From the NCBI GenBank assembly GCA_965222715.1, contig OZ244961.1, forward strand, positions 140,609 to 204,608: DNA of 64,000 nucleotides. Reading direction: 5' to 3'. The translations under genes were made by a program, and so were the position numbers. Source of the DNA: Minisyncoccota bacterium (lineage in GTDB: Bacteria > Patescibacteriota > Minisyncoccia > Phycocordibacterales > JABMNX01). This document shows, one piece after another, positions 1 to 64,000 of the stretch; the first letter of the stretch is position 1; each line of letters opens with the position of its first letter. The notes beneath the pieces were generated by a model. It was not told the origin of the DNA. It did not search any database and saw only the letters and a list, made by a program, of their open reading frames with translations.

Positions 1-87
1 CTGTTTGTGTAGTATTATTTTTTTTCTGTGGTGTCATGTCGTTATGTATTAAGTAATTATTAATGTGTTATATCTGTTCTGTGTTTG

Positions 88-1851
88 TTAATTTTTGGCA
101 AACATATCCCACACATGATCAGTATGTATATACCATTCGTGGATATTTAAAAATCGGTCGCCTGATGTGGTAACTGAACCCAACTTCACCCCTTCAATGT
201 TTTTTGGGGTAATGTACACGAAATCAGGTGAGTAGAGGAATACTGCAGGAATATCTTTCTGCACCTCTTCTTCAAACTCTATGTACACCTGATCTCTCTC
301 TTCAGTATCAAGAAGCGTTCTCCCTCGCTGGAGTAAGTCATCAACCGTGATGTTCGCATACAGTGCAATATTGAGGCCAGGGTCATTTCTTTGAGATGAG
401 TGCCAGAATGCAAAGAAGTCAAGCTCTCTTCCAATAACCTCACCAAAAAGCAACGCATCATACTCACGAGGTCGAATGACATTTTGATTTAAATTACCCG
501 CCTCAAATACTTTCAGTTCAACTATCGCGCCAAGTTCTTCCCACGACGCCTTGAGTGTTTCTGCAACAGCTTTTAACTCAGGAAGGTTTGATGTTGCTAA
601 AGAAAATCGAAGTATTCCGTCATCTTCTGATTCCCACACACCTTCTTCTTCATCAAATTCCCACCCATTACGTGAAAGAATGGCACGTGCTTCTTCAATA
701 TCTCCATCAAAGTTTTTTTCTAACACTTCCTCTGAAGAGAGGGCTGCTGGCCGTTCAATACTTTCAGGTGGGATAGGACTATCAATAGGTGTTCCGTAGC
801 CAGCAAAGACCTCATTAACAATTTTTTGTTTTGGTGCAGCTACATCAAGTGCTTTACGTACTTCAATGTTTGAGAAGACTTGAGCAGTATTTTGATTAAA
901 GAAGACGCCAAATATGCGAGGAAGAGGTGTTTGTAACACGTGTTTATTATGAACACTATCGAGTAACTCAGGCACCACACTATTTACCGAAGCAACATCT
1001 CCTTTATTATAGGCTCGGATTACAGAAGCTTCGTTTGGATAAAATCGTAATGTAATTTTCTGGATATACGGCTCTCCTAGCGTGTAGTCACTAAATGCTT
1101 CAAGTACGTACCTCTCTGGTATACCCGATGCGTTCTCTGAGATTCGTTTTACTTTATACGGCCCTGATCCAATTGGTGAGACGTTAATCTCACTAAAGGG
1201 AAACTGTGCAACATCAATATTTTCCCAGATATGTTCTGGCAACACACCAATTGTTGCGTTTTGAAGAAACGGAGCATACGGTCGAGCAAGGATAAACCGA
1301 ACAGTTCGTTCATCCATTTTCTCAACAATAACTCCATCCCAGTTTGCTCGTTGGGCACTCTTTAGTGTTGGATCGAGTGTTTTTTGAATGGTGAAAATAA
1401 CATCATCAGCGGTGACCGATACTCCATCATGAAACACCGCATCTTCTCGTATAGTAAATTCATACACCAAACCATCATCAGTAACAGTGTACCCTTCAGC
1501 AAGGTCGGGGATGACACCACCCTCTGGTGTCGCTTTGAGTAATCCAGAATAGATAAGAGACACCATATCTCTATCAGCGTCAGAGAGAGCGAGAACTGGG
1601 TTAATGAAGCGGGGTGACCCAATAATTCCTTCAGTAAAACTTCCACCTCGAGCTTCCACTTCAACTAATACAGAATTATTAAGAGAGGAAAGTAGGTTGA
1701 GTGAACTTAGTGCAAGGAGAGCAACAAGCACCCACAGCACTAGTTTTTCAAATGGAGAAAGTGATTTAGTAACACGTTCAAGACCACTTAAGTGAGGAAT
1801 CTCAAAACGTGTATGAATAATAGAACCTATTTTTTTCACAGTGTCTTTCAC
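88..1851 (-). CDS. ABC transporter substrate-binding protein, solute-binding family 5 (oligopeptide/nickel type)
   Basis: 587-aa ORF with N-terminal membrane anchor/signal and family-5 SBP-like length and architecture; no permease partner inside window. Confidence 0.65.
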   Translation of the reverse strand: MKDTVKKIGSIIHTRFEIPHLSGLERVTKSLSPFEKLVLWVLVALLALSSLNLLSSLNNSVLVEVEARGGSFTEGIIGSPRFINPVLALSDADRDMVSLIYSGLLKATPEGGVIPDLAEGYTVTDDGLVYEFTIREDAVFHDGVSVTADDVIFTIQKTLDPTLKSAQRANWDGVIVEKMDERTVRFILARPYAPFLQNATIGVLPEHIWENIDVAQFPFSEINVSPIGSGPYKVKRISENASGIPERYVLEAFSDYTLGEPYIQKITLRFYPNEASVIRAYNKGDVASVNSVVPELLDSVHNKHVLQTPLPRIFGVFFNQNTAQVFSNIEVRKALDVAAPKQKIVNEVFAGYGTPIDSPIPPESIERPAALSSEEVLEKNFDGDIEEARAILSRNGWEFDEEEGVWESEDDGILRFSLATSNLPELKAVAETLKASWEELGAIVELKVFEAGNLNQNVIRPREYDALLFGEVIGRELDFFAFWHSSQRNDPGLNIALYANITVDDLLQRGRTLLDTEERDQVYIEFEEEVQKDIPAVFLYSPDFVYITPKNIEGVKLGSVTTSGDRFLNIHEWYIHTDHVWDMFAKN

Positions 1852-1957
1852 AGGTAGTGTGTAGAGTTTCTAGGTACCATCAAACGAGAAATAGCCGCAC
1901 GAACACGCACTCATGTCTCTTTAGTAGGTAGTTATAGGCGACGAGTATATCTCTATC

Positions 1958-2191
1958 TTAACGAATAATAAGGGTAAGAAACGCTGTTAAAGCAAAAAGC
2001 ACACCAAGCACAATAGTTGTGTTGAATAGTGTTTTTTCAAAACCACGCCGTGTGTGGAATCCGCTGCTGAAGTTATCTCCACCAAACGCACCACCAAGAC
2101 CTGCACCTGTTTGCTGTAGCAGAATGCTCAGAACGAGGAGTATGGAGAGCGCGATTTGAATATATGGCAATATCGCTATAAGTGTTTCCAT
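1958..2191 (-). CDS. secG: preprotein translocase subunit SecG
   Basis: 77 aa, two TM helices, Gly-rich LLQQTGAGLGGAFGG loop typical of SecG. Confidence 0.7.
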   Translation of the reverse strand: METLIAILPYIQIALSILLVLSILLQQTGAGLGGAFGGDNFSSGFHTRRGFEKTLFNTTIVLGVLFALTAFLTLIIR

Positions 2192-2255
2192 TTAGTCGCC
2201 AGTATAACAGGAGTCTATAATTATGCAATAGTGCCACAGGTACTCTCTCATTGGA

Positions 2256-2283
2256 TTGACAGAGAACCTTCTAAAAGTATAAT
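2256..2283 (+). promoter_or_regulatory. sigma70-type promoter (TTGACA-16-TATAAT) for groES-groEL
   Basis: TTGACA at 2256-2261, TATAAT at 2278-2283, about 65 nt upstream of groES. Confidence 0.45.
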
Positions 2284-2302
2284 TACCTCGAAATAATGGT
2301 TA

Positions 2303-2329
2303 TTAGCACTCCTTGATCAGGAGATTTTA
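2303..2329 (+). promoter_or_regulatory. CIRCE-like inverted repeat (putative HrcA operator), right half degenerate
   Basis: TTAGCACTC-N9-GAGATTTTA versus CIRCE consensus TTAGCACTC-N9-GAGTGCTAA; located between promoter and groES start. Confidence 0.4.
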
Positions 2330-2348
2330 GGAGAAAAAGAAAAACAGT

Positions 2349-2672
2349 ATGGCAAAAACAACAACAAAGGCTTCAAAAAAGTCAAGAATACAGCCACTTG
2401 GCGATCGTGTACTTGTTTCTCTTCCTCCTCGAGAAGAGAAGACACAGTCAGGAATTATCATTCCAGAGACTGCTGAGCGAGAAAAGCCCGAGCAAGGCAA
2501 AGTGATTGCGGTTGGTAGTGGGCGAGTGACTGACTCAGGAGAGACGGTACCAGTATCAGTAAAGGTGGGTGATACGGTCGTATTCTCAAAATATGGATAC
2601 GATGAGATTACTGTTGACGGAGAGACGTACTACATTCTTCGAGAAGAAAATATTTTGGCGGTTATTAACTAA
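2349..2672 (+). CDS. groES: co-chaperonin GroES
   Basis: 107 aa, IQPLGDRVLV motif, immediately upstream of groEL. Confidence 0.9.
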   Translation: MAKTTTKASKKSRIQPLGDRVLVSLPPREEKTQSGIIIPETAEREKPEQGKVIAVGSGRVTDSGETVPVSVKVGDTVVFSKYGYDEITVDGETYYILREENILAVIN

Positions 2673-2702
2673 GGCCGCACTACATATTTTATTAGTGATT
2701 AA

Positions 2703-4364
<1,662 letters not shown>

Positions 4365-4385
4365 GTTTTACACTCACTACACAAA

Positions 4386-4413
4386 AAACGCTAAGAGTAC
4401 TCTTGGCGTTTTT
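4386..4413 (+). terminator. intrinsic terminator, copy 1 of conserved palindromic repeat AAACGCTAAGAGTACTCTTGGCGTTT
   Basis: perfect-ish 11-bp stem plus T-run directly after groEL stop. Confidence 0.6.
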
Positions 4414-4450
4414 TGTGTGATATAATCTTAAAAAATAAGTAATACATACT

Positions 4451-5011
4451 ATGACCATTCTATATATTATTTTAGGAGTTGTTGCGGTTGTTGTGTTGTG
4501 GGTTATTTTTGCATATAACCGCTTCATCACACTTATTAACCGCACTAAAGAAGCATGGGCTGACATCGACGTGCAGTTAAAGCGTCGGTATGATTTGATC
4601 CCTAATCTTATAAACACCGTAAAAGGATACGCAAAGCATGAACAGCAAACACTCTCACAAGTAACCGAAATGCGTGCAAAAGCAATGCAAGCAGGTAACC
4701 TCGGGGAGCGAGCAGAAGCAGAGAACATGTTGACCGAGGCACTCAAGTCTCTTTTTGCAGTTTCAGAAAATTATCCAGACCTTAAGGCAAACGAAAACTT
4801 CTTAGAATTACAACGAGAACTCTCTGACACTGAAAACAAAATTCAGGCTGCACGACGGTTTTACAATGCAAACGTGAGAGACTTTAACACTGCGCTTGAA
4901 TCATTTCCACAGAATATTGTTGGTAACGTATTCCGTTTTAGCATGCAAGAGTTCTTTGAGCTTGATGAAAGTGATGCTGCTGCGCGAGAGCCGGTGAATG
5001 TATCATTCTAG
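4451..5011 (+). CDS. LemA family membrane protein
   Basis: 186 aa, N-terminal TM, LemA-like conserved core (RRYDLIPNL, ENYPDLKAN). Confidence 0.75.
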   Translation: MTILYIILGVVAVVVLWVIFAYNRFITLINRTKEAWADIDVQLKRRYDLIPNLINTVKGYAKHEQQTLSQVTEMRAKAMQAGNLGERAEAENMLTEALKSLFAVSENYPDLKANENFLELQRELSDTENKIQAARRFYNANVRDFNTALESFPQNIVGNVFRFSMQEFFELDESDAAAREPVNVSF

Positions 5012-5023
5012 TGGTGGTGCGAT

Positions 5024-5542
5024 ATGGCAACATCAGGTATTTCTACAGGTCCTTCAATAGATAAGGCTGAGAAAGATAAACTCTTTTACTTCGTAACCAC
5101 CATTGTGGTTTTTCGTGAAAGTGATCAGAAGTGCCTTATCTTAAAACGCGATAAGAATGACGATGTGTATCCTGGGAAATGGGCACTTCCTGGTGGGCGG
5201 CTTGCTTGGAGCGACATTAATCTCTCAAAACCTGATTCTGTTGAAGGGGATGTAGAGAACTTCAATCGCCCTCTAGAGAATCATGTTGAGAGTATTGTTA
5301 AAGAAAAGGCAGGAATTGAAATAGATAATCGCCCACGATATCTTGAAAGTGTGTTCTTTATTCGAGGAGATGGCACTCCGTCAGTACTCGTACGGTTTGC
5401 AGTAACCTATCAAAGTGGAGAGGTAGAACCACGTGAAGAATTTACCCACCATGCGTGGGTGGGTGAAGAGGAAGTGGGAGACTACGATTGTATTAGTGGT
5501 ATTGATAGAGATATTGTACGAACCATTAAATTATTTTCTTAA
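5024..5542 (+). CDS. NUDIX hydrolase (tandem paralog 1)
   Basis: 172 aa; GG(R/K)L...E..RE..EE.G Nudix-box-like segment; shares the N-terminal DKLFYFV motif with the next gene. Confidence 0.55.
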   Translation: MATSGISTGPSIDKAEKDKLFYFVTTIVVFRESDQKCLILKRDKNDDVYPGKWALPGGRLAWSDINLSKPDSVEGDVENFNRPLENHVESIVKEKAGIEIDNRPRYLESVFFIRGDGTPSVLVRFAVTYQSGEVEPREEFTHHAWVGEEEVGDYDCISGIDRDIVRTIKLFS

Positions 5543-5553
5543 CATAAAAAACT

Positions 5554-6072
5554 ATGCAAGCTAAAGAAATAAGTATTGAGAAGGCAAAAAAAGATAAACT
5601 CTTTTATTTTGTCGCAAACGTGGTGGTGTATAACCCTGAGAATAATAAGTGTCTCATCTTGAAGCGTCACGAGAGAGAAGTGGCACATCCAAACAAGTGG
5701 GCAGTTCCCGGAGGAAAGCTTGAATGGCAGAACCTTGATATTAACAACCCAACGAGAATGAATGGTGACGTTATTGATTTTGAAGATGCTGTTGAAGATC
5801 TTTTGGTTCGAGAGACGAAAGAGGAATCAAATGTTTCTATCGAGAAAAAACTGCACTACATAAACAGCGTTGCATTCATTCGCCCTGATGGCATTCCGGT
5901 TGTGTTGGTAAAATTTGCTGCAAAATATACTGGTGGAGAAGTTGTGCTTGAAGAAGGAGGCTTCACTAATTTTGCATGGGTTGATGAAAAAGAGGTAGCG
6001 GAATACGAATGTATTGATGGTGTACAAGAAGAGGTGCGAGAAACCATACAGCACTTCAAGAAACATAACTAA
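5554..6072 (+). CDS. NUDIX hydrolase (tandem paralog 2)
   Basis: 172 aa, same length and collinear similarity to the 5024-5542 product; Nudix box RETKEESNV. Confidence 0.55.
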   Translation: MQAKEISIEKAKKDKLFYFVANVVVYNPENNKCLILKRHEREVAHPNKWAVPGGKLEWQNLDINNPTRMNGDVIDFEDAVEDLLVRETKEESNVSIEKKLHYINSVAFIRPDGIPVVLVKFAAKYTGGEVVLEEGGFTNFAWVDEKEVAEYECIDGVQEEVRETIQHFKKHN

Positions 6073-6074
6073 CT

Positions 6075-6971
6075 ATGGCGACAGTCTATACACATAAAGA
6101 TAGCAATATTAGAAAGACGTGGTTTTTAATGCTTACGTTTTTCTTGGTAGTGGTAGGAGTTGCATGGAGTTTTTCATACATTCTTGAGAGTCCAGTCATC
6201 CTTTGGGTTGCGGTTATTTTTAGTGTACTGATGAATGTTGGCGCATACTGGTACTCAGATAAGTTGGTCCTTAAAATGTCAGGTGCCGAACCCGTCTCTC
6301 GTGAATCGCACCGAGAACTATGGAATATACTTGAAAACCTCTCTATTACCGCCGGGCTGCCAATGCCAAAACTCTATATTATTAATGACGCAGCACCAAA
6401 CGCATTTGCAACAGGTCGTGATCCAGAGCATGCAGTTGTTGCAGTGACCACCGGATTACTTTCTATGCTTGATAGAAACGAGCTTGAGGGGGTAGTTGCG
6501 CACGAATTAGCGCATATTGGAAATCGTGACATGTTAGTGATGACAGTGGTAGTAGTACTTCTTGGTTTTATCACGCTTCTTTCTGATTTCTTTTTGCGGA
6601 TGACCATGTTCGGTGGGAATAATAGTGATCGTGATGGTCGTATGCAAATCATAATGGTTGTTGCAGGACTCGCACTTGCCATTCTCTCACCGATTATCGC
6701 AAAACTCATTCAACTTGCTATCTCACGGAAGCGAGAGTTTCTTGCTGATGCATCAGGTGCACTTCTAACTCGCTATCCTGAAGGGCTTGCCTCAGCACTT
6801 GAGAAGATTAGTGGATACAAAGAGCCGATGCGACGAGCAAACCATGCGACAGCACACCTCTTCATCTCAAACCCGTTTGGGAAAAGTACGAGAGGAAAGT
6901 TTTTGAATACATTATTCATGACCCACCCACCCACAGAAGAGCGGATTGCTGCGCTGCGAAGTAGCAGCTAA
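6075..6971 (+). CDS. htpX: zinc metalloprotease HtpX (M48 family)
   Basis: 298 aa, four TM segments, HELAHIGNRD HEXXH motif. Confidence 0.85.
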   Translation: MATVYTHKDSNIRKTWFLMLTFFLVVVGVAWSFSYILESPVILWVAVIFSVLMNVGAYWYSDKLVLKMSGAEPVSRESHRELWNILENLSITAGLPMPKLYIINDAAPNAFATGRDPEHAVVAVTTGLLSMLDRNELEGVVAHELAHIGNRDMLVMTVVVVLLGFITLLSDFFLRMTMFGGNNSDRDGRMQIIMVVAGLALAILSPIIAKLIQLAISRKREFLADASGALLTRYPEGLASALEKISGYKEPMRRANHATAHLFISNPFGKSTRGKFLNTLFMTHPPTEERIAALRSSS

Positions 6972-6975
6972 ACTC

Positions 6976-7004
6976 TTGACGTACTAGATGTATAGAAGTA
7001 TAAT
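6976..7004 (+). promoter_or_regulatory. sigma70-type promoter (TTGACG-17-TATAAT) preceding GC-rich unit
   Basis: TTGACG 6976-6981, TATAAT 6999-7004. Confidence 0.4.
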
Positions 7005-7011
7005 CCTCGTT

Positions 7012-7315
7012 GGTTTAGTTTGGTTTACATAGAGGCTTCAAGAAAGGGGAAGTGACAAATGGGTGCGACTGTTGAGGTTATTGTAAAGAGGCGTTTCGGA
7101 AGGGATGAGCGAAAGGTGGCTCAGAGACGGGCGGCTCGTCCGTGTGTACCGAGTTCGATCCGGAACGTCAGACCAGCAAGAATCGCAACCTCGGGGGTTG
7201 TCAGTGCGGCGGCCAGGATGGCAGGTGTCGCAAGAGTCCGCGGCATATGAAACATAAGCCGGACTGGATGCGCCAGTACTAGGGGGCACAATCACGAAAT
7301 ATCACAAAATACATG
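7012..7315 (+). ncRNA. GC-rich ~300-nt transcription unit of unknown nature (candidate structured ncRNA, or Arg-rich 63-aa small ORF 7059-7250)
   Basis: bounded by promoter 6976-7004 and terminator 7316-7350; GC far above genome background; weak resemblance to SRP-RNA helix-8 (GTCAGACCAGCAAGAATCGCAACC) not confirmable by eye. Confidence 0.25.
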
Positions 7316-7350
7316 GGGGCGGTTTGAGATAACTGCCCCTTTTGATTTGT
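7316..7350 (+). terminator. rho-independent terminator (GGGGCGG...CTGCCCC + T-run)
   Basis: GC stem followed by TTTTGATTTGTTTTTT. Confidence 0.6.
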
Positions 7351-7403
7351 TTTTTAAATTCTCATAACCAATTCTCTTAGTTCGGGATGGATTAGGATAT
7401 ATA

Positions 7404-7432
7404 TTGACTATTTAATCAAAATATTATATAAT
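7404..7432 (+). promoter_or_regulatory. sigma70-type promoter (TTGACT-17-TATAAT) for the GGDEF gene
   Basis: TTGACT 7404-7409, TATAAT 7427-7432; AGGAGG RBS 7467-7472 then ATG 7481. Confidence 0.5.
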
Positions 7433-7480
7433 TAAATTTAGATCTAGTCAGTATACTCATGCTACGAGGAGGTGTACATT

Positions 7481-8155
7481 ATGAGTGACAGTACCGCTAT
7501 TCCGCGTGTTGGAGATATCTCTGAGCGCGAGCTCGAGAACCTTCCGCACAAAACTCTGGTCGCGTTCGCACTGCGTGCGCAGTCGTTGGCAACGATCGAC
7601 GACATGACCCAGATTCTGAACCATCGCGCGTTCGAAGAAGAGGCCACTCGCCACTTCAACCGTATGAAGCGTAATGGTGATGAAGGGGTGATGCTTCTTC
7701 TGGACATCGACCTCTTCAAGAGGGTTAACGACACCTACGGCCACCTCGGCGGTAATGAGGTGATCAAAAAAGTTGCCAGCATCATGGAGGCATGTACTCG
7801 GCCCAGCGATCTCTGTGGACGCTATGGTGGGGAGGAGTTCATCATCTTCCTTCCCAATACCGGTAAGCAAGAAAGCAAGCTGGTCGCCGAGCGGATCCGC
7901 ACCATGGTCGAAGGGTCCACGGTGAAGTTCGAATCCCACGACATTTCATGCACGGTGAGTATCGGCCTCGCACTTCTTTCTGATGCGGAAGATCTCGAAG
8001 GCCTGATAGGTTCGGCCGACCGAGCGCTCTACAAGGCAAAAGGCGGAGGTCGGAATCGTGTCGTCACGGCTGATGCGAATCTCAACGAAAAGCGTCGCTT
8101 TACTGGAAGCAGCGATCGTCGTGGTCAAGATGTTCCGGATCGTCGGAAATCCTAA
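7481..8155 (+). CDS. diguanylate cyclase (GGDEF domain), GC-rich, likely horizontally acquired
   Basis: GGEEF active-site motif, RxxD I-site (RPSD) five residues upstream, conserved DxLT..NRR-like segments; codon GC well above neighbours; track start 7472 is a GTG inside the RBS, so ATG 7481 is preferred. Confidence 0.8.
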   Translation: MSDSTAIPRVGDISERELENLPHKTLVAFALRAQSLATIDDMTQILNHRAFEEEATRHFNRMKRNGDEGVMLLLDIDLFKRVNDTYGHLGGNEVIKKVASIMEACTRPSDLCGRYGGEEFIIFLPNTGKQESKLVAERIRTMVEGSTVKFESHDISCTVSIGLALLSDAEDLEGLIGSADRALYKAKGGGRNRVVTADANLNEKRRFTGSSDRRGQDVPDRRKS

Positions 8156-8178
8156 ACATTCATCTCGAATGAAAACTA

Positions 8179-8212
8179 GCGACCTTGGTGTACCCAAGGT
8201 CGTTTTCTTTTT
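8179..8212 (+). terminator. rho-independent terminator (GCGACCTTGG tgtac CCAAGGTCG + T-run)
   Basis: 10-bp stem and T-run after GGDEF stop. Confidence 0.6.
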
Positions 8213-8240
8213 GTTACTTTAAGTAAGTTATATTACAGTG

Positions 8241-8269
8241 GTATAGATTTTGGAGAGGTGGCAGAGTGG
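8241..8269 (+). repeat. direct repeat of the tRNA-Ser(GGA) 5' end plus 7 upstream bp (truncated tRNA 5' duplicate)
   Basis: GTATA.ATTTTGGAGAGGTGGCAGAGTGG recurs at 8359-8389; followed by a 13-bp perfect hairpin GAAGAAACACAAActgcTTTGTGTTTCTTC. Confidence 0.7.
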
Positions 8270-8367
8270 AAGAAACACAAACTGCTTTGTGTTTCTTCCG
8301 AAGCGTAGCGAAGGAGGACGACCCGAAGCCACCTCGTCCTGTAAGGCCAAAATACGAAGTATATTTT

Positions 8368-8455
<88 letters not shown>

Positions 8456-8504
8456 ATCTAACAGCTAGCACGAAGACCTTAATGCTTTAGTGCTTAGATA
8501 AATT

Positions 8505-9056
8505 ATGACTTCAAGAAAGATTAAAGTTCCAGAATTAGATTCATACTCTCATTGGCCGGAAAAGCCATATCAGTGGATGCTGACAGGATTAATTCATACG
8601 ATTCAAAAAGTTGATGAGGTAGAGGCAAATTATTTAGTTGCTCTTGGTTTGGTATGCTACACAGAATTTATGGGTCATGAGGTTTTGAAATTTAGAAAAT
8701 TACCAAATGGTTCTGGACAGGGTAAAAATGCATTTAACTTATTCGTTGGAGAATATATGGGTTATCAGGAGTTGTTAGATAAGCATGAAGAAGTTTATGA
8801 TTGGTTTAGGTGTGGTTTGTGTCATGAGTTCAAAATTAAAAATATCGATGGAGGAACTGAAAGTGGTGTATTCCATTTTTTTGTTGGAAATTCTGAAGAA
8901 GTAAAAAAAGTAAAGAAATTAGTTGATGCAGATCCAACAAAAGGTATAGCAGTTTCTAGTCAAGGGAAAAGAATTTTGTTTATAGAACCTTACCTGCACG
9001 ACTTTCAAAAAGGGGTAGAAAAATTCTTGAAAGAGTCCGGAAAAATTGAAATGTGA
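8505..9056 (+). CDS. hypothetical protein (very AT-rich, Cys/His-containing)
   Basis: 183-aa ORF right after tRNA-Ser; no recognisable domain. Confidence 0.45.
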   Translation: MTSRKIKVPELDSYSHWPEKPYQWMLTGLIHTIQKVDEVEANYLVALGLVCYTEFMGHEVLKFRKLPNGSGQGKNAFNLFVGEYMGYQELLDKHEEVYDWFRCGLCHEFKIKNIDGGTESGVFHFFVGNSEEVKKVKKLVDADPTKGIAVSSQGKRILFIEPYLHDFQKGVEKFLKESGKIEM

Positions 9057-9191
9057 GAAAATCTTGATGCGCACGAGGACCTTAATTTCAATAAACTAAA
9101 ATAGTTAAAAATAACCTTGCTGGGCTTGACCGACCACGGTTCCAGCCCGAGGTAGCCCGCATTTGTTTTAATACGTGTATACTTTATAAAT

Positions 9192-9413
9192 ATGAACGAA
9201 ATTAAAAAAGGAATGTATCGCCACTACAAAGGAGGGGAGTACGAAGTGTTAGGTGTTGCAAAACATTCTGAGACGCTTGAAGATGTGGTGGTATATCGCC
9301 ACCCAGGGAATGAACTCTCAGAATTGTGGGTGCGCCCACTTGAGATGTTTACTGAGACAGTGGAGGTAGATGGAAAAGAAGTGCCTCGTTTTGAATATAG
9401 CAAGGGTCTCTAA
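9192..9413 (+). CDS. DUF1653 family protein
   Basis: 73 aa, YRHYKGGEYEV...HSET motif characteristic of DUF1653. Confidence 0.6.
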   Translation: MNEIKKGMYRHYKGGEYEVLGVAKHSETLEDVVVYRHPGNELSELWVRPLEMFTETVEVDGKEVPRFEYSKGL

Positions 9414-9423
9414 ATCTTCTTTA

Positions 9424-10140
9424 CTACACACCTAGTGTATTAAGTAGTGTCTCTCGTTCTTTTTCTGTAAGTTCTCGTTTCTCTCCTACTTTCAGGTTTC
9501 CAAGTTTAAGGTGCATAATACGCACGCGTTTAAGGTCTTCAACTTGGTAGCCAAACGCAGCAGCCATACGTCTAATTTGGTGTTTTTTACCTTCGGTAAG
9601 GATGATTGAAAATGTTCTCTCGCCAAGTTTTTTCACTTTTGCCTCTTTGGTGCGATACCCCTCAATGTTTACTCCGCGACTGAGTCCGTTAATAACGGTG
9701 CCAGTTATTCGTTTATCAACTTTGACCACATACTCTTTTTCATGCGGATATTTTGGATTTAAAAGTCTATCAACAATACGCCCATCGTTCGTTAGGAGCA
9801 TGAGCCCATGAGATGCTTTGTCTAGTCTCCCCACAGGGAAGAATGCCTTACCTAATCCAGAGATGTCCTCAACAGACTGCTCTCCCTTTTGTGGATTATG
9901 TGAGACAACACCTCTTGGTTTGTTGTAGAGCACATACTGATAGCTTTTTGAAAGCTTCTCTACATTTTTAGACACTTCAACCACATCTTTTTTTTCTACC
10001 TGTGCACCGAGTTCTGCAACAACTCCATTAATACGCACATCACCACGCTTGATCATTTCATCTGCTTTTCTGCGCGAACAGTATCCTTTGAGGTAGAGGT
10101 AGCGATTAATGCGTATTGGAAATTCAATCAGATCTTCCAT
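9424..10140 (-). CDS. rRNA pseudouridine synthase (RsuA/RluB family, S4 domain)
   Basis: 238 aa, N-terminal S4 RNA-binding segment, catalytic PVGRLDKASHGLMLLTNDG motif. Confidence 0.8.
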   Translation of the reverse strand: MEDLIEFPIRINRYLYLKGYCSRRKADEMIKRGDVRINGVVAELGAQVEKKDVVEVSKNVEKLSKSYQYVLYNKPRGVVSHNPQKGEQSVEDISGLGKAFFPVGRLDKASHGLMLLTNDGRIVDRLLNPKYPHEKEYVVKVDKRITGTVINGLSRGVNIEGYRTKEAKVKKLGERTFSIILTEGKKHQIRRMAAAFGYQVEDLKRVRIMHLKLGNLKVGEKRELTEKERETLLNTLGV

Positions 10141-10215
10141 AAGTGTGTTTAGTTATAGCACTCTTTTGTATGCCGTGCATTGTTCTTCTTTATGTATGTC
10201 CTATAATACAAAGTA

Positions 10216-10680
10216 ATGAATCGTTTCCTACTCCTCATCGGTATCCCTATGGTGTTTGTTGCTGGTTCTTCTTTGTTCCTTCCCAATCAAAGTGTTCAAC
10301 GTAATACTGTGTTTAATACCACGCTATTTCCACTCTCTGTAAATGGAAAGACACTCTCTGTTGCAATTGCTGATACACCGCAACTCCGCCAAACAGGTCT
10401 TTCAGGAGTACCGTATTTACAAAAAGATACCGGGCTCTTTTTTGTGTTTCCTGAAAGTGGTACCTATGGCATGTGGATGAAAGACATGCACTTTTCTATA
10501 GATATTGTGTGGTTAGATAGTGCATTTCGCGTTGTTGATATACACAAGGGGGTATCACCAGAGACATATCCAGAAACATTTTATACAGATACACCGGCGC
10601 GATATGCGCTTGAGGCAGAAGCTGGTTTTGTTGAAGAGTTCGGTGTTGAAGAAGGGCAACTTTTTATATGGAATAGATAA
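10216..10680 (+). CDS. DUF192 domain protein (secreted)
   Basis: 154 aa, signal peptide, DUF192-like core (VFPESGTYGMWMKDMHFSIDIVWLD). Confidence 0.55.
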   Translation: MNRFLLLIGIPMVFVAGSSLFLPNQSVQRNTVFNTTLFPLSVNGKTLSVAIADTPQLRQTGLSGVPYLQKDTGLFFVFPESGTYGMWMKDMHFSIDIVWLDSAFRVVDIHKGVSPETYPETFYTDTPARYALEAEAGFVEEFGVEEGQLFIWNR

Positions 10681-10902
10681 GCAAAGAGAAGGGGTGCTTT
10701 TTTGTTTTTCTTTTTTAGTTACATATCAGTTGAGGGTATGATAAATACTCAATAAAAAAGCCGTTTTTACATACTTGGTTTGACCGTCATTTTTTTTTAT
10801 TTTCTACTGACCATTTTTGTACTTTTCCACAGAATTTTAAAGCTCGTGAGAGGTACAATAGGAAAACAACTACTCATTAACATATAATCTTCTTTCCGCA
10901 CT

Positions 10903-13248
10903 ATGCTTGAAGCTAACAAAAAGGCGAAAGCCGATGCTAAGATCAACGAGATCATGAATACAAAGGTCGAAAAAAATATCCCTACAGTAACTGCTGCTGA
11001 TTACAAAAAATTTGTACCAAAGATACAAAAACGAGATGGTTCTATTGTTTCTTTTGACTTTGAAAAGATTGTTACTGCAATTTACAAAGCAATGGAAGCA
11101 AGCGGAGAAGGTTCTCGTGAAGAAGCAGCAATGGTCGCGCACCGTGTTGTTGCAGATATGGTACGTATTGCACGGAAATACAAGAATTTCATGCCGACTG
11201 TTGAAGGATGTCAGGACGATGTTGAGCGAGAATTGATTCTTGCTGACTATGTTGCGACTGCAAAGTCATACATTCTCTATCGTGCAGAGCATGCGCGTCG
11301 CCGAGCACAGGAAGTTGCTATCCCTAAAGAAGTTCGAGAGACAATTGCGGAGAGTAGTAAATATTTTAAAACTCCATATCAAGAATTTATCTTCTATCAA
11401 TTTTATTCACGGTGGCGAGATGAGCTTGGCCGACGTGAGACGTGGGTTGAAGCAATTGATCGTTACATGGACTTTATGTATGAAAAACTTGGTGACAAAC
11501 TCACCAAGAAAGAATACAAAGATGTGCGTGAAGCAATTCTTAATCAAGACGTTTGTCCTTCTATGCGCCTCTTGTGGTCAGCAGGGAAAGCGTGTCGCGA
11601 TACGAACGTAACTGCGTATAACTGTGCGTACATTGCACCAACATCATGGCGTGATCTTTCTGAGATCATGTATGTGTCTATGTGTGGCGCGGGATGTGGT
11701 TTCTCAGTTGAGCCTGAAAATGTTGAGAAGTTCCCACAAATTCAAAAACAAAAGAAAGGTGAAGTGAAGAAAATTGTTGTAGAAGACAGTAAGGTTGGGT
11801 GGTGTAACGCGTTTGTTGAAGCGTGTGAGGCATGGGCTGGCGGAGGAGAAGCTGAGATTGATTATTCAAAAATTCGTCCTGCTGGTGCACGACTTCTTAC
11901 CATGGGTGGCCGCGCATCAGGACCCGCACCTCTTGAAGAGTTGATGAACTTTACTCGTCGTAAAATTCTTGCAAAGCAAGGTCGACGACTCTCAACCATT
12001 GATGTACACGATATTGCGTGTCAGATTGGCCTTATTGTTGTTGCTGGTGGGGTACGCAGAAGTGCGCTTATTTCACTCTCTTCACTTGATGACACTGATA
12101 TGCGTGACGCAAAGAAGGGCGCATTCTGGCAGACAGAAGGGCAACGCTCAATGGCAAACAACTCCGCAGTGTATGAAGTAAAACCAACTGCTGATGAATT
12201 CTTTGATGAATGGACTGCGCTCGTAAAAGCAAAAAGTGGTGAGCGAGGCATCTTTAACCGTGGTGGCTTTGAAACACAGTTACCAAAACGCCGATGGAAC
12301 AAACTAAAAGACAAAACACAACCAGGAGTCAATCCGTGTGGAGAAATTTACCTGCAGTCAAAGCAGTTCTGTAACCTTACCTCAATCGTTGTTCGTCCAA
12401 ATGACGACATGAAGAGTTTGAAACGAAAGGTTACTCTTGCGACACTTCTGGGAACATACCAAGCAACACTTACTGACTTTGAGTATCTTTCAAAAGATTG
12501 GAAGAAAAATTGTGAAGACGAACAACTACTTGGTGTATCAATTACTGGGTACTATGACAATGAATTAGTGCGTGATGATAATAACCTTGATGCACTTCGA
12601 GAGGAAAGCATTAAGACAAATAAGAAGTATGCAAAGCGATTCAAGAAAAAAGAATCAACGGCAATTACGTGTGTGAAGCCTCATGGAAACTCAGGACAAC
12701 TACTTGGTGTAGGTTCAGGTATGCACCCATGGTTCGCACGCCACTACATTCGCCGGGTACGTATTAGTGTAAATGATCCACTTCTTAAACTTGCTGAAGA
12801 GCAAGGTGTGCCAATTAAGCCTGAAGTAGGATACTCTACATCAAACGCTTCAACGATGGTACTCGAATTTCCAGTAAAGGCGCCTAAGGGTGCGGTATTA
12901 AACAAGGATGTCTCAGCGCTCGACCTTCTTCATGAATGGAAGCGACTCAAGAAACATTTCACTGAACACAATCCATCAGTAACAATTTACGTTGGTGATA
13001 ATGAATGGGTGGGTGTTGCAAACTTCTTGTATGAGAACTGGGATATTGTTGGCGGACTTTCATTCCTTCCACGAACAGATCATATCTACCAACTTGCTCC
13101 ATACGAAGAGATAGGTAAAGAAGAGTATGAGCGTAGAAAGAAAGATCTTGGTGAGATTGATTTCTCAAAACTAATCAGCTTCGAACGAGAAGATAACACG
13201 GTTGGTGCAAAGGAGCTTGCTTGTTTCGCGGGAACCTGTGAGATATAA
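10903..13248 (+). CDS. ribonucleotide reductase large subunit with N-terminal ATP-cone, probably class II (adenosylcobalamin-dependent)
   Basis: 781 aa; ATP-cone (KIQKRDGSIVSFDFEKIV), active-site NPCGEI, C-terminal Cys pair; no nrdB/nrdF neighbour. Confidence 0.8.
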   Translation: MLEANKKAKADAKINEIMNTKVEKNIPTVTAADYKKFVPKIQKRDGSIVSFDFEKIVTAIYKAMEASGEGSREEAAMVAHRVVADMVRIARKYKNFMPTVEGCQDDVERELILADYVATAKSYILYRAEHARRRAQEVAIPKEVRETIAESSKYFKTPYQEFIFYQFYSRWRDELGRRETWVEAIDRYMDFMYEKLGDKLTKKEYKDVREAILNQDVCPSMRLLWSAGKACRDTNVTAYNCAYIAPTSWRDLSEIMYVSMCGAGCGFSVEPENVEKFPQIQKQKKGEVKKIVVEDSKVGWCNAFVEACEAWAGGGEAEIDYSKIRPAGARLLTMGGRASGPAPLEELMNFTRRKILAKQGRRLSTIDVHDIACQIGLIVVAGGVRRSALISLSSLDDTDMRDAKKGAFWQTEGQRSMANNSAVYEVKPTADEFFDEWTALVKAKSGERGIFNRGGFETQLPKRRWNKLKDKTQPGVNPCGEIYLQSKQFCNLTSIVVRPNDDMKSLKRKVTLATLLGTYQATLTDFEYLSKDWKKNCEDEQLLGVSITGYYDNELVRDDNNLDALREESIKTNKKYAKRFKKKESTAITCVKPHGNSGQLLGVGSGMHPWFARHYIRRVRISVNDPLLKLAEEQGVPIKPEVGYSTSNASTMVLEFPVKAPKGAVLNKDVSALDLLHEWKRLKKHFTEHNPSVTIYVGDNEWVGVANFLYENWDIVGGLSFLPRTDHIYQLAPYEEIGKEEYERRKKDLGEIDFSKLISFEREDNTVGAKELACFAGTCEI

Positions 13249-13285
13249 AAAAGACATATAGAGATCTAGATACAAAAAATGGCTC

Positions 13286-13318
13286 AGTATATGAGCCATT
13301 TTTTGGTATGAGTTGCTA
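13286..13318 (+). terminator. rho-independent terminator (AAAAATGGCTCAgtatatGAGCCATTTTTT)
   Basis: hairpin plus T-run after RNR stop. Confidence 0.55.
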
Positions 13319-13346
13319 AAATATGTTTTTGTAGTATAGTGTTTGC

Positions 13347-13680
13347 TAGCTTGTATTGGGTAGTTACTGGATATAGTTTCTATATCTAGAGGAAAGTCCG
13401 AACACGTCCACGTAAGTGGAGAAGGGTAGCGGGTAACACCCGTCTAGGGCAACCTAAGAGGTGCGAGCAGAGACGCCTAATTCGAAAGATGAGGGACTCC
13501 TTCGGGAGTAGCTCTGGTGGAAACACTAGAAGTGAAACGGCTAAATCCTTACCTACGTGCAAGGCCGTGCTGAGTTTAACTCAGAGTGCCGCTTGAGGTG
13601 TACAGTGATGTACATCCCAGATAAATGACTACCGTCGTCATTCGTGGCGATACAGAATTCGGCTTATAGATACAAGTGCA
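13347..13680 (+). ncRNA. rnpB: RNase P RNA (bacterial type A)
   Basis: GGAAAGTCCGAACAC P4 strand, AGGGCAACC-type internal segment, 3' ACAGAATTCGGCTTATAG matching the conserved ACAGAAcCCGGCUUA; P1 pairing GCTTGTAT/ATACAAG; P3 hairpin 13362-13386. Confidence 0.8.
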
Positions 13681-13690
13681 ACATATGGTA

Positions 13691-13726
13691 ACGACCCCGC
13701 ATAGCGGGGTCGTTGTCGTTTTATTA
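13691..13726 (+). terminator. rho-independent terminator (ACGACCCCGC ata GCGGGGTCGT + T-run) after rnpB
   Basis: 10-bp GC stem and TTGTCGTTTTATT. Confidence 0.65.
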
Positions 13727-13802
13727 TACACATTACTACAATTACCTAAGGGTATTGTTCTTTGTTATACTGAGTATTACGTAACATACACTCTACTAGA
13801 TT

Positions 13803-16130
13803 ATGCCAAATCAAAAGCTTGATACATTCGGAACCACCATACTCATGGCATTAGCTTTTCTATTGCCACTTCTCTTTATTCCGTGGCCCTTTGCCTCCTT
13901 TACTGATACAAAATTCTTCTTACTTATATTAGGGGTAACTATAGCGGGGTTGTTGTGGACATTTGCACGACTCAAGTCAAATGAGATGCACATTCCAAAG
14001 ACATACCTAGTTATACCTATGGTGCTCTTCCCGCTACTTGCCGCAATCACTGGTTTATTCTCAGGAAATATACGAAATTCATTTTTAGGCCAGAGTTTTT
14101 CTCTCGACACGGTGCTCACCTCCTTTCTCCTATCTGTTTTATTTTTCTTAGGTATTTTCTTGTTTAATACAAAAGATAAGGTAGTGAAACTCTATCTCCT
14201 TATTCTTGCCTCGTGGCTCATATTTTTTATATACCAACTCGTACGTCTCTTTTTAGGTTTTGATGTTCTTTCCTTCGATCTCTTTTTTGGTAGTACCGGC
14301 AATTTACTTGGAAAGTGGAATGACGTCGCTATCTTTGCAGGCGTTATTACGCTCATGGCAACGCTTACTATAAGTGTATTACGTCCCTATGGGTTACTTA
14401 GTTGGCTTTCGTACGCTGGTCTAGTATCATCCCTCTTTCTCCTTGTCGTCGTTAACTTTCAAGTGGTGTGGATTGTACTTGCAGCCATTTCATTCTTATT
14501 ACTTGCGCAAGCATTTTTTAAAGCACGTTTTGCTGAAGTGATACAACAAAAAGAAGAGGGTGAAGAAAAAGAACGTGTTCCAGGTTTAGTATTGTGCGTG
14601 TTTGCTATATCAGTACTTTTTGTCTTTGCTGGAAACTTGTTTGAAGGATACATAAGTAGTTATTTAGGAATCGCTCAACTCGAAGCTCGACCATCTGTGC
14701 AGGCAACCACTCTTATAGTAAAAGATGTATACAGCACTAATCCGTTTTTAGGTATTGGTCCAAACAATTTTACAAAAGAATGGCTTACACATAAGCCTTC
14801 GGGAGTAAATCAATCTCCATTTTGGGATACAGACTTTTCATTTGGCGTCGGCATAATCCCAACATTTTTTATTACCCAGGGCGTACTGAGCGTACTACTG
14901 TGGCTTACATTTTTTGGGCTCTTTGTGTGGTTAGGAATTCGGACATTTGCTAATGTGCGTCAAAAAGTGTTCGATAACTACCTTGGCATGACTTCATTTC
15001 TTGCAGCACTCTTTCTTTGGGTACTTTCAATATTTTATGTGCCTGGTGTGGTGTTGTTCGCACTTACATTCCTCATTTCAGGTGTTTTTGTTGCAACACA
15101 AATTAACACTGGTGCGGTGAAAAAGATACACGTTGTATTTAGTGAAAATATTAGAACTGGTTTCATCAGTGTAGTACTCCTCTTTCTTCTTCTTGCAACC
15201 TTACTTTCTTCACTCTACATCGGAGTAACAAAGTTTGGTGCGTCTATATACACTACTCAGGCACAGATAGTCGCGAGAGACAGTGGAGATTTTGATACGG
15301 CTCAAAAACACATTAGCCAAGCACTACTCTTTAGTGAAGGTGATTATATCTATCGCGCCGCTTCAAATATTTCAATGCTTCGTCTTTCAGATATTGTTAG
15401 TAGAGGATCAGAGGCTGAGAATGCGCAGCAAGAGTTTCAAACAACGCTTTCTAACGCGCTTGATAGTGCTCGACAAGCACTTCGACTTGATGCAGAGAAC
15501 TATCAAAACTGGCTTACACTTGCGAGAGTATACGAGGGTCTTATTCCTCTTGGTATAGAGGGGGCATATAGTAATGCAAAAATTGGATACGAGCGAGCAC
15601 TTGAATACAACACGAACAATCCACGACTACATACAAACATTGCTCGCGTTGAAGCACTCCAGGGTAATAATGAGACTGCGCGAGAACGTATTACTTCAGC
15701 ACTACAGGCAAAAAATGATTACACTCCAGCCCTCTTCCTTCTTTCAGAAATAGAGGTTCGTGAAGGTAGAGTTTCTGACGCAATCTCTTCGGTTGAGAGT
15801 GCCTCACTCCTTGCGCCAAGTGATCCAACGGTGTTTTTCCAACTAGGTATTCTAAAATATTCAGAAAACGATTTTACCGGTGCTATACGAGCTCTTGAAC
15901 GTGCAGTTTTTCTAGATAATCAATATTCAAATGCGCGGTACTTCCTTGGTCTTTCTTATTACGAAGAGAGAAGGGGTGATGATGCACTTGAGCAGTTTGA
16001 ATTTATTCAGACATTGAATCCAGATAATGAAGAAATTGAGCTCATCATTCAAAACCTTATCGCAGGAAGAGCACCACTTGAAAACTTTACACCACCAACA
16101 AGCGCAACAGGGGGAAATCTCCCATTTTAA
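13803..16130 (+). CDS. polytopic membrane protein, O-antigen ligase/Wzy-like N-terminal region with C-terminal TPR repeats
   Basis: 775 aa, more than 10 TM helices then TPR-like repeats (YERALEYN..., LGLSYYEE...). Confidence 0.55.
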   Translation: MPNQKLDTFGTTILMALAFLLPLLFIPWPFASFTDTKFFLLILGVTIAGLLWTFARLKSNEMHIPKTYLVIPMVLFPLLAAITGLFSGNIRNSFLGQSFSLDTVLTSFLLSVLFFLGIFLFNTKDKVVKLYLLILASWLIFFIYQLVRLFLGFDVLSFDLFFGSTGNLLGKWNDVAIFAGVITLMATLTISVLRPYGLLSWLSYAGLVSSLFLLVVVNFQVVWIVLAAISFLLLAQAFFKARFAEVIQQKEEGEEKERVPGLVLCVFAISVLFVFAGNLFEGYISSYLGIAQLEARPSVQATTLIVKDVYSTNPFLGIGPNNFTKEWLTHKPSGVNQSPFWDTDFSFGVGIIPTFFITQGVLSVLLWLTFFGLFVWLGIRTFANVRQKVFDNYLGMTSFLAALFLWVLSIFYVPGVVLFALTFLISGVFVATQINTGAVKKIHVVFSENIRTGFISVVLLFLLLATLLSSLYIGVTKFGASIYTTQAQIVARDSGDFDTAQKHISQALLFSEGDYIYRAASNISMLRLSDIVSRGSEAENAQQEFQTTLSNALDSARQALRLDAENYQNWLTLARVYEGLIPLGIEGAYSNAKIGYERALEYNTNNPRLHTNIARVEALQGNNETARERITSALQAKNDYTPALFLLSEIEVREGRVSDAISSVESASLLAPSDPTVFFQLGILKYSENDFTGAIRALERAVFLDNQYSNARYFLGLSYYEERRGDDALEQFEFIQTLNPDNEEIELIIQNLIAGRAPLENFTPPTSATGGNLPF

Positions 16131-16136
16131 TGCAGT

Positions 16137-17813
16137 ATGGTTCGGCGGATTGTTTCACTTCTTCATCAAGAAATACGCGGCTTACATGAAGCCGCTTACT
16201 TTCTTGGGTTTTTTGCACTTTTCTCAGCGATACTAGCTTTGGTAAGAGACAGACTTCTTGCACACTACTTTGGTGCTGGAGAAGTACTTGATATTTACTA
16301 CGCAGCATTTCGTATTCCTGATCTAGTGTTTGTCTCTATTGCCTCAATGGTTTCGGTCTATGTGCTGATTCCGTTTCTAAATAAAAACGGAGAAAGTGAT
16401 GAAGAATATCACAAAGCATTTATTGGTCGGGTACTTTCAGTATTTTTATTCTCCATAACAGCAGTAAGTATTGTTTTATGGATCCTTGCCCCACAGTTAC
16501 TGCCGCGTCTGTTTCCAGGCCTCACTGATTCATCATATTTCGATACACTTGTACTCTTAACACGCATACTCCTTATACAGCCAATTCTACTTGGAGTCTC
16601 TAATATATTTGGAAGTATTACGCAGGTATATAGTCGTTTTGTACTCTATGCAGTAGCGCCACTTCTTTATAATGTTGGTATTATTGTTGGTGTTCTCTTC
16701 TTCTACCCAGCATTCGGTATTATTGGGCTTGGGTATGGCGTCATTCTTGGCGCCCTCCTTCATGCCGGTATTCAGCTACCATTTATGACGGCACGGGGTT
16801 TCCTTTCTCGTCTAACATTTCGCATTAATGCTGGGGAAATAAAAAGTATTGTACTTCTCTCTTTACCCCGAACGCTTGCCCTTTCTGCGCAACACATTGC
16901 CCTCCTTTTTCTTATTTCTCTCGCATCAGTTATGGCAGAAGGCTCAATCACCGTGTTTACCTTTTCTTTTAATCTCCAAGCGGTGCCGCTTGCAATCATT
17001 GGTTCGAGTTACTCTGTGGCTGCGTTTCCAACACTTGCACGGCTATTTTCAAATGGTAACCAAAAAGAGTTTAGGCAACACATATTAGTTGCTGCACGAC
17101 ATATTATCTTCTGGTCAACACCAATCATTGTACTTTTTATTGTCCTTCGTGCTCAAATTGTACGTGTCATTCTTGGGTCAGGGGAGTTTGATTGGGCTGA
17201 CACCCGCTTGACCGCGGCACTCTTAGCACTTTTCATGCTCTCTCTTATTGCACAAGGTCTTACCTATCTTTTTGTTCGTGGGTATTATGCCCAAGGGAAG
17301 ACACTTATTCCTCTTATTATAAATCTCTTTTCCGCAGGTATTATTATTGCTTCATCCTACCTATTCCTCACACTATTTAAAATATCTGAGATGTGGCGGT
17401 ACTTCTTTGAATCTCTTTTCAGAGTGGAAGACATTGTAGGTACAGAGGTCTTAATGCTCCCACTTAGTTTTTCACTTGGTATGATTATAAACGCTATTAT
17501 CCTCTGGATTCTTTTTGAGCGGGATACCCACACATTTACTGGACCGATGGTGAGAGTGTTATTCGAGACACTTTCAGCTTCAGTGGTAATGGGATTTGTT
17601 GCTCACCAATTACTCAACTTCTTTGACGACATCTTTGATATCAATACATTTTGGGGTATATTTTCGCAAGGCTTCTTTTCAGGTATACTCGGTATTGTCG
17701 CGGGTATCATCCTCTTAAAAGCTCTTGGAAGTCAAGAGTTAGAAGAGGTAAAGAATTCACTCCATCGTAAATTCTGGAAATCACGCCCAATAGGCGGAGG
17801 CACTGAGTTGTAG
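16137..17813 (+). CDS. murJ: lipid II flippase MurJ (MviN)
   Basis: 558 aa, 14 TM, conserved N-terminal RDRLLAHYFGAG...AFRIPDL motifs. Confidence 0.8.
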   Translation: MVRRIVSLLHQEIRGLHEAAYFLGFFALFSAILALVRDRLLAHYFGAGEVLDIYYAAFRIPDLVFVSIASMVSVYVLIPFLNKNGESDEEYHKAFIGRVLSVFLFSITAVSIVLWILAPQLLPRLFPGLTDSSYFDTLVLLTRILLIQPILLGVSNIFGSITQVYSRFVLYAVAPLLYNVGIIVGVLFFYPAFGIIGLGYGVILGALLHAGIQLPFMTARGFLSRLTFRINAGEIKSIVLLSLPRTLALSAQHIALLFLISLASVMAEGSITVFTFSFNLQAVPLAIIGSSYSVAAFPTLARLFSNGNQKEFRQHILVAARHIIFWSTPIIVLFIVLRAQIVRVILGSGEFDWADTRLTAALLALFMLSLIAQGLTYLFVRGYYAQGKTLIPLIINLFSAGIIIASSYLFLTLFKISEMWRYFFESLFRVEDIVGTEVLMLPLSFSLGMIINAIILWILFERDTHTFTGPMVRVLFETLSASVVMGFVAHQLLNFFDDIFDINTFWGIFSQGFFSGILGIVAGIILLKALGSQELEEVKNSLHRKFWKSRPIGGGTEL

Positions 17814-17834
17814 TACGCTACTCACATATATTGT

Positions 17835-19625
17835 ATGAATCATATACGGAATTTTAGTATTATCGCGCATATCGACCACGGCAAATCAACGCTTGCTGAT
17901 CGTATGCTCGAGGTGACCAAAACAGTTGAGGTCAGAAAAATGAAAGAGCAAGTGCTTGATAGCATGGATCTTGAACGTGAGCGGGGTATTACTATAAAAA
18001 TGCAGCCAGTGACAATGCAATATGCAAGAGATGGTGCTGAGTATACCTTTAACCTTATTGATACTCCTGGTCACATTGATTTTCATTACGAAGTATCTCG
18101 TGCACTTAAAGCTGTAGAAGGGGTAGTACTTCTTGTTGATAGTACTCAAGGAGTACAAGCGCAAACTCTCTCAACACTTCGTATGGCAGAAGAACTTGGT
18201 TTGGTTATTGTTCCAGTCTTAAGTAAGGTAGATTCACCTCTTGCTCGGGTGGAAGAAGTGAAAAAAGAAGTTGCTAAACTTCTTTCATGTAGTGAAGAGG
18301 ATATTCTTACCTGCTCAGGTAAGACCGGGGAAGGTGTTGAAGAAGTGCTTTGTAGGGTTATCGATGTTGTACCACCTCCACAGTCTACTGGAGAGGAATT
18401 CAGAGGTTTAATATTTGATTTTCAGTACTCGACACACCGAGGAGTTATCGTATACATTCGAGTGCTTGATGGCACGGTAAAGAGTGGCTCGCAGCTTTTC
18501 TTTAAGGGTGCGCAAGAAAAATTTAATGCGATTGAGGTTGGTATCTTCTCTCCTGAAGAAAAACCTGTTCAATCGCTTACTGCTGGTGCTATTGGCTACA
18601 TTGTAACTGGTATTAAGCGACCAGGAATTGCTTCTGTTGGAGATACTGTAGTGTTACAGGGAAGTAACGCCCAAGCTCTTTCAGGATATCGCACACCAGC
18701 GCCTATGGTTTGGGCGTCAGTCTATCCTGAGAGCCAAGACGATTTCACGGAACTACGCCAAGCGCTTGAGCGCCTTCGACTTTCTGATTCCTCGCTTTCG
18801 TTTGAGGAAGAAATGTCAGGAGTCATGGGTCGTGGTTTTCGCTGTGGCTTCTTAGGAATGCTTCATCTTGAAATCATTACTGAGCGACTCCAGAGAGAAT
18901 TTGGTCTTGGACTAGTGGTAACAACGCCAAGTATTACCTACGAAGCAGTGCTCAAAGGTGGAGAACACAAAAAGATATACTCTGCTATTCAGTTCCCCGA
19001 ACACAGCACTTTTGAAAAAATTCTTGAACCATGGGTTTCAATAGAAATCATTGTGCCCCCAGAGTATCTTGGTCCAGTCACCCAGCTACTGTATGAACAC
19101 GAAGCAATGATAGGAGATTCAGAAAACTTTGGTGACAATCGAATGCGTATTTGTGCTGACATGCCGCTGCGTGAGTTGATGCGTAACTTTTTTGATCGAC
19201 TCAAAAATGTTTCATCTGGTTTTGCTTCAATTCTCTATGAAATTGAAGATATGCTTGAGGCAGATGTAGTGCGACTAGACATTCTTGTCTCTGAAGAACT
19301 TGTGCCAGCATTTTCTCGTATTGTCTCACGTCGCCGTGTGCAAGAAGAAGCTGAATCACTTGTTGAACGTCTTTACACACTACTCCCAAAACAACAAGTG
19401 GTGACCAAGATTCAAGCGCAAGCCCTCGGAAGAATAATTGCCTCTAAAAAACTTTCTGCCCTTAAGAAGGATGTAACCGGACATCTTTACGGTGGTGATA
19501 TAACAAGAAAACGAAAGCTGTGGGAGAAGCAGAAGAAAGGAAAGAAGAAAATGCAGCAGTTTGCAAAAGCAAACATACCGCAAGAAGTGTTTCTTAAGGT
19601 AATGAGAGGGGAGGAGAAAAAATAA
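17835..19625 (+). CDS. lepA: elongation factor 4 (LepA)
   Basis: 596 aa, IRNFSIIAHIDHGKSTLADR G-domain and LepA C-terminal domain. Confidence 0.9.
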   Translation: MNHIRNFSIIAHIDHGKSTLADRMLEVTKTVEVRKMKEQVLDSMDLERERGITIKMQPVTMQYARDGAEYTFNLIDTPGHIDFHYEVSRALKAVEGVVLLVDSTQGVQAQTLSTLRMAEELGLVIVPVLSKVDSPLARVEEVKKEVAKLLSCSEEDILTCSGKTGEGVEEVLCRVIDVVPPPQSTGEEFRGLIFDFQYSTHRGVIVYIRVLDGTVKSGSQLFFKGAQEKFNAIEVGIFSPEEKPVQSLTAGAIGYIVTGIKRPGIASVGDTVVLQGSNAQALSGYRTPAPMVWASVYPESQDDFTELRQALERLRLSDSSLSFEEEMSGVMGRGFRCGFLGMLHLEIITERLQREFGLGLVVTTPSITYEAVLKGGEHKKIYSAIQFPEHSTFEKILEPWVSIEIIVPPEYLGPVTQLLYEHEAMIGDSENFGDNRMRICADMPLRELMRNFFDRLKNVSSGFASILYEIEDMLEADVVRLDILVSEELVPAFSRIVSRRRVQEEAESLVERLYTLLPKQQVVTKIQAQALGRIIASKKLSALKKDVTGHLYGGDITRKRKLWEKQKKGKKKMQQFAKANIPQEVFLKVMRGEEKK

Positions 19626-19797
19626 GTACTAATACCCAACTCCAGGAACCAGTCCGGGTGCAAAGAAAAGCACCATACTGATGATAATAAGTATACCGAG
19701 AACCATCCAGGTATACTTCACTATTTTTTTCGTTCGTTTATCGAATAACATACTATTGTTTTGAGGTATAATAAGCTAAAGACATACCTTTTTCAAG

Positions 19798-20196
19798 GTG
19801 TACGTATGTATGTTTGATTTTTACGAGAAACGAAAGATGCGACAGTGGTTTTTGTCGTGGCCCTCATTAATTATTCTTATTATTCTCACATTCTTTCTTG
19901 CTCGTGGGGTGTGGGGTGTGTATGTACAGGAGCGAGACACACGTATCACTAAAAATCAGCGTGTCGCTCATCTAGAAGAGTTAGAAGGCCGTGAGTCAGC
20001 ACTTCAGGAGGAACTTGATCGATTAGATACGGAACGTGGAGTCGAAGAAGAAATACGAAGAAAGTTTGAAGTTGCTAGGGAGGGAGAAAAAGTGATTGTA
20101 ATAGTTGATGCCCCTACTAATGCCGGAGAAGATAGTGGGGGTAATCCAAAAGGTTTTTGGCGTTCTTTTTTTGATACTGTTGTTTTTTGGGACTAG
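19798..20196 (+). CDS. septum formation initiator family protein (FtsB/DivIC-like)
   Basis: 132 aa, single N-terminal TM followed by coiled coil (LEELEGRESALQEELDRLD). Confidence 0.5.
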   Translation: MYVCMFDFYEKRKMRQWFLSWPSLIILIILTFFLARGVWGVYVQERDTRITKNQRVAHLEELEGRESALQEELDRLDTERGVEEEIRRKFEVAREGEKVIVIVDAPTNAGEDSGGNPKGFWRSFFDTVVFWD

Positions 20197-20245
20197 TGGA
20201 GGTGTGGTATACTACTTCGTATCATTAGGAGATAAAATAAATAGT

Positions 20246-20482
20246 ATGGATAAACAAGTAGTTATTTATAGCACCCCGACTTGTCATTTCTGTCAGATGA
20301 CAAAAGAATTCTTAAAAGAGAATAATATTGAGTACACAGATTATAATGTTGCTGAAGATATGGAAAAGCGACAAGAAATGATTGAGAAGAGTGGACAAAT
20401 GGGAGTACCAGTAACATTTGTCGATGAAGAGATGTTTGTGGGGTTTGATAAAGACAAACTCTCACAAGCTCTTGGATTGTAA
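20246..20482 (+). CDS. glutaredoxin-like protein (NrdH/Grx family, CHFC active site)
   Basis: 78 aa from ATG 20246, thioredoxin fold motifs (VVIYSTPTCHFCQ, GVPV); a longer alternative frame from 20105 would add a TM helix but overlaps ftsB. Confidence 0.6.
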   Translation: MDKQVVIYSTPTCHFCQMTKEFLKENNIEYTDYNVAEDMEKRQEMIEKSGQMGVPVTFVDEEMFVGFDKDKLSQALGL

Positions 20483-20550
20483 GGGCTCTAGAATAACTTA
20501 CGTGCAAAAAACACGAAAATTTTGTTGGTGTTTTTTAGCACTACAGTAAA

Positions 20551-20579
20551 TTGACAAAATTAATAAATCATTTTATTAT
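20551..20579 (+). promoter_or_regulatory. near-consensus sigma70 promoter (TTGACA-17-TATTAT)
   Basis: TTGACA 20551-20556, TATTAT 20574-20579; AGGAGG RBS 20603-20608 then ATG 20616. Confidence 0.55.
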
Positions 20580-20615
20580 ATATACCAGTTTCATTAAGGG
20601 TGTTAGGAGGTCTAG

Positions 20616-21119
20616 ATGGAACCCAAACTTCCCATATGCACCCAAGGATTACTTGGTCGTTGGGTGGATACTCTATTTGAGCCAGTAATGCGGTATATCT
20701 CATCAGGGGCACCTGAGGAGATGCCACAACGGACACATCGTTGGAATAATCACCATTTGAAAGAAGAGAAAGTCGCACATCTTAAATCAGGGTGGATGGC
20801 TGCACACTCTGGCGACCCAAATGCAAGCAGTGCTCCCCACATATTGGCGCATTTGACTCGATATGGTGGGTGGGACCATTACCTCGTGCTTTCTCCCAAA
20901 ACAGAAGAAAATTGTAGTTGGCACATTGGCTGGCAATGGTCTGGAGGCGCTGGCGTGTCTCGTGTTCCAGTCGAGGGTCCGGTACGAGTACTTGTTGGTC
21001 CAAAGCCAACGAAATGGTTTGGGATTAATGCGGAGACACATACCCAAATTCCGATTCAACAAATTGGCAAGGGGAAAATTGGTCGCAACAAAGAGTTCTT
21101 TAAGATCCCTCTTTTTTAA
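20616..21119 (+). CDS. hypothetical protein, Trp/His-rich, no recognisable domain
   Basis: 167-aa ORF with strong promoter, RBS and downstream terminator; GC (~48%) above flanks. Confidence 0.45.
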   Translation: MEPKLPICTQGLLGRWVDTLFEPVMRYISSGAPEEMPQRTHRWNNHHLKEEKVAHLKSGWMAAHSGDPNASSAPHILAHLTRYGGWDHYLVLSPKTEENCSWHIGWQWSGGAGVSRVPVEGPVRVLVGPKPTKWFGINAETHTQIPIQQIGKGKIGRNKEFFKIPLF

Positions 21120-21132
21120 GGGTTACCGGTTT

Positions 21133-21161
21133 GCACGTTGTCCGAAACAACGTGCTTTTTG
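21133..21161 (+). terminator. rho-independent terminator (GCACGTTG tccgaaa CAACGTGC + TTTTTG)
   Basis: 8-bp stem and T-run after 20616-21119 ORF. Confidence 0.6.
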
Positions 21162-21183
21162 TTTGTGTTATAGTACTCGCATT

Positions 21184-21255
21184 GCCCCTGTAGTTAAATG
21201 GATATAACAATCCCGTCCTAAGGGATTATTCTGGGTTCGATTCCTGGCGGGGGCA
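21184..21255 (+). tRNA. tRNA-Arg (anticodon CCT)
   Basis: cloverleaf by eye; anticodon loop GTCCTAA; followed by CCG, not CCA. Confidence 0.8.
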
Positions 21256-21282
21256 CCGAAATTAAAATACTGATATAAAACC

Positions 21283-21421
21283 AGTGTTTTAATTTTGGTC
21301 TCAGGAATCGAAAGACGGAACGAGCGGTAGCGAGTGAGTCCGGGTAGGAGCCACTTCGTACTATTCCAGTATACTGGCATAGTACGTTAGTGAGCTGACA
21401 CCGATTCCTGGCGGGGGCACA
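21283..21421 (+). repeat. tRNA 3'-flank structured element, copy A (ends in 19-nt repeat of the tRNA-Arg 3' end)
   Basis: core TCGAAAGACGGAACGAGCGGTAGCGAGTGAGTCCGGGTAGGAGCCACTT-hairpin-TAGTGAGCTGACACCG then CGATTCCTGGCGGGGGCAC, identical to 21237-21255; homologous to copies at 48970-49098, 57131-57228 and 58836-58952. Confidence 0.7.
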
Positions 21422-21586
21422 AAACTGCAAGAAAACCATACTTACGTCTCATTTCTTGCGTTTTGTGAAGTGGGGCGATATCAAGTGAAACGAGACCATC
21501 AGCCAGTGTTGTACTCTCCATACTATGAATTACATTCCTTGTTTTATTTAGCACTTTAAAAATGTATATGGTTTAATTTATTTATC

Positions 21587-22273
21587 ATGGAATATTTTTC
21601 TACAGAAACCTTGTTTTTACTGGTCACATTATTATCTATGTCTTTTATGCTTATTGCATACAAGCTGGGAAAGACATATGTTATTGCACTGACCGCTGTT
21701 TTACTTATACTTGCTAATTTAATTGGCCCCAAAATAGTTTCAGTATTTGGCTATGCTATAACTGCTGGTACTCCACTGTTTGCTGCGCTACCTCTTGCTA
21801 CAGATCTTTTAGCGGAGAGGTATGGAAAAGAGGTTGCCAGGAATGCCGTTTTCGCTGCGTTCTTAGCAATGGCACTTTTTATCGCTGTTAGTCAGCCAAT
21901 TATTGCAATGCAGTGGCTTGCTTTTGCTGAAGAAGCTGGTTCAGCCATTGATACTGTAGTAGGGGCCTCATTAAGACTTATGATTGCTTCTCCGGTTGCT
22001 TATCTTATTTGGCAACTCATTGATATACGTATCTTTGCTTGGATACGTAGCAAGACAGGAGAAAAAAAGCTTTGGTTGCGTAACAATGTAAGCACAATAA
22101 TTGCCCAAGCAGGTAGTACATATACTTTCTTTGGTATGGCATTCATTGGAACTGGAACTCCTTGGATAGAGATTGCAACAGTAACGGTAGTGTTTTATTG
22201 GGTCATAGCTCTTCTTGATACAGTCGTTGTATATTTCTCACGAAATATCGAACCACTGGAATTAAAAGTCTAA
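21587..22273 (+). CDS. queuosine-precursor transporter YhhQ family (DUF165)
   Basis: 228 aa, 6 TM, conserved RNNVSTIIAQAGSTYTFF-type segment. Confidence 0.55.
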   Translation: MEYFSTETLFLLVTLLSMSFMLIAYKLGKTYVIALTAVLLILANLIGPKIVSVFGYAITAGTPLFAALPLATDLLAERYGKEVARNAVFAAFLAMALFIAVSQPIIAMQWLAFAEEAGSAIDTVVGASLRLMIASPVAYLIWQLIDIRIFAWIRSKTGEKKLWLRNNVSTIIAQAGSTYTFFGMAFIGTGTPWIEIATVTVVFYWVIALLDTVVVYFSRNIEPLELKV

Positions 22274-22282
22274 TTAGTTAGT

Positions 22283-22768
22283 ATGAACGAAATCTTTCTT
22301 TGGCTCATTACCTTGGTACTTCTATTGTTTGGAGTATTAGGCACAGTTATCCCGGCCTTTCCTGGCATTACGCTTGTCTTTATTGGGATACTCTTTTACG
22401 CGTGGATGACCGAATTTGCAACAATATCAGTAACCTTTCTTGTGGTAGTTGGTATTATCTCGCTGCTTGCCATTGGGGCTGATTATGCGGGCTCAGCGCT
22501 TGGGGCAAGGTTTGGTGGGGGAAAGTGGAAATCAGTACTTGGTGGAGTACTTGGCCTTATTATTGGGGCCTTTGTATTAGGTCCGCTTGGGTTATTTTTT
22601 GGGGCACTATGTGGTGCGTTTCTTGGTGCTCTTGTTGAAGGTGCGACACATAGGGATGCTCTAAAGACAGGCTTTTTTACTGTACTTGGGGTTGTGGGAA
22701 GTACTGTAGTGCAGCTGTTTCTGGCCATTTCTCTCGTGGTAGCTTTCTTGCTCGCTCTTATTTTTTAA
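22283..22768 (+). CDS. DUF456 family membrane protein
   Basis: 161 aa, 4 TM, GTVIPAFPG N-terminal motif. Confidence 0.55.
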   Translation: MNEIFLWLITLVLLLFGVLGTVIPAFPGITLVFIGILFYAWMTEFATISVTFLVVVGIISLLAIGADYAGSALGARFGGGKWKSVLGGVLGLIIGAFVLGPLGLFFGALCGAFLGALVEGATHRDALKTGFFTVLGVVGSTVVQLFLAISLVVAFLLALIF

Positions 22769-22817
22769 AATACCGACACCCTGTATTTTTAAGGTATCTT
22801 TGGTATACTTTTGTGGT

Positions 22818-23141
22818 ATGCAGGATCTTGAAAAATTGCTTAAGAAGAACCTTGCACTGACAGAAGAGAACAATCGACTTCTTAAGAAAATGCGCCGCGG
22901 TGCCGTGTGGGGTTTTATTTTTAAGCTGATCTGGATTGCGGTTCTCATTGGTATTCCTGTATATCTTTACATTAACTTTCTATCGCCAGTTGTTGATGAA
23001 ATATCTGGTGTTGTTCAAAAAGTAGAAGAGACCACTGGAAAAGTTGAAAATCTTCAAGGAGAGGTAGAGTCACGTCTTGGAGAAAGCAGTCTCACAGATC
23101 TACTCGATAACCTCAACTTTTTTAATGGAGGAGGGGAGTAA
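22818..23141 (+). CDS. hypothetical membrane protein
   Basis: ATG 22818 (track start 22800 is TTG); single TM then coiled/acidic tail. Confidence 0.4.
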   Translation: MQDLEKLLKKNLALTEENNRLLKKMRRGAVWGFIFKLIWIAVLIGIPVYLYINFLSPVVDEISGVVQKVEETTGKVENLQGEVESRLGESSLTDLLDNLNFFNGGGE

Positions 23142-23154
23142 TATAAAAACACAC

Positions 23155-23228
23155 GCTCAGGTAGCTCAGTTGGTTAGAGCACTTGTCTGAAGAACAAGGG
23201 GTCGGCAGTTCGAATCTGCCCCTGAGCA
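23155..23228 (+). tRNA. tRNA-Phe (anticodon GAA)
   Basis: cloverleaf by eye; anticodon loop CTGAAGA. Confidence 0.85.
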
Positions 23229-23338
23229 CAAAGTGCGAATGATGAGTTTAGTAACCTGACGCCAAGATTGACCGCAAATCTGCCCAAAAAACACCACAAG
23301 TACTTGCGGTGTTTTTTAGTGACTCTAAACAGTTTCCT

Positions 23339-23857
23339 CTACGACGCCTTCACTTTTAGTTTGGTCTCTCGGTCCTTATCAATCTTTGGAAGTTTAATAG
23401 TGAGTACTCCATGTTTTTCATTTGCTTCAGCGCCATCAACTTCAACTTCCTGAGGAAGGAGAATAGTACGAGAAAATGATCCCCAATAAAGCTCTCGATA
23501 AAAATAATTATCTTCAGTTGCTTCTTTTTGTTCTTCTCGTTTTCCTTTAATGGTCACCATGTCACGAGTGATTGAAACATCAAGATGATCTGGCTTCACA
23601 CCAGCAACAATTGCCTTAATGACTATTTGATCGCTTGTCTGAAATACGTCAACACTTAATTGACCTTCCTCGTCTTCTACCCAACCATTTGATTCGCTGT
23701 CTTCATTTTCAACATCGATGCTAATGTTTTTCTCCCCACGGCGGGGAGCAGGTATTACTTCCTCTTCTTCAAAGATATCATCGTTGTAGTCATCAATTGA
23801 GGCGGTACCAGTGAGCCTCTCAAAGAATGATCGTTTTTCTTTTCCTCGCATAATCAT
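23339..23857 (-). CDS. Hsp20/alpha-crystallin family small heat-shock protein
   Basis: 172 aa, ACD core with GVLTIKLPK C-terminal motif. Confidence 0.8.
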   Translation of the reverse strand: MIMRGKEKRSFFERLTGTASIDDYNDDIFEEEEVIPAPRRGEKNISIDVENEDSESNGWVEDEEGQLSVDVFQTSDQIVIKAIVAGVKPDHLDVSITRDMVTIKGKREEQKEATEDNYFYRELYWGSFSRTILLPQEVEVDGAEANEKHGVLTIKLPKIDKDRETKLKVKAS

Positions 23858-24558
23858 TTTCGTTTAAAAAGTTGTAAGCACTTTTGGATTAGTTTTATTC
23901 TCTCTAACGTGAGTAGGAGCACAATAATACCTGCCCATACTGCTGCAAAAACAAATAATATACTCGTTTCGTTACTTTGTATTATAGAAAAGTTAAATAG
24001 TGCGTGCAATACAATAGCGAGGATAATTCCTATACCGACAAGAAATCGTTTTGCCCATTTTGTCTCACAAAAACTGAATGCAATAAAGACACCGATAGTA
24101 GCAGAGGCAAGTACGTGGAGGAGGGTCGCGCCAAGGAAGCGAAAATTCCCAGTTATTAAGCTCGTTAGTATTTCACCGTTTGCAAGTGGGTCGAGTAAAA
24201 AGAGAGTATTTTCAAGTGCGGCAAATCCAAGCGCAACACTAATCATATAAATGACTGGATCAATTGGTTCATTAACCTCTTTCTTCCGTAAAACAGAGAA
24301 GTACGCAAAGAGATACTTGAGTATCTCTTCAATCGTTGCCCATGCAACAATAAGGAGTGTTCCTGAAAAAAAAGCTTGCGCGTAGCGCTGAAGGGGAATT
24401 ACAAAAGGAATGGTCAACATGCCCATGAAAAATGCGAGAAAAATAAGACGTTTGGGTTCAGGATGTTTCTTATCTTCTCTGAGCCAGAACCAGAGCCATA
24501 TGAGTGCAGGGAGGATGCCGCCGAGCGCAGCAAAGAGAATTGTTTCTCCTGTTATCAT
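23854..24558 (-). CDS. PrsW family intramembrane metalloprotease
   Basis: 234 aa, multi-TM, EExxK (ATIEEILKY), FxxxE (GFAALEN) and HxxxN (HALFNF) motifs. Confidence 0.7.
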   Translation of the reverse strand: MITGETILFAALGGILPALIWLWFWLREDKKHPEPKRLIFLAFFMGMLTIPFVIPLQRYAQAFFSGTLLIVAWATIEEILKYLFAYFSVLRKKEVNEPIDPVIYMISVALGFAALENTLFLLDPLANGEILTSLITGNFRFLGATLLHVLASATIGVFIAFSFCETKWAKRFLVGIGIILAIVLHALFNFSIIQSNETSILFVFAAVWAGIIVLLLTLERIKLIQKCLQLFKRK

Positions 24559-24593
24559 TACTTAATAGTATACCTTGAGTAAGTAGCGTTAAC

Positions 24594-26810
24594 CTAGTGT
24601 GTAGGCCATTCTGTCACTATGAGTAATTCAGTATCTTTCTCTGGAAGTTTCTCCCAGATAGTTTCTGTGACAAATGGCATAAATGGATGAAGGAGCTTTA
24701 GTGAGGTGGTAAGCGTGTGATACAACACCCATTGTCGTGAGCTTTTTTCTTCCTCACTACCATCACTGAAAATCTTTTTACTCTCCTCTATAATTTCATC
24801 TGCAAAACGGTGCCATATATAGTGGTAGGTAGTGTCTGCTGCGAGATCAAGGCGAAAGGCGTCAATGTGTTCAGTTACATTTTTCACAACATCCTCAAGT
24901 TCTTGTAATAACTCTTCGTCACTTGCTACTAGAGATGGTTTTTGTTTAAGATCAACATCTTCTACATTTTCTAATACAAAGCGAGAAATATTCCACACTT
25001 TGTTTGCAAAGTGTTTGTACCCCCGCACTTTATCTTCTGAAAGTCGCAAATCGTTACCAACTGCCGCACCAACAATGAGTGAAAGACGAGTTGCGTCAGC
25101 ACCATATTTCTCAATCATATCGAGCGGGTCAATAATATTTCCAAGAGACTTACTCATTTTTTGACCTTTTGCGTCGCGTACAAGCCCGTGCAGATACACA
25201 GTTTTAAAAGGCACGTCTCCTAAGTGGTAGGTGCTCATCAGTATCATGCGCGCAACCCAGAAAAAGAGAATATCGTAGCCAGTTTCAAGTACGTTTGTTG
25301 GGTGGTAGGTTTTTAAATCATTTGTATTCTCTGGCCAACCAAGTGTTGAGAAGGTCCATAAACCTGAAGAAAACCACGTATCAAGTGTGTCAGGGTCTTG
25401 TTCCCAGCCATCTCCTTCAGGTGCTTCGGTGTCACAGTACACTTCATCATCCTTATACCACACTGGAATACGATGTCCGTACCAAATTTGTCGTGAGATA
25501 CACCACGGACGAAGGTTATCAATCCAATGGTAGTAAGTCTTTTTAAAACGATCAGGAAGTATGTTCGTTTGCCCACTCTCAACCACGTGTTTCATGAGTT
25601 GCTTAAGAGTAACGGTTTCACCAGAAGAAATACCCTCAATATTTGAGTGCTTAAGGGTGAATTCTTTCTCAACCCCAATAAACCATTGTTTCATTACTTG
25701 TGGCTCTATGGTTGCACCAGTTCGCTCAGCAGTAGCAATGTTATGTGTGTAATTTTCATCAACTCTAATAAGGAGGCCTTTTTTATCGAGTTTCTCGACA
25801 ATTTTTTCTCGCGCTTCAGTTATCTTCATTCCAGCGAACTCTTCAGCAACAGGAAGGAGTTTTCCGTATTGATCAATAATTTGTTCTTTATCAAGATCGT
25901 ATTTTTCTGCTAAATCAAAATCAACAACACTATGCCATGGTGTAATAGTCATTACGCCAGAGCCAAATTCTGGATTCGCTGCCGCATCTTTAATGATTGT
26001 TGCTGTTATTGCTCCGTTTATCCATTCAACTTCTATTTCTTGTCCATGTGAGTATTCTTGATAACGTTTATCATCTGGGTGCATCACCACATATTTATCA
26101 CCAAACTTTGTCTCTGGCCGTGCGGTACCGATTTCAAATGGACCATACTTAAAGTAATAAAATTTTCCTTTTTCTTCTTTGTACACAATCTCATCATCAG
26201 AAATGACCGTTTGTCCTTTGGGGTCCCAGTTAACCGATCGGTCTCCTTGATAGATAAGTCCATCGTCATACATTCGTTTAAACGCGGTGTAGACTGCCTT
26301 TGTACGATCTTCATCGAGAGTAAAGGCTTCACGACTCCAATCAACTGAAGAACCCATTTTCCGCACCTGGTTTGCAATGGTGTCATGGCTCTCTTGTGCA
26401 AATTCTTCAACTCGTCTTAAAAATTCTTCACGACCAAAGTCGTGTCGATTCTTCTTTTCTTTTTTATACAATTCTTTCTCAACCTTTGACTGTGTTGCAA
26501 TTGCTGCATGGTCTGTGCCGGGAAGCCACAAGGCTTTCTTTCCACGCATGCGTTCAAAACGAATAAGAATATCTTGAATGGCGAGCATAGCAGCATGGCC
26601 CATGTGGAGTGTCCCCGTTACGTTTGGTGGGGGAAGGACAATTGAGTATGGCTCAATTCGCTCGCCTTTCTTAGTTTCAGGTAAGTTATCGGGGTTGAAA
26701 AAACCGCTTTCTTCCCAGCGTTTGTAGATTGCATCCTCATTTGTGTGAGGGTCATACGGTTTTAAAAAAGCGTCATCCACCCCGTTAGAAATGTCTGATT
26801 TTTCATTCAT
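24594..26810 (-). CDS. valS: valine--tRNA ligase (short form lacking C-terminal coiled coil)
   Basis: 738 aa, PPPNVTGTLHMGHA HIGH region, KMSKSLGN motif. Confidence 0.9.
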   Translation of the reverse strand: MNEKSDISNGVDDAFLKPYDPHTNEDAIYKRWEESGFFNPDNLPETKKGERIEPYSIVLPPPNVTGTLHMGHAAMLAIQDILIRFERMRGKKALWLPGTDHAAIATQSKVEKELYKKEKKNRHDFGREEFLRRVEEFAQESHDTIANQVRKMGSSVDWSREAFTLDEDRTKAVYTAFKRMYDDGLIYQGDRSVNWDPKGQTVISDDEIVYKEEKGKFYYFKYGPFEIGTARPETKFGDKYVVMHPDDKRYQEYSHGQEIEVEWINGAITATIIKDAAANPEFGSGVMTITPWHSVVDFDLAEKYDLDKEQIIDQYGKLLPVAEEFAGMKITEAREKIVEKLDKKGLLIRVDENYTHNIATAERTGATIEPQVMKQWFIGVEKEFTLKHSNIEGISSGETVTLKQLMKHVVESGQTNILPDRFKKTYYHWIDNLRPWCISRQIWYGHRIPVWYKDDEVYCDTEAPEGDGWEQDPDTLDTWFSSGLWTFSTLGWPENTNDLKTYHPTNVLETGYDILFFWVARMILMSTYHLGDVPFKTVYLHGLVRDAKGQKMSKSLGNIIDPLDMIEKYGADATRLSLIVGAAVGNDLRLSEDKVRGYKHFANKVWNISRFVLENVEDVDLKQKPSLVASDEELLQELEDVVKNVTEHIDAFRLDLAADTTYHYIWHRFADEIIEESKKIFSDGSEEEKSSRQWVLYHTLTTSLKLLHPFMPFVTETIWEKLPEKDTELLIVTEWPTH

Positions 26811-26993
26811 AGCATTTTCTCTGTAGGACGCATTGCCCGTCTTTAATCATTACCTTCCATTCAGTAATATTTCTAACGGGGTCCATAGGTGCCATCATAG
26901 CAAACAGGCGCTTATTATCAACATATATTCTAACTAGTGTACTTCAGTAGAGTTGTGTGATTTACTTGCCTTAGAGATGAAAGGAGGTGCAAC

Positions 26994-27239
26994 ATGGTGT
27001 TGCCACGTTCTATGACTCACGAGCACGGGAGAGCGGTTGAGATTACCAGTACGGTAATGCGTATCTGTATTCGTGGACACCACTTCAATGTGCCGATCAA
27101 ATATGTTGAATTTCCGAAAGAAGGAAGCCAGCTACCGATTAGCATCACGTCAGACGCCACTTTGAGTGGCTCTGCTCCGTGCACCTGTCCAACTACTGAG
27201 GTACTCGTTCCACCTCTGTGCATACCCACACGTCTTTGA
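26994..27239 (+). CDS. candidate small Cys/His-containing protein (unverified)
   Basis: 81-aa ORF with perfect SD AAAGGAGGTG 5 nt before ATG and a terminator at 27276-27316; GC above background; no homology recognised. Confidence 0.3.
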   Translation: MVLPRSMTHEHGRAVEITSTVMRICIRGHHFNVPIKYVEFPKEGSQLPISITSDATLSGSAPCTCPTTEVLVPPLCIPTRL

Positions 27240-27275
27240 TTGTTCCAAAAAATATTTAAAGAAAAGACTTTTTAA

Positions 27276-27316
27276 CCCGCAGCTAACATTAGTGTAGCTG
27301 CGGGCAACTTTTTTGC
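27276..27316. terminator. bidirectional intrinsic terminator (CCCGCAGCTA ... TAGCTGCGGG) serving tsaD (-) and the 26994 ORF (+)
   Basis: 10-bp stem with T-runs on both sides. Confidence 0.6.
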
Positions 27317-27327
27317 ACACCTTGTAT

Positions 27328-28509
27328 CTATCGCAGGCTAAGATTCCCCTTTGCAACGATGTCTTTTATTTTAGGCACTTTTCTTTTAAGTGTATGGGAA
27401 ACGTATGCTGCTCCAGCAATCATAACAGCATTGTCCCCAGTTAATCCTTTTGGTGGTATATACACTTCTACATCTGGATATGTTCTTTGAATATGCGTTT
27501 CAAGTGTATAGCGAATATGCTCGTTTGCAGACACTCCGCCACCAAGAAGAAATGTTTGTACAGCGTAGGTATCAATCGCGGCAAGTGTCTTCTTTAGTAA
27601 AATATCAGCAGCGGCATCTTCAAATTCATGCGCAATTTGTTTCTTGTCAGTTTCAGTAAACATGCGCTTTCGCTCTTTAATATCACGAATAAGGTAGAGA
27701 ACTGCAGTCTTAAGTCCAGAGAATGAAAAATCAAAATCAGCACTATCGATCATTGGTCGTGGGAGTGTGTAGGCTTTTTCTAAATTTTCTTCTCGAGCAG
27801 CCTGTGCGAGCTTTGAAATCTCAGGACCACCAGGGTAGGGCAGCTCCAGCATACGAGCAACTTTATCAAATGCTTCACCCACTGCATCGTCTCGTGTCTC
27901 TCCAATGATTTCATACTCACCCCATTTTTTCATAAGGACTAGTTGCGTATGACCTCCAGAGATAAGGAGCGAGAGAGCAGGGAAGGCAACCGGTATAATT
28001 TCATTGTTTTTAATAAGTCCTGAGAGCACATGCCCCTCCATGTGGTTTGCGGGCATAAGTGGAATGTCCCATACAATAGAGAGTGCTTTAGCAAAATTAA
28101 CACCAACCCAGAGCGCAGGTTCAAGACCTGGGCCAACAGTTACCGTTATAAGATCAATAGGTGGTTTTTTAACATTTGAAAGAAATGCAATCAGGAGTAC
28201 AAAGAGCTCTGGCTCTCTTACAAGAAGTTCTTTTAATTCAGTGACCTGATCCCGTGAGAGTGGCGCGTTTGCTTGAGTAAGGAGTCGTGCATCGCTCAGT
28301 ACTTGTTGAAGTAATGGAGTGAGGTTCCGTGCGTGTTCACGTTTAGCAAGAGTGGGATAGACGCCACCATACTCCTTATGAAGTGCGACTTGAGAAAGGA
28401 GAGAATTCCCAAGCACTTCGAAAGAGACTCCTTTTGTGAGGTCACCGTCTGCCTCAACCAGGCTAAGCGCTGTTTCGTCGCACGACGTTTCTATGGCAAG
28501 AATTTTCAT
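27328..28509 (-). CDS. tsaD: tRNA N6-adenosine threonylcarbamoyltransferase TsaD (Kae1/YgjD family)
   Basis: 393 aa, MKILAIETSCDETA N-terminus, HMEGH metal site, C-terminal GLTGDNAVMIA. Confidence 0.8.
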   Translation of the reverse strand: MKILAIETSCDETALSLVEADGDLTKGVSFEVLGNSLLSQVALHKEYGGVYPTLAKREHARNLTPLLQQVLSDARLLTQANAPLSRDQVTELKELLVREPELFVLLIAFLSNVKKPPIDLITVTVGPGLEPALWVGVNFAKALSIVWDIPLMPANHMEGHVLSGLIKNNEIIPVAFPALSLLISGGHTQLVLMKKWGEYEIIGETRDDAVGEAFDKVARMLELPYPGGPEISKLAQAAREENLEKAYTLPRPMIDSADFDFSFSGLKTAVLYLIRDIKERKRMFTETDKKQIAHEFEDAAADILLKKTLAAIDTYAVQTFLLGGGVSANEHIRYTLETHIQRTYPDVEVYIPPKGLTGDNAVMIAGAAYVSHTLKRKVPKIKDIVAKGNLSLR

Positions 28510-28513
28510 ACAG

Positions 28514-28587
28514 TGGGCGATACAGAATTCGAATCTGTGACCTCATCAACGTCAATGATGCGCTCTAACCAACTGAGCTAATCGCCC
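28514..28587 (-). tRNA. tRNA-Val (anticodon GAC)
   Basis: cloverleaf by eye; anticodon loop TTGACGT. Confidence 0.85.
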
Positions 28588-28635
28588 TTTATAATAAGAG
28601 GATTATACCAAATAGGACTATTTTTCCTATTATTG

Positions 28636-28719
28636 CGGAGGAGGTGGGACTTGAACCCACAAGCGCCGAAGCGCGCCGCTTTTCGAGAGCGGTCCGTTAC
28701 CAATTCCGGGCACTCCTCC
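28636..28719 (-). tRNA. tRNA-Ser (anticodon CGA)
   Basis: cloverleaf by eye, long variable arm, G73; anticodon loop CTCGAAA. Confidence 0.8.
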
Positions 28720-28774
28720 AGTGGAATCCAGACTAGCACTTTTTGCAGAAACTCCCAAAATGTTGTATTCTAAT

Positions 28775-28800
28775 AAACGCCAAGGGTACCCTTGGCGTTT
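28775..28800. repeat. conserved palindromic terminator repeat copy 2 (AAACGCCAAGGGTACCCTTGGCGTTT)
   Basis: same AAACGCCAAG...CTTGGCGTTT arms as copies at 4386, 41432, 48668, 56993, 60593. Confidence 0.6.
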
Positions 28801-28851
28801 AGTTTGGCTTTGATAAGCCACGCCTAAATACTTAAATAAAAAGTTATTTTA

Positions 28852-28923
28852 GGCCCCATCGTCTAACGGTTAGGACGCGGCCTTTTCAAGGCTGAAATCG
28901 GGGTTCGATTCCCCGTGGGGTCA
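28852..28923 (+). tRNA. tRNA-Glu (anticodon TTC)
   Basis: cloverleaf by eye; anticodon loop TTTTCAA. Confidence 0.85.
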
Positions 28924-28936
28924 CAACTTTGTTGGT

Positions 28937-30724
28937 ATGGAAAAAATTAAAAAAGTAAAGAAACCTTTTAAAGAAGGTTTTATAGCAATTTGGAGTCATG
29001 TTTCTTTTTTCAAAAAAGAAGTCATTTTACTTATTGTTTTAGGTCTCATATCGGCAGCTGCAAACGGTGCCATGCCTTATATCACAGGTCGTTTTTTTGA
29101 TGCACTCATTCAAATTTCACAAGGCACTAGTCAGAATTCTACATTTCCTATCTGGGCAAGCTTACTTGCAATTTGGGCAATAATACAGTTAGTTGCAAAT
29201 AATATAGACTGGATAATTGATCGTATACGAAGAAGTGTAGACAGCGAACTACATATTGGTATACAGGCTCGTGGCTTTATAAAATTACTTCAACTTCCAC
29301 TTGGCTTCCATAAAGAACATAGAGTAAGTGAAGTCATTGAAAAAATTAGTCACTCTAGTTGGCGAGTACCTGCAGTATTTCGAACTATTGTTGACTTCGC
29401 ACCCCAATTTCTTAGCGTAGTTGTTGGAGTCACCCTTGCTTACTCAATCAGTCCACTACTTGCAAGCGTGCTACTTATTGGGGTAGTGGTTTATATACTG
29501 TTGTTAATTTTAATATTAAAACCTATTGCAGAACGTGATGAGCAGGGTTTAACGAAGTGGAGTGTAGCTTGGGGAGATGGTTCAGCTACAGTGCAACAAA
29601 CAGAAGCCGTGAAACAAGCTGCCGCGGAGGAATATGAAATACAAAAAATCAACAGTTCGCTTATGGACGAAGTGTTAGTAATGTGGAAAGGTCTTCAATA
29701 CGCCTGGAGTAATGTCAATTTTTTCCAAAGAACACTGGTGTTTCTAACACAATTAGCTGTATTTCTACTTTCCATTAAATTGGTTTCAGAAAATACAATT
29801 ACAGTAGGAGAACTCATTGCTCTTAATGGCTACGCTCAGATGTTTTTTGGTCCATTCGTCACCCTTGGATATAGTTGGGAAGTTATTCAAAATGGTCTTA
29901 ATTCAGCTAAACAAGTGAAAGAAATTTTTGATGAACCTATAGAAATATATAAACCTAAAAATGCAAAAAAAGTAGATGCACGTGGCGCGGTCTCCTTTAA
30001 AAAAGTTTCTTTTGGTTATGATTCAAGCAAAACCAAGGGTGTTTTAAAAGATATAAACTTTAATGTCTTGCCTGGGGAAGTGATCGCTCTTGTTGGTGAG
30101 TCTGGAGTGGGTAAGAGTACAGCAGTTTCCTTAATATCTGGCTATTTTTTCCCAGATAATGGCGTGGTTTTGGTTGATGGGGTTGATACCCGTTTATATA
30201 ACTTGAACGATTTACGAAGAAGAATAGCAACAGTTCCGCAGGAGATCAGCTTGTTTAACGACACTATTGGTGTGAATATTCAATACGGTTCATTTGAAGC
30301 AACGCAGAAAGAAATAGAAAAAGCTGCTGAAGAGGCGCACATAAAAGATTTTATCGAAAGTCTTCCTGAAAAATATGAAACGGTTGTTGGTGAACGTGGC
30401 ATGAAGCTTTCTGTTGGACAGAAACAACGTATAGCTATTGCACGTGCAATACTTCGAGATCCTTCAATTCTCATTCTTGATGAACCGACAAGCGCACTTG
30501 ATGCAAAAACAGAACAGTATATTACTCAATCACTTGAGAAGCTTATGAAGGGGCGCACCACGTTTATTATTGCCCACCGACTCAGCACCGTTCGTCGTGC
30601 TGATAAAGTACTTGTGTTTGATAAGGGAGAAGTTGTTGAGGAGGGGACACATGAGAGTTTGATGAAGATAAAGAATGGGGTGTATCGACGGCTGTATGAG
30701 TATCAAATTGGTCTACACAACTAG
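28937..30724 (+). CDS. ABC transporter ATP-binding protein/permease (exporter, MsbA-like)
   Basis: 595 aa, 6 TM then NBD with Walker A GESGVGKST, signature LSVGQKQR, Walker B ILILDE. Confidence 0.85.
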   Translation: MEKIKKVKKPFKEGFIAIWSHVSFFKKEVILLIVLGLISAAANGAMPYITGRFFDALIQISQGTSQNSTFPIWASLLAIWAIIQLVANNIDWIIDRIRRSVDSELHIGIQARGFIKLLQLPLGFHKEHRVSEVIEKISHSSWRVPAVFRTIVDFAPQFLSVVVGVTLAYSISPLLASVLLIGVVVYILLLILILKPIAERDEQGLTKWSVAWGDGSATVQQTEAVKQAAAEEYEIQKINSSLMDEVLVMWKGLQYAWSNVNFFQRTLVFLTQLAVFLLSIKLVSENTITVGELIALNGYAQMFFGPFVTLGYSWEVIQNGLNSAKQVKEIFDEPIEIYKPKNAKKVDARGAVSFKKVSFGYDSSKTKGVLKDINFNVLPGEVIALVGESGVGKSTAVSLISGYFFPDNGVVLVDGVDTRLYNLNDLRRRIATVPQEISLFNDTIGVNIQYGSFEATQKEIEKAAEEAHIKDFIESLPEKYETVVGERGMKLSVGQKQRIAIARAILRDPSILILDEPTSALDAKTEQYITQSLEKLMKGRTTFIIAHRLSTVRRADKVLVFDKGEVVEEGTHESLMKIKNGVYRRLYEYQIGLHN

Positions 30725-30831
30725 ACTACGTCTTTTTATATACCCAGCTTAATTAACCCAGCGCTACGCGTTGGGTTAATTTGTAGAGTGTCGTATACTT
30801 ACAGTATTATTGATTAAAAAATTCTCTATAT

Positions 30832-31203
30832 ATGACTGTACAAGAAATTGCAACTCGTCTTGTTGAGTTAAATAAGTCTCATGACTATAAAAAAGCATAT
30901 GAAGAACTGTATGCTGAAGACGTAGTAAGTATCGAGAACTGGGGTGACAGGGAAGTGTTTAAAGGAATGGACGCTATCAAGAAGAAGGGAGAAATGTGGG
31001 AGTCAATGCTCGAAGAGTTACACAGCACCTCAGTTGGCGCACCAATTATTGCAGATAAAAGTTTTGCAGTAACATTTTCAATGGACGTTACTTTTAATGA
31101 GAAAGGAGGTCCAGAGATGTCAGGACGCCAGCAGTTCACTGAGCTTGCGGTGTACCGAGTCAATGACGAAGGAAAAATTTATCACGAAGAATTTTTTGCC
31201 TAA
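30832..31203 (+). CDS. SnoaL-like / NTF2-fold protein
   Basis: 123 aa, pattern typical of ketosteroid-isomerase-like small proteins; weak. Confidence 0.4.
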   Translation: MTVQEIATRLVELNKSHDYKKAYEELYAEDVVSIENWGDREVFKGMDAIKKKGEMWESMLEELHSTSVGAPIIADKSFAVTFSMDVTFNEKGGPEMSGRQQFTELAVYRVNDEGKIYHEEFFA

Positions 31204-31221
31204 CTACAGTAAGATTGGATA

Positions 31222-32403
31222 ATGAAGATTGCCGTACAGGATTTTAAAGAAGTACATTTTTCTCGTGATGCGGTGCTTCTCTACATGAACCGCGTCTTCC
31301 TTCAAGTAGCCTTTGGAGTTATTGGTATATTTCTTCCGATCTTCTTTTTTCTTGAATTTAACCAGTCCCTTACTACTGTCGCGCTTCTCTACATGACGGT
31401 CTACGGAGGGCACCTGCTTCTTACGCCAATTGCTGCAAAACTCATCGCACCATTGGGAATGCGTAAGATGCTCATCGCTGGCGTACCGCTAGCAATGCTC
31501 GCTATGGGATCTCTTTTGTTTTGGGACTCAAACCCTTTGCTTGTGTGGGCGATTCACGTGACTCTTATTGTGCTCTACAAGGCACTGTATTGGGTACCGT
31601 ACCATGTTGACTTCACATTATTTACTGATAAAAAAGCGCGTGGACGACAGCTTTCTATTCTTCTTAACATAACCGAAATAGTTCTTATTCTCACACCACT
31701 CCTTGGCGGTTTTATTATTGCAAACTATGGTTTCCAGCATGTCTTCACTATCTCAACACTTTTATTTCTTGCTGCACTACCACCGCTCTTTTTCATTTCA
31801 AACCCCAAAGAAAGTTATTCTCTTGGTTTTTTTGAGACATTCAAAGAATTATTTAAAAAGAAAAGTAGACCACTCCTTATTGGATACGCTGCAGACGGAG
31901 CGCAGAGCACTATTTCTGCGATAGTGTGGCCCATCTTCATATTCCAGCTGTTTAATGGAGAGTACCTCTCGGTGGGTATTATCACCGCCTTCACGCTTGC
32001 AGCAATTATTATATTAAGGTTTTTTATCGGAGACATCATTGATAAGTGGAGTAAGCAGCGCATGGTTACCATTGGCGCTGGTCTCTACACAACTGGGTGG
32101 ATCATTAAAACCTTTGTTGAGACGGCCTTCCAAGTCTTTTTTGTGGATACTTACCACAACATTGGAAAAACAGTAAACCGCATATCGTTTGATGCAAACA
32201 CTTACACACAGTCAGCCGACAACGGTCACTACATCGATGAATTCACCTCTCTTAAAGAAATTTCACTTCTTATGGGAAGGATTATTATGCTCACATTGGT
32301 AATAGTCGTTGTATCTTTTACAAGTATACAGATGACGTTTATTGCCGCAGCAGTTGCGACACTCCTTATGACGGTTGTTAATCGGCTCGCTGTTTCCCGT
32401 TAG
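31222..32403 (+). CDS. MFS transporter
   Basis: 393 aa, about 12 TM helices, no other motifs. Confidence 0.55.
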   Translation: MKIAVQDFKEVHFSRDAVLLYMNRVFLQVAFGVIGIFLPIFFFLEFNQSLTTVALLYMTVYGGHLLLTPIAAKLIAPLGMRKMLIAGVPLAMLAMGSLLFWDSNPLLVWAIHVTLIVLYKALYWVPYHVDFTLFTDKKARGRQLSILLNITEIVLILTPLLGGFIIANYGFQHVFTISTLLFLAALPPLFFISNPKESYSLGFFETFKELFKKKSRPLLIGYAADGAQSTISAIVWPIFIFQLFNGEYLSVGIITAFTLAAIIILRFFIGDIIDKWSKQRMVTIGAGLYTTGWIIKTFVETAFQVFFVDTYHNIGKTVNRISFDANTYTQSADNGHYIDEFTSLKEISLLMGRIIMLTLVIVVVSFTSIQMTFIAAAVATLLMTVVNRLAVSR

Positions 32404-32404
32404 G

Positions 32405-33331
32405 TTACCGTACCCGTAAGTACGCGTAGATATCTTCAAGTGCCTTAATTGCGTCACCTGCTGCAATATTATTTTGGTGATAGAGTGCGTCTGAACAATC
32501 ACCCGCGGCCCAGATGCCTTCTCGGGAACTTTGTTGTGACTTTCCATCAACCTTGATTCGCTTAAAATCATCAAGTTCAACTAGATCTGCAACAAATGAT
32601 GTGTTAGGAATAAGACCAATCTCAACAAATACACCTGTTACTGCAAGCTCTTTTTCTTCTCCAGACTCTGTATCTTTATACTTTACTCCAGTAACAAATT
32701 TGTCCCCCAAGACTTCTGTTGTTTCAGCATTAGTAAGCGCAGTCATGTGTGGGTGTGCAAGCACTTTCTCAACAGTAACTGGATCTGCTTTAAATTCTGC
32801 TCTGTGGTGAAGGAGTGTGACGCTCTTAGTGTACTCAAGTAATTGAGCAGCTGTTTCAAACCCTGCGTTACCACCACCGATCACTACCACATCTTGCCCT
32901 GAGAAAAGTGGTCCGTCACATGATGCACAATAGGTAAGACCTTTTTGATCAAATTCTTCTGCACCAGGAACAGGAAGTTTTCGTCGGTGTGCACCAGAGC
33001 ATACCAAAAGCGTTTTTGCGGTATATGAGTTTCCGTCTTCTACTGTAACCACAAAGGTGCCATCTTTTTCTTCTACTTGTGTCACACATTGATCAGGCAC
33101 AATGTCTACTACTTCGTTCGCATAGGCTTTCAAGTGCTCCTCTAAGTCTTTTGCAAGATCATTTCCTGAGATAGCAACTGTTCCAATCCAGTTTTGAATT
33201 TCAGTTGACACGGTACTTTGTCCGCCCCATTCTTTTGCAATAAGTACAGTTTTTAACTTCTTTCGTGCGGCATATACTCCAGCTGAAACACCAGCTGGTC
33301 CACCCCCAAGAATTGCTACGTCGTACTCCAT
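32405..33331 (-). CDS. trxB: thioredoxin-disulfide reductase
   Basis: 308 aa, FAD GGGPAG, redox CASC, NADPH GGGNAG motifs. Confidence 0.85.
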   Translation of the reverse strand: MEYDVAILGGGPAGVSAGVYAARKKLKTVLIAKEWGGQSTVSTEIQNWIGTVAISGNDLAKDLEEHLKAYANEVVDIVPDQCVTQVEEKDGTFVVTVEDGNSYTAKTLLVCSGAHRRKLPVPGAEEFDQKGLTYCASCDGPLFSGQDVVVIGGGNAGFETAAQLLEYTKSVTLLHHRAEFKADPVTVEKVLAHPHMTALTNAETTEVLGDKFVTGVKYKDTESGEEKELAVTGVFVEIGLIPNTSFVADLVELDDFKRIKVDGKSQQSSREGIWAAGDCSDALYHQNNIAAGDAIKALEDIYAYLRVR

Positions 33332-33422
33332 AATTGTCCTTAGTTTTATTAGTCTACGTTATAGTAACACAGCCATTTCTTTTAAAGAAACGGCTGTGTA
33401 AAAATTCTGTCTTAGGGTCGGA

Positions 33423-34640
33423 TTACTTCAGCTTACTCCTTCGTAGGAAGGCTGGGACTGCACCCCAATCATCGTTATCGTCGTCTTTTTCAGTCTCCTC
33501 GTTCGCCTTACTTTTATCTGTTGCTTTTTCAGGCCCTTTGACATTTTCTTGTGCACCCCCGCCGATAACGCCAAGTGAGTTGTACACTTTATTTTCTTCT
33601 TTCTTTATTTCTTCCTTGCCATCTTCTTTTTTATTCATTTGGAAGAGTGAAGGGCCTTTGCTTGACGGTGTTGCACCTTCAGGGAATCCAGTTGCAATAA
33701 CAGTTACCTTCACTTCATTTTTCTTAAGTTTTGGATCTTGTACTGCGCCAAAGATTACTTTTGCATTTGGATCGATTGAGTCGGTAATTACCTTTGCAGC
33801 ATCTTGAATTTCAAGCATTGAGAGGTCATCACCTCCAGCAACCGCAAAGAGTACACCTTTTGCGCCAGTGATTGAGAGCTCAAGAAGTGGGGAAGAGATA
33901 GCTGCTTGTGCTGCGTCTTCTGCGCGCTTCTCACCAGTTGCGGTACCAATACCCATAAGTGCTGAACCAGCGCTATCCATAACTGCACGGATGTCTGCAA
34001 AGTCAACGTTAATGATACCGGGCATCGTAATCAATTCTGAGATACCTTCAACCGCTTGTCGAAGAATATCGTCACACATAGCAAATGCATTTTTGACACT
34101 TGTTTCTCGCTGTACAACCGCAAGGAGTCTGTCGTTTGGAATAACGACAAGGGCATCAACTTCTTTTTTCAGTTCTTCAAGTCCAGATTCAGCAAGTCGC
34201 ATACGTTGCTGTCCTTCAAATGAGAATGGTTTGGTTACGATACCAACAGTGAGCGCTCCTGACTCGCGTGCAATACGTGCAACCACCGGTGCTGCACCAG
34301 TACCGGTACCACCACCAAACCCACAGGTGATGAATATCATGTCTGAACCTTTCAAAGCTTCCTGGATTTCTTCAGTTGTTTCTTCTGCTGCGCGCTTTCC
34401 AACATCTGGATTCATTCCTGCGCCAAGTCCTCGAGTAAGGTTCTTGCCAATGTGAATCTTCTTTTTTGCTTTTGAATGGTGAAGATCTTGTGCGTCAGTG
34501 TTGATGCCAACAAAGTCGACACCTTGTACTTTTGAGTTAACCATGTGGTTAACCGCATTAATTCCCGAACCGCCAACACCAACAACACGAATCCGAGCAA
34601 ATGCCTCAACGTCTGGTTGTACCTTTTTCATAATGCCCAA
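33423..34640 (-). CDS. ftsZ: cell division GTPase FtsZ
   Basis: 405 aa, GGGTGTG tubulin signature, acidic C-terminal tail. Confidence 0.95.
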   Translation of the reverse strand: MGIMKKVQPDVEAFARIRVVGVGGSGINAVNHMVNSKVQGVDFVGINTDAQDLHHSKAKKKIHIGKNLTRGLGAGMNPDVGKRAAEETTEEIQEALKGSDMIFITCGFGGGTGTGAAPVVARIARESGALTVGIVTKPFSFEGQQRMRLAESGLEELKKEVDALVVIPNDRLLAVVQRETSVKNAFAMCDDILRQAVEGISELITMPGIINVDFADIRAVMDSAGSALMGIGTATGEKRAEDAAQAAISSPLLELSITGAKGVLFAVAGGDDLSMLEIQDAAKVITDSIDPNAKVIFGAVQDPKLKKNEVKVTVIATGFPEGATPSSKGPSLFQMNKKEDGKEEIKKEENKVYNSLGVIGGGAQENVKGPEKATDKSKANEETEKDDDNDDWGAVPAFLRRSKLK

Positions 34641-34742
34641 TCTATAACTAATTTATGTAGCACCATCATAGCAGGAGGAATAAAAAAATAAACCCGTTGA
34701 CATTTCCGGGTTTTGTTTCGATATTTTACCTCTAATTGGTCT

Positions 34743-35915
34743 TTATGGGAGAAAGCGCTTGATCCATTGAATGAGGTTCCCGCCAGTTTGTTGTGCAATT
34801 TGTATACCTACCGGGCTCTCGTCATCGTCCGCTGAAGCGCCCCAAATACAGAGACCGTATGCAACCGCCCATGAGGCGTCTTTAATAGGAGACTGACTAC
34901 CAAAACGAGGGGAAGCAAGTTTTGAAGGAAGCTTCAGTGCAGCTTTTGCCATATCTTCTATTGTGGCAACCCCTGAGCCACCACCGGTAATAATAATTCC
35001 TGCGGGAAGGAGTCCATTCTTTCCGATTTTTTTGAGATGGTTTTCAATAAGTTCAAAAATATCCGAGAGGCGTGCAACAATAATTTCATCTAACTTTTTT
35101 TGTGAGTAATCAGCGTTTGTAATCGCACCTTTTTTAATTTGCTCAGCTTCTTCAAGAGAGACTTTTAATCCAAGAGCAATGTCGTTGGTAATATCAGTTG
35201 AGCCAATAGGGAAGACCTTTAATGAAATAGGAATATTATCTTCAAAGACGACAATTGAAACAGTTTCAGAGCCAATGTTTGCAAGCACACACCCCGCGAT
35301 CTTCTGTGACTTGGTAAGTGTGACCAAACTAGCGGCGATGGGGGATGCCATAACGTCGTAGACATCAACACCAGCTTCTTCAACTGACTGGATGAGATCA
35401 TTTAAATGTTGCTCAATTGATACTATAAAAAGTGTTTCAACCTCTAGCCGAGAACCATGCATACCAATTGGTCGACCGAGAATGACTTCTCCGTCTATTT
35501 TAAATTGGGTTGGGATAACGTGCACTACTTTACGGTTTGCAATATGTTGTGCAATTTTCTCTTCACTATTCTCAATTGCCTTCTTAACGTCAAGGTCAGT
35601 GACCGCACCATCTGCCCGCGTAATAATAACTTCTCCACGTGAGCGAACCTCTTCAAGACCAACACCACCTACTGAGAGGTAGGCATTTTTAATACGCACT
35701 TGAGCAGCTTTTTCAGCTTGATCAACTGCATGTCGGATACTCCGGACAATGTCATTTGAGTTGATGATGTAGCCGTGGCGAAGTCCTTTAGACTCAGCAA
35801 AACCAGTTCCAATAATACGGGGGAACTGTCGTTTCTTTTTTCTCTCATGCTCAATAACAACTACCTTTACTTGGTACGTGCCGATATCGATGCCAGTAGT
35901 TATATTTCGTGCCAT
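34743..35915 (-). CDS. ftsA: cell division protein FtsA
   Basis: 390 aa actin-fold ATPase immediately upstream of ftsZ. Confidence 0.9.
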   Translation of the reverse strand: MARNITTGIDIGTYQVKVVVIEHERKKKRQFPRIIGTGFAESKGLRHGYIINSNDIVRSIRHAVDQAEKAAQVRIKNAYLSVGGVGLEEVRSRGEVIITRADGAVTDLDVKKAIENSEEKIAQHIANRKVVHVIPTQFKIDGEVILGRPIGMHGSRLEVETLFIVSIEQHLNDLIQSVEEAGVDVYDVMASPIAASLVTLTKSQKIAGCVLANIGSETVSIVVFEDNIPISLKVFPIGSTDITNDIALGLKVSLEEAEQIKKGAITNADYSQKKLDEIIVARLSDIFELIENHLKKIGKNGLLPAGIIITGGGSGVATIEDMAKAALKLPSKLASPRFGSQSPIKDASWAVAYGLCIWGASADDDESPVGIQIAQQTGGNLIQWIKRFLP

Positions 35916-35995
35916 AACAAAAACAAACGCTCTTCACATAAAAGAGCAACAACAAGCTACACGTAAACGAACAAGTTAAGATACCCGCCTACTCT

Positions 35996-36406
35996 CTACA
36001 GTTTGAGACGACGCAGGTACGTGCGCTCCATTCTCTCCATTGTACTACCATGGCGTAGGCCTTTCAAATGCAGCAATCCGTGGATAAAGATAAACGCAAG
36101 ATACTTCTTCTCACTCATCCCAAATTCCTTTGCACGTTTTTTTGCTTTACGAGGATTAATAAAAATTTCTCCTTCTTTTTTCGAAAGAGGAAATGAAAGC
36201 ACATCAGGAATATAAGTCTTTCCTCTATAAGACTTGTTTAGTTTCTGTGCACGCGTATCACCAACAAAAGCAACACTCAATTCATAGTGTTCTCCAAGAA
36301 CATCATTCTTTATTTGTAGAAGTGGGAGGGAGGGGATAGCATTACGCACCGTACTAGAAACCGAGATGCCCGATTCGGTTGGGAATGTATGTGATACACG
36401 TGCCAT
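35996..36406 (-). CDS. ybeY: rRNA maturation endoribonuclease YbeY
   Basis: 136 aa, HGLLHLKGLRH zinc-binding motif. Confidence 0.7.
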   Translation of the reverse strand: MARVSHTFPTESGISVSSTVRNAIPSLPLLQIKNDVLGEHYELSVAFVGDTRAQKLNKSYRGKTYIPDVLSFPLSKKEGEIFINPRKAKKRAKEFGMSEKKYLAFIFIHGLLHLKGLRHGSTMERMERTYLRRLKL

Positions 36407-36430
36407 TAGTATGGTGTTCGAGCCGCAGTC

Positions 36431-36697
36431 TTACCGGCGTCGTCGGAATGATTGTTCAGCAACTTTTCCTTGTTTGTAGAGTTTTTCAAATTCTTCCTTC
36501 CGGGAGAGTTTGCGGAGTGCTTGTTGCTTCTTTTTAAATTCTGAGTCAGAACGTGAGTGGTAACGAATACCGCGAACACGACGAAGTACACCTGATCCTT
36601 GGACGCGTCGAGTGAAGCGTCGAATCAAGCTTGTTGCATTCTCGTTATTATTTTTTGTTACCTCTACGTTTATCATACGTGGGAAGTACTCTACCAC
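36431..36697 (-). CDS. rpsU: 30S ribosomal protein S21 (probable)
   Basis: 88 aa, very basic, LIRRFTRRVQGSGVLRRVR resembles the S21 core. Confidence 0.45.
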   Translation of the reverse strand: MVEYFPRMINVEVTKNNNENATSLIRRFTRRVQGSGVLRRVRGIRYHSRSDSEFKKKQQALRKLSRKEEFEKLYKQGKVAEQSFRRRR

Positions 36698-36738
36698 AGT
36701 AGAATGTAAGAGGCAATATAGTGAACCGCAAGAGATGT

Positions 36739-37899
36739 CTAGAGGGTGCGGAGATGTTCAGGGAGTCTCTCAACAGGAATAATTTCTTGTGCACGAGTAT
36801 CCATATTTCGCACGATCACTGTTCCGTCGAGTGCCTCTTTGTGTCCCATGATAATGCAGTACGGAATTGAAAGGTCTTCGGTTAATCGTAGTTGTTCAGT
36901 GAGTTGTTCTTTGCCAAGTGATTGGTGGACAGTAATACGTGACTTGCGAAGTTTTTCAAGAACCACCAAGCTACGCAGTCTTGCTTCAAAGCCAACCTGA
37001 ATAAAATGGAATCGCGGTTTGTACGATTTTCTCCCATCAATTTGTTTTGGCATCCGACCTTTCTTCTCATACTCAAATATAACTCCCGCTGCAGGAATTT
37101 GTTGTCGAAATGCTTTTCGTGCAAGTTCATCGTACCGTCCACCGTGTGCACATACTGAAAATGATCCATCTTCCCCTGGAATACGAATCTCAAAGAGCGT
37201 CTTTGAATAGCAGTCTCGATGTCCAATAAGCATAGGATCAAGTTCGTAAGGAACTTCAGCAACTTCAAAATACTCAAGAATTTCACGGAAATGTTTTCTA
37301 CTTGCCTCAGAAAGGAACTCAACAGTACATGGTGCTTCACTACAGAGCGGATGTTGCTTCCTGAGTAATTGTTCGTACGCGTAAAACACATCTTTTTTAA
37401 ATGCCTGTCGTGAATGGCTTGGCATATCAGCAAGATTCTTTTTTAAATAGTTGGTGAGCTCTTTAGTGAATTTATTTGCTGAATCTTTATCACCAATACT
37501 ATTTACGTATACACAGTGATCAGAAATATTAAGATCATCAAGTATTGCAAGCGCTGCTTTTATTAAAAGTGCTTCAGCAATACTGTTTGAAAGTCCAATA
37601 ACATGTAACCCAAACAGTACTTTATTTGAACCTTTTTGCTCGACTCCTCTGTGGTAGAAAAGAGTTGGTTCTTTAAGGCGTGCGTGCCCATGCTCTATAT
37701 ATGAGCGCACCACTGCTGCCAGCTCTTTATCAAACGGATTTACATACTCAGTGTGTTGAGGGATACGTGAGCGATTTTTAGGACCATACTCAGGCATGAT
37801 TTCTTCAATAGGAGAGAATCCGTAGTGTTCAATAACAGAAATGGCTCGCTTCAATGCTTGATCGGTTCGTGTGTACGGTGTGTGTGTAAGTGTAATCAT
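36739..37899 (-). CDS. hisS: histidine--tRNA ligase (short form)
   Basis: 386 aa class II aaRS, motif 3 GGRYDELA; genome style makes a HisZ role unlikely. Confidence 0.6.
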   Translation of the reverse strand: MITLTHTPYTRTDQALKRAISVIEHYGFSPIEEIMPEYGPKNRSRIPQHTEYVNPFDKELAAVVRSYIEHGHARLKEPTLFYHRGVEQKGSNKVLFGLHVIGLSNSIAEALLIKAALAILDDLNISDHCVYVNSIGDKDSANKFTKELTNYLKKNLADMPSHSRQAFKKDVFYAYEQLLRKQHPLCSEAPCTVEFLSEASRKHFREILEYFEVAEVPYELDPMLIGHRDCYSKTLFEIRIPGEDGSFSVCAHGGRYDELARKAFRQQIPAAGVIFEYEKKGRMPKQIDGRKSYKPRFHFIQVGFEARLRSLVVLEKLRKSRITVHQSLGKEQLTEQLRLTEDLSIPYCIIMGHKEALDGTVIVRNMDTRAQEIIPVERLPEHLRTL

Positions 37900-37913
37900 A
37901 CGTAGGTGTGCTG

Positions 37914-38579
37914 TTATTGACCCGGTAATAAAGATGCTTCTGTTAATGGGAATAGTCGTACAAATGCTTTCCCAATAATGTATTCATCTTCAAGTACTCC
38001 CCAGGTGCGTGAGTCCGAACTCTCTTTACGATTGTCACCCATGACAAAATATTCACCACGAGAAAGTGTTACTGTTCCTGATTCACTCTCAAGGTTATCA
38101 GGTGAAAGGTATGTTTCATCAAGTACAAATCCCTCAGGATGTTCACTATTTACAATAATGACTGCTTTCCCTTGTAGTATGACTGTTTCTCCAGGAAGCC
38201 CAATAACGCGTTTTATAAAAAACTTAGATTGCTCAAGAGGGAAGCGAAAAATAATGACATCACCTCGCTCTGGTTCATTAAAGTGGTAGCTCAACTGGTC
38301 AACAATAAGATACTGCCCATGCTGAAATGTGTCTTCCATTGATGCGCCACTGACTACAAACGGTTGTGCAACAAAAAGTCGTATTGGTGCAACAATAAGT
38401 ATGGCAAGGAGTATTAATTTCACTAGCTCAAGCACTGAGTTGTGTGTATCTGACTTGTGAGGTGTAGGTGAATGAGGGGATTGAGAGGGAGATTTGAGAG
38501 ACACATCATTAACTTGTTGTACTTCAGAAGATGAAGACGTGTTCTGTGTGTGCTCTGACATAGATTGAGAAGAGTTCAA
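37914..38579 (-). CDS. lepB: signal peptidase I
   Basis: 221 aa, Ser-rich low-complexity N-terminus, TM, SGASMEDT Ser box, GDNRKESSDSR box. Confidence 0.8.
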   Translation of the reverse strand: MNSSQSMSEHTQNTSSSSEVQQVNDVSLKSPSQSPHSPTPHKSDTHNSVLELVKLILLAILIVAPIRLFVAQPFVVSGASMEDTFQHGQYLIVDQLSYHFNEPERGDVIIFRFPLEQSKFFIKRVIGLPGETVILQGKAVIIVNSEHPEGFVLDETYLSPDNLESESGTVTLSRGEYFVMGDNRKESSDSRTWGVLEDEYIIGKAFVRLFPLTEASLLPGQ

Positions 38580-38682
38580 ACAACAAACATGTTGTAGTTA
38601 CCGCATTGTAGTACAAAGGTTCGTTTGACACAATACATTTTTTTATGTTTTAGCGTTTTTGCATCTAAGCGTGATACACTAA

Positions 38683-39279
38683 GTGATAATGAATTATATT
38701 ATTGCTGGTCTCGGAAACACAGGAGAAGAGTATACAGACACTCGTCACAACATTGGGCGGATGATGGTCGAGTATTTTCATGCAAAACATACATTTTCAG
38801 AATGGAGTGAGGAAAAAAAGAAGAATGCGCAGGTTTCAAAAGGAAAAATTGGTAGACATGCTGTAACGTTAGTGCTTCCCGAACTACTCATGAATCGTTC
38901 TGGGGCGGTGTTAAAGCATTTTGTGACCAGTAAAAAGAAGGCAGCAACACTTGTGGTGGTGTATGACGATCTAGATCTTGGTTTTGGCACCTGTCGCGTT
39001 TCTTTTTCTCGTGGATCAGGAGGGCATCGTGGTGTTGAATCAATTAGTAAGAGTGTAGAGACAAAAGATTTCATACGAGTGCGTGTCGGTATATCACCAA
39101 CAACCTCAAAGGGAGTGGTAAAGAAACCTCATGGTGAGCAGGCAGTACTCAATTTTGTAATGGGGAAGTTTACTACAAAAGAGCAAAGTGCACTCCCAGC
39201 ACTGTTTCGTCGGGTAGAGACAATTCTTGAAACTATTATTACTCAAGGTCACGTTGCAGCAATGAACCAGCACAACTAA
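38683..39279 (+). CDS. pth: peptidyl-tRNA hydrolase
   Basis: 198 aa, GLGNTGEEYTDTRHNIG N-terminal signature. Confidence 0.85.
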   Translation: MIMNYIIAGLGNTGEEYTDTRHNIGRMMVEYFHAKHTFSEWSEEKKKNAQVSKGKIGRHAVTLVLPELLMNRSGAVLKHFVTSKKKAATLVVVYDDLDLGFGTCRVSFSRGSGGHRGVESISKSVETKDFIRVRVGISPTTSKGVVKKPHGEQAVLNFVMGKFTTKEQSALPALFRRVETILETIITQGHVAAMNQHN

Positions 39280-39335
39280 TGTTCCTAAAACGAAAATAAA
39301 AAACATCCCATATGGGATGTTTTTTGCTTCTCATT

Positions 39336-40475
39336 TTATTTTTCTTCCTTCGGTACTTCTTTGTAGGCAAGTGTCATACGTTGCTCTTTTGGCTCAAAGA
39401 GTGTGATAGTAAATTCGTACGTCTTCCCAAGTTCAAGTGTTTTGTGCAATTCTTCTTCTGACTCAAACTCTGAGATGTGTACCAATCCAGCAACACCTTC
39501 TTCAATTGAAGCGAGGGCACCATGTTTGTTGTACTTAATGATCACACCACTTACCTTGCTGCCTTTAGCATACTTCTCAGCTGCTTCGTTCCATGGATTT
39601 TCTTTAAGCGCCTTAATTGAGAGTGAGATCTTGCCGTTTTGAATATCAATCACCTTTACTTTTACTTTCTCACCAACTTGGTACACCGTTCGTGGGTCTT
39701 CAACCAGCGCCCAATCAATTTCTGATATGTGCACCAATCCTTCAAGTCCTTCTCGAAGTTTTACAAAGACACCAAAATCAACCGCACCAGTCACTTCACC
39801 TTCAAGTACGTCACCGATTGTGTAATCCTCAACATCGGCATCAGTTGCTTCTTCTGGAGATTTTTCAGAGAAAATCATTTTGTTCTCTTTCGGGTCAGCA
39901 GTAATCACTGATACTGAAAGTTTTGTACCAATGAGTTTACGAAGCTCTTCAAGGATACGGTCCTTGTCTCCATCTTCTACACGAGGGTAGTTTTCAGATT
40001 TAAGTTGAGACGCAGGAAGGAATCCTTGGATACCTTGCCACTCAAGAATAAGTCCTCCTTTGTTTGCATCTTTAACAGGAAGTTCAAGAATGGTTTTATT
40101 CGCTATTGCCTCTTCTGCTTCTGCCCAAATAAGTGCTTGTCGTGCTTCTTTAAGTGAGAGTTCAATGTAGCCACCCTCTCCTTCAGTGTCGACAACTTTT
40201 GCAGCAATACTATCGCCAACATTTGTTTTACGCAAAATGTCGCGTGCGTTCATAAACTCACGACCATAGATAATACCAGTGCCAAATGGTGGTAAGTCGA
40301 TAAAGATATGTGAACGATCAATGGCAATAACTGGTCCCTCAACCAAATCACCCACTTGTGGTGGGTTAGGGGTGAGCTCAGAGAGCTCAGTCATGACCGT
40401 CTTCTTCTTTTTTACATCTGTATCAGATGTTTTTTCATCTACCTTCTCAGATGGTGTAATTGTTGTTTCTGTCAT
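39336..40475 (-). CDS. rpsA: 30S ribosomal protein S1 (four S1 domains)
   Basis: 379 aa with repeated S1 OB-fold segments. Confidence 0.75.
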   Translation of the reverse strand: MTETTITPSEKVDEKTSDTDVKKKKTVMTELSELTPNPPQVGDLVEGPVIAIDRSHIFIDLPPFGTGIIYGREFMNARDILRKTNVGDSIAAKVVDTEGEGGYIELSLKEARQALIWAEAEEAIANKTILELPVKDANKGGLILEWQGIQGFLPASQLKSENYPRVEDGDKDRILEELRKLIGTKLSVSVITADPKENKMIFSEKSPEEATDADVEDYTIGDVLEGEVTGAVDFGVFVKLREGLEGLVHISEIDWALVEDPRTVYQVGEKVKVKVIDIQNGKISLSIKALKENPWNEAAEKYAKGSKVSGVIIKYNKHGALASIEEGVAGLVHISEFESEEELHKTLELGKTYEFTITLFEPKEQRMTLAYKEVPKEEK

Positions 40476-40612
40476 AAAAATGTGTGAGAGGTGCTGTGCT
40501 ACTGAACAATGTCTCTAGAGCCTTTCTTCGTATCAGTAGGGTTAGCAGCACTTCTCGCTAACAAAAAACCCGCATCTACGGGGTAGCAGTACTATACTTT
40601 GCTGGTGCATAA

Positions 40613-40657
40613 AAGTCAAAAGTAAAACCGCCCCAAGCACTTCTGCGCTTGGGGCGG
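40613..40657 (-). terminator. GC-rich intrinsic terminator for the GC-rich secreted-protein gene
   Basis: minus-strand CCGCCCCAAGC gcagaagt GCTTGGGGCGG followed by TTTTACTTTT. Confidence 0.6.
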
Positions 40658-40710
40658 GGGTTGAACGGGAACGACGATTTGATCGTCAGAGAGACTTCGG
40701 CACCGGCCGA

Positions 40711-41229
40711 TCAGGATGCGATCGTCAGACCGCTCCAGCCGCCGGACAGCAGGGTCGTCTTCAGCAACAGGCCGGACGTACCGGAAGTGTCGATGAAGTC
40801 GTTGTTGGTGTCGAACGCCGCGACCTCCAGCGCGGAGGGCGGCATCTTGGCCAGGCCGGCGGTCGTGCCGACGTTCAGCTGATCGAAGTCCATGAAGGCG
40901 CTCACCTGGTCGAGATCGTGGATCACGACGTTCGGCGGGTTGCCGATGTCGGCGCCGTCGGAATACAGAAGCCACTGGGTCCGGTCGAAGTCGGACAGAT
41001 CGCCGATGTCGGCCAGCATGGTCTGCTGGCGCGCGGCCGGCGTCGTCGAGTCGTTGGTCGTGACCGAGCAGTCGAACGCCGCGACCTCCACCGCGGTGCC
41101 GTTCAGGCCGATGTCGACGTCGAGCGCATTGCAGTCGTTACTGGCGAGCGCCGCGTTCGGCGGTGCCATGGCGACGAAACCCAAGATGGCGGCTGCCATC
41201 AGCGGGGTCATGAAGAAACGTTTCCTCAT
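40711..41229 (-). CDS. secreted hypothetical protein with internal EVAAFD repeat, GC-rich (likely horizontally acquired)
   Basis: 172 aa from ATG 41229 (GGGAG RBS); signal peptide MRKRFFMTPLMAAAILGFVAMAPPNAALA; about 63% GC versus about 39% background. Confidence 0.55.
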   Translation of the reverse strand: MRKRFFMTPLMAAAILGFVAMAPPNAALASNDCNALDVDIGLNGTAVEVAAFDCSVTTNDSTTPAARQQTMLADIGDLSDFDRTQWLLYSDGADIGNPPNVVIHDLDQVSAFMDFDQLNVGTTAGLAKMPPSALEVAAFDTNNDFIDTSGTSGLLLKTTLLSGGWSGLTIAS

Positions 41230-41377
41230 TCGCTTTTCTCCCATTCGAGTGTGAAGAACAGTGCCTCACTGTTGAGACCTGCCCAGTGTATCATATAAAG
41301 AAATATTGTCAAGTCCTCACATATGTGGTGTGGAAAACAACTTTATTACTTAAGAATGTGTGTAAAATGAAAGAAAT

Positions 41378-41403
41378 AAACGCCACGAATACCCTTGGTG
41401 TTT
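41378..41403. repeat. degenerate copy of the conserved palindromic repeat (AAACGCCACGAATACCCTTGGTGTTT)
   Basis: arms diverged from AAACGCCAAG/CTTGGCGTTT. Confidence 0.45.
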
Positions 41404-41431
41404 CGCTCAAAATGGCTCTATAGAGCTCTGT

Positions 41432-41456
41432 AAACGCCAAGGGTATTCTTGGCGTT
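41432..41456. repeat. conserved palindromic repeat copy (AAACGCCAAGGGTATTCTTGGCGTTT)
   Basis: intact arms; lies in a divergent intergenic region. Confidence 0.6.
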
Positions 41457-41491
41457 TAACGCGGCAGCCTTCTCGTGTATACTAATCGGAT

Positions 41492-42124
41492 ATGGTTATC
41501 ACACATCATGGAGGCGAGTGTATAAAAGTTACACAAGGCGATACGACACTTGTCTTTAACCCCATCTCAAAGGAATCAAAACTATCTGGATCAAAATTTG
41601 GTGCAGATATTGCACTTATCTCAACCAACGACCCTGACTTTAATGGTGTTGAGCAGGTTACTCGGGGAGATAAAGCCCCATTTGTTATTCAGGGCCCGGG
41701 AGAGTATGAGGTGCAGAAAATTTTTATCAAAGGGTTTCCATCAGTATCTCACTATGGCGGCAGCGAACGACCTAATACTATCTACATGGTCACGCTTGAG
41801 GGCATGAATCTTTGTTTTCTTGGTGCACTCTCAGAGAAAAAAATTGAACCAAAAGTGCTCGAAGATATTGATAGTGTTGATGTGCTCTTTGTGCCTATTG
41901 GGAACGATGGGGTACTCAATGCAGCAGACGCACACGACGTTGCGGTAAAGCTCGAGGCGCACATGATTATTCCTATCCATTACGATGGTGTTGGTGATAA
42001 AAATGCACTCTCTACATTTTTAAAAGAAGGAGGCGCTGAAAAAGTAAAGCCAGTTGAAAAACTTTCAATTAAGAAAAAAGATGTCGAAGGAGCAACTGGA
42101 GACATTGTCGTATTATCTTCATAG
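41492..42124 (+). CDS. metallo-beta-lactamase-fold metal-dependent hydrolase (UPF0173/Lactamase_B_3-like), degenerate metal motif
   Basis: 210 aa, MVITHHGGECIKV N-terminus resembles M.ITWLGHA...IE of this family. Confidence 0.5.
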   Translation: MVITHHGGECIKVTQGDTTLVFNPISKESKLSGSKFGADIALISTNDPDFNGVEQVTRGDKAPFVIQGPGEYEVQKIFIKGFPSVSHYGGSERPNTIYMVTLEGMNLCFLGALSEKKIEPKVLEDIDSVDVLFVPIGNDGVLNAADAHDVAVKLEAHMIIPIHYDGVGDKNALSTFLKEGGAEKVKPVEKLSIKKKDVEGATGDIVVLSS

Positions 42125-42144
42125 ACGTAGTATAGGTATACGTC

Positions 42145-42693
42145 ATGCCTAAAAAAATTTTTACCACACTTGAGAAGCTAAGACAGCGACCAGTTCGCGA
42201 GCGTCGAGCACTTGCGTTTAGTGCTGCAGCAACAATTACTGGAGTTATTTTTATCATATGGGCAGTTTCTTTTCTTGCAACACTCCACATAGAAGGGGGT
42301 ACACAGGCTACTAACCAAGAAGCACACTCGTTTGGTGTTTTCATGGATTCAATTAGAGAAGCAACAGAAACAGTAGGAAGAGATGTAGAAGCTGTGCGCA
42401 CACAAATACATACACTGACTGAAGAAGCTCAGCAGGCACAAAACAGTACCAGAGAGAACGTACAAGAAGACGCTTTTGTTATTGAAGAGGTGAAAGATAC
42501 AGCACATGAAGTGGGTAGTGTAGAAGGTGATGAAGAAAACAGTGAAGTACTTACAGAAGATTCAGCAGTAGACACTCCTCGCAGTACTACCCATAGTACT
42601 ACTACTACACAAACAGAAGCACAGAGTAAAACAGAAGATAAGGCAGAGGTCACATCTTCAGGACTTGAGATTATACGGGTTGATGACGAATAA
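42145..42693 (+). CDS. hypothetical membrane-anchored protein with acidic, Thr-rich C-terminus
   Basis: 182 aa, one TM helix, low-complexity tail. Confidence 0.45.
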   Translation: MPKKIFTTLEKLRQRPVRERRALAFSAAATITGVIFIIWAVSFLATLHIEGGTQATNQEAHSFGVFMDSIREATETVGRDVEAVRTQIHTLTEEAQQAQNSTRENVQEDAFVIEEVKDTAHEVGSVEGDEENSEVLTEDSAVDTPRSTTHSTTTTQTEAQSKTEDKAEVTSSGLEIIRVDDE

Positions 42694-42794
42694 CGTACCT
42701 TTCTAATATGCTCATACAGTCGTGTAACAAGCGCTTAATTATGGTATAATGGGAGGTAACGAGAGCCTTTCGTGGGCACTCTTTCTTTATTACT

Positions 42795-45299
42795 ATGGCG
42801 AAAAAAAATACTGGCAAAAAAGAAACAACTCCTGGAGATGGGGATAAAAATGGGGGTGTGGACGGTACAGACAAGAGCCGTCAGAGCGTCATCCCACAAG
42901 GAGTGAGTGCTGAGATGCGTGAGGCGTATCTTAATTATGCGATGTCAGTGATTACCTCACGTGCGCTTCCCGATGTTCGTGACGGACTCAAGCCGGTGCA
43001 TCGACGCATTCTCTTTACTATGCATCAAATGGGGCTCACGTCTTCTGCTCGTTTTCGTAAATCAGCTGCGGTTGTTGGAGATGTGCTCGGTAAGTTTCAC
43101 CCGCACGGTGACACTGCTGTATATGATGCCTTAGCAAAAATGGCGCAAGACTTTTCAATGCGCTACCCACTTATTATTGGACAAGGTAACTTCGGTTCTG
43201 TTGATGGTGATGCGCCGGCTGCTATGCGGTACACCGAAGCAAAAATGGAGAAACTTGCTGGTGAGATGCTTCGTGATTTAGAGAAAGAAACTGTCGAGTG
43301 GCGAGGCAACTATGACAACACTCGGAAGGAGCCAGAAGTGCTTCCTGCTGGAGCACCAGCACTGCTTTTAAATGGTACCCTCGGTATTGCAGTGGGTATG
43401 GCGACTAATATTCCACCACATAATCTCACTGAAGTATCTGAAGCAACCATACACCTCATTGATAATCCAAAGGCAACCACCGAAGACTTGATGGAGTTTG
43501 TACAAGGACCCGACTTTCCAAGTGGGTGTATTGCGTTTAACGAAAAAGATATTCATCAAGCGTATGCAAGTGGTAAGGGAGGAGTAGTGGTGCGCGGTGT
43601 TGCAACTATTGATGAAGACGCAAAGGGAAGTGCGCAAATTATTATTTCTTCAATTCCATTTCGTGTAAATAAAGCTGACCTTATTACAAAGATTGCTGAT
43701 TTAGTACATGCAAAGAAAATAGAAGGTATTAAAGGACTTCGTGATGAATCAACAACAGAGACGCGGATTGTCATTGATCTTAAGGGAAGTTCACATCCAC
43801 AGACAGTCCTCAATTACCTCTACAAGCACACCCAGCTTGAAGAAACATTTCACTACAACATGGTCGCACTTCTTGATGGTGTGCCACAAACACTGTCATT
43901 AAAGAGTATTCTTGAAGCTTTCATCCTACACCGAAAGGAAGTGGTCACACGACGTACACAGTTTGAACTAAAGAAAGCAGAAGCACGTGAACACATCTTA
44001 CTTGGTCTTAAAAAAGCACTTGATCATATTGATGCGATCATTAAGACGATTAAGAAATCAAAAGATGCGAGCGCCGCGCATGCCGCATTGATGAAAGAAT
44101 TTAAATTCTCAGAACTTCAGGCAACAGCGATCCTTGAAATGAAGCTTCAAAAACTTGCAGGGCTTGAGCGTAAGAAAATTGAAGACGAATTGAAAGCAAT
44201 TCAAGCACTCATTAAAGAACTCACTGAACTTCTAAAAAGTGAAAAGAAGATACTTGGAGTGGTAAAAGATGAACTCAAAGAGTTGGTAAAAAACTTTGGT
44301 GACGAACGTCGTACAAAAATAATGAAAAGTGGTGTGAAGTCACTCTCTGTTGAGGATTTGGTACCTGATGAAGAAAGTATGCTTGTCTTTACCAAGGGCG
44401 GGTATGTAAAGCGCACTAACCCAAGCGAGTACAAGCGACAAAAACGTGGAGGTGTTGGTGTTGTTGATTTAAGTACTAAAGAAGAAGATGTGGTAACACG
44501 GTTCTTAACCACGAGCACGCACAGTGACCTCCTATTCTTTACTGATAAAGGAAAGGTATACCAGATAAAGATGTACGATATTCCTGAAGGGCGTCGAGCA
44601 ACAAAAGGAAAATCTATTATGAACTTCCTTTCAGTTCAACAAGATGAATATGTGACCTCAATTCTTGCCATGCCAAAAGAGGCAAAGAAACATGATTTCT
44701 CACTTATGATGGTGACTAAAAATGGTATTGCTAAAAAGGTCTCTGCCGAAAATTTCCACGACGTACGTCGTAGTGGCCTTATTGCGATTACTCTTAAAGA
44801 TAACGACGAGCTTATTTCAGCGTCATTTGTGGAGAAGGGCGAAGATATTTCTGTTGCTACTAAAAAAGGGCAGTCAATTCGATTTAAGGAGTCTGACATT
44901 CGTGAAATGGGACGAACTGCTGCAGGAGTTCGCGCAATAAAACTTGGTAAAGGTGATGTGGTTATTGGCGCACAGGTGATTCATACCGATTACAAAGAGC
45001 CTGAACTGCTCGTCCTATCAAGCGCAGGGTACGGAAAGAAAACAGCTCTCAGTGAATATAAAGTACAGAAACGTGGTGGCTCTGGTATTAAGACGGTGAA
45101 GATAACCCAGAAGACAGGAGATCTTATTGCTATGGCGGTTGTTGATGGTACTGAGGGCGAGGTTGTTGCAGTATCACAAAAAGGACAAGTTATTCGTATT
45201 GGACTTGATGAGGTGCCGTCACTGTCACGACAAACACAAGGTGTGCGGGTTATGAAACTTCGTGAAGGAGACAATGTTGCTTCAATGGTCTGCCTCTAG
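42795..45299 (+). CDS. gyrA: DNA gyrase subunit A
   Basis: 834 aa, AMSVITSRALPDVRDGLKPVHRR active-site region, GyrA-box QKRGGVG in the CTD; no gyrB adjacent. Confidence 0.9.
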   Translation: MAKKNTGKKETTPGDGDKNGGVDGTDKSRQSVIPQGVSAEMREAYLNYAMSVITSRALPDVRDGLKPVHRRILFTMHQMGLTSSARFRKSAAVVGDVLGKFHPHGDTAVYDALAKMAQDFSMRYPLIIGQGNFGSVDGDAPAAMRYTEAKMEKLAGEMLRDLEKETVEWRGNYDNTRKEPEVLPAGAPALLLNGTLGIAVGMATNIPPHNLTEVSEATIHLIDNPKATTEDLMEFVQGPDFPSGCIAFNEKDIHQAYASGKGGVVVRGVATIDEDAKGSAQIIISSIPFRVNKADLITKIADLVHAKKIEGIKGLRDESTTETRIVIDLKGSSHPQTVLNYLYKHTQLEETFHYNMVALLDGVPQTLSLKSILEAFILHRKEVVTRRTQFELKKAEAREHILLGLKKALDHIDAIIKTIKKSKDASAAHAALMKEFKFSELQATAILEMKLQKLAGLERKKIEDELKAIQALIKELTELLKSEKKILGVVKDELKELVKNFGDERRTKIMKSGVKSLSVEDLVPDEESMLVFTKGGYVKRTNPSEYKRQKRGGVGVVDLSTKEEDVVTRFLTTSTHSDLLFFTDKGKVYQIKMYDIPEGRRATKGKSIMNFLSVQQDEYVTSILAMPKEAKKHDFSLMMVTKNGIAKKVSAENFHDVRRSGLIAITLKDNDELISASFVEKGEDISVATKKGQSIRFKESDIREMGRTAAGVRAIKLGKGDVVIGAQVIHTDYKEPELLVLSSAGYGKKTALSEYKVQKRGGSGIKTVKITQKTGDLIAMAVVDGTEGEVVAVSQKGQVIRIGLDEVPSLSRQTQGVRVMKLREGDNVASMVCL

Positions 45300-45355
45300 T
45301 GTGTTGTTAAGGTATATTTCTTTTATTTACCGACACGCCACCGTATAATCTATAT

Positions 45356-45895
45356 ATGCGTTTTGCTGACCCGAAAGCAAATATTGGTCGGTTTGAATTA
45401 GAACCGGGTAGTGTCGTTGCTGATTTTGGCGCTGGTGGTGGTGAGTATACACTCAAAGCAGCGGAGGTTGTCGGACATAGCGGGGTAGTCTATGCTATTG
45501 ATGTACAACAGGATCTCCTTAAACGGCTCTCTAATAGAGCAAAAGCAGGAGGGCATAAGAATATTGAGGTGGTGTGGGGAGACATTGAAACCTTAGGTGG
45601 CAGTACACTCCCCGCTATGTCAGTTGATGCACTTATTCTCTCAAACACCTTATTTCAGGTTGAAAACAAAGAAGGTCTTTTTAAAGAGATTGACCGAGTG
45701 GTGAAGCGGAATGGAAAAGTCTTAGTCATTGACTGGAAAGACTCGTTTGGTGGGATGGGGCCAGAAGAAGATGCGTTAGTCTTACCACGTGAAGCGAAAG
45801 ACTTATTTCTTAATATTAACATGGTACCGCTTCGTGAAATGGAGGCAGGATCGCATCATTACGGTATACTATTTATACGAAAAGATAGAAGGTAA
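45356..45895 (+). CDS. class I SAM-dependent methyltransferase
   Basis: 179 aa, motif I VADFGAGGGEYT. Confidence 0.7.
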   Translation: MRFADPKANIGRFELEPGSVVADFGAGGGEYTLKAAEVVGHSGVVYAIDVQQDLLKRLSNRAKAGGHKNIEVVWGDIETLGGSTLPAMSVDALILSNTLFQVENKEGLFKEIDRVVKRNGKVLVIDWKDSFGGMGPEEDALVLPREAKDLFLNINMVPLREMEAGSHHYGILFIRKDRR

Positions 45896-45898
45896 TAT

Positions 45899-47206
45899 AT
45901 GAAAGGACTGAGTATATTTCAAATTGTTGTTATCGGGGCGTTTGTATTCTTTACTGTTGTTGGGGTACTTATTTTTGCTGGTGTTGGTGGGTTAGGTGGA
46001 GACAGTCGTTCTGTTGGAGAAGTAGAGATTTGGGGAACGTACGACGAGCAAGTGTTGACGAGTTTACTCCGCAGTCGATCATTTGATGATCCACGTTTTG
46101 AAGAGGTGACCTACGTTGAGAAGGACCCTCGTTTTTTTACTGAAGAACTTATTGAAGCTCTCGCCTCAGGTAGTGGACCTGATTTGTTTTTCTTAGAACA
46201 GGACTCAATTCTACGCTTTATAGATAAGGTTCAGCCGATTCCATACGAAACATTTTCTCAAAGAGAATTTAGAGACACGTTTATAGAAGAAGGAGAACTC
46301 TTCTTAACAGAAGCTGGTATTGTCGCTCTTCCATTTATGGTTGACCCAATGGTCTTGTACTGGAACCGTGATCACTACACTCGCGGAGGAGTCGTGCGTC
46401 CTCCACAATTTTGGGATGAGCTACAGACACTTGCCCTCAATAGTTCACTCACACGACGAGGAGAGTCTGGGGCAATTCTTCAAAGTGCATTTGCAATTGG
46501 TGAGTATAGTAATATAAACCATGCAAAAGAACTACTCTCACTTCTTATGCTTCAAGCGGGGACTTCAATTACCGCATATACTGAAAGTGGTGAACTTATA
46601 CCAACACTCTTGGTGCGTCTACAGAATGGTCAAATTCCTTCTGAAAATGCACTTCGTTTCTACACTGACTTTGCGAATCCAACAAAGTCTGTCTATACCT
46701 GGAACCGCGCGCTTGATGAGGCGCAAGAAGAATTTGTAGCGGGGACACTTTCAAACTACATTGGTTTTGCGAGTGAGCTGCCTGATATTAGACGACAGAA
46801 CTCAAATTTGAATTTTGATGTTGCTATGGTGCCTCAGGTGCGCACCGGCACTCGAAGTGTTACGTTCGGCACGGTAACTGGTCTTGCTATCCCACGAGCT
46901 TCAGACAATATAAACGGTGCTGCGCAAATTGCGTTTGCGTTAACGTCAGACGATCTCCTTAGTGAAGTGAGTGACGTAACGGGGCTTCCACCTGTTTCTC
47001 GATCATTACTGAGTGATACACCAAGTGATCCATTTAAAGTTATCTTTAGAGATGCAGCATTACGTGCAGATGCGTGGCTTGAACCGAATAATACTGAAAC
47101 AGAACGCATATTTAAACAAATGATCGAATCGGTTGTTTCAGGTCGTGCACGCGTGAGTCAAGCTGTGGAAGTTGCCCAACAAGAACTCAGAAGTTTGTTA
47201 GAATAA
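45899..47206 (+). CDS. extracellular solute-binding protein (ABC transporter SBP family 1-like)
   Basis: 435 aa, N-terminal TM anchor, sugar-SBP-like length; weak. Confidence 0.5.
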   Translation: MKGLSIFQIVVIGAFVFFTVVGVLIFAGVGGLGGDSRSVGEVEIWGTYDEQVLTSLLRSRSFDDPRFEEVTYVEKDPRFFTEELIEALASGSGPDLFFLEQDSILRFIDKVQPIPYETFSQREFRDTFIEEGELFLTEAGIVALPFMVDPMVLYWNRDHYTRGGVVRPPQFWDELQTLALNSSLTRRGESGAILQSAFAIGEYSNINHAKELLSLLMLQAGTSITAYTESGELIPTLLVRLQNGQIPSENALRFYTDFANPTKSVYTWNRALDEAQEEFVAGTLSNYIGFASELPDIRRQNSNLNFDVAMVPQVRTGTRSVTFGTVTGLAIPRASDNINGAAQIAFALTSDDLLSEVSDVTGLPPVSRSLLSDTPSDPFKVIFRDAALRADAWLEPNNTETERIFKQMIESVVSGRARVSQAVEVAQQELRSLLE

Positions 47207-47225
47207 GTATATTACGTCACATACT

Positions 47226-47597
47226 ATGTTCACTAAATATCTTTACCTGTTTGTTGCAGTTACCACACTCTTTTTCTTAAGTGATATTCCGCATGCTTTT
47301 GCGCAGTCGGGTGGTTGTGACTCTGGCACTGGGTTACGTAACCCTCTTAATAATATTTGTAGCTTTGAAGATTTTGTTGAACTTCTGCTTGAGGCAGTAG
47401 TGCGCATCGGACTTCCAATTGCAGTGCTCTTTATTGTGTACTCTGGATTTCTCTTTGCAACAGCTCAGGGTAATGAAGAAAAAATCAAAAAAGCAAAACA
47501 AGCGTTTTTCTACACAGTTATTGGTATTACCATCTTCCTTGGGGCATGGGCGCTTGCGGTCATTATTGGAAACACCATACAGCTCCTTGCTGGATAG
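47226..47597 (+). CDS. TrbC/VirB2-like pilin-type small membrane protein (paralog 1)
   Basis: 123 aa: signal peptide, Cys pair, TM1-charged loop (QGNEEKIKKAK)-TM2 topology. Confidence 0.5.
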   Translation: MFTKYLYLFVAVTTLFFLSDIPHAFAQSGGCDSGTGLRNPLNNICSFEDFVELLLEAVVRIGLPIAVLFIVYSGFLFATAQGNEEKIKKAKQAFFYTVIGITIFLGAWALAVIIGNTIQLLAG

Positions 47598-47601
47598 TAG
47601 T

Positions 47602-47904
47602 ATGAAAAGAACATTTCTTCTTAGCACAACATTGTTTCTCACCCCATTTCTTGCACTTGCTGCCCCAAGTAATTTTCCTGAACTTGTTGGTCTCTTTATT
47701 TTCTATATTAATCTTATTATCCCACTAATAATTGCACTTGCAGTTCTCGGTTTCTTTTGGGGTGTTGCGCAATATATACTTGCATCGAAAGATACCTCAA
47801 AGATACAAGACGCCCGAAAAATGATCCTCTGGAGCCTGATTGCAATCTTTGTTATGACATCAGTGTGGGGAATACTACGGGTGCTTGCTAATACATTTCT
47901 ATAG
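47602..47904 (+). CDS. TrbC/VirB2-like pilin-type small membrane protein (paralog 2)
   Basis: 100 aa from ATG 47602: signal peptide, FFWGVAQYILASKD...WSLIAIFVMTSVWG two-helix core. Confidence 0.5.
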   Translation: MKRTFLLSTTLFLTPFLALAAPSNFPELVGLFIFYINLIIPLIIALAVLGFFWGVAQYILASKDTSKIQDARKMILWSLIAIFVMTSVWGILRVLANTFL

Positions 47905-48020
47905 ACTACTAGTGTATATGTAATCCACAGCAGTTCATTGCCTAGCATCTTATAACCCAGCTATGATACTATAAAGTGTACAGGTTATTTATTAGCACTT
48001 AATAATACGTAATTATTACA

Positions 48021-48371
48021 ATGAAAAAGTTTTTAATACTTCCAGGATTCCTTGCAGGTCTTCTTGTTGCTCCACTTGCAGTACAGGCACAAGGTGATCT
48101 CCAGGGTGTCATCACTGTCTTTTCAGACCTTATCAACCTCGCTATTCCTCTAGTGCTTGCACTTGCAGTACTCTACTTCTTCTGGGGACTCGCAATGTTT
48201 GTGCTTGCTCAAGGAAATGAAGACAAGCGTAAGGAAGGACGAGATATCATGATTTACGGTATCATTGCTCTCTTTGTGATGGTGTCCGTCTGGGGTCTTA
48301 TCGGAATCTTACAAGATACATTTGGTGTAGATAACACTAACCCAATTGTCCCTGAAGAGATTCGAAGGTAG
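48021..48371 (+). CDS. TrbC/VirB2-like pilin-type small membrane protein (paralog 3)
   Basis: 116 aa: signal peptide ending AQA, LYFFWGLAMFVLAQGNEDKRKEGRD...VMVSVWG core. Confidence 0.5.
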   Translation: MKKFLILPGFLAGLLVAPLAVQAQGDLQGVITVFSDLINLAIPLVLALAVLYFFWGLAMFVLAQGNEDKRKEGRDIMIYGIIALFVMVSVWGLIGILQDTFGVDNTNPIVPEEIRR

Positions 48372-48405
48372 GGTGTCTCTCAAGGTTCTCTAACGTATTT
48401 TCTTT

Positions 48406-48648
48406 ATGTCAGTTGATGACTTAGTGAGTCGCATCTCACAGTACATTATCGATCCAATCATTCTGCTCTTGTTCGCGCTTGGGTTGTTGTACTTCCTCTG
48501 GGGTGTTGCCATATTTATATGGCAGTCTGATAGTGAAGATGCTCGGAAGAAGGGTGTACAACATATGCTTTGGGGAATCATTGGAATGTTTATTATGATT
48601 GCCGCACTCGGTATCATAAATCTCATTGAAGGAACCTTTGGTTTGTAA
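48406..48648 (+). CDS. TrbC/VirB2-like pilin-type small membrane protein (paralog 4, no signal peptide)
   Basis: 80 aa: LYFLWGVAIFIWQSDSEDARKKG...IMIAALG core. Confidence 0.45.
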   Translation: MSVDDLVSRISQYIIDPIILLLFALGLLYFLWGVAIFIWQSDSEDARKKGVQHMLWGIIGMFIMIAALGIINLIEGTFGL

Positions 48649-48667
48649 GTATAGACTTAGCTAAAAT

Positions 48668-48698
48668 AAAAAACGCCAAAGCTGCTCTTGGCGTTTTT
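48668..48698 (+). terminator. conserved palindromic terminator repeat copy (AAAACGCCAAAGCTGCTCTTGGCGTTTT)
   Basis: stem plus T-run immediately after the last pilin-like gene. Confidence 0.6.
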
Positions 48699-48759
48699 TA
48701 TTTTAATTGAAAAAAAGAAGTAAAGCGTGTATTATTTTTCTTTGTATTGATTACTCAGA

Positions 48760-48832
48760 CCGCCTATAGCTCAGTTGGTAGAGCAACCGCCTCTTAAGCG
48801 GTGGGTCCTAGGTTCGAGTCCTAGTGGGCGGA
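48760..48832 (+). tRNA. tRNA-Lys (anticodon CTT)
   Basis: cloverleaf by eye with C1-G72; anticodon loop CTCTTAA. Confidence 0.75.
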
Positions 48833-48859
48833 CTGAGTAATCAATAAGAACATACACAA

Positions 48860-48941
48860 GCGCGGGTGGTGAAATTGGTAGACACGCTTGCCTTAGGAGC
48901 AAGTGCCTTCGGGCATGGAGGTTCGAGTCCTCTCCCGCGCA
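48860..48941 (+). tRNA. tRNA-Leu (anticodon TAG)
   Basis: cloverleaf by eye, long variable arm; anticodon loop CTTAGGA. Confidence 0.8.
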
Positions 48942-48969
48942 CAAAAAAGAATTTAAAACCAATTTGAAT

Positions 48970-49098
48970 TTTCGGTGCCCGGGACGGGAGTCGGTGTCAG
49001 CTCACTAAGCGTTATGCGCTAAGTGGCTCCTACCCGGACTCACTCGCTATCGCTCGTTCCGTCTTTCGACTCCCTTGAACCAAAATTAAAACACTGAC
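48970..49098 (-). repeat. tRNA 3'-flank structured element, copy B (24-nt repeat of the tRNA-Leu(TAA) 3' end)
   Basis: minus-strand reading: CAGTGTTTTAATTTTGGT-TCAAGGGAGTCGAAAGACGGAACGAGCGATAGCGAGTGAGTCCGGGTAGGAGCCACTT-hairpin-TAGTGAGCTGACACCGAC-GTCCCGGGCACCGAAA. Confidence 0.7.
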
Positions 49099-49121
49099 CC
49101 TCGCCAGTGTTTCAATTTCGG

Positions 49122-49202
49122 TGCCCGGGACGGGAGTCGAACCCGTATCCTAGAAGGACCCGATTTTAAGTCGAGCGCGTATACCAATTCCGCCACCCGG
49201 GC
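49122..49202 (-). tRNA. tRNA-Leu (anticodon TAA)
   Basis: cloverleaf by eye, long variable arm; anticodon loop CTTAAAA; followed by CCG. Confidence 0.8.
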
Positions 49203-49240
49203 AATAAGCAAAGCTCTCACGTATTGGAGAATTTTACTAG

Positions 49241-49312
49241 AGGCACGGGCGGGAATCGAACCCGCGCATCGCGGTTTTGCAGACCGCTGTGTTACCACTT
49301 CACCACCGTGCC
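49241..49312 (-). tRNA. tRNA-Cys (anticodon GCA)
   Basis: cloverleaf by eye, U73; anticodon loop CTGCAAA. Confidence 0.85.
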
Positions 49313-49454
49313 AAATTTTAATTAGTCTATCACGATTCCCGCCCGTCTCGGGCGGTCTCGATCCTTACAGGATCAGTACAGGTTGTCGATATTTTACTTC
49401 GTCCCTCATAAAATATCTGACAACCTTTTTCGACGCTACGCAATCTCGCGTCTC

Positions 49455-49508
49455 AACCCGCGCATCGCGGTTTTGCAGACCGCTGTGTTACCACTTCACC
49501 ACCGTGCC
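49455..49508 (-). pseudogene. truncated duplicate of tRNA-Cys (5' two-thirds only, no T-arm 3' strand or acceptor 3')
   Basis: 54 nt identical to 49259-49312, then diverges into long hairpins (49383-49425, GATCCTgtaAGGATC, CCGCCCGagaCGGGCGG). Confidence 0.7.
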
Positions 49509-49519
49509 TTTTTATTTTC

Positions 49520-49849
49520 TTACTCTTCTATTTCTCGAGAAATATCATCAATATGTTGTCGATGTTTTTCTCCAGTATCAATTTCAAACTCAACAAAAGG
49601 AATTCGTTTAGAATGCATCCGTTTTTTTAGATATTCCTTGAATTCACTCCGTTTTCTTCGTGCAAAATGTAGCGCCTGAGTCTCGTGTGTTTCCGGATAG
49701 ACGGTAAAATATACCGTTGCTCGTTTAAAGTCTTTTGAGATACTCACATTCGTTACTGTAATAAGTGATACACGGTTAGACTCTCGACTTAAAAATTCAG
49801 CCGCTACCTCTTGTATGTGTTTTGATACCTGATCACTTCTCTGCGACAT
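49520..49849 (-). CDS. rbfA: ribosome-binding factor A
   Basis: 109 aa immediately downstream of infB; KRATVYFTVYPE resembles the RbfA core. Confidence 0.6.
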   Translation of the reverse strand: MSQRSDQVSKHIQEVAAEFLSRESNRVSLITVTNVSISKDFKRATVYFTVYPETHETQALHFARRKRSEFKEYLKKRMHSKRIPFVEFEIDTGEKHRQHIDDISREIEE

Positions 49850-49855
49850 AGTATC

Positions 49856-51367
49856 TTACTTTTTTACCAGAATAAAGCTCTCAACGATATCTTTTGGGGC
49901 GAGTTCAATACGTGAGTCAATTTGTGTTCCGAACTCGTTTCCTTCTTCGACTGTTTTTGATTCAGCTTTTTGCTGCTGAAGTGTAAGAATAGTGCCGGTA
50001 CCAATACGGTTGCCACGTCGTGAAATGTGCACAGTTGTTCCTACTTTTAATACTCCAGAATCAACCCGACCGCCAACAACTTGTTTGTTTTTTGTTTTAC
50101 TAAACACTTTAAGAATGGTCGCACTACCAGTTACCTCCTCGGTCTCTACTTTCGGTGCCTCAGACTGTACCTTCTCCTCAAGCCATTCAGTAAGTTTATA
50201 AATAATGTCAAAAATATGTGGTTCGATATCATTTCGTTGAGCCAAATCACGTGCAGCTGAATCAATACCTACGTTAAATCCAATGACTAATGAGTGTGGA
50301 CTTCCTTGTGCCGTTTTAATGTCTCCTTCGGATATATCACCAACATTTTTCTGTACTATTTTTATATCAACACGGTCGTGATGTATTTTCCCAATTTCAT
50401 GCTCTATTGCTTCAAGAGAACCGAGTACATCCGCACGAAGAATAATAGGAACTTGGATAGTGTCAGCATCCTCTTCTTCAGATACCGTGTGTGGTGCTTG
50501 CGTAGATACTTCAGGCGCTTGGTGTGCTGCAGCTTCAGCCTCGGCCTCTTTTTTTGTACTGTACACAGTAAAATGATCACCTGCATGTGGAACAGAATCA
50601 AATCCCACAATTCGTATTGGACTTGAGAATGTTGCCTCATTAATAGCCTTACCAGTAAAATCTTCCATTATACGGACTGGTGCAACACTTCCACCAGCTT
50701 GAACAAACATCCCTTTTTTAAGTGAACCATTTTTAATTAAGAGTGTTGCGGAGATACCTTTTTTAGTATCACGGTGTGCTTCAATAACAACTCCTTGAGC
50801 TGCTTCATTAGTATCTCCAGTAAGTTCAGAGATGTCAGCGACCAGCAAGATCATATCAAGTAAGTCATCAACTCCTTCTCCGGTTTTTGCAGAAATTGGT
50901 ACGAATGGTATGTCACCACCCATACCTTCAAGATATATCTCATTCTCAAGAAGATTGGTCTTTGTACGTTCAACATTCGCCTCTGGTCGATCAATTTTGT
51001 TTATTGCCACAACTGTAGGTATGCCGCTTTCCTGTATCGCACGGAATGCTTCAAGTGTCTGTGTTTTTACACCCTCTTCTGCAGATACTACGAGGATTGC
51101 AATATCAGCGACCTTGCTTCCGCGTGAGCGCATTGCTTTAAAAGACTCGTGCCCAGGAGTGTCGAGGAAGGTAATACGCTGTACTCCGTCTTTACCTTGG
51201 TGCTCTACCTCATATGCTGAAATATGTTGAGTAATACCACCAGCTTCCTTTTCTACAACATTTGTTTTTCTGATGTAGTCAAGGAGTGCTGATTTACCAT
51301 GGTCAACATGTCCCATAACCACAACAACTGGTGCTCGTTTTTCTTTCTGTGCGTTCTCTGTTGACAT
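49856..51367 (-). CDS. infB: translation initiation factor IF-2 (short, no N-terminal extension)
   Basis: 503 aa, VVVMGHVDHGKSALLD G-domain, IF-2 C-terminal domains. Confidence 0.9.
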   Translation of the reverse strand: MSTENAQKEKRAPVVVVMGHVDHGKSALLDYIRKTNVVEKEAGGITQHISAYEVEHQGKDGVQRITFLDTPGHESFKAMRSRGSKVADIAILVVSAEEGVKTQTLEAFRAIQESGIPTVVAINKIDRPEANVERTKTNLLENEIYLEGMGGDIPFVPISAKTGEGVDDLLDMILLVADISELTGDTNEAAQGVVIEAHRDTKKGISATLLIKNGSLKKGMFVQAGGSVAPVRIMEDFTGKAINEATFSSPIRIVGFDSVPHAGDHFTVYSTKKEAEAEAAAHQAPEVSTQAPHTVSEEEDADTIQVPIILRADVLGSLEAIEHEIGKIHHDRVDIKIVQKNVGDISEGDIKTAQGSPHSLVIGFNVGIDSAARDLAQRNDIEPHIFDIIYKLTEWLEEKVQSEAPKVETEEVTGSATILKVFSKTKNKQVVGGRVDSGVLKVGTTVHISRRGNRIGTGTILTLQQQKAESKTVEEGNEFGTQIDSRIELAPKDIVESFILVKK

Positions 51368-51406
51368 AGTAGTTTTGTATAAATAGTGTGCGACATGCGT
51401 ACCCTT

Positions 51407-51937
51407 TTACTTTAATGCTTTTCGAGCTTTTTCAATTGCTTCTTTTTCTTCATCAGTGAGTTCGTGTGTTGAAGCAAATGCAGTAACTGGTTTTGAGAAG
51501 AAACTCATACGATCACGTGCGTGAAGTGTTGAAATCACCACACCATCTCCTTTTTCATTAACAAAAGCTGTTGAGAAGCTCTGGTTTCCTCCAGCACCAG
51601 TACCTTTAAAGGGGTTAAATCGAATTGTTTCAACACCTTGGACGCTTCGTGAGAGGCGTTTCTCTACTCGAGTAAGATATTCCTCCACTTCTTTTCGAAA
51701 TGCGTGGAGTTCATCGTGTCCATCTTTGATAGTCATGATGGTGCCCTCAAGGCTTCGTGCATTCTTGCCTGAAAGGAGTCTTCGTACCTTAAGCTCGAGC
51801 CGAATACTCCATAAGAGAAACAGCAGCACTAATACACCAAGAGCGTATACAACATATTCTATTGGAATTGATCCAAGCGCTTCCATAATGGGGTAGAGTA
51901 ACGTTACGTGCAGCATGTACGGCGACAGCTCGTACAT
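51407..51937 (-). CDS. DUF4446-like membrane protein
   Basis: 176 aa, N-terminal TM, coiled region, conserved GTGAGGNQSF-type segment; weak. Confidence 0.4.
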   Translation of the reverse strand: MYELSPYMLHVTLLYPIMEALGSIPIEYVVYALGVLVLLFLLWSIRLELKVRRLLSGKNARSLEGTIMTIKDGHDELHAFRKEVEEYLTRVEKRLSRSVQGVETIRFNPFKGTGAGGNQSFSTAFVNEKGDGVVISTLHARDRMSFFSKPVTAFASTHELTDEEKEAIEKARKALK

Positions 51938-52015
51938 CTAATACAAAAGCCATTATACATCTGAGCGAGGCTTTTGCAAAAGCACTCCAAATAGTAGAGA
52001 ATTGTCGATAATTCA

Positions 52016-53212
52016 ATGAAACATATATTTAAGAAAAAAAGAATATATTTAGACTATGCGGCAGCAACCCCACTTGATCCTCGTGTCTTTAGAAAAATGA
52101 AGCCATATTGGCATACCTACTTTGGAAACCCTGGGGGAATACATGCAGAAGGGGTGTGTGTACGAGAAACTCTTGAGCGATCTAGAGAAGCTGTTGCACG
52201 CAATCTCTCTGTTAAAGCAAAGGACATTATCTTTACTTCTGGTGGTACAGAATCAAACAACCTAGCACTGATGGGGTATATTTCTTCGTTCTCTACAAAA
52301 GAGGATCCTACAAATATTCATGTTCTAACGCTTGCGACAGAACATCCATCAATTCTCGAAACGTGTAAGCATGTAGAAAAAAAAGGAGTATCTGTCACGT
52401 ACCTTGAGGTAAATGAAGAGGGGATTGTTACTCCTCAAATGGTGCGAGAAAAACTTACCCCACAAACACGTCTTGTATCAATAAGTTATGTAAATAGTGA
52501 AATTGGAACAATAGCACCAATTCGTGACATCAGAAAAGTAATACGAGGGTATGAGAAAAAAGAAGGGACTCGCATTGTATTTCATACTGACGCAAGTCAA
52601 GCGCCACTTTATTTTGATTGCAGTCCAGAACATCTCGGTGTTGAGTTACTGACACTCGATGCGCAAAAAATATATGGACCGAAAGGTGTGGGGGTACTTT
52701 ATAAAAACGCGCATGTAGATCTTGAACCAATTATGTATGGGGGGAGTCAGGAGAGTGGGATGCGGCCGGGTACAGAGAATACACCGCTCATTGTTGGTAT
52801 GAGTGAAGCTCTACATTACGCCTGTGAGGATAGGGAAGAAGCGTACGCTCAGATGAAAGAACTACAAGAATATTTTCTTAAGGAAGTTGAGTCACACATT
52901 CCGCGCGCTGTACTTAATGGGAGTCGTACAGAGCGTTCGCCAAATAATATTAATATTTCAATTCCGCACATCGATAGTGAATATCTCGTTGTTGCTCTTG
53001 ATGAACATGGTATAGCAGCAGCAACAAAAAGCGCATGCCTTGGATATAGTAAAAAGGGTTCATATGTTATTACATCCTTAAAAAAGGGTACTGATTCAGA
53101 AGATAATGCACTACGTTTTTCAATGGGAAGAGAAACAACTAAGAGAGATATTGATCGAGTCATCTCGGTGCTTGTTCGTGAGATAACAAAACTTGACAAA
53201 GTAAAATTCTAG
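52016..53212 (+). CDS. cysteine desulfurase (aminotransferase class V, IscS/NifS family)
   Basis: 398 aa, YLDYAAATPLDP N-terminus, PLP-lysine region, catalytic Cys near C-terminus (SACLGY). Confidence 0.85.
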   Translation: MKHIFKKKRIYLDYAAATPLDPRVFRKMKPYWHTYFGNPGGIHAEGVCVRETLERSREAVARNLSVKAKDIIFTSGGTESNNLALMGYISSFSTKEDPTNIHVLTLATEHPSILETCKHVEKKGVSVTYLEVNEEGIVTPQMVREKLTPQTRLVSISYVNSEIGTIAPIRDIRKVIRGYEKKEGTRIVFHTDASQAPLYFDCSPEHLGVELLTLDAQKIYGPKGVGVLYKNAHVDLEPIMYGGSQESGMRPGTENTPLIVGMSEALHYACEDREEAYAQMKELQEYFLKEVESHIPRAVLNGSRTERSPNNINISIPHIDSEYLVVALDEHGIAAATKSACLGYSKKGSYVITSLKKGTDSEDNALRFSMGRETTKRDIDRVISVLVREITKLDKVKF

Positions 53213-53317
53213 TGTTAATTTCTCGTTTAGGTGACGCTTCAATGTGTCTCGTTCTCTGTACGTGAACGTCTGTTTTTTCTTGCGAGTGCGCTACGGTTTC
53301 TGTATCATAGTAGTATT

Positions 53318-54220
53318 ATGGATATTGAGCATCTCACAAAGTCCCAGATAGTGCTCCTCACACTACTTGTGAGCTTTGTGACCTCAATTGCAACCGGTAT
53401 TGTGACTGTTACACTCCTTGACGAGGCGCCCCCAGTGGTGACGCAGACGATTAACCGTGTGGTTGAACACACTGTTGAACGAGTGGTCCCCGGAGAAACT
53501 CAAACAGCAACAGTAGTGACCAAAGAGAAAACCGTTGTAGTGAACGAGGATGACCTCATTACTGAAGCAATTAATAAAAATCTCGATAAGATCGTTCGCA
53601 TCTTTATTGCAGCAGAGGAAGGAATGGTATATCGCGGTGTTGGGGTGATTGTTTCAAAAGATGGAGTCGTTGCTGCTGCAACGGATCGTGCCGTTGTCTC
53701 TGGTGGTTCAACATTCTCAGTTCGACTATCAAATGGTAATGAGGTCGAAGGTACCTTAGTTGAAGATACGAGTGAGCGACCAACAGCACTCTTGCGACTT
53801 TCGTTTACAGAAGAGGGTGGAGTTATACCAGGAAGTGTGAAGTATGCGGATATAAACACGCTCAAACTTGGTCAGAGTGTACTCACACTCTATGGTCGCA
53901 ATAGGACCAGTGTTGCAGCTGGTATTATCGCTGGACTTGATGAAGAGGAATCAGAAGTACCAGTAGAAGAAGCTGTTGAGGGTGAAGAACAACAAGAGCC
54001 TAAGGTTGTCTCAGTTCTTACTGCTGTTGAGACAAACATTAATGCAAGTAATATTGAGCGCGGTGGAGTACTCCTCAATTTGTTTGGAGATGTTGTGGGG
54101 ATAAGTACTCGAGAAAGTCGTCTCCATGGACAATCTCATTTCACACCAATACAAGTTGCACAATCTCAGATAGTTGCTCTTGCTGCAAAAGAAGCTGAAA
54201 CTTCTGAAGAGGGGCAGTAG
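53318..54220 (+). CDS. trypsin-like (HtrA/S1C-like) domain protein lacking catalytic His and Ser: probable inactive protease homolog
   Basis: N-terminal TM from ATG 53318; Trypsin_2-like core but GNSGG box replaced by ERGGV and no His in the expected block. Confidence 0.5.
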   Translation: MDIEHLTKSQIVLLTLLVSFVTSIATGIVTVTLLDEAPPVVTQTINRVVEHTVERVVPGETQTATVVTKEKTVVVNEDDLITEAINKNLDKIVRIFIAAEEGMVYRGVGVIVSKDGVVAAATDRAVVSGGSTFSVRLSNGNEVEGTLVEDTSERPTALLRLSFTEEGGVIPGSVKYADINTLKLGQSVLTLYGRNRTSVAAGIIAGLDEEESEVPVEEAVEGEEQQEPKVVSVLTAVETNINASNIERGGVLLNLFGDVVGISTRESRLHGQSHFTPIQVAQSQIVALAAKEAETSEEGQ

Positions 54221-54252
54221 TAATTAATTATATAGATGCTCTATAGTTAGCT

Positions 54253-56964
54253 ATGACACCATTTAATAATTTCACAACCAAAGCAAAAGAAGCAGTGCGT
54301 AAGGCGCACGAGCTTGCTATTGAACGTGGAGAGAATCATATTAATCCACTTCACTTACTTGCTGCACTTGTCCTTCAAGAGGAGAGCATGGTGCTTTCAA
54401 TTCTTGAGCGAATGGATATTGATACTATTTTATTTACTGACACGCTCCTTGAATCAATTGAAGGCGGTGAAAGTGGTGAGACCATTTCACCATCACACCA
54501 ACTCTATCTAACACCTGAACTTGCACAAGTACTTGAAGGTGCAACAAAGGTTGCTGAGAATTTCAATGATACTCGTGTCTCCACAGAACACCTTTTTATT
54601 TCAATTGTTGATACGCCTGGGCCGGCGGCGCAAGTACTTGCACAATTTCAAATCAATCGAAATGCAGTATTAAATGTATTTAATGAGCTCCGTGATAGCG
54701 ATGATCCCGATGTATTACAACCAAAACAAAATCGTGCTCTTGGTCGCTACACCAGAAGTCTCACAAAACTTGCAGCGGAAAATAAACTTGATCCTGTTAT
54801 TGGGCGCGATAGTGAGATCACTCGCGTGATTCAAATTCTTTCACGTCGTACAAAAAATAACCCAATTCTTATTGGTGAAGCGGGTGTAGGAAAAACTGCT
54901 ATTGCAGAAGGTCTTGCGGCGCGTATGGCAAGTGGTGATATTCCTGATTCTTTAAAAGATAAAGAATTGGTTACCCTTGATTTAGGAATGCTTATTGCAG
55001 GCACAAAGTATCGTGGAGAGTTTGAAGAGCGATTGAAGTCAATTATGAAAGAAGTAGAGCGAGCCGAAGGGAAAGTCATTCTTTTTATTGACGAATTACA
55101 TACGCTTGTAGGTGCTGGTGCGGCAGAAGGGGCAATGGATGCATCAAACATGTTAAAACCTGCCCTTGCGCGGGGTGAGTTGCGTGTGATTGGCGCAACC
55201 ACATTAAAAGAATATCAAAAATATATTGAGCGAGACGCCGCGCTCACTCGTCGGTTCCAACCAGTGCATGTATCTGAGCCATCCATTGAAGATGCTGTCG
55301 CTATTTTACGTGGTTTAAAGGAAAAGTATGAACTTTTTCATGGTGTGCGTATTACTGATGACGCCATTATTGCGGCAGTGACACTAAGCACACGATATAT
55401 TTCTGATCGTTTCTTACCAGATAAAGCGGTTGATCTTATTGATGAAGCAGCGTCTTCGCTCCGCATTTCACTTGAAAATAAACCGCCAGTCCTTGAAGAA
55501 ACACACCGAAAGGTGATGCGTCTTGAAATTGAAAAAGAGGCGCTTCGCAAGGAAGCTGAAGCGGGCGAGAAGAAAGCAAAAGATCGTATAAAGAAAATTG
55601 AAAAAGAGATATCTGATCTTAAAGAGAAGACTTCTGAGCTTGAATTAAAGTGGACAAATGAAAAAGAAGTACTTGGAGAAATTAAAGTACTCAAAAAGAG
55701 TTTAGAAGAGCTGCGCATTGAAGCAGAAGCAGCTGAAGCAACAGCTGATCTTTCTCGTGCTGCTGAGATTCGCTATGGGAAAATTCCTCAACAGGAGAAA
55801 GAGCTTGAATCAAAAATGAAGAAGCTGAAGAAGTTACAGAGCTCACGTCGAATTCTTAAAGAAGAGATTACTGAGAGTGATATTGCAGAAGTGGTCTCGC
55901 GTTGGACGAATATTCCTGTTGCACGAATGCTTGAGGAAGAAGCTGAGAAGTTGGCACGTATGGAAGAGGAACTCAAAGAGCGTATTGTTGGTCAAGATGA
56001 GGCGGTGAAGCTTATTTCTGACGCGGTGAAGCGCTCACGTGCTGGTATTTCTGACCCACATCGCCCAATTGGCTCATTTGTATTCCTTGGGCCAACAGGA
56101 GTTGGTAAGACAGAGTTAACCAAAGCTCTCACTGAGTTTCTCTTTGATGATGAATCAGCTCTCATTAGGGTTGATATGTCTGAGTATATGGAGAAGCACT
56201 CGGTATCTAAAATGATTGGCTCACCTCCAGGGTACGTTGGTCACGAAGAGGGTGGTGCACTCACTGAATTGGTTCGACACCGACCATACTCAGTACTCCT
56301 TTTTGATGAAATTGAAAAAGCACATCCTGAAGTCTTTAATATCTTACTTCAAGTGCTTGATAATGGTCACTTGACTGATGCAAAGGGACGAAAGGTAAAC
56401 TTTAAAAACACGGTGATTATCCTCACATCTAACATTGGCGCTGAGTACATTGACCGTATGACCAAGTTTGGTTTCTCAAACTCTGAAGATTCTGAGGCAA
56501 CACAGTACGAAGAGACAAAAGAGAAAGTACTTCGTGCTCTCCGAGATAACTTCCGACCAGAATTTATTAACCGACTTGATGAAATTGTTATCTTTGACAT
56601 TCTCTCGCCTGAAGCAATTAAAGATATTGTGGGTATTCAAATTGATATTGTGAAAGAGCGACTCTTGCGCAAGGAAATCAAGCTTACTGTATCAAGTGAT
56701 GTGCTCTCATACCTTGCTAAAGAAGGGTATAACCCACAATATGGTGCACGTCCACTGAAGCGGCTTATTCAGTCAAAAATTCTTACACCAATTGCCAATA
56801 TAATGGTCTCGCAAGGAATTATGGAGGGTGGTTCAGTCTCAGTTGATATAAAGAAAGGTGGGGAAGAAGGAGAATTTGATTTTACTGTCAAGAAAAAGCG
56901 AGCACGTACAACTCGGAAAGCGCAACCAACTAGAGTAAAAAGAAAAGCAGTTGCGTCTAAGTAA
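54253..56964 (+). CDS. clpB: ATP-dependent chaperone ClpB
   Basis: 903 aa, Clp-N, two AAA+ modules ([16 protein letters not shown]), long coiled-coil middle domain. Confidence 0.9.
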
Positions 56965-56992
56965 CTTTTAAGTAAGTAGAAGTCTCACAAAA

Positions 56993-57018
56993 AAACACCA
57001 AGAGTACTCTTGGTGTTT
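56993..57018 (+). terminator. conserved palindromic terminator repeat copy (AAACACCAAGAGTACTCTTGGTGTTT; compensatory G>A/C>T in arms)
   Basis: directly after clpB stop, followed by T-run. Confidence 0.6.
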
Positions 57019-57130
57019 TTTATAGCTTATTGGTGGGGGATTTGGCGCCAGTTCTAAACTCACTCTGTTCGTTAAGAACTCGCTGCCCCGTCGTTCAAAT
57101 CACTCTCGGTAGGAAATTTATGATTCCCTA

Positions 57131-57228
57131 GGCGTCAGCTCACTAACCTCAAAATAGTTTTGTTAACAAAACTATTTTGAGGAAGTGGCTCCTGCCCGAG
57201 CTCGCCGTCGTTCGTTCCTCACGACATG
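57131..57228 (-). repeat. tRNA 3'-flank structured element, copy D (degenerate, 3' of tRNA-Tyr)
   Basis: minus-strand GGAACGAACGACGGCGAGCTCGGGCAGGAGCCACTTCCTCAAAATAGTTTTGTTAACAAAACTATTTTGAGGTTAGTGAGCTGACGCC; nearly identical to copy C in the hairpin region. Confidence 0.6.
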
Positions 57229-57285
57229 GCTCCGCTTCACAAAACGCAGAAAACCAGACGCAGGTCTGGTTTTCTTGCAGTTTTG

Positions 57286-57369
57286 TGCGCCGGGAGGGAT
57301 TTGAACCCCCGTAGGACTAAGTCCGTCAGATTTACAGTCTGATGCAATTGACCACTCTGCCACCGACGC
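57286..57369 (-). tRNA. tRNA-Tyr (anticodon GTA)
   Basis: cloverleaf by eye, long variable arm, A73; anticodon loop CTGTAAA. Confidence 0.85.
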
Positions 57370-57394
57370 ATTTCACATTCCGTTATATATTTTA

Positions 57395-57467
57395 GGACGT
57401 TACGGACACGTCCGTCAGATTCTTAACATTATTGGTCTGAAGCAACTAACCACTCTGCCACCGACGC
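57395..57467 (-). pseudogene. decayed partial duplicate of tRNA-Tyr (acceptor 5', D-arm, anticodon arm with 15-nt loop, no T-arm)
   Basis: TGCGTCGGTGGCAGAGTGG identical to the tRNA-Tyr 5' end, then diverged TTCAGAC-15nt-TCTGACGGAC. Confidence 0.6.
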
Positions 57468-57577
57468 AATGTGGCCTATTTTAGCCTGTTTGTCCTGTTT
57501 TCTCAACCCTTCTGTAACAAGATTTATACAACTATACAACTTGTATCATTGTTTTCATCAAGCTACTATTAGGTGTA

Positions 57578-58411
57578 ATGAAATACGTACTTGCACTTGC
57601 TGTTCTATTTGTACTCATTGGGGGTACTTTTTTGCTATTGCCGGATGCGACTTTTGCACAATTCGATAACCCATCCCAAGGTACTGCAGTCCCTGGGGGC
57701 AATACTTCTTCTGGTTTAACGGAGAGAGTGGGGGGTGGAGGACTAGTGCCATGTGGAGGTCCAGGGCAAGACGCGTGTACCACATGTCACGCACTTCAAC
57801 TTGCACAAAATGTTGTTGAGTTCATTGTGCAAGTCTCATTTGTGATTGCTGCACTTCTGTTTGCCTACGCAGGCTTTCTCTTCTTTACTTCCTCTGCAGT
57901 TGACTCCATTTCAACAGCAAAAAATATTTTTACCAATACCGTTGTTGGTATCATCATCATTCTTACTGCTTGGCTCTTAGTAAATGTACTTCTTCATACA
58001 CTTACCGGTAAAGGAGTTAACCCTTTCACTGAATTGTTGTGTGACATAACTGAGCAACCCATACGAAACAATGCAACGAACAATTCAATAAACACTACCG
58101 GGGGCACAGCTAGTGGTGTGAGTACGGAAGGTGTTTCAGAAAATGATTCAGAGATAGATCCACTTCAAGATGCGCGAGATCGTGCAGCAGAAATACAGGC
58201 TGAACGTGATCGACAACTAGAAGAAGAGCGTCAGGCAGCAGTTGAAGCGGGGGGAGACCCTGACGAAGTGCCGTTGGTCAATAAATGGTTTTTTAGAACA
58301 CAGACAGGTCCACAAGGAGAAGAGGTGGGGCCTTTTGATTCGCAACCAGAATGTGTAAGTCGTGCAATTGCTTCAGGGGTAAATCCATTTTGTTACGCAA
58401 AATCAATCTAG
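57578..58411 (+). CDS. TrbC/VirB2-like pilin-type membrane protein (paralog 5) with 130-aa C-terminal Asn/Thr- and acidic-rich extension
   Basis: 277 aa: signal peptide, Cys-rich segment (CGGPGQDACTTCH), two-helix core collinear with 47226-47597. Confidence 0.45.
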   Translation: MKYVLALAVLFVLIGGTFLLLPDATFAQFDNPSQGTAVPGGNTSSGLTERVGGGGLVPCGGPGQDACTTCHALQLAQNVVEFIVQVSFVIAALLFAYAGFLFFTSSAVDSISTAKNIFTNTVVGIIIILTAWLLVNVLLHTLTGKGVNPFTELLCDITEQPIRNNATNNSINTTGGTASGVSTEGVSENDSEIDPLQDARDRAAEIQAERDRQLEEERQAAVEAGGDPDEVPLVNKWFFRTQTGPQGEEVGPFDSQPECVSRAIASGVNPFCYAKSI

Positions 58412-58461
58412 TTTGACTCGGTAGTACCTATCATGTATAGTGGTCAAGCAATTTTCTATAT

Positions 58462-58620
58462 ATGTCACAAGATAGATTAATAAAACTCGCGTGCCAGGAA
58501 TGTAAGCGTATTAACTACTGGTCAAGCAAAAATAAGAAGCTTGTTGAGCGAAAGATTGAGCTCAAGAAGTACTGTAAATGGTGCAAGAAGCAGACAGCAC
58601 ATAAGGAGATGAAGAAATAA
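58462..58620 (+). CDS. rpmG: 50S ribosomal protein L33
   Basis: 52 aa, CxxC...CxxC zinc ribbon (CQECKRINYW...YCKWCKK); classic rpmG-tRNA-Trp linkage. Confidence 0.8.
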   Translation: MSQDRLIKLACQECKRINYWSSKNKKLVERKIELKKYCKWCKKQTAHKEMKK

Positions 58621-58701
58621 GATACTCCTACCAAACCTGTAAAAACTGCGTAGCACCTACGCAGTTTTTACGTTATAGTGTTGGGACTTCTATAGAGTAT
58701 T

Positions 58702-58772
58702 GGGCCTATAGTTCAGTGGTAGAATAACGGTCTCCAAAACCGTCGACCGAGGTTCGAGTCCTCGTGGGCCCG
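58702..58772 (+). tRNA. tRNA-Trp (anticodon CCA)
   Basis: cloverleaf by eye, G73; anticodon loop CTCCAAA. Confidence 0.85.
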
Positions 58773-58835
58773 CAATGATACAAAACAATAGCGTTTAGCT
58801 ATTATGTTGTAACTATCATTTCGAGGATTCAAGTG

Positions 58836-58952
58836 GACTCGAAAGACGGAGCCGAAGGCGAGTCCGGGCAGGAGCCACTTCCTCAAAATATTTTATGTTA
58901 ACAAAAGTATTTTGAGGTTAGTGAGCTGACGCCGAGTCCTCGTGGGCCCGCA
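58836..58952 (+). repeat. tRNA 3'-flank structured element, copy C (21-nt repeat of the tRNA-Trp 3' end)
   Basis: GGACTCGAAAGACGGAGCCGAAGGCGAGTCCGGGCAGGAGCCACTT-hairpin(CCTCAAAATA...TATTTTGAGG)-TTAGTGAGCTGACGCCGAGTCCTCGTGGGCCCGCAA. Confidence 0.7.
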
Positions 58953-59039
58953 AAACATTTTTCATACACCTTAGAATCCACCCCTCTTACTATTTCGTCA
59001 TATGAAGAAATAGTAAGATAGTGTGTTACGTAGAATCTG

Positions 59040-59966
59040 TTAATGGTTCTTTAGAAATTTTGACACAAAGCTCTCCATTTTTTTTATTTCACTTGGGTGT
59101 AACCACTGGATATCACCATCTCGCTTGAACCACGTTCGCTGTCGTTTAGCATACTGCCATATCTTATTTCGCAACTCCTTAATCATATCTTCTTTGGACA
59201 TTTCTCCAGTAAGGTGTCGCGCCATATAACGATACTCAAGTCCAAGAGACTCCATTCGCTCCAACGATACTCCTTCTTGATTGAGTCGTTTTGCTTCATT
59301 AAGCATTCCTTCTTCAAGCCGTGCGGTAAGGCGGTTGTATATTTTTTCTTTTAATACTTCATCAGGCAGATCTAAACCAATTTTACATGCGAAGTAAGGG
59401 GTTTTGTGTACTTCTTGCGGGACACTACCGAGCGTCTCAGCTATTTCAATTGCGCGAATGATGCGCGGTCGATTGTGTATGTCTATAGTTTTTCTTCGTT
59501 CAGGGTCAAGTGCTTCAAGTCTCTCAAGTAATACATCTGTTTTTTGTGAATCAAGTACTTCTCGCAATTCTTTGTTTGGTGGTACTTCAGGAAAAGAGAC
59601 CTCTCCAAGAAGTGCCGAGAGATAAAACCCAGTGCCACCAGCAAGTATAGGGAGTTTTCCTCTCAAATCTATATCTTTGATTGCCTCATCTGCATCTTTT
59701 TTAAATTGAGAAGCAGTATAGGTTTCTGTTGGGTCAGCAACATTAAGAAGGTGGTGTGGTACTCGTTGCATCTCTTCCTGGGTAATTTTACCTGAGCCAA
59801 TGTCTAATCCACGGTATACCTGCCGAGAGTCCACTGAAATTACCTCACCATTAAATTTCTTAGCAAGAATTACAGCCACATCGCTCTTACCTGTCGCTGT
59901 TGGACCAACAACTATAAGCACCTTAAGAGGCTTTTGAGGTATATTTTCAGCCATATTTTTTGACAT
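59040..59966 (-). CDS. miaA: tRNA dimethylallyltransferase
   Basis: 308 aa, P-loop GPTATGKS, conserved DSRQVYRGLDIGSGK. Confidence 0.85.
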   Translation of the reverse strand: MSKNMAENIPQKPLKVLIVVGPTATGKSDVAVILAKKFNGEVISVDSRQVYRGLDIGSGKITQEEMQRVPHHLLNVADPTETYTASQFKKDADEAIKDIDLRGKLPILAGGTGFYLSALLGEVSFPEVPPNKELREVLDSQKTDVLLERLEALDPERRKTIDIHNRPRIIRAIEIAETLGSVPQEVHKTPYFACKIGLDLPDEVLKEKIYNRLTARLEEGMLNEAKRLNQEGVSLERMESLGLEYRYMARHLTGEMSKEDMIKELRNKIWQYAKRQRTWFKRDGDIQWLHPSEIKKMESFVSKFLKNH

Positions 59967-60026
59967 ACAGGTAAGTTTATTGATATACTATACCCACAAT
60001 TACTTAGTATAACCAGAATAAACATT

Positions 60027-60563
60027 ATGTCAGAAGTAACAACAGCTGAAGGGAAACAAGTACCAAGCGTAACTTTCAAAATGCGTGTACAGAACGAATC
60101 TGGAGAGTACGACTGGAAAGATGTTTCAAGCGATGAAATCTTTAAGAGTAAAAAAGTAGTCCTCTTTGCACTTCCTGGAGCATTTACTCCAACTTGTTCA
60201 TCAACTCACTTGCCAGGATATGAAGCAGCATATGATGAGCTCAAAGGTCTTGGAGTGGACGAGGTGTATTGTCTCTCAGTAAATGATGCATTTGTGATGA
60301 ATGCATGGGGGAAGGATCAGGGAGTGAAAAATGTAAAACTCATTCCTGATGGAAGTGGAGAATTTACTCGTGGTATTGGTATGATGGTCAAGAAAGACAA
60401 TCTTGGTTTTGGAGATCGAAGTTGGCGTTATAGCTTCTACGCAGAAGACGGCGAAATTAAGAAGATGTTCGTTGAGCCAGGTTTCGAAGATAACTGTCCT
60501 ACTGATCCATTTGAGGTCTCAGATGCAGAGACTATGAAAAATTACCTTAAAGAACAAGCATAA
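60027..60563 (+). CDS. peroxiredoxin (Prx5-like, AhpC/TSA superfamily)
   Basis: 178 aa, peroxidatic Cys motif PGAFTPTCS. Confidence 0.8.
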   Translation: MSEVTTAEGKQVPSVTFKMRVQNESGEYDWKDVSSDEIFKSKKVVLFALPGAFTPTCSSTHLPGYEAAYDELKGLGVDEVYCLSVNDAFVMNAWGKDQGVKNVKLIPDGSGEFTRGIGMMVKKDNLGFGDRSWRYSFYAEDGEIKKMFVEPGFEDNCPTDPFEVSDAETMKNYLKEQA

Positions 60564-60592
60564 CAATAGTTTGCTAGAAAAAAAATAAAAAT

Positions 60593-60618
60593 AAACGCCA
60601 AGAGTACTCTTGGCGTTT
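60593..60618 (+). terminator. conserved palindromic terminator repeat copy (AAACGCCAAGAGTACTCTTGGCGTTT)
   Basis: after peroxiredoxin stop, followed by ATTTTTG. Confidence 0.6.
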
Positions 60619-60627
60619 ATTTTTGAG

Positions 60628-60672
60628 TATAAAAAGAAAACGGCGACTCTCTATTGCTAGAAGGTCGCCGTT
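60628..60672 (-). terminator. intrinsic terminator for pyrFE (AACGGCGAC ... GTCGCCGTT + T-run on the minus strand)
   Basis: 9-bp GC stem, 16-nt loop, T-run. Confidence 0.5.
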
Positions 60673-60693
60673 TGTGTGTCAGAAGTATGTATT

Positions 60694-61980
60694 TCAACAC
60701 TTCAAACCAAGTTCCTCGACAACGATACGCCGCACTTCTTGCGCAGGATCATCGGCGTTGATGATTTGTCTGCCAGAGACGATTGCGTTTGCGCCAGCTT
60801 CCATTGCTTCAGTTGGGGCCATCACACGTTTTTGGTCGTTCGTTTCAGCTTCGGGGGAACGAACTCCTGGGGTAACTCCAAAGAGATCAGGATATTTCCC
60901 CTTAACTTTCCCAATCTCTTTGGGCGAACAGACGATACTGCCGACATTGACTGCGTCGACAAGCTCTACGAGACGAAGAACTTGCGTCATCGACTTGCGG
61001 CCAAAAATTTCACCACAGTCATCGTCGCTGAGGGATGTGAGCACCGTTACGGCAAGAGTTTTGATACCGTGCGGGTGGAGCATATCCACTGCCTTTTGCA
61101 TCATCGCTCGACCGCCCGATGCATGGATCGTTAGCGCCCATGGATAGAATTTGGGATCCATGTCGATGATATGTTGGCAGTAGTTCCCGATCGTGTTGGG
61201 TATGTCATGCAGCTTCGGGTCGAGCATGACAGGACCGTACACGGCCAAGTCTTCAGCGATGGCAAAGCCCTCTTTGAGGAGCAGGTCGTTGACCTTGAGG
61301 CCACAACCTGTTCCTTGGAGTGAGGAAGCCAGCTGGAGCGCTGTTTGACGATTCATTCCATCAAGCGCCACAATGACTTTTGGATCTTCGTGGCCAATTG
61401 GAACGAAGATCTCTTTCCGAACGTCGTGCAGCGTTGCACCAGCCCAGACGTCCATATCTACGCCGTGTTCTTGGAACATTTGTTGCCACCCCTGCTCGCG
61501 ATCAACAAGGACCACAAGTATTGGTGTTGCACCAGCGGCGCGGATTGCATGATAAGCATCCAGTTTGGATGCCCCGTCGGTAATCACGTCGTCGAGGATG
61601 GCGACGCGTTCTCCGGCAAAGATCTCACCGATCAACTTAGCATTCCCGACTCGGCCGCTCTTCTCAGTTTCTCGGATAGTGGCATACGGAATACCGGTCA
61701 TGTACGAAACAACACCGGCGATACCACTTACCGAAGAAGGAACCTCAACAAATCGATCGACGTCGAGTCGTCGAAGAGCGTTGGCGTAAATGCGTGCCAA
61801 CGGTCCAGTTGATTCCGGGGCCGAGCGATGGTCACGTATGTTGATGTAGGTGTCGGTCGTGCCACCTTTTTTGAGTGGCAGACCTCTTGAAGGGTCGTAT
61901 TTCAACAACCCAGGATGAGATCGGATGAGCTGAATTGCGGCCCGTTGTTCAGGTCGCGTGAGAAATGTCACATGCTCCAC
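60694..61980 (-). CDS. bifunctional orotate phosphoribosyltransferase / orotidine-5'-phosphate decarboxylase (PyrE-PyrF fusion), GC-rich
   Basis: 428 aa: N-terminal PRTase (VAILDDVITDGAS), C-terminal OMP decarboxylase (VIVALDG...LKVND); GC about 53% versus about 39% background. Confidence 0.75.
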   Translation of the reverse strand: MEHVTFLTRPEQRAAIQLIRSHPGLLKYDPSRGLPLKKGGTTDTYINIRDHRSAPESTGPLARIYANALRRLDVDRFVEVPSSVSGIAGVVSYMTGIPYATIRETEKSGRVGNAKLIGEIFAGERVAILDDVITDGASKLDAYHAIRAAGATPILVVLVDREQGWQQMFQEHGVDMDVWAGATLHDVRKEIFVPIGHEDPKVIVALDGMNRQTALQLASSLQGTGCGLKVNDLLLKEGFAIAEDLAVYGPVMLDPKLHDIPNTIGNYCQHIIDMDPKFYPWALTIHASGGRAMMQKAVDMLHPHGIKTLAVTVLTSLSDDDCGEIFGRKSMTQVLRLVELVDAVNVGSIVCSPKEIGKVKGKYPDLFGVTPGVRSPEAETNDQKRVMAPTEAMEAGANAIVSGRQIINADDPAQEVRRIVVEELGLKC

Positions 61981-62104
61981 TTTACGTCTCCTTTGTTGGT
62001 TTTGTGGAAGGACTCTATATCCACAGAAACCCTACTTGAATAGGGTATAAAAATCAAGCTATACAACTTGCAAGACACGGTTTTGATTTTCCTTCACAGA
62101 GTGC

Positions 62105-62154
62105 TGGAGGGGAGACTCGAACTCCGACAAACAGTACTTTAAGTACTGTTTGTC
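62105..62154 (-). pseudogene. orphan tRNA 3' fragment (T-arm plus acceptor 3' strand GGAGTTCGAGTCTCCCCTCCAGCA) preceded by a perfect 13-bp hairpin
   Basis: minus-strand GACAAACAGTACTttaAGTACTGTTTGTC then a T-arm-like sequence; no matching 5' half found. Confidence 0.4.
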
Positions 62155-62203
62155 TTCTAATTGAAACTGCAATTTTGAGACCATCAGTAGTCTTCTGCAC
62201 AAA

Positions 62204-62288
62204 TGGTGCCGCGGGAGAGAATCGAACTCTCACCTCTTGCGAGACACGATTTTGAGTCGTGCGCGTCTACCAATTCCGCCACCGCGGC
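62204..62288 (-). tRNA. tRNA-Leu (anticodon CAA), CCA encoded
   Basis: cloverleaf by eye, long variable arm; anticodon loop CTCAAAA; 3' ...GCGGCACCA. Confidence 0.85.
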
Positions 62289-62397
62289 ATCATTTGTGTA
62301 TAAAACCTCTTAATGATACACCGTATCATTAAGTACCGATTCCACCACTCCAGCAATACAGAAGAGTGTACAGAAATGTATGATGTAAGGCAATGTA

Positions 62398-63453
62398 ATG
62401 ATACAATACACGGTAATTATGGAAGCAGAACACTTTTACAACGATTCGATTTTTTGGGTTGAGCTTGAAAAGATTCACCCGAACCCATTTCAGCCACGAA
62501 AAGAGTTTAATGAAGCTAAGCTAAGTGAGCTTGCTGATTCAATTCGTCAGTACGGTGTACTTCAACCACTCGTTGTTACTCGTCGTGAAAAAGAAAAAGA
62601 AGATGGAGGTCTTGCTGTTGAGTATGAACTCATTGCTGGTGAGCGACGGCTACGCGCCTCACGGTTAGCTGGACTTTCACAGATTCCTGTTATTATCCGC
62701 ACCAGCGACGAGACAGACAAGATGAAGCTCGAACTTGCGATCATTGAGAACTTACAACGTGAAGACCTTAATCCAATCGATCGAGCAAAGGCATTCAAAC
62801 GTCTCGTTGATGAATTTGGGTTAAAGCATGGAGAAGTAGGGAAGAAAGTAGGAAAGAGCCGCGAATACGTTTCAAATACACTGCGACTCTTACTCATGCC
62901 AGAAGAAATACAACAAGCACTTTCTGACGGAAGCATCTCTGAAGGACATGCCCGACCAATATTGATGCTTACGGGGAAAGACGATGAGCAGAAAACACTC
63001 TTTAAGGAAATAATGTACAAGAAGCTTACCGTACGGGAAGCGGAAGAGATTGCACGTCGCATTGCAACAGATCGAGTTCGCAAGAAAGAAAATGCACTTA
63101 GCCCTGAATTAATCGCACTTGAAGAAGAGTTAACGCAGAAACTTGGTACACGAGTACAGATTGAAGAGCGTGAAGGTGGTGGGCGAGTGCACATTGATTA
63201 TTTTTCAGTTGATGATTTGCGCAATATTCTAGAGAAGATAGAGGGTGAGCAGAACAAAGGCTTTTTAGAACGTCTAACCTCTTTTACGCAAGGAACGCAG
63301 CAAACTACTCAAACAGAAGTACGTGAGAAAACAGATATTACTCATGATGGTGCTGAAGAACAAAAAACCCCAATTGATGATAGATCTGAAAAAGAGAAAG
63401 AAAAAGAAGAAAACGACGAAGATCTCTACTCAGTTAAAAACTTCTCTATTTAG
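62398..63453 (+). CDS. parB: chromosome partitioning protein ParB/Spo0J with acidic C-terminal extension
   Basis: 351 aa, ParB box GERRLRA, HTH region, C-terminal Glu/Lys-rich tail. Confidence 0.8.
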   Translation: MIQYTVIMEAEHFYNDSIFWVELEKIHPNPFQPRKEFNEAKLSELADSIRQYGVLQPLVVTRREKEKEDGGLAVEYELIAGERRLRASRLAGLSQIPVIIRTSDETDKMKLELAIIENLQREDLNPIDRAKAFKRLVDEFGLKHGEVGKKVGKSREYVSNTLRLLLMPEEIQQALSDGSISEGHARPILMLTGKDDEQKTLFKEIMYKKLTVREAEEIARRIATDRVRKKENALSPELIALEEELTQKLGTRVQIEEREGGGRVHIDYFSVDDLRNILEKIEGEQNKGFLERLTSFTQGTQQTTQTEVREKTDITHDGAEEQKTPIDDRSEKEKEKEENDEDLYSVKNFSI

Positions 63454-63476
63454 TACACCTTCATTTAAATACCACC

Positions 63477-63980
63477 TTACTTTTTTTGGAGGGCGTTTCT
63501 AATGTGGCGCTTTGCAAGTGTTGTCTTAGCATAATCCAACCATTTGCGAGTCGGTTTACTTTTCTCTTTGGTGTGTATTTCAACAATATCACCGTTTTGA
63601 AGTTTTGTGTCTATTGAGGCCATTTTGTTATTAATTTTCACGCCGGATATATGATCACCGATATCTGAGTGTATCGCGTAGGCAAAATCAATAGGGCTTG
63701 AATCGATTGGCAAATCAATCACATCACCATCTGGTGTAAAGGTAAAGACACGGTGACTAAAGAAATCATTCTTAATATCACTTAAATACTCTTCTCGTTC
63801 TTTTTTAGATAAATCATTTCGTTCATCGGCAACCTGTTTAATCCACTCAGGAACTGCCATATTAAATTCATTTTCTTTTTTGTTTTTAGCAGTTTCTTCA
63901 TTTCGTAAGTTAGGGAAAAACTGTCGCACCCATTCAATACCAGCCGCTTTTTCTCCACGTTGCTGTGCTTTGTATGCCAA
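63477..63980 (-). CDS. RelA/SpoT family protein, C-terminal part (TGS domain); gene probably continues past the window end
   Basis: TGS-like FTPDGDVIDLPIDSSPIDFAYAIHSDIGDHISGVKINNKMASIDTKLQNGDIVEI; HD and synthetase domains would lie beyond 64000. Confidence 0.5.
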   Translation of the reverse strand: MAYKAQQRGEKAAGIEWVRQFFPNLRNEETAKNKKENEFNMAVPEWIKQVADERNDLSKKEREEYLSDIKNDFFSHRVFTFTPDGDVIDLPIDSSPIDFAYAIHSDIGDHISGVKINNKMASIDTKLQNGDIVEIHTKEKSKPTRKWLDYAKTTLAKRHIRNALQKK

Positions 63981-64000
63981 ATGTGAGGCAATACCAAACT

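Follow-up and report, generated by a model that had tools for sequence, protein, structure and literature searches.

A long member of the T4SS_pilin family

The 64-kb window, that is, the whole stretch of DNA that was analysed, carries an array of four short pilin-like genes and, 9 kb from it, a solitary gene that encodes the only long protein of the same family in the window. The question raised by this locus is what the extra C-terminal part of that protein consists of and what a pilin-domain protein built in this way would do at the cell surface. The ORF and its relatives in the window are the following.

57578..58411, + strand: whole ORF, ATG start, 277 aa and stop; PF18895 protein with a C-terminal putative stalk and head
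47226..48648, + strand: array of four short PF18895 paralogs, candidate partner subunits
47226-47597, about 47607-47904, 48021-48371 and 48406-48648, + strand: the four array members (Pfam and core-profile matches)

The ORF list contains the gene, with an ATG start, at exactly the coordinates that the first-pass annotation had given, and the peptides cited there (CGGPGQDACTTCH, NATNNSINTTGG... and EERQAAVEAGGDPDE) are all present in the 277-aa product. A GGTG Shine-Dalgarno-like motif is located 3 nt 5' of the ATG; no sigma-70-type consensus site was found on the + strand between the upstream tRNA-Tyr gene and the start codon. Pfam analysis matched the protein to PF18895 (T4SS_pilin) over aa 74-138, corresponding to profile positions 7-71 of 71, with a score of 30.4 bits against a gathering cut-off of 26.6 bits, and gave no match to PF04956 (TrbC/VirB2) at E<=1. 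Its closest relatives behave similarly (145 of 150 match PF18895 and 13 of 150 match PF04956). In BLASTP the protein aligned with the product of the first array gene at 35% identity over 74 aa (E=1e-9), a significant N-terminal similarity to the array cluster, and among the six-frame ORFs of the whole window a profile of the core matched exactly five, the 277-aa gene and the four array genes. The proposal that this is a fifth VirB2-like paralog is therefore correct. Within the array, three of the four genes score above the PF18895 cut-off and the 47419-47904 ORF reaches 24.8 bits; the first gene also passes PF04956 (30.0 bits vs a cut-off of 27.9 bits). The same four-gene array is carried by a relative (locus L001). 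The design of PF18895, a signal peptide ahead of two long hydrophobic helices with a short loop between them, is present in the 277-aa protein; the small size (about 80-160 aa) and tandem arrangement of PF18895 pilins are not. The gene belongs to a known Pfam family, and its annotation would read 'pilin'.

An indexed search of a 5.8-billion-protein database yielded 34 homologs, unnamed or annotated as 'pilin' or 'hypothetical', all of them in Paceibacterota and Kaiserbacteria MAGs. Exhaustive phmmer searching of 1.84 billion representatives recovered 6354 clusters (50% identity) at E<=1e-3, of which 1147 reach E<=1e-10. When the 153 closest members whose core could be located were examined, 78% had more than 60 aa beyond helix 2 (median 190 aa) and 14% had long N-terminal extensions. 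The extended C-terminus, which had been regarded as an unusual fusion, is on these numbers the normal state of the subfamily marked by the cysteine motif described below. Our Pfam census of 150 members detected SLT (15), SLT_3 (5), CHAP (3), Peptidase_S8 (2), M15-type (2-4) and PKD/fn3 (1-2) domains in the extensions, most of which match no Pfam family; the recognisable heads of the subfamily are mostly peptidoglycan hydrolases.

Signal peptide, hairpin and putative cysteine pairs

The N-terminal part of the protein was divided into three segments on the basis of alignments and an AF2 model of the full-length protein, which was built on 38 sequences and has a mean pLDDT of 71.

57578..57658, + strand: signal peptide, aa 1-27 (hydrophobic core aa 3-21; AF2 helix aa 2-19)
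57659..57736, + strand: lineage-specific insertion of ~25 aa (about aa 28-53), FDNPSQGTAVPGGNTSSGLTERVGG, predicted disordered
57737..58051, + strand: conserved core, aa 54-158 (invariant or near-invariant columns; AF2 hairpin with pLDDT about 80)

Pro22 is nearly invariant and a YAQ motif is conserved at the end of the signal peptide (alignments A1 and A4), and the family consensus [ST]-[YF]-A|Q suggests cleavage after T-F-A27. The insertion that follows is missing in all 14 closest homologs (alignment A1), and aa 21-54 have pLDDT below 50. The core opens with the motif GLVPC59GGPGQDAC67TTC70 (aa 55-70; GLVPC59-x7-C67-x2-C70), continues into hairpin helices predicted at aa 69-104 and 110-143, and ends with the segment GKGVNPFTELLC155 (aa 144-155); the hydropathy peaks of the protein, at aa 1-24, 76-104 and 116-144, fall on the signal peptide and on these two helices. 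In the family consensus the interhelix loop bears Lys/Arg (TGGxDPGKxxxA[RK]KIF), and the segments preceding helix 1 and following helix 2 are neutral to acidic. The six cysteines of the protein all lie in predicted external segments or in the head. The suggestion that the extension is displayed outside the membrane agrees with this predicted topology, in which the signal peptide, the two-helix hairpin, the positive consensus loop and the placement of the cysteines all point the same way.

The Cys-rich N-terminus had been described as collinear with the 47226-47597 product. This is right for the hairpin core, which is similar in the two proteins, but the cysteine motif is not collinear: the 277-aa protein has three cysteines before helix 1 and one after helix 2, and the first array paralog has two and none, respectively. 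We take the pattern C-x(n)-C-x2-C before helix 1 together with a Cys after helix 2, read from the aligned sequences, as the mark of the subfamily. Cys59 occurs in 147 and Cys67 in 148 of 150 representatives, consistent with a disulfide loop between them. When any Cys 12-30 residues past the Trp conserved in helix 2 was scored as a post-helix-2 Cys, it occurred together with Cys70 in 132 representatives, both were absent from 10, and no discordant case was found (Fisher p=1.5e-15, uncorrected for phylogeny); the first array paralog follows the same rule, having neither Cys. Because the two residues covary perfectly, we propose that Cys70 and Cys155 form a disulfide stapling the outer ends of the hairpin. 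Searching the PDB with the family profile returned no solved VirB2/TraA structure, only spurious matches to the signal peptide of PsaF.

The C-terminal linker, helix and mini-domain

The region after the core, which had been described as an Asn/Thr-rich acidic tail of ~130 aa and low complexity, consists of three parts.

58052..58156, + strand: flexible Asn/Thr/Ser/Gly-rich acidic linker, aa 159-193 (by composition; pLDDT<50 at aa 166-190)
58157..58252, + strand: charged Glu/Arg/Gln/Ala-rich alpha-helix, aa 194-225 (AF2 helix 195-223, block pLDDT 92-94)
58253..58408, + strand: C-terminal mini-domain, aa 226-277 (beta 235-240, beta 249-253, alpha 256-265, beta 272-276)

The tail is indeed acidic (24 D+E vs 10 K+R in aa 151-277), but Asn and Thr make up only 13% of it and are concentrated in aa 163-185. 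Low complexity does not describe it either: ~35 of 127 residues are disordered, and the remainder comprises a helix with pLDDT above 90 and a mini-domain that is conserved in relatives. Composition and the AF2 anatomy together show a linker, a putative stalk and a head in place of one low-complexity stretch. The charged helix of the model, about 4.5 nm long, probably serves as a rigid single-helix stalk; it is missing in other homologs that carry the mini-domain (P0002 and P0013).

The mini-domain has ~45 residues in a beta-beta-alpha-beta arrangement, contains Cys259 and Cys272, which make one disulfide probable, and is characterised by the motif W-F-F ... G-P-F-D-S-x3-C ... C-Y. Its pLDDT is 78-90 in the full-length model, and when it was modelled alone with six relatives the same topology was obtained with a mean of 84.8. 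A profile built from seven copies matches P0002, P0006 (twice), P0009, P0013, P0065 and an eighth, non-seed sequence, P0167 (the protein of locus L017); a weak match was also found inside the 606-aa protein P0036. The copy in L007, whose gene is a positional ortholog, is 43% identical over 37 aa (E=2e-5).

Searches for a known relative of this domain gave only weak resemblances. Pfam assigned no family to the mini-domain or to the whole tail when the head was searched in isolation; the GYF family appeared at E=0.054 with 13.6 bits against a cut-off of 25.7, over profile positions 1-17 only and in two of seven members. In two Foldseek runs the best-ranked structures were those of GYF domains, 4bws and 1gyf (E=1.2-3.7, TM 0.35-0.44); of the GYF signature W-x-Y ... 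G-P-F ... G-Y-F, the second half is absent from the mini-domain. A profile search of the PDB returned the N-terminal domain of yeast RNase H1 (1qhk_A) at E=0.19 over 23 positions and otherwise weak matches to repeat proteins; no match to the RNase H1 N-terminal or Cauli_VI family was reported by Pfam, and nucleic-acid binding is disfavoured since the tail is acidic. The BFVD fold search listed only uncharacterised phage proteins at E>=0.27, and a word-indexed search of a large protein database with the seven-sequence alignment returned nothing even at E<=10. The GYF and RNase H1 resemblances are leads, not assignments. We suggest that the mini-domain is non-enzymatic and probably a binding head, a role guessed from its size and position since no sequence or fold match is significant.

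The ClpB-rpmG slot

The gene lies between clpB and rpmG, with tRNA genes on both sides.

54253..56964, + strand: clpB, upstream synteny anchor
57285..57369, - strand: tRNA-Tyr(GTA) (ARAGORN; Rfam 60.1 bits), orientation variable among relatives
58462..58620, + strand: rpmG (ribosomal protein L33), conserved downstream neighbour
58702..58773, + strand: tRNA-Trp(CCA) (ARAGORN; Rfam 69.2 bits), conserved downstream neighbour

A promoter-like site of rpmG is located at 58413-58441 (TTGACT-17-TATAGT, 10/12 matches). The surroundings are those of housekeeping genes, the window, part of a small genome, encoding GroEL, RNR, MurJ, LepA, ValRS, FtsZ/FtsA, GyrA, IF-2, ClpB, ParB and others. No gene for VirB4, VirB6 or another T4SS ATPase or channel protein occurs among the scanned ORFs of the window, and the remaining ORFs are all too short for VirB4; the 10-kb flanks of the syntenic relatives contain no T4SS genes.

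The order ClpB - tRNA-Tyr - pilin gene - rpmG - tRNA-Trp - miaA is kept, wholly or partly, in 15 other loci (L001, L002, L004, L006, L007, L009, L011-L017, L019 and L021), nine of which (L011-L017, L019 and L021) come from a collection of species-representative genomes. The fuller order through miaA - ahpC - parB recurs in L001, L002, L004 and L007 and partially in L006 and L009, and in L001, L002, L004, L007, L009, L011-L016 and L019 a ClpB with 68-85% identity is encoded upstream of the pilin ortholog. Compared with the window, the relatives have 80-83% identity in ClpB (about 80-88% over the 15 loci), 83-94% in L33 and 61-65% in the pilin core, and the region after the core shows no detectable similarity except in L007.

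Comparison of the slot revealed several classes of head. The mini-domain is found once in the window, L007, L006 and the more distant L017, and twice in L009. A Cys-rich head of ~130 aa (class B) occurs in L001 and L004, whose copies are 42% identical to each other; a ~190-aa head (class C) occurs in L002/L011 and L014; and L021 has a lysozyme-like head that aligns with the SLT_3-bearing protein P0017 and with P0022, including a C-x-x-A-E-S-G motif. Almost no head is left in L012 (162 aa) and L013 (169 aa). Neither the class B nor the class C head has a Pfam family, and the class C head gave no match in a PDB sequence search. A C-H-x-x-G-x-C-x-D motif was suggestive of LAS/M15-type peptidases for class C; no tool supported this assignment and it is not claimed. 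Since synteny is kept while the head classes differ, the pilin gene is a stable resident of the slot and its head is exchangeable. A diversity-generating retroelement target was considered separately and rejected, as a sensitive blastn against the window found no second copy of the gene longer than 50 nt and no template repeat.

The tRNA-Tyr gene beside the pilin gene, previously called a pseudo-tRNA, is a normal tRNA gene by ARAGORN and Rfam (60 bits), although a 34-nt duplicate of its 5' half is present at 57435-57468. Small rearrangements near both tRNAs, as had been noted, are real. Duplicated tRNA ends and a repeated element of 85 nt lie on either side of the gene pair, and Rfam has no family for these tRNA-flanking repeats.

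Proposed role and alternative explanations

We propose, with somewhat better than even confidence, that the 57578-58411 product is a modular, surface-displayed pilin-domain protein, with a non-enzymatic, probably binding head, of an ultra-small bacterium of the Paceibacteria type (CPR/Patescibacteria). The protein would be exported by the Sec system and cleaved by signal peptidase, leaving both ends of the hairpin outward (N-out/C-out). The Cys59-Cys67 and Cys70-Cys155 disulfides would form, the latter stapling the hairpin ends, and the linker and helix would lift the mini-domain several nanometres off the membrane. The mini-domain would be carried either on the membrane or on a T4SS-type pilus made mainly of the four short paralogs, where it would act as a binding head for contact with the surface of a host or partner cell, and an exchange of heads between strains would alter what the cell presents or recognises. 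In F and T pilins the termini are found on the outside of the pilus, and F-pilin can display C-terminal additions, so that incorporation into a pilus is conceivable. A head of 120 aa on every subunit may be sterically costly and misfit a VirB2-type helical filament, which makes a minor or terminal pilus subunit more plausible. The tie of the gene to a secretion machine is weakened by its housekeeping neighbours and by the lack of a T4SS gene in the 64-kb window.

The same surroundings invite another explanation, namely that the hairpin is a mere membrane anchor for modules that maintain the cell's own envelope during growth and division, and that the protein stays in the membrane and takes part neither in a pilus nor in contact with a host. 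Stable synteny, adjacent rpmG, the absence of T4SS genes from the window and the nature of the recognised heads, peptidoglycan enzymes needed by any walled cell, are all consistent with it. However, the heads are replaced by unrelated modules or lost between genomes whose ClpB proteins are more than 80% identical, a turnover that is typical of proteins facing a variable outside partner and so counts against a housekeeping role; moreover, pilins homologous to the hairpin are essential in a T4SS cluster of Saccharibacteria (PMC10633639). We consider a mere anchor rather unlikely, albeit the strongest of the alternatives discussed in this section.

The tail itself had suggested a decorated pilin, in which a low-complexity Asn/Thr-rich acidic segment is N-glycosylated and serves as a non-specific adhesin. 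The check for glycosylation sequons did find five N-x-S/T sites, four in the linker (Asn165, 168, 172 and 189, within aa 165-191) and the fifth at aa 42, each in a segment predicted to be external and disordered, but this number is what the Asn/Ser/Thr-rich composition of the stretch leads one to expect by chance. The low-complexity part covers just ~35 of 127 tail residues, the sequon-rich stretch is not conserved in the mini-domain relatives P0002 and P0013, and no glycosylation machinery was seen in the window. We regard this form of the idea as improbable; an 'adhesin-like' role of the tail is plausible. Still less can be said for the view that a mobile element targeting tRNA genes brought the gene in as cargo, or that the gene arose near the rearranged tRNA-Tyr through a recent fusion or a frameshift artefact; we judge this highly improbable. 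The repeat and tRNA-end duplications around the gene pair, the variable orientation of tRNA-Tyr and a GIY-YIG endonuclease gene adjoining tRNA-Tyr in L009 would fit mobile cargo, yet the gene is present where the 85-nt element is not (in L001 the 240 nt between ClpB and the gene contain the tRNA only), and the occupation of the same position between ClpB/tRNA-Tyr and rpmG/tRNA-Trp in 15 other loci largely refutes this, and with it the earlier idea that a tRNA-linked rearrangement gave rise to the gene. An artefact is contradicted by the single-ORF architecture common to the homologs and by the confidently folded tail.

Beyond the modular surface protein proposed here, the comparison of heads allows a wider and more tentative view, which we think unlikely to hold: that VirB2-like hairpins in Patescibacteria are a general display platform, a disulfide-stapled module with exchangeable heads, and that the ClpB-rpmG slot is a strain-specific determinant of host contact or wall breaching. 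Cell-wall hydrolases, Cys-rich modules and small binding domains would be presented on the surface or on a T4SS-type pilus, recombination in the interval from the conserved core to rpmG would exchange the heads at the slot, and the head encoded in the window would be a recognition module for the partner cell of this strain.

Comparison with known systems

It is still an open question by what means Patescibacteria attach to their host cells and exploit them. Arrays of VirB2-like pilins are widespread in this phylum (PMC12102498). In Ca. Southlakia epibionticum ML1 a six-pilin array in the T4SS cluster is essential (PMC10633639), and the array is required for epibiotic growth of this organism (PMC10633639; PMC12857230); in the sole genetically tractable species neither the T4SS-like system nor its VirB2-like pilins can be dispensed with, and their function has been called completely unknown (PMC11665869, PMC10633639; also PMC12857230). 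The 277-aa protein resembles the patescibacterial PF18895 arrays in its family, in its signal peptide and two-helix hairpin and in its phylum, and the window has an array of its own. Unlike the array pilins, which are short, in tandem and usually near virB4, it is encoded by a solitary gene in the ClpB-rpmG slot and has a cysteine staple motif and a C-terminal putative stalk and head. A text search of PMC12102498, PMC10633639, PMC12857230 and PMC11665869 found no description of C-terminal pilin fusions or extensions. The Cys-stapled long subfamily, the hairpin as a carrier of exchangeable heads and the fixed ClpB-rpmG site with variable heads all appear to be undescribed in the literature searched.

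Several systems outside this phylum offer partial parallels. Modular type IV pilins, e.g. PilB and PilC of Streptococcus sanguinis, combine a pilin module with a grafted functional module, and the 277-aa protein resembles them in joining an exchangeable functional head at the C-terminus to a conserved module for polymerisation or anchoring; their pilin fold and assembly machinery are unrelated, belonging to type IV pili and not to type IV secretion, and the analogy is functional only. The SLT, SLT_3, CHAP and M15 heads of other subfamily members have the same activities as VirB1-type lytic transglycosylases, and a displayed binding head would be parallel to VirB5 tip adhesins. Canonical VirB1 and VirB5, in contrast, are separate soluble proteins and not pilin fusions, and the head encoded in the window has no enzymatic signature.

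The locus shows that part of the pilin family does not consist of simple filament subunits but carries exchangeable modules outside the cell, which in many members are cell-wall hydrolases. A carrier at a fixed site whose head differs among close relatives supplies testable candidates for host specificity or wall breaching, although the 57578-58411 gene itself contributes only modestly, its small, non-enzymatic head having no known ligand. The hairpin also allows a structural prediction. VirB2 (the T-pilin of A. tumefaciens), TrbC (RP4) and TraA (F) share with the 277-aa protein a signal peptide, a helical hairpin and, on its predicted topology, both termini on the outer side; the protein differs from them in its lack of a PF04956 match, its monoderm host and a mature form ~3 times larger through the head. 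It shows no sign of cyclisation, and the putative Cys70-Cys155 staple, taking the place of pilin cyclisation, would be the functional counterpart of the head-to-tail closure of T-pilin and RP4 TrbC.

Inversion of the tRNA-Tyr segment

The segment containing tRNA-Tyr alone is recurrently inverted among the relatives of the window. Between ClpB and the pilin gene (57578-58411), the strand of this tRNA gene differs between loci L001, L002, L007, L011 and L012 on the one hand and L004, L009, L013-L016 and L019 on the other, lying on either the minus or the plus strand despite identical flanking gene order. A "pseudo-tRNA-Tyr" was placed next to the pilin gene by the first-pass annotation; the window tRNA-Tyr itself is intact, and what was meant is probably its partial copies, namely a 34-nt direct duplicate of the 5' half upstream of the pilin gene (57435-57468; 91%) and a 17-nt inverted copy of the T-arm/acceptor end at a distance of 180 nt (57093-57109; 88%).

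In one relative, L009, a small GIY-YIG (T5orf172-like) endonuclease gene (1364-1609) is inserted between ClpB and tRNA-Tyr, and L004 carries an HNH_3 gene close to the tRNA cluster.

A conserved element beside two tRNA genes

The window holds only two copies of a conserved element that is roughly 85 nt long:
57128-57212, minus-strand sense, shortly 3' of tRNA-Tyr
58850-58936, plus strand, shortly 3' of tRNA-Trp

Both copies have the same orientation relative to their tRNA gene, and a perfect 18+18-nt palindrome (CCTCAAAATAGTTTTGTT/AACAAAACTATTTTGAGG) lies within the element at 57147-57182. No Rfam family matched the element, which looks like a small insertion with tRNA 3' ends as its target. 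At tRNA-Trp, the final 21 nt (58755-58775) are exactly repeated 178 nt downstream (58933-58953), flanking the element on both sides with repeats that resemble a target-site or att duplication.

The pilin slot and its downstream junction

A strong sigma-70-like promoter match (TTGACT-17-TATAGT, 10/12; 58413-58441) begins two bases past the stop codon of the pilin gene, immediately 5' of rpmG, and the region upstream of the pilin gene yielded nothing comparable. The chromosomal slot filled in the window by the head of the pilin gene is occupied in relatives by the class C head, a C-terminal module of 190 aa (P0012, encoded at L002 8957-9943, and P0015, from L014) featuring a C-H-x-x-G-x-C-x-D motif followed by an E-H motif. 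We take these motifs to be reminiscent of LAS/M15 zinc peptidases; no assignment of the module, LAS/M15 included, was supported by Pfam or PDB sequence search.

The gene preceding the pilin array

One further gene adjoins the array of four short pilin paralogs (47226-48648):
45899-47206, encoding a protein of 435 aa that has a membrane helix at its N terminus, and ending 20 nt short of the first gene of the array

The protein has no significant Pfam family and, by eye, resembles extracellular solute-binding proteins.

Follow-up and report, generated by a model that had tools for sequence, protein, structure and literature searches.

What is the 178-bp insert that lies directly 3′ of a tRNA-Trp gene in this window (the whole 64-kb stretch of DNA that was analysed), and why does it end in a second copy of the 3′ part of that gene? 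The initial annotation had described it as copy C of a repeated tRNA 3′-flank element with a core, a long hairpin, a 3′ motif, and a repeat of the tRNA end, and all four parts are in place. The parts of the locus are as follows.

58702..58773, + strand: tRNA-Trp (CCA anticodon), target and anchor of the element (ARAGORN; Rfam tRNA, 69 bits)
58756..58775, + strand: direct repeat copy 1 (R′), which starts at G57 of the T-loop and runs through the tRNA-Trp 3′ end plus CAA, belonging to the working tRNA
58775..58819, + strand: hairpin X, AT-rich and imperfect, which opens the insert as its 5′ module directly behind the tRNA (sequence, MFE fold, relatives)
58822..58843, + strand: guide region (sequence, fold, junction-triplet covariation, P1 covariation)
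58845..58864, + strand: P2 hairpin, GAC / GGA internal loop / GCC-GAA-GGC / GA / GUC (covariation, RNAalifold)
58867..58933, + strand: P3/P4 domain (covariation across the family, RNAalifold)
58934..58953, + strand: direct repeat copy 2, the tail, a copy of the tRNA-Trp 3′ part that forms P1 with the guide

The tRNA-Trp gene (58702..58773) has no encoded CCA end. Its 3′ part, GAGTCCTCGTGGGCCCGCAA at 58756-58775, recurs at 58934-58953; this repeat, put at 21 nt in the initial annotation, is exact over 20 nt, or 21 if the shared preceding C is counted, and shuffled sequence gave no match equal to it. The left end of the insert had also been said to contain the reverse complement of the Trp T-loop, and GGACTCGAA is indeed the reverse complement of TTCGAGTCC. 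In particular, GGACTC-GAA (58835-58843) complements TTC|GAGTCC of the T-loop and T-stem, and the guide of copy C therefore spans the insertion point. CGAGGATTC (58822-58830), also in the guide region, represents a duplicate of the guide or an alternative to it. Upstream of it, hairpin X takes the place of what in relatives is a terminator-like or CUGC-loop hairpin.

A Covarying Three-Way Junction

The core of copy C, GGACTCGAAAGACGGAGCCGAAGGCGAGTCCGGGCAGGAGCCACTT (58835-58880), belongs to a fold with three helical arms. Its P2 contains a tandem G.A motif and is the minimal form of an arm whose length varies. P3 is formed by GGC (58867-69) and GCC (58931-33), and P4 by AGCCACU/AGUG(A)GCU with the A bulged; P4 bears a variable 37-nt hairpin, CCTCAAAATA...TATTTTGAGG (58881-58917), which is followed by the 3′ motif TTAGTGAGCTGACGCC (58918-58933), and the conserved linkers of the P3/P4 domain are A-GG and GAC. 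A covariance model matches copy C over 58831-58953 with 88 bits, and the folding energy of the region is -47.1 kcal/mol (z = -4.2 relative to shuffles).

Across 86 family matches the core folds as a three-way junction in which all helices covary. Paired cells amount to 91% in the family alignment versus 77% in shuffles, and the covariation score is 0.36, as against 0.12 in shuffles and 0.05-0.07 when the pairing partners are slid. The P2 pairs 15:71, 16:70, and 17:69 covary (AU 16, GC 14, CG 9, UA 2), and RNAalifold independently predicts the same helices, P2 included. In P3, a GGN triplet pairs and covaries with the last three bases of the element, N′CC, and this helix takes the place that TTC:GAA holds on the intact target. 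P1, the pairing of guide and tail within the folded single strand, covaries as well. A second helix, GACTCG...CGAGTC, had been proposed in the initial annotation; it is present in copy C, but the family keeps only a 3-bp GNC/GN′C helix, which looks longer here because GAGTCC of the Trp T-loop happens to equal the conserved core GAGUCC.

G.U and A.C pairs are distributed unevenly. Core helices contain 62 G.U versus 24 A.C pairs, whereas P1 has 27 G.U and 25 A.C pairs. This excess in the core and its absence from P1 indicate that the core folds on the tRNA-sense strand and that P1 resembles a templated, DNA-level inverted repeat. As a side observation, GAAAG...UCCGGGC recalls the P4 region of RNase P, probably by chance.

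Five Copies in the Window

That copy C is one member of a repeated element is borne out by the covariance model, which finds five copies (A-E) in the 64-kb window. The two core motifs occur four to five times in the window against an expectation of 0.01-0.03, every time 3′ of a tRNA and on its strand. The other four copies are the following.

21300..21422, + strand: copy A, after tRNA-Arg(CCT), guide CAGGAATCGAA, tail GATTCCTGGCGGGGGCAC (model match 92.3 bits)
48973..49077, - strand: copy B, after tRNA-Leu(TAA), guide GGGAGTCGAA, tail GACTCCCGTCCCGGGCACCGAAA (model match 95 bits)
57111..57247, - strand: copy D, after tRNA-Tyr and its terminator-like hairpin (model match 55.2 bits)
57024..57106, - strand: copy E, small and degenerate, which lacks P2 and follows D in tandem (model match 22.1 bits, E ~1e-5)

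Copy D has no matching tail, and instead of the T-loop its guide, GTTTTGTG, matches the 3′ end of the tRNA (CAC|AAAAC). The guide of copy E, GATTTGAA, matches the tRNA-Tyr T-loop and its tail, AAATCCCCCACC, has decayed; P4 covaries even in such diverged copies (AGUUCU/AGAACU in copy E, 57024-57106). Possible 5′-truncated remnants are seen at 23246-23263 and as matches to P4 only. The tRNA cluster of copy B bears copies in two of the compared loci too (L068 and L091).

Copies A and B have hairpin X and P2 in common and differ in the P4 hairpin, whereas C and D have almost identical P3/P4 modules and differ in P2 and guide. The initial annotation had noted that the hairpin of C and D agrees almost base for base, and the shared part proves to be the P3/P4 domain with its 36-37-nt hairpin; the subfamilies that it drew are marked by a covarying pair, GGGC...GACGCC in C and D versus GGGT...GACACC in A and B. 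Its suggestion that the element spread recently between the Trp and Tyr loci, or that gene conversion took place between them, is supported by a common P3/P4 beside distinct P2 and guide, and the mosaic of modules in A-D, as read from their sequences, fits copying and within-genome recombination. Copies C and D lie 1.5 kb apart on opposite strands, which is a poor fit to a strict lagging-strand-template requirement.

A Family Found in Patescibacteria

In the collections that we searched, the family is confined to Patescibacteria, where the exact core pattern occurs 111 times in 101 genome stretches. A same-strand tRNA lies within 600 nt upstream in 77 of these 111 instances, and nearly all kinds of tRNA are represented; the tail is identical over at least 10 nt to the 3′ end of the neighbouring tRNA in 57. 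The element is non-coding and about 110-180 nt long. Its core sequence is invariant across distant Patescibacteria classes, with stems that covary and unpaired bases that are conserved. The exact core pattern is absent from viral contigs, and eight viral-contig matches to a 16-mer lie inside coding sequence and were set aside as chance.

A search of the whole window against Rfam 15 returned only tRNAs and RNase P, a permissive search of 58600-59050 (E up to 10) only chance-level miRNA and snoRNA hits, and searches at D-type and P4-only loci no family match. A literature search likewise found no description of this element family, which is apparently undescribed so far. The known tRNA group I introns of Patescibacteria differ from the element in that they sit in the anticodon loop (PMC13011429).

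A Guide across the Insertion Point

The guide complements the uninterrupted target across the insertion point, with 3 nt on the left and 6-18 nt on the right. Its last three nucleotides pair with the three nucleotides left of the junction in 51 of the 60 parsed cases, most often as TTC/GAA (46), more rarely as TGC/GCA (3), CAC/GTG (1), or GTT/AAC (1). The insertion point lies between T-loop nucleotides 56 and 57 or, in one subtype, directly after the tRNA 3′ end; these D-type copies obey the same junction-pairing rule there. In 63 of 68 family members the direct repeat begins at one fixed point, after C56 of the T-loop; its right edge varies, and the repeats measure 11-115 nt with a mode of 18-19 nt.

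No two of the 30 tRNA-Trp loci form an empty/filled pair in which the flanks are near-identical, and for that reason the exact inserted unit has to be inferred. From the sequences, it would be [tRNA 3′ part copy from G57]-[hairpin X]-[guide]-[three-way-junction core ending NCC]. Since such an insert, placed at 56|57, carries a copy of the tRNA 3′ part from G57, the tRNA remains intact and the second copy of its 3′ part becomes the tail after the core. Where tRNA and tail differ, the guide matches only the tRNA in nine cases, only the tail in two, both in six, and neither in two. CCA after the repeats, which we sought as the sign of a mature-tRNA intermediate, is only slightly commoner after the second copy, and C74 is present in nearly all copies.

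Empty Loci, Filled Loci, and Islands

The expectation that the spacing behind tRNA-Trp would be shorter in relatives was borne out, as 12 distinct relatives with the same tRNA-Trp 3′ half are free of the insert and have the next gene within tens of bases. Filled loci with an identical tRNA-Trp 3′ half number 10-11, so that about half of such loci are empty. The covariance model matches most of the filled loci and nothing beside tRNA-Trp in the empty ones. Syntenic tRNA-Trp pairs are either both filled or differ through other insertions.

Tandem arrays occur, with the two subtypes in either order, and the element also closes cargo islands of 3.2 kb (L061) and 1.8 kb (L078) that lie between two copies. 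A Pfam scan of this cargo found an HNH homing endonuclease, YdjM, a SET domain, and proteins of no known family, none of them recurrent. Within one genome, copies at different tRNAs have near-identical variable modules and differ in guide and tail; P2, which is variable, is at least 85% identical in 32% of within-genome pairs versus 1% of pairs between genomes. A tail may be foreign to the resident tRNA, as at L089, and three other loci (L113, L134, L137) have a drifted tail in common. A few long repeats end right behind a tRNA terminator hairpin or T-tract (L008, L036). Copies at the same tRNA persist in genomes whose flanks are just 73-76% identical, and the tRNA-Cys/Leu cluster bears copies in several genomes.

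None of the copies examined contains or adjoins a gene for a transposase, integrase, reverse transcriptase, or TnpB-like protein, and no gene for TnpB, reverse transcriptase, or integrase lies near the copies that lack P2 or seem to stand behind a stop codon. Nearby genes are housekeeping genes such as ftsH, gap, and ribosomal protein genes. A crude search for the IS200-TnpA (Y1 HUH) motif in 2641 ORFs of the compared loci, which is a weak test, gave no match.

Likeness to Known Systems

By analogy, we infer that the logic of the module is closest to the guide/cleavage-site pairing at IS200/IS605 ends, including PATEs and REP/RAYT. Both have two subterminal imperfect hairpins, here the covarying P2 (GGA/GA internal loop) and P4 (bulged A and U.U mismatch), and in both a short guide 5′ of each hairpin pairs with the three bases before the junction. 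The hairpin-foot guides of the element are GAA with target TTC and GGN with terminal N′CC; the correspondence is one of topology, cleavage itself being putative here. In both, the element's own base pairing selects the target; PATEs and REP/RAYT are likewise small multi-copy units without a protein gene, and the circular single-strand intermediate of IS200/IS605 would suit the layout seen here. The guides of IS200/IS605 are, however, 3-4 nt long, whereas that of the element extends 6-18 nt beyond and pairs with the right flank. IS200/IS605 elements make no target duplication, whereas an 11-115-nt direct repeat results here because the element carries a copy of the right side of its target. Furthermore, we find no Y1 transposase, RAYT, or TnpB in the compared loci, there is no evident strand bias, and the core is a conserved three-way junction.

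In TnpB omega-RNAs and Cas12 crRNAs, as in this element, a conserved scaffold is followed by a 3′ segment equal to the DNA beside a short 5′ motif, here GGTTC, and the guides of tRNA-homing type V-K CASTs share with it the 3′ part of a tRNA gene as target. The element differs from all three in that no effector gene is near, the "spacer" has an internal anti-guide to pair with, many tRNAs have a copy of their own, and the intact target stays in cis. With the group I intron IGS (P1/P10) and group II EBS-IBS pairings it shares one contiguous guide that spans the insertion point of the uninterrupted target. Group I introns have a P3-P7 catalytic core, a G-binding site, a terminal G, and a length of 200 nt or more. 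The core of the element has about 100 nt, ends in C, and lacks P3-P7, a G-binding site, and domain V, and there is no Rfam match to Intron_gpI or another intron; we rejected a group I intron. Unlike an intron, an element that duplicates the 3′ part of the tRNA leaves a tRNA that needs no splicing.

Like tRNA-integrating islands, the element sits at the 3′ part of a tRNA, leaves the gene restored, and is flanked by direct repeats of the tRNA 3′ part; like those islands and integron cassettes, it builds arrays at one site, and like integron attC it is a folded module that closes short cargo units without a recombinase. The islands differ in that no integrase is found here and that a structured core is common to different tRNA targets. 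An attC cassette was rejected, as the consensus has no R″/L″-L′/R′ boxes with GTTRRRY and no integrase is seen. In IS110 bridge RNAs, two internal loops hold target and donor guides beside a DEDD recombinase gene; the element has a single contiguous guide on the 5′ side of a three-way junction and no recombinase ORF, and we rejected a bridge RNA or seekRNA. A box C/D or H/ACA guide RNA was discarded too: the element does contain CUGA (within GCUGAC), but it lacks a C box (RUGAUGA), and its guide does not precede CUGA. Its three-way junction with conserved junction bases and its P1 might be those of a riboswitch; the element lies 3′ of tRNAs and not in mRNA leaders.

Origin and Function

We give about even credence to the hypothesis that the family consists of non-autonomous, base-pairing-guided insertion modules that target tRNA genes, or of their recent descendants. 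A transcript, or else the tRNA-sense DNA strand, would fold as a single strand and bring its core|tail junction into register with the corresponding junction of an intact tRNA gene, and a putative enzyme supplied in trans would exchange strands at the aligned junctions. This would probably involve a circular intermediate, in which the X arm and guide could splint the 3′ end of the tail onto the 5′ end of X. Templated copying between the inverted and direct repeats may then keep guide and tail matched to the local tRNA. We read as signs of mobility the fixed left and variable right edges of the repeat, the mixture of empty and filled loci, the tandem arrays, the cargo islands, the modules shared within a genome, and the foreign tails. 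Against this reading stand the lack of an enzyme gene in or beside the copies examined and of a clean empty/filled pair, the opposite strands of C and D, and the duplication of the target. Conservation of the core to this degree would, moreover, be more usual in a functional RNA than at the ends of a transposon, and long-term retention at the same tRNA possibly reflects a host function.

If these modules are mobile, they constitute a minimal system of about 120 nt without a protein gene, whose insertion specificity is written in a short guide that spans the insertion point, with a matching guide for each tRNA, and which repairs the gene that it interrupts with a spare 3′ end. They would then be a new kind of base-pairing-guided insertion, of DNA or of RNA, among the few programmable systems, beside IS200/IS605, IS110 bridge RNAs, group II introns, and CASTs, and would point to an undiscovered partner enzyme in Patescibacteria.

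A host function could also account for the element, although we consider it unlikely. It would be a cis-acting RNA, co-transcribed as the 3′ trailer of the tRNA, that works as a riboswitch-like switch with the tRNA itself as expression platform. Binding of a ligand or protein by the three-way junction would stabilise P1 (guide:tail); with P1 open, the guide would invade the 3′ half of the tRNA (T-arm and acceptor strand) and block its folding, processing, or use, the tail serving as a built-in decoy. As a variant, the element may serve as a guide RNA for a processing or modification step at the T-loop. Such a role would suit its position 3′ of the tRNA on the same strand, the aptamer-like pattern of conserved junction and unpaired nucleotides with covarying stems, and the retention of same-tRNA copies in diverged genomes. 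Where tRNA and tail diverge, moreover, the guide keeps closer to the real tRNA, and the alternative 3-bp extensions GAA:TTC and GGN:N′CC could represent balanced competing states. Precedents, in part from references in PMC12045711, are the tRNA-snoRNA dicistrons of plants and, in archaea, the pre-tRNA-Trp intron, which acts in cis as a guide for methylation. A trailer RNA is, however, hard to reconcile with its absence from half of otherwise identical tRNA-Trp genes, with tandem arrays and decayed copies, with islands of unrelated cargo genes closed by the element, and with near-identical modules at different tRNAs of one genome. In many copies a terminator-like hairpin separates the tRNA from the guide, D-type copies aim at the trailer and not at the tRNA body, and P1 shows no excess of G.U over A.C, all of which argue against it as well. 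Should a host RNA be the right reading, the element would be the first structured RNA encoded in a trailer to pair with the body of its own tRNA.

Under either reading, Rfam lacks a widespread, strongly covarying, RNA-like family. Many intergenic regions beside tRNAs that bear no annotation, and many partial tRNA repeats in these reduced genomes, are accounted for by this family, and it bears on tRNA annotation and on the delimitation of genomic islands in assemblies of uncultured bacteria.

It is doubtful that core and tail form a guide of the omega-RNA or Cas12-crRNA type, with a scaffold, a 3′ spacer equal to the tRNA 3′ part, and GGTTC of the T-loop as TAM/PAM, in which case a TnpB/Cas12-like or other RNA-guided effector encoded elsewhere would direct the element to tRNA genes. 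This reading is favoured by the behaviour of IS200/IS605 elements, which enter exactly 3′ of the TAM and have the flanking DNA as omega-RNA guide, and by a tail that starts exactly past GGTTC of the target and behind a conserved scaffold. The modal repeat of 18-19 nt falls within the range of spacers and TAM-distal cleavage, and RNA-guided systems are common in Patescibacteria (PMC12045711). Nevertheless, no TnpB, Cas12, or IscB ORF overlaps or adjoins any copy examined, no Rfam guide-RNA family matches, the intact tRNA at the same locus would be a perfect self-target, and known omega-RNAs and crRNAs have nothing that corresponds to the internal anti-guide of the spacer.

An equally improbable alternative is a SINE-like retroelement that moves through an RNA intermediate, either by target-primed reverse transcription that starts at a 56|57 nick, where the tail, transcribed along with the rest, anneals to the primer strand, or by RNA-level attack on pre-tRNA followed by cDNA synthesis and recombination. 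Its precise 3′ junction, variable 5′ junction and repeat length, and strand-specific core fold would be natural in such an element, as would long repeats that stop where a transcript would and remnants that may be 5′ truncated. No locus examined encodes a reverse transcriptase, however, and no clear CCA signature marks the ends of the repeats. The common drifted tail of three loci and the foreign tail of a fourth suggest that the tail travels with the element and is not made at each insertion. Group II introns are, in addition, reported absent from Patescibacteria (PMC13011429).

We think it very unlikely that the core has catalytic activity of its own, as a small ribozyme for the NCC|G57 junction; two versions can be envisaged. 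As an RNA-only mobile unit it would circularise itself on a splint of X arm and guide and exchange strands with the T-loop of a pre-tRNA or tRNA gene; as a tRNA repair cassette, its guide would splint a tRNA cut in the T-loop beside a spare 3′ fragment released from the tail, for ligation. Hammerhead, HDV, hairpin, twister, and pistol ribozymes were compared by eye and rejected, the nucleotides that define their cores being absent.

Hardly credible, finally, is a scar or attachment region of ordinary integrase islands at tRNA 3′ ends, a cis-mobilisable remnant between attL and attR: although the T-loop is reportedly a classic integrase sublocation, the direct repeats of the tRNA 3′ end begin in it and bound cargo islands, and comparable tRNA loci are either empty or filled, no island examined has an integrase, the core is absent from viral contigs, the block of identity begins at C56/G57 in the T-loop and not around a symmetric T-arm core site, and the same covarying core stands at about 20 tRNA species, each with its own matching guide.

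Copy C and Its Relatives in the Window

Behind tRNA-Trp, the initial annotation described a core with a long hairpin, a complement of the T-loop, and a repeat of the tRNA 3' end. These parts lie where they had been placed, and the underlying matches have zero occurrences in shuffled sequence; the RNA fold of 58831-58953 has an energy of -47.1 kcal/mol (z = -4.2). Both core motifs of this insert, copy C, reappear after tRNA-Arg(CCT), tRNA-Leu(TAA), and tRNA-Tyr, in every case on the strand of the tRNA, and a covariance model of the element, built after the motif searches and run on the window, finds five copies.

Copy C and the element copies found by the covariance model (bits)
58702-58773, +, tRNA-Trp
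58775-58819, AT-rich hairpin X of copy C, after tRNA-Trp
58822-58830, first stretch complementary to the T-loop of tRNA-Trp itself, CGAGGATTC
58835-58843, second stretch complementary to that T-loop, GGACTC-GAA
58844-58933, conserved core of copy C, with a 37-nt hairpin and the terminal motif TTAGTGAGCTGACGCC
58934-58953, exact repeat of the tRNA-Trp 3' end, GAGTCCTCGTGGGCCCGCAA (first copy 58756-58775)
48973-49077, -, copy B, after tRNA-Leu(TAA), 95 bits
21300-21422, +, copy A, after tRNA-Arg(CCT), 92 bits
58831-58953, +, copy C, 88 bits
57111-57247, -, copy D, after tRNA-Tyr, 55 bits
57024-57106, -, copy E, degenerate, 22 bits

Between rpmG and tRNA-Trp, a perfect hairpin, AAAAACTGCGTAGCACCTACGCAGTTTTT (58637-58671), looks like a bidirectional terminator, and tRNA-Trp therefore probably has its own promoter. 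Directly 3' of the copy A tail, AAAACTGCAAGAAAACCA...GCGTTTTGTGAAGTGGGGCGAT (21421-21500, +) is similar to the terminator hairpin and start of copy D (57284-57225) and thus looks like a decayed copy of the D type, the subtype sited right after the tRNA 3' end, in tandem behind A. A site undetected by the covariance model (23246-23300, +) carries GTTTAGTAACCTGACGCC, with three mismatches to the 3' core motif, 16 nt 3' of tRNA-Phe and, 11 nt farther on, CAAATCTGCCC, which is similar to the 3' part of the tRNA-Phe T-arm; possibly it is a decayed copy that lacks its 5' end. Finally, the 5' two-thirds of a tRNA-Tyr (57410-57482, -; acceptor 5' strand, D-arm, anticodon stem with a 16-nt loop, and variable arm, without a T-arm) precede the real tRNA-Tyr gene by 25 nt, a 5' fragment being uncommon for an integration scar.

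Distribution and Association with tRNA Genes

A collection of species-representative genomes has 101 stretches with the exact pattern GGAGCCACTT-N8-38-TTAGTGAGCTGAC, frequently in multiple copies within one genome. All except two are labelled Patescibacteria (Paceibacteria, Kaiserbacteria, Saccharibacteria, Spechtbacterales, Vogelbacteria, and others); the remaining two, both short contigs, fall into bins of other phyla. The exact pattern is absent from all viral contigs searched, and matches there to a shorter motif were rejected as chance matches inside genes. The covariance model yields 148 matches in the first 100 loci, about 40 of them diverged copies beyond the exact pattern.

A same-strand tRNA, of nearly every kind, lies at most 600 nt upstream in 77 of 111 instances, typically 90-140 nt ahead of the core helix P4. 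The tail of the element is identical to the 3' end of this tRNA over at least 10 nt in 57 instances. The left edge of the repeat is fixed after C56 (63/68), and its right edge is variable, with a mode of 18-19 nt, at which it takes in the tRNA end and a further C or CA. In the window and loci, the discriminator base of nearly every tRNA gene is followed by an encoded C (often CA) but not by the full CCA, which explains why the commonest repeat is 18-19 nt rather than 17. Seven repeats measure 41-115 nt and include the tRNA's own downstream hairpin.

A Conserved Fold on the tRNA-Sense Strand

Order of parts in the element, 5' to 3'
R', 3' part of the working tRNA
Hairpin X, frequently terminator-like or with a CUGC loop
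Guide, which pairs with the tail as P1
P2: A, GNC, GGA internal loop, variable stem-loop, GA, GN'C
Linker: C(G)
P3 5' strand: GGN
Linker: A-GG
P4: AGCCACU, variable hairpin, AGUG(A)GCU, bulged A
Linker: GAC
P3 3' strand: N'CC
Tail: second tRNA 3' part, from T-loop G57

When 43 copies are aligned with MAFFT, 91% of cells form pairs versus 77% in shuffles, and the covariation score is 0.36 versus 0.12 shuffled and 0.05-0.07 with slid partners. RNAalifold, run independently, gives the same helices. With the caveat of an alignment fitted to the covariance model, all helices also covary among 86 matches, including the part of P4 frozen by the search (AGC/GCU, with AU, CG, and GC variants). In the core helices, G.U pairs outnumber A.C pairs (62 vs. 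24), which argues that the core folds on the tRNA-sense strand, as RNA or single-stranded DNA. P1 has no such excess (27 vs. 25), so that the complementarity of guide and tail behaves like an inverted repeat at the DNA level.

A Guide across the Insertion Point

Three bases ahead of the conserved AG vary and are complementary to the three target bases left of the junction: GAA/TTC (n = 46), GCA/TGC where the T-loop is GGTGCAA, and GTG/CAC. The other 6-18 nt of the guide pair with the tRNA from G57 onward; at some tRNA-Trp loci the guide spans the entire 3' part, GGCCCACGAGGACTCGAA, or splits around the CUGC hairpin. The seemingly guide-less D type, including copy D, follows the same triplet rule at another site, its guide GTTTTGTG complementing CAC|AAAAC at the tRNA 3' end, and in one D-type locus (L087) a 115-nt repeat begins exactly there. 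In the folded element, P3 (GGN:N'CC) sits where GAA:TTC sits on the intact target, and the junction of the element itself is thus presented in the same manner as that of the target. Where tRNA and tail differ, the guide sides with the tRNA at 9 sites and with the tail at 2, a small sample.

Signs of Mobility

The initial annotation had proposed to test whether the spacing around tRNA-Trp is shorter in relatives. Scanning metagenomes with the final 28 nt of the window tRNA-Trp answers this and gave 30 loci, of which 12 are distinct and empty, the next gene beginning within tens of bases, and 10-11 are filled with diverse variants. The covariance model matches most filled loci and nothing adjoining tRNA-Trp in the empty ones. 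Copies also occur in tandem, as with E after D in the window, or in one array of tRNA-Cys, two copies, tRNA-Leu(TAA), and two copies (L068); two other loci (L125, L134) each hold two subtypes, in orders opposite to one another. At one cargo island (L061), 3.2 kb with three ORFs lie between tRNA-Ser and a downstream element that has the tRNA-Ser 3' end as its tail, and at L078 two full copies bracket 1.8 kb. Island cargo comprises an HNH homing endonuclease, YdjM, a SET-domain protein, and unknowns; no recombinase was found in the islands. The HNH protein (L061 3583-4107, +; 174 aa, with a homing-endonuclease-associated repeat; Pfam HNH_repeat, HNH) is the sole nuclease observed near any copy and is not recurrent.

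At different tRNAs of one genome, the variable modules are near-identical and the guide and tail are tRNA-specific. Copies A and B have X and P2 in common, copies C and D P3/P4 including its hairpin, and variable P2 regions are at least 85% identical in 32% of within-genome pairs versus 1% between genomes. This mosaic of common modules points to copying and recombination. The same drifted tail is common to three loci, and tails at L089 match a tRNA-Asp allele other than that of the resident gene; tails can thus travel with the element.

Possible Mechanism and Alternatives

The element is real and widespread, and at the level of enzymology it is unexplained. We judge the chances to be about even that it is a mobile module, non-autonomous and directed by its guide. 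The mobile unit would be R'-X-guide-core, opened at core|R and put between C56 and G57; its own R' would restore the tRNA, and the former 3' part would become the tail. R', X, and guide frequently form one long near-perfect hairpin, so the X arm and guide would hold the tail 3' end against the X 5' end, the geometry expected for circle closure. The closest working model is provided by the ends of IS200/IS605 elements, where a short guide 5' of an imperfect hairpin reportedly pairs just before the junction. The element has the same logic, such a guide being paired with the bases just before the junction twice, at the target and at the element end, and the enzyme would be supplied in trans. Several points speak against this model: the examined loci yielded no transposase, integrase, RT, or TnpB; IS200/IS605 elements are not known to generate repeats; and copies C and D, only 1.5 kb from each other, occupy opposite strands, at odds with a strict requirement for the lagging-strand template. 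Quasipalindrome template switching is a templated correction between inverted repeats, and such correction could keep the guide in step with the tRNA copy under selection, and the tail in step with the guide, in agreement with both the lack of a G.U excess in P1 and the siding of the guide with the tRNA.

It is also plausible that the element is a cis-acting RNA of the host that switches much as a riboswitch does, its guide alternating between pairing with the tail and invasion of the tRNA. Even between distant classes the unpaired bases are invariant and the stems covary, which resembles a functional RNA, and copies are kept at the same tRNA in genomes with flanks only 73-76% identical. However, this leaves unexplained the arrays, cargo islands, D-type targets, and empty loci, as well as the terminator-like hairpin upstream of the guide. 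The geometry suits an omega-RNA- or crRNA-like scaffold whose 3' spacer adjoins GGTTC, but no effector was found and the intact tRNA would be self-targeted. A retroelement agrees with 3' junctions that are precise and 5' junctions that vary, yet no RT was found in the examined loci and tails are apparently carried along. An ordinary integrase scar does not explain a common structured core with tRNA-specific guides.

Relation to Known Families

No Rfam 15 family matches, even with the E threshold relaxed to 10, and a literature search found no description of the element, which passes the defining tests of no known family in full. The tRNA introns published for Patescibacteria belong to group I, lie within the anticodon loop (PMC13011429), and have no relation to it. 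The combination of a conserved three-way junction of about 100 nt, a junction-spanning, tRNA-matched guide, and a spare tRNA 3' part is new to the resources searched.

Two matches consist of P4 only (GGAGCCACTT-hairpin-TTAGTGAGCTGAC; L023 4290-4326 and L006 5619-5655), without P2, guide, or a tRNA in front, the former about 370 nt past apparent rplM-rpsI genes (judged from translations); the P4 module may be present in other contexts too. After a tRNA-Asp (L089 3440-3570, +), an unrelated core of about 90 nt has the same layout as the element, with a terminator-like hairpin, a guide (GGACTTGAA) that matches the T-loop, and a tail similar to a tRNA-Asp 3' end, and a wider superfamily with differing cores may exist. 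One locus with a D-type copy also holds an unrelated LOOT RNA (L085 3938-4057, +; Rfam RF03000, 79.7 bits). In the window, the class A bacterial RNase P RNA (13348-13682, +; 128 bits) has a P4 region, GAAAGUCCGGGC, similar to GAAAG...UCCGGGC of the element with P2 taken out, probably by coincidence.
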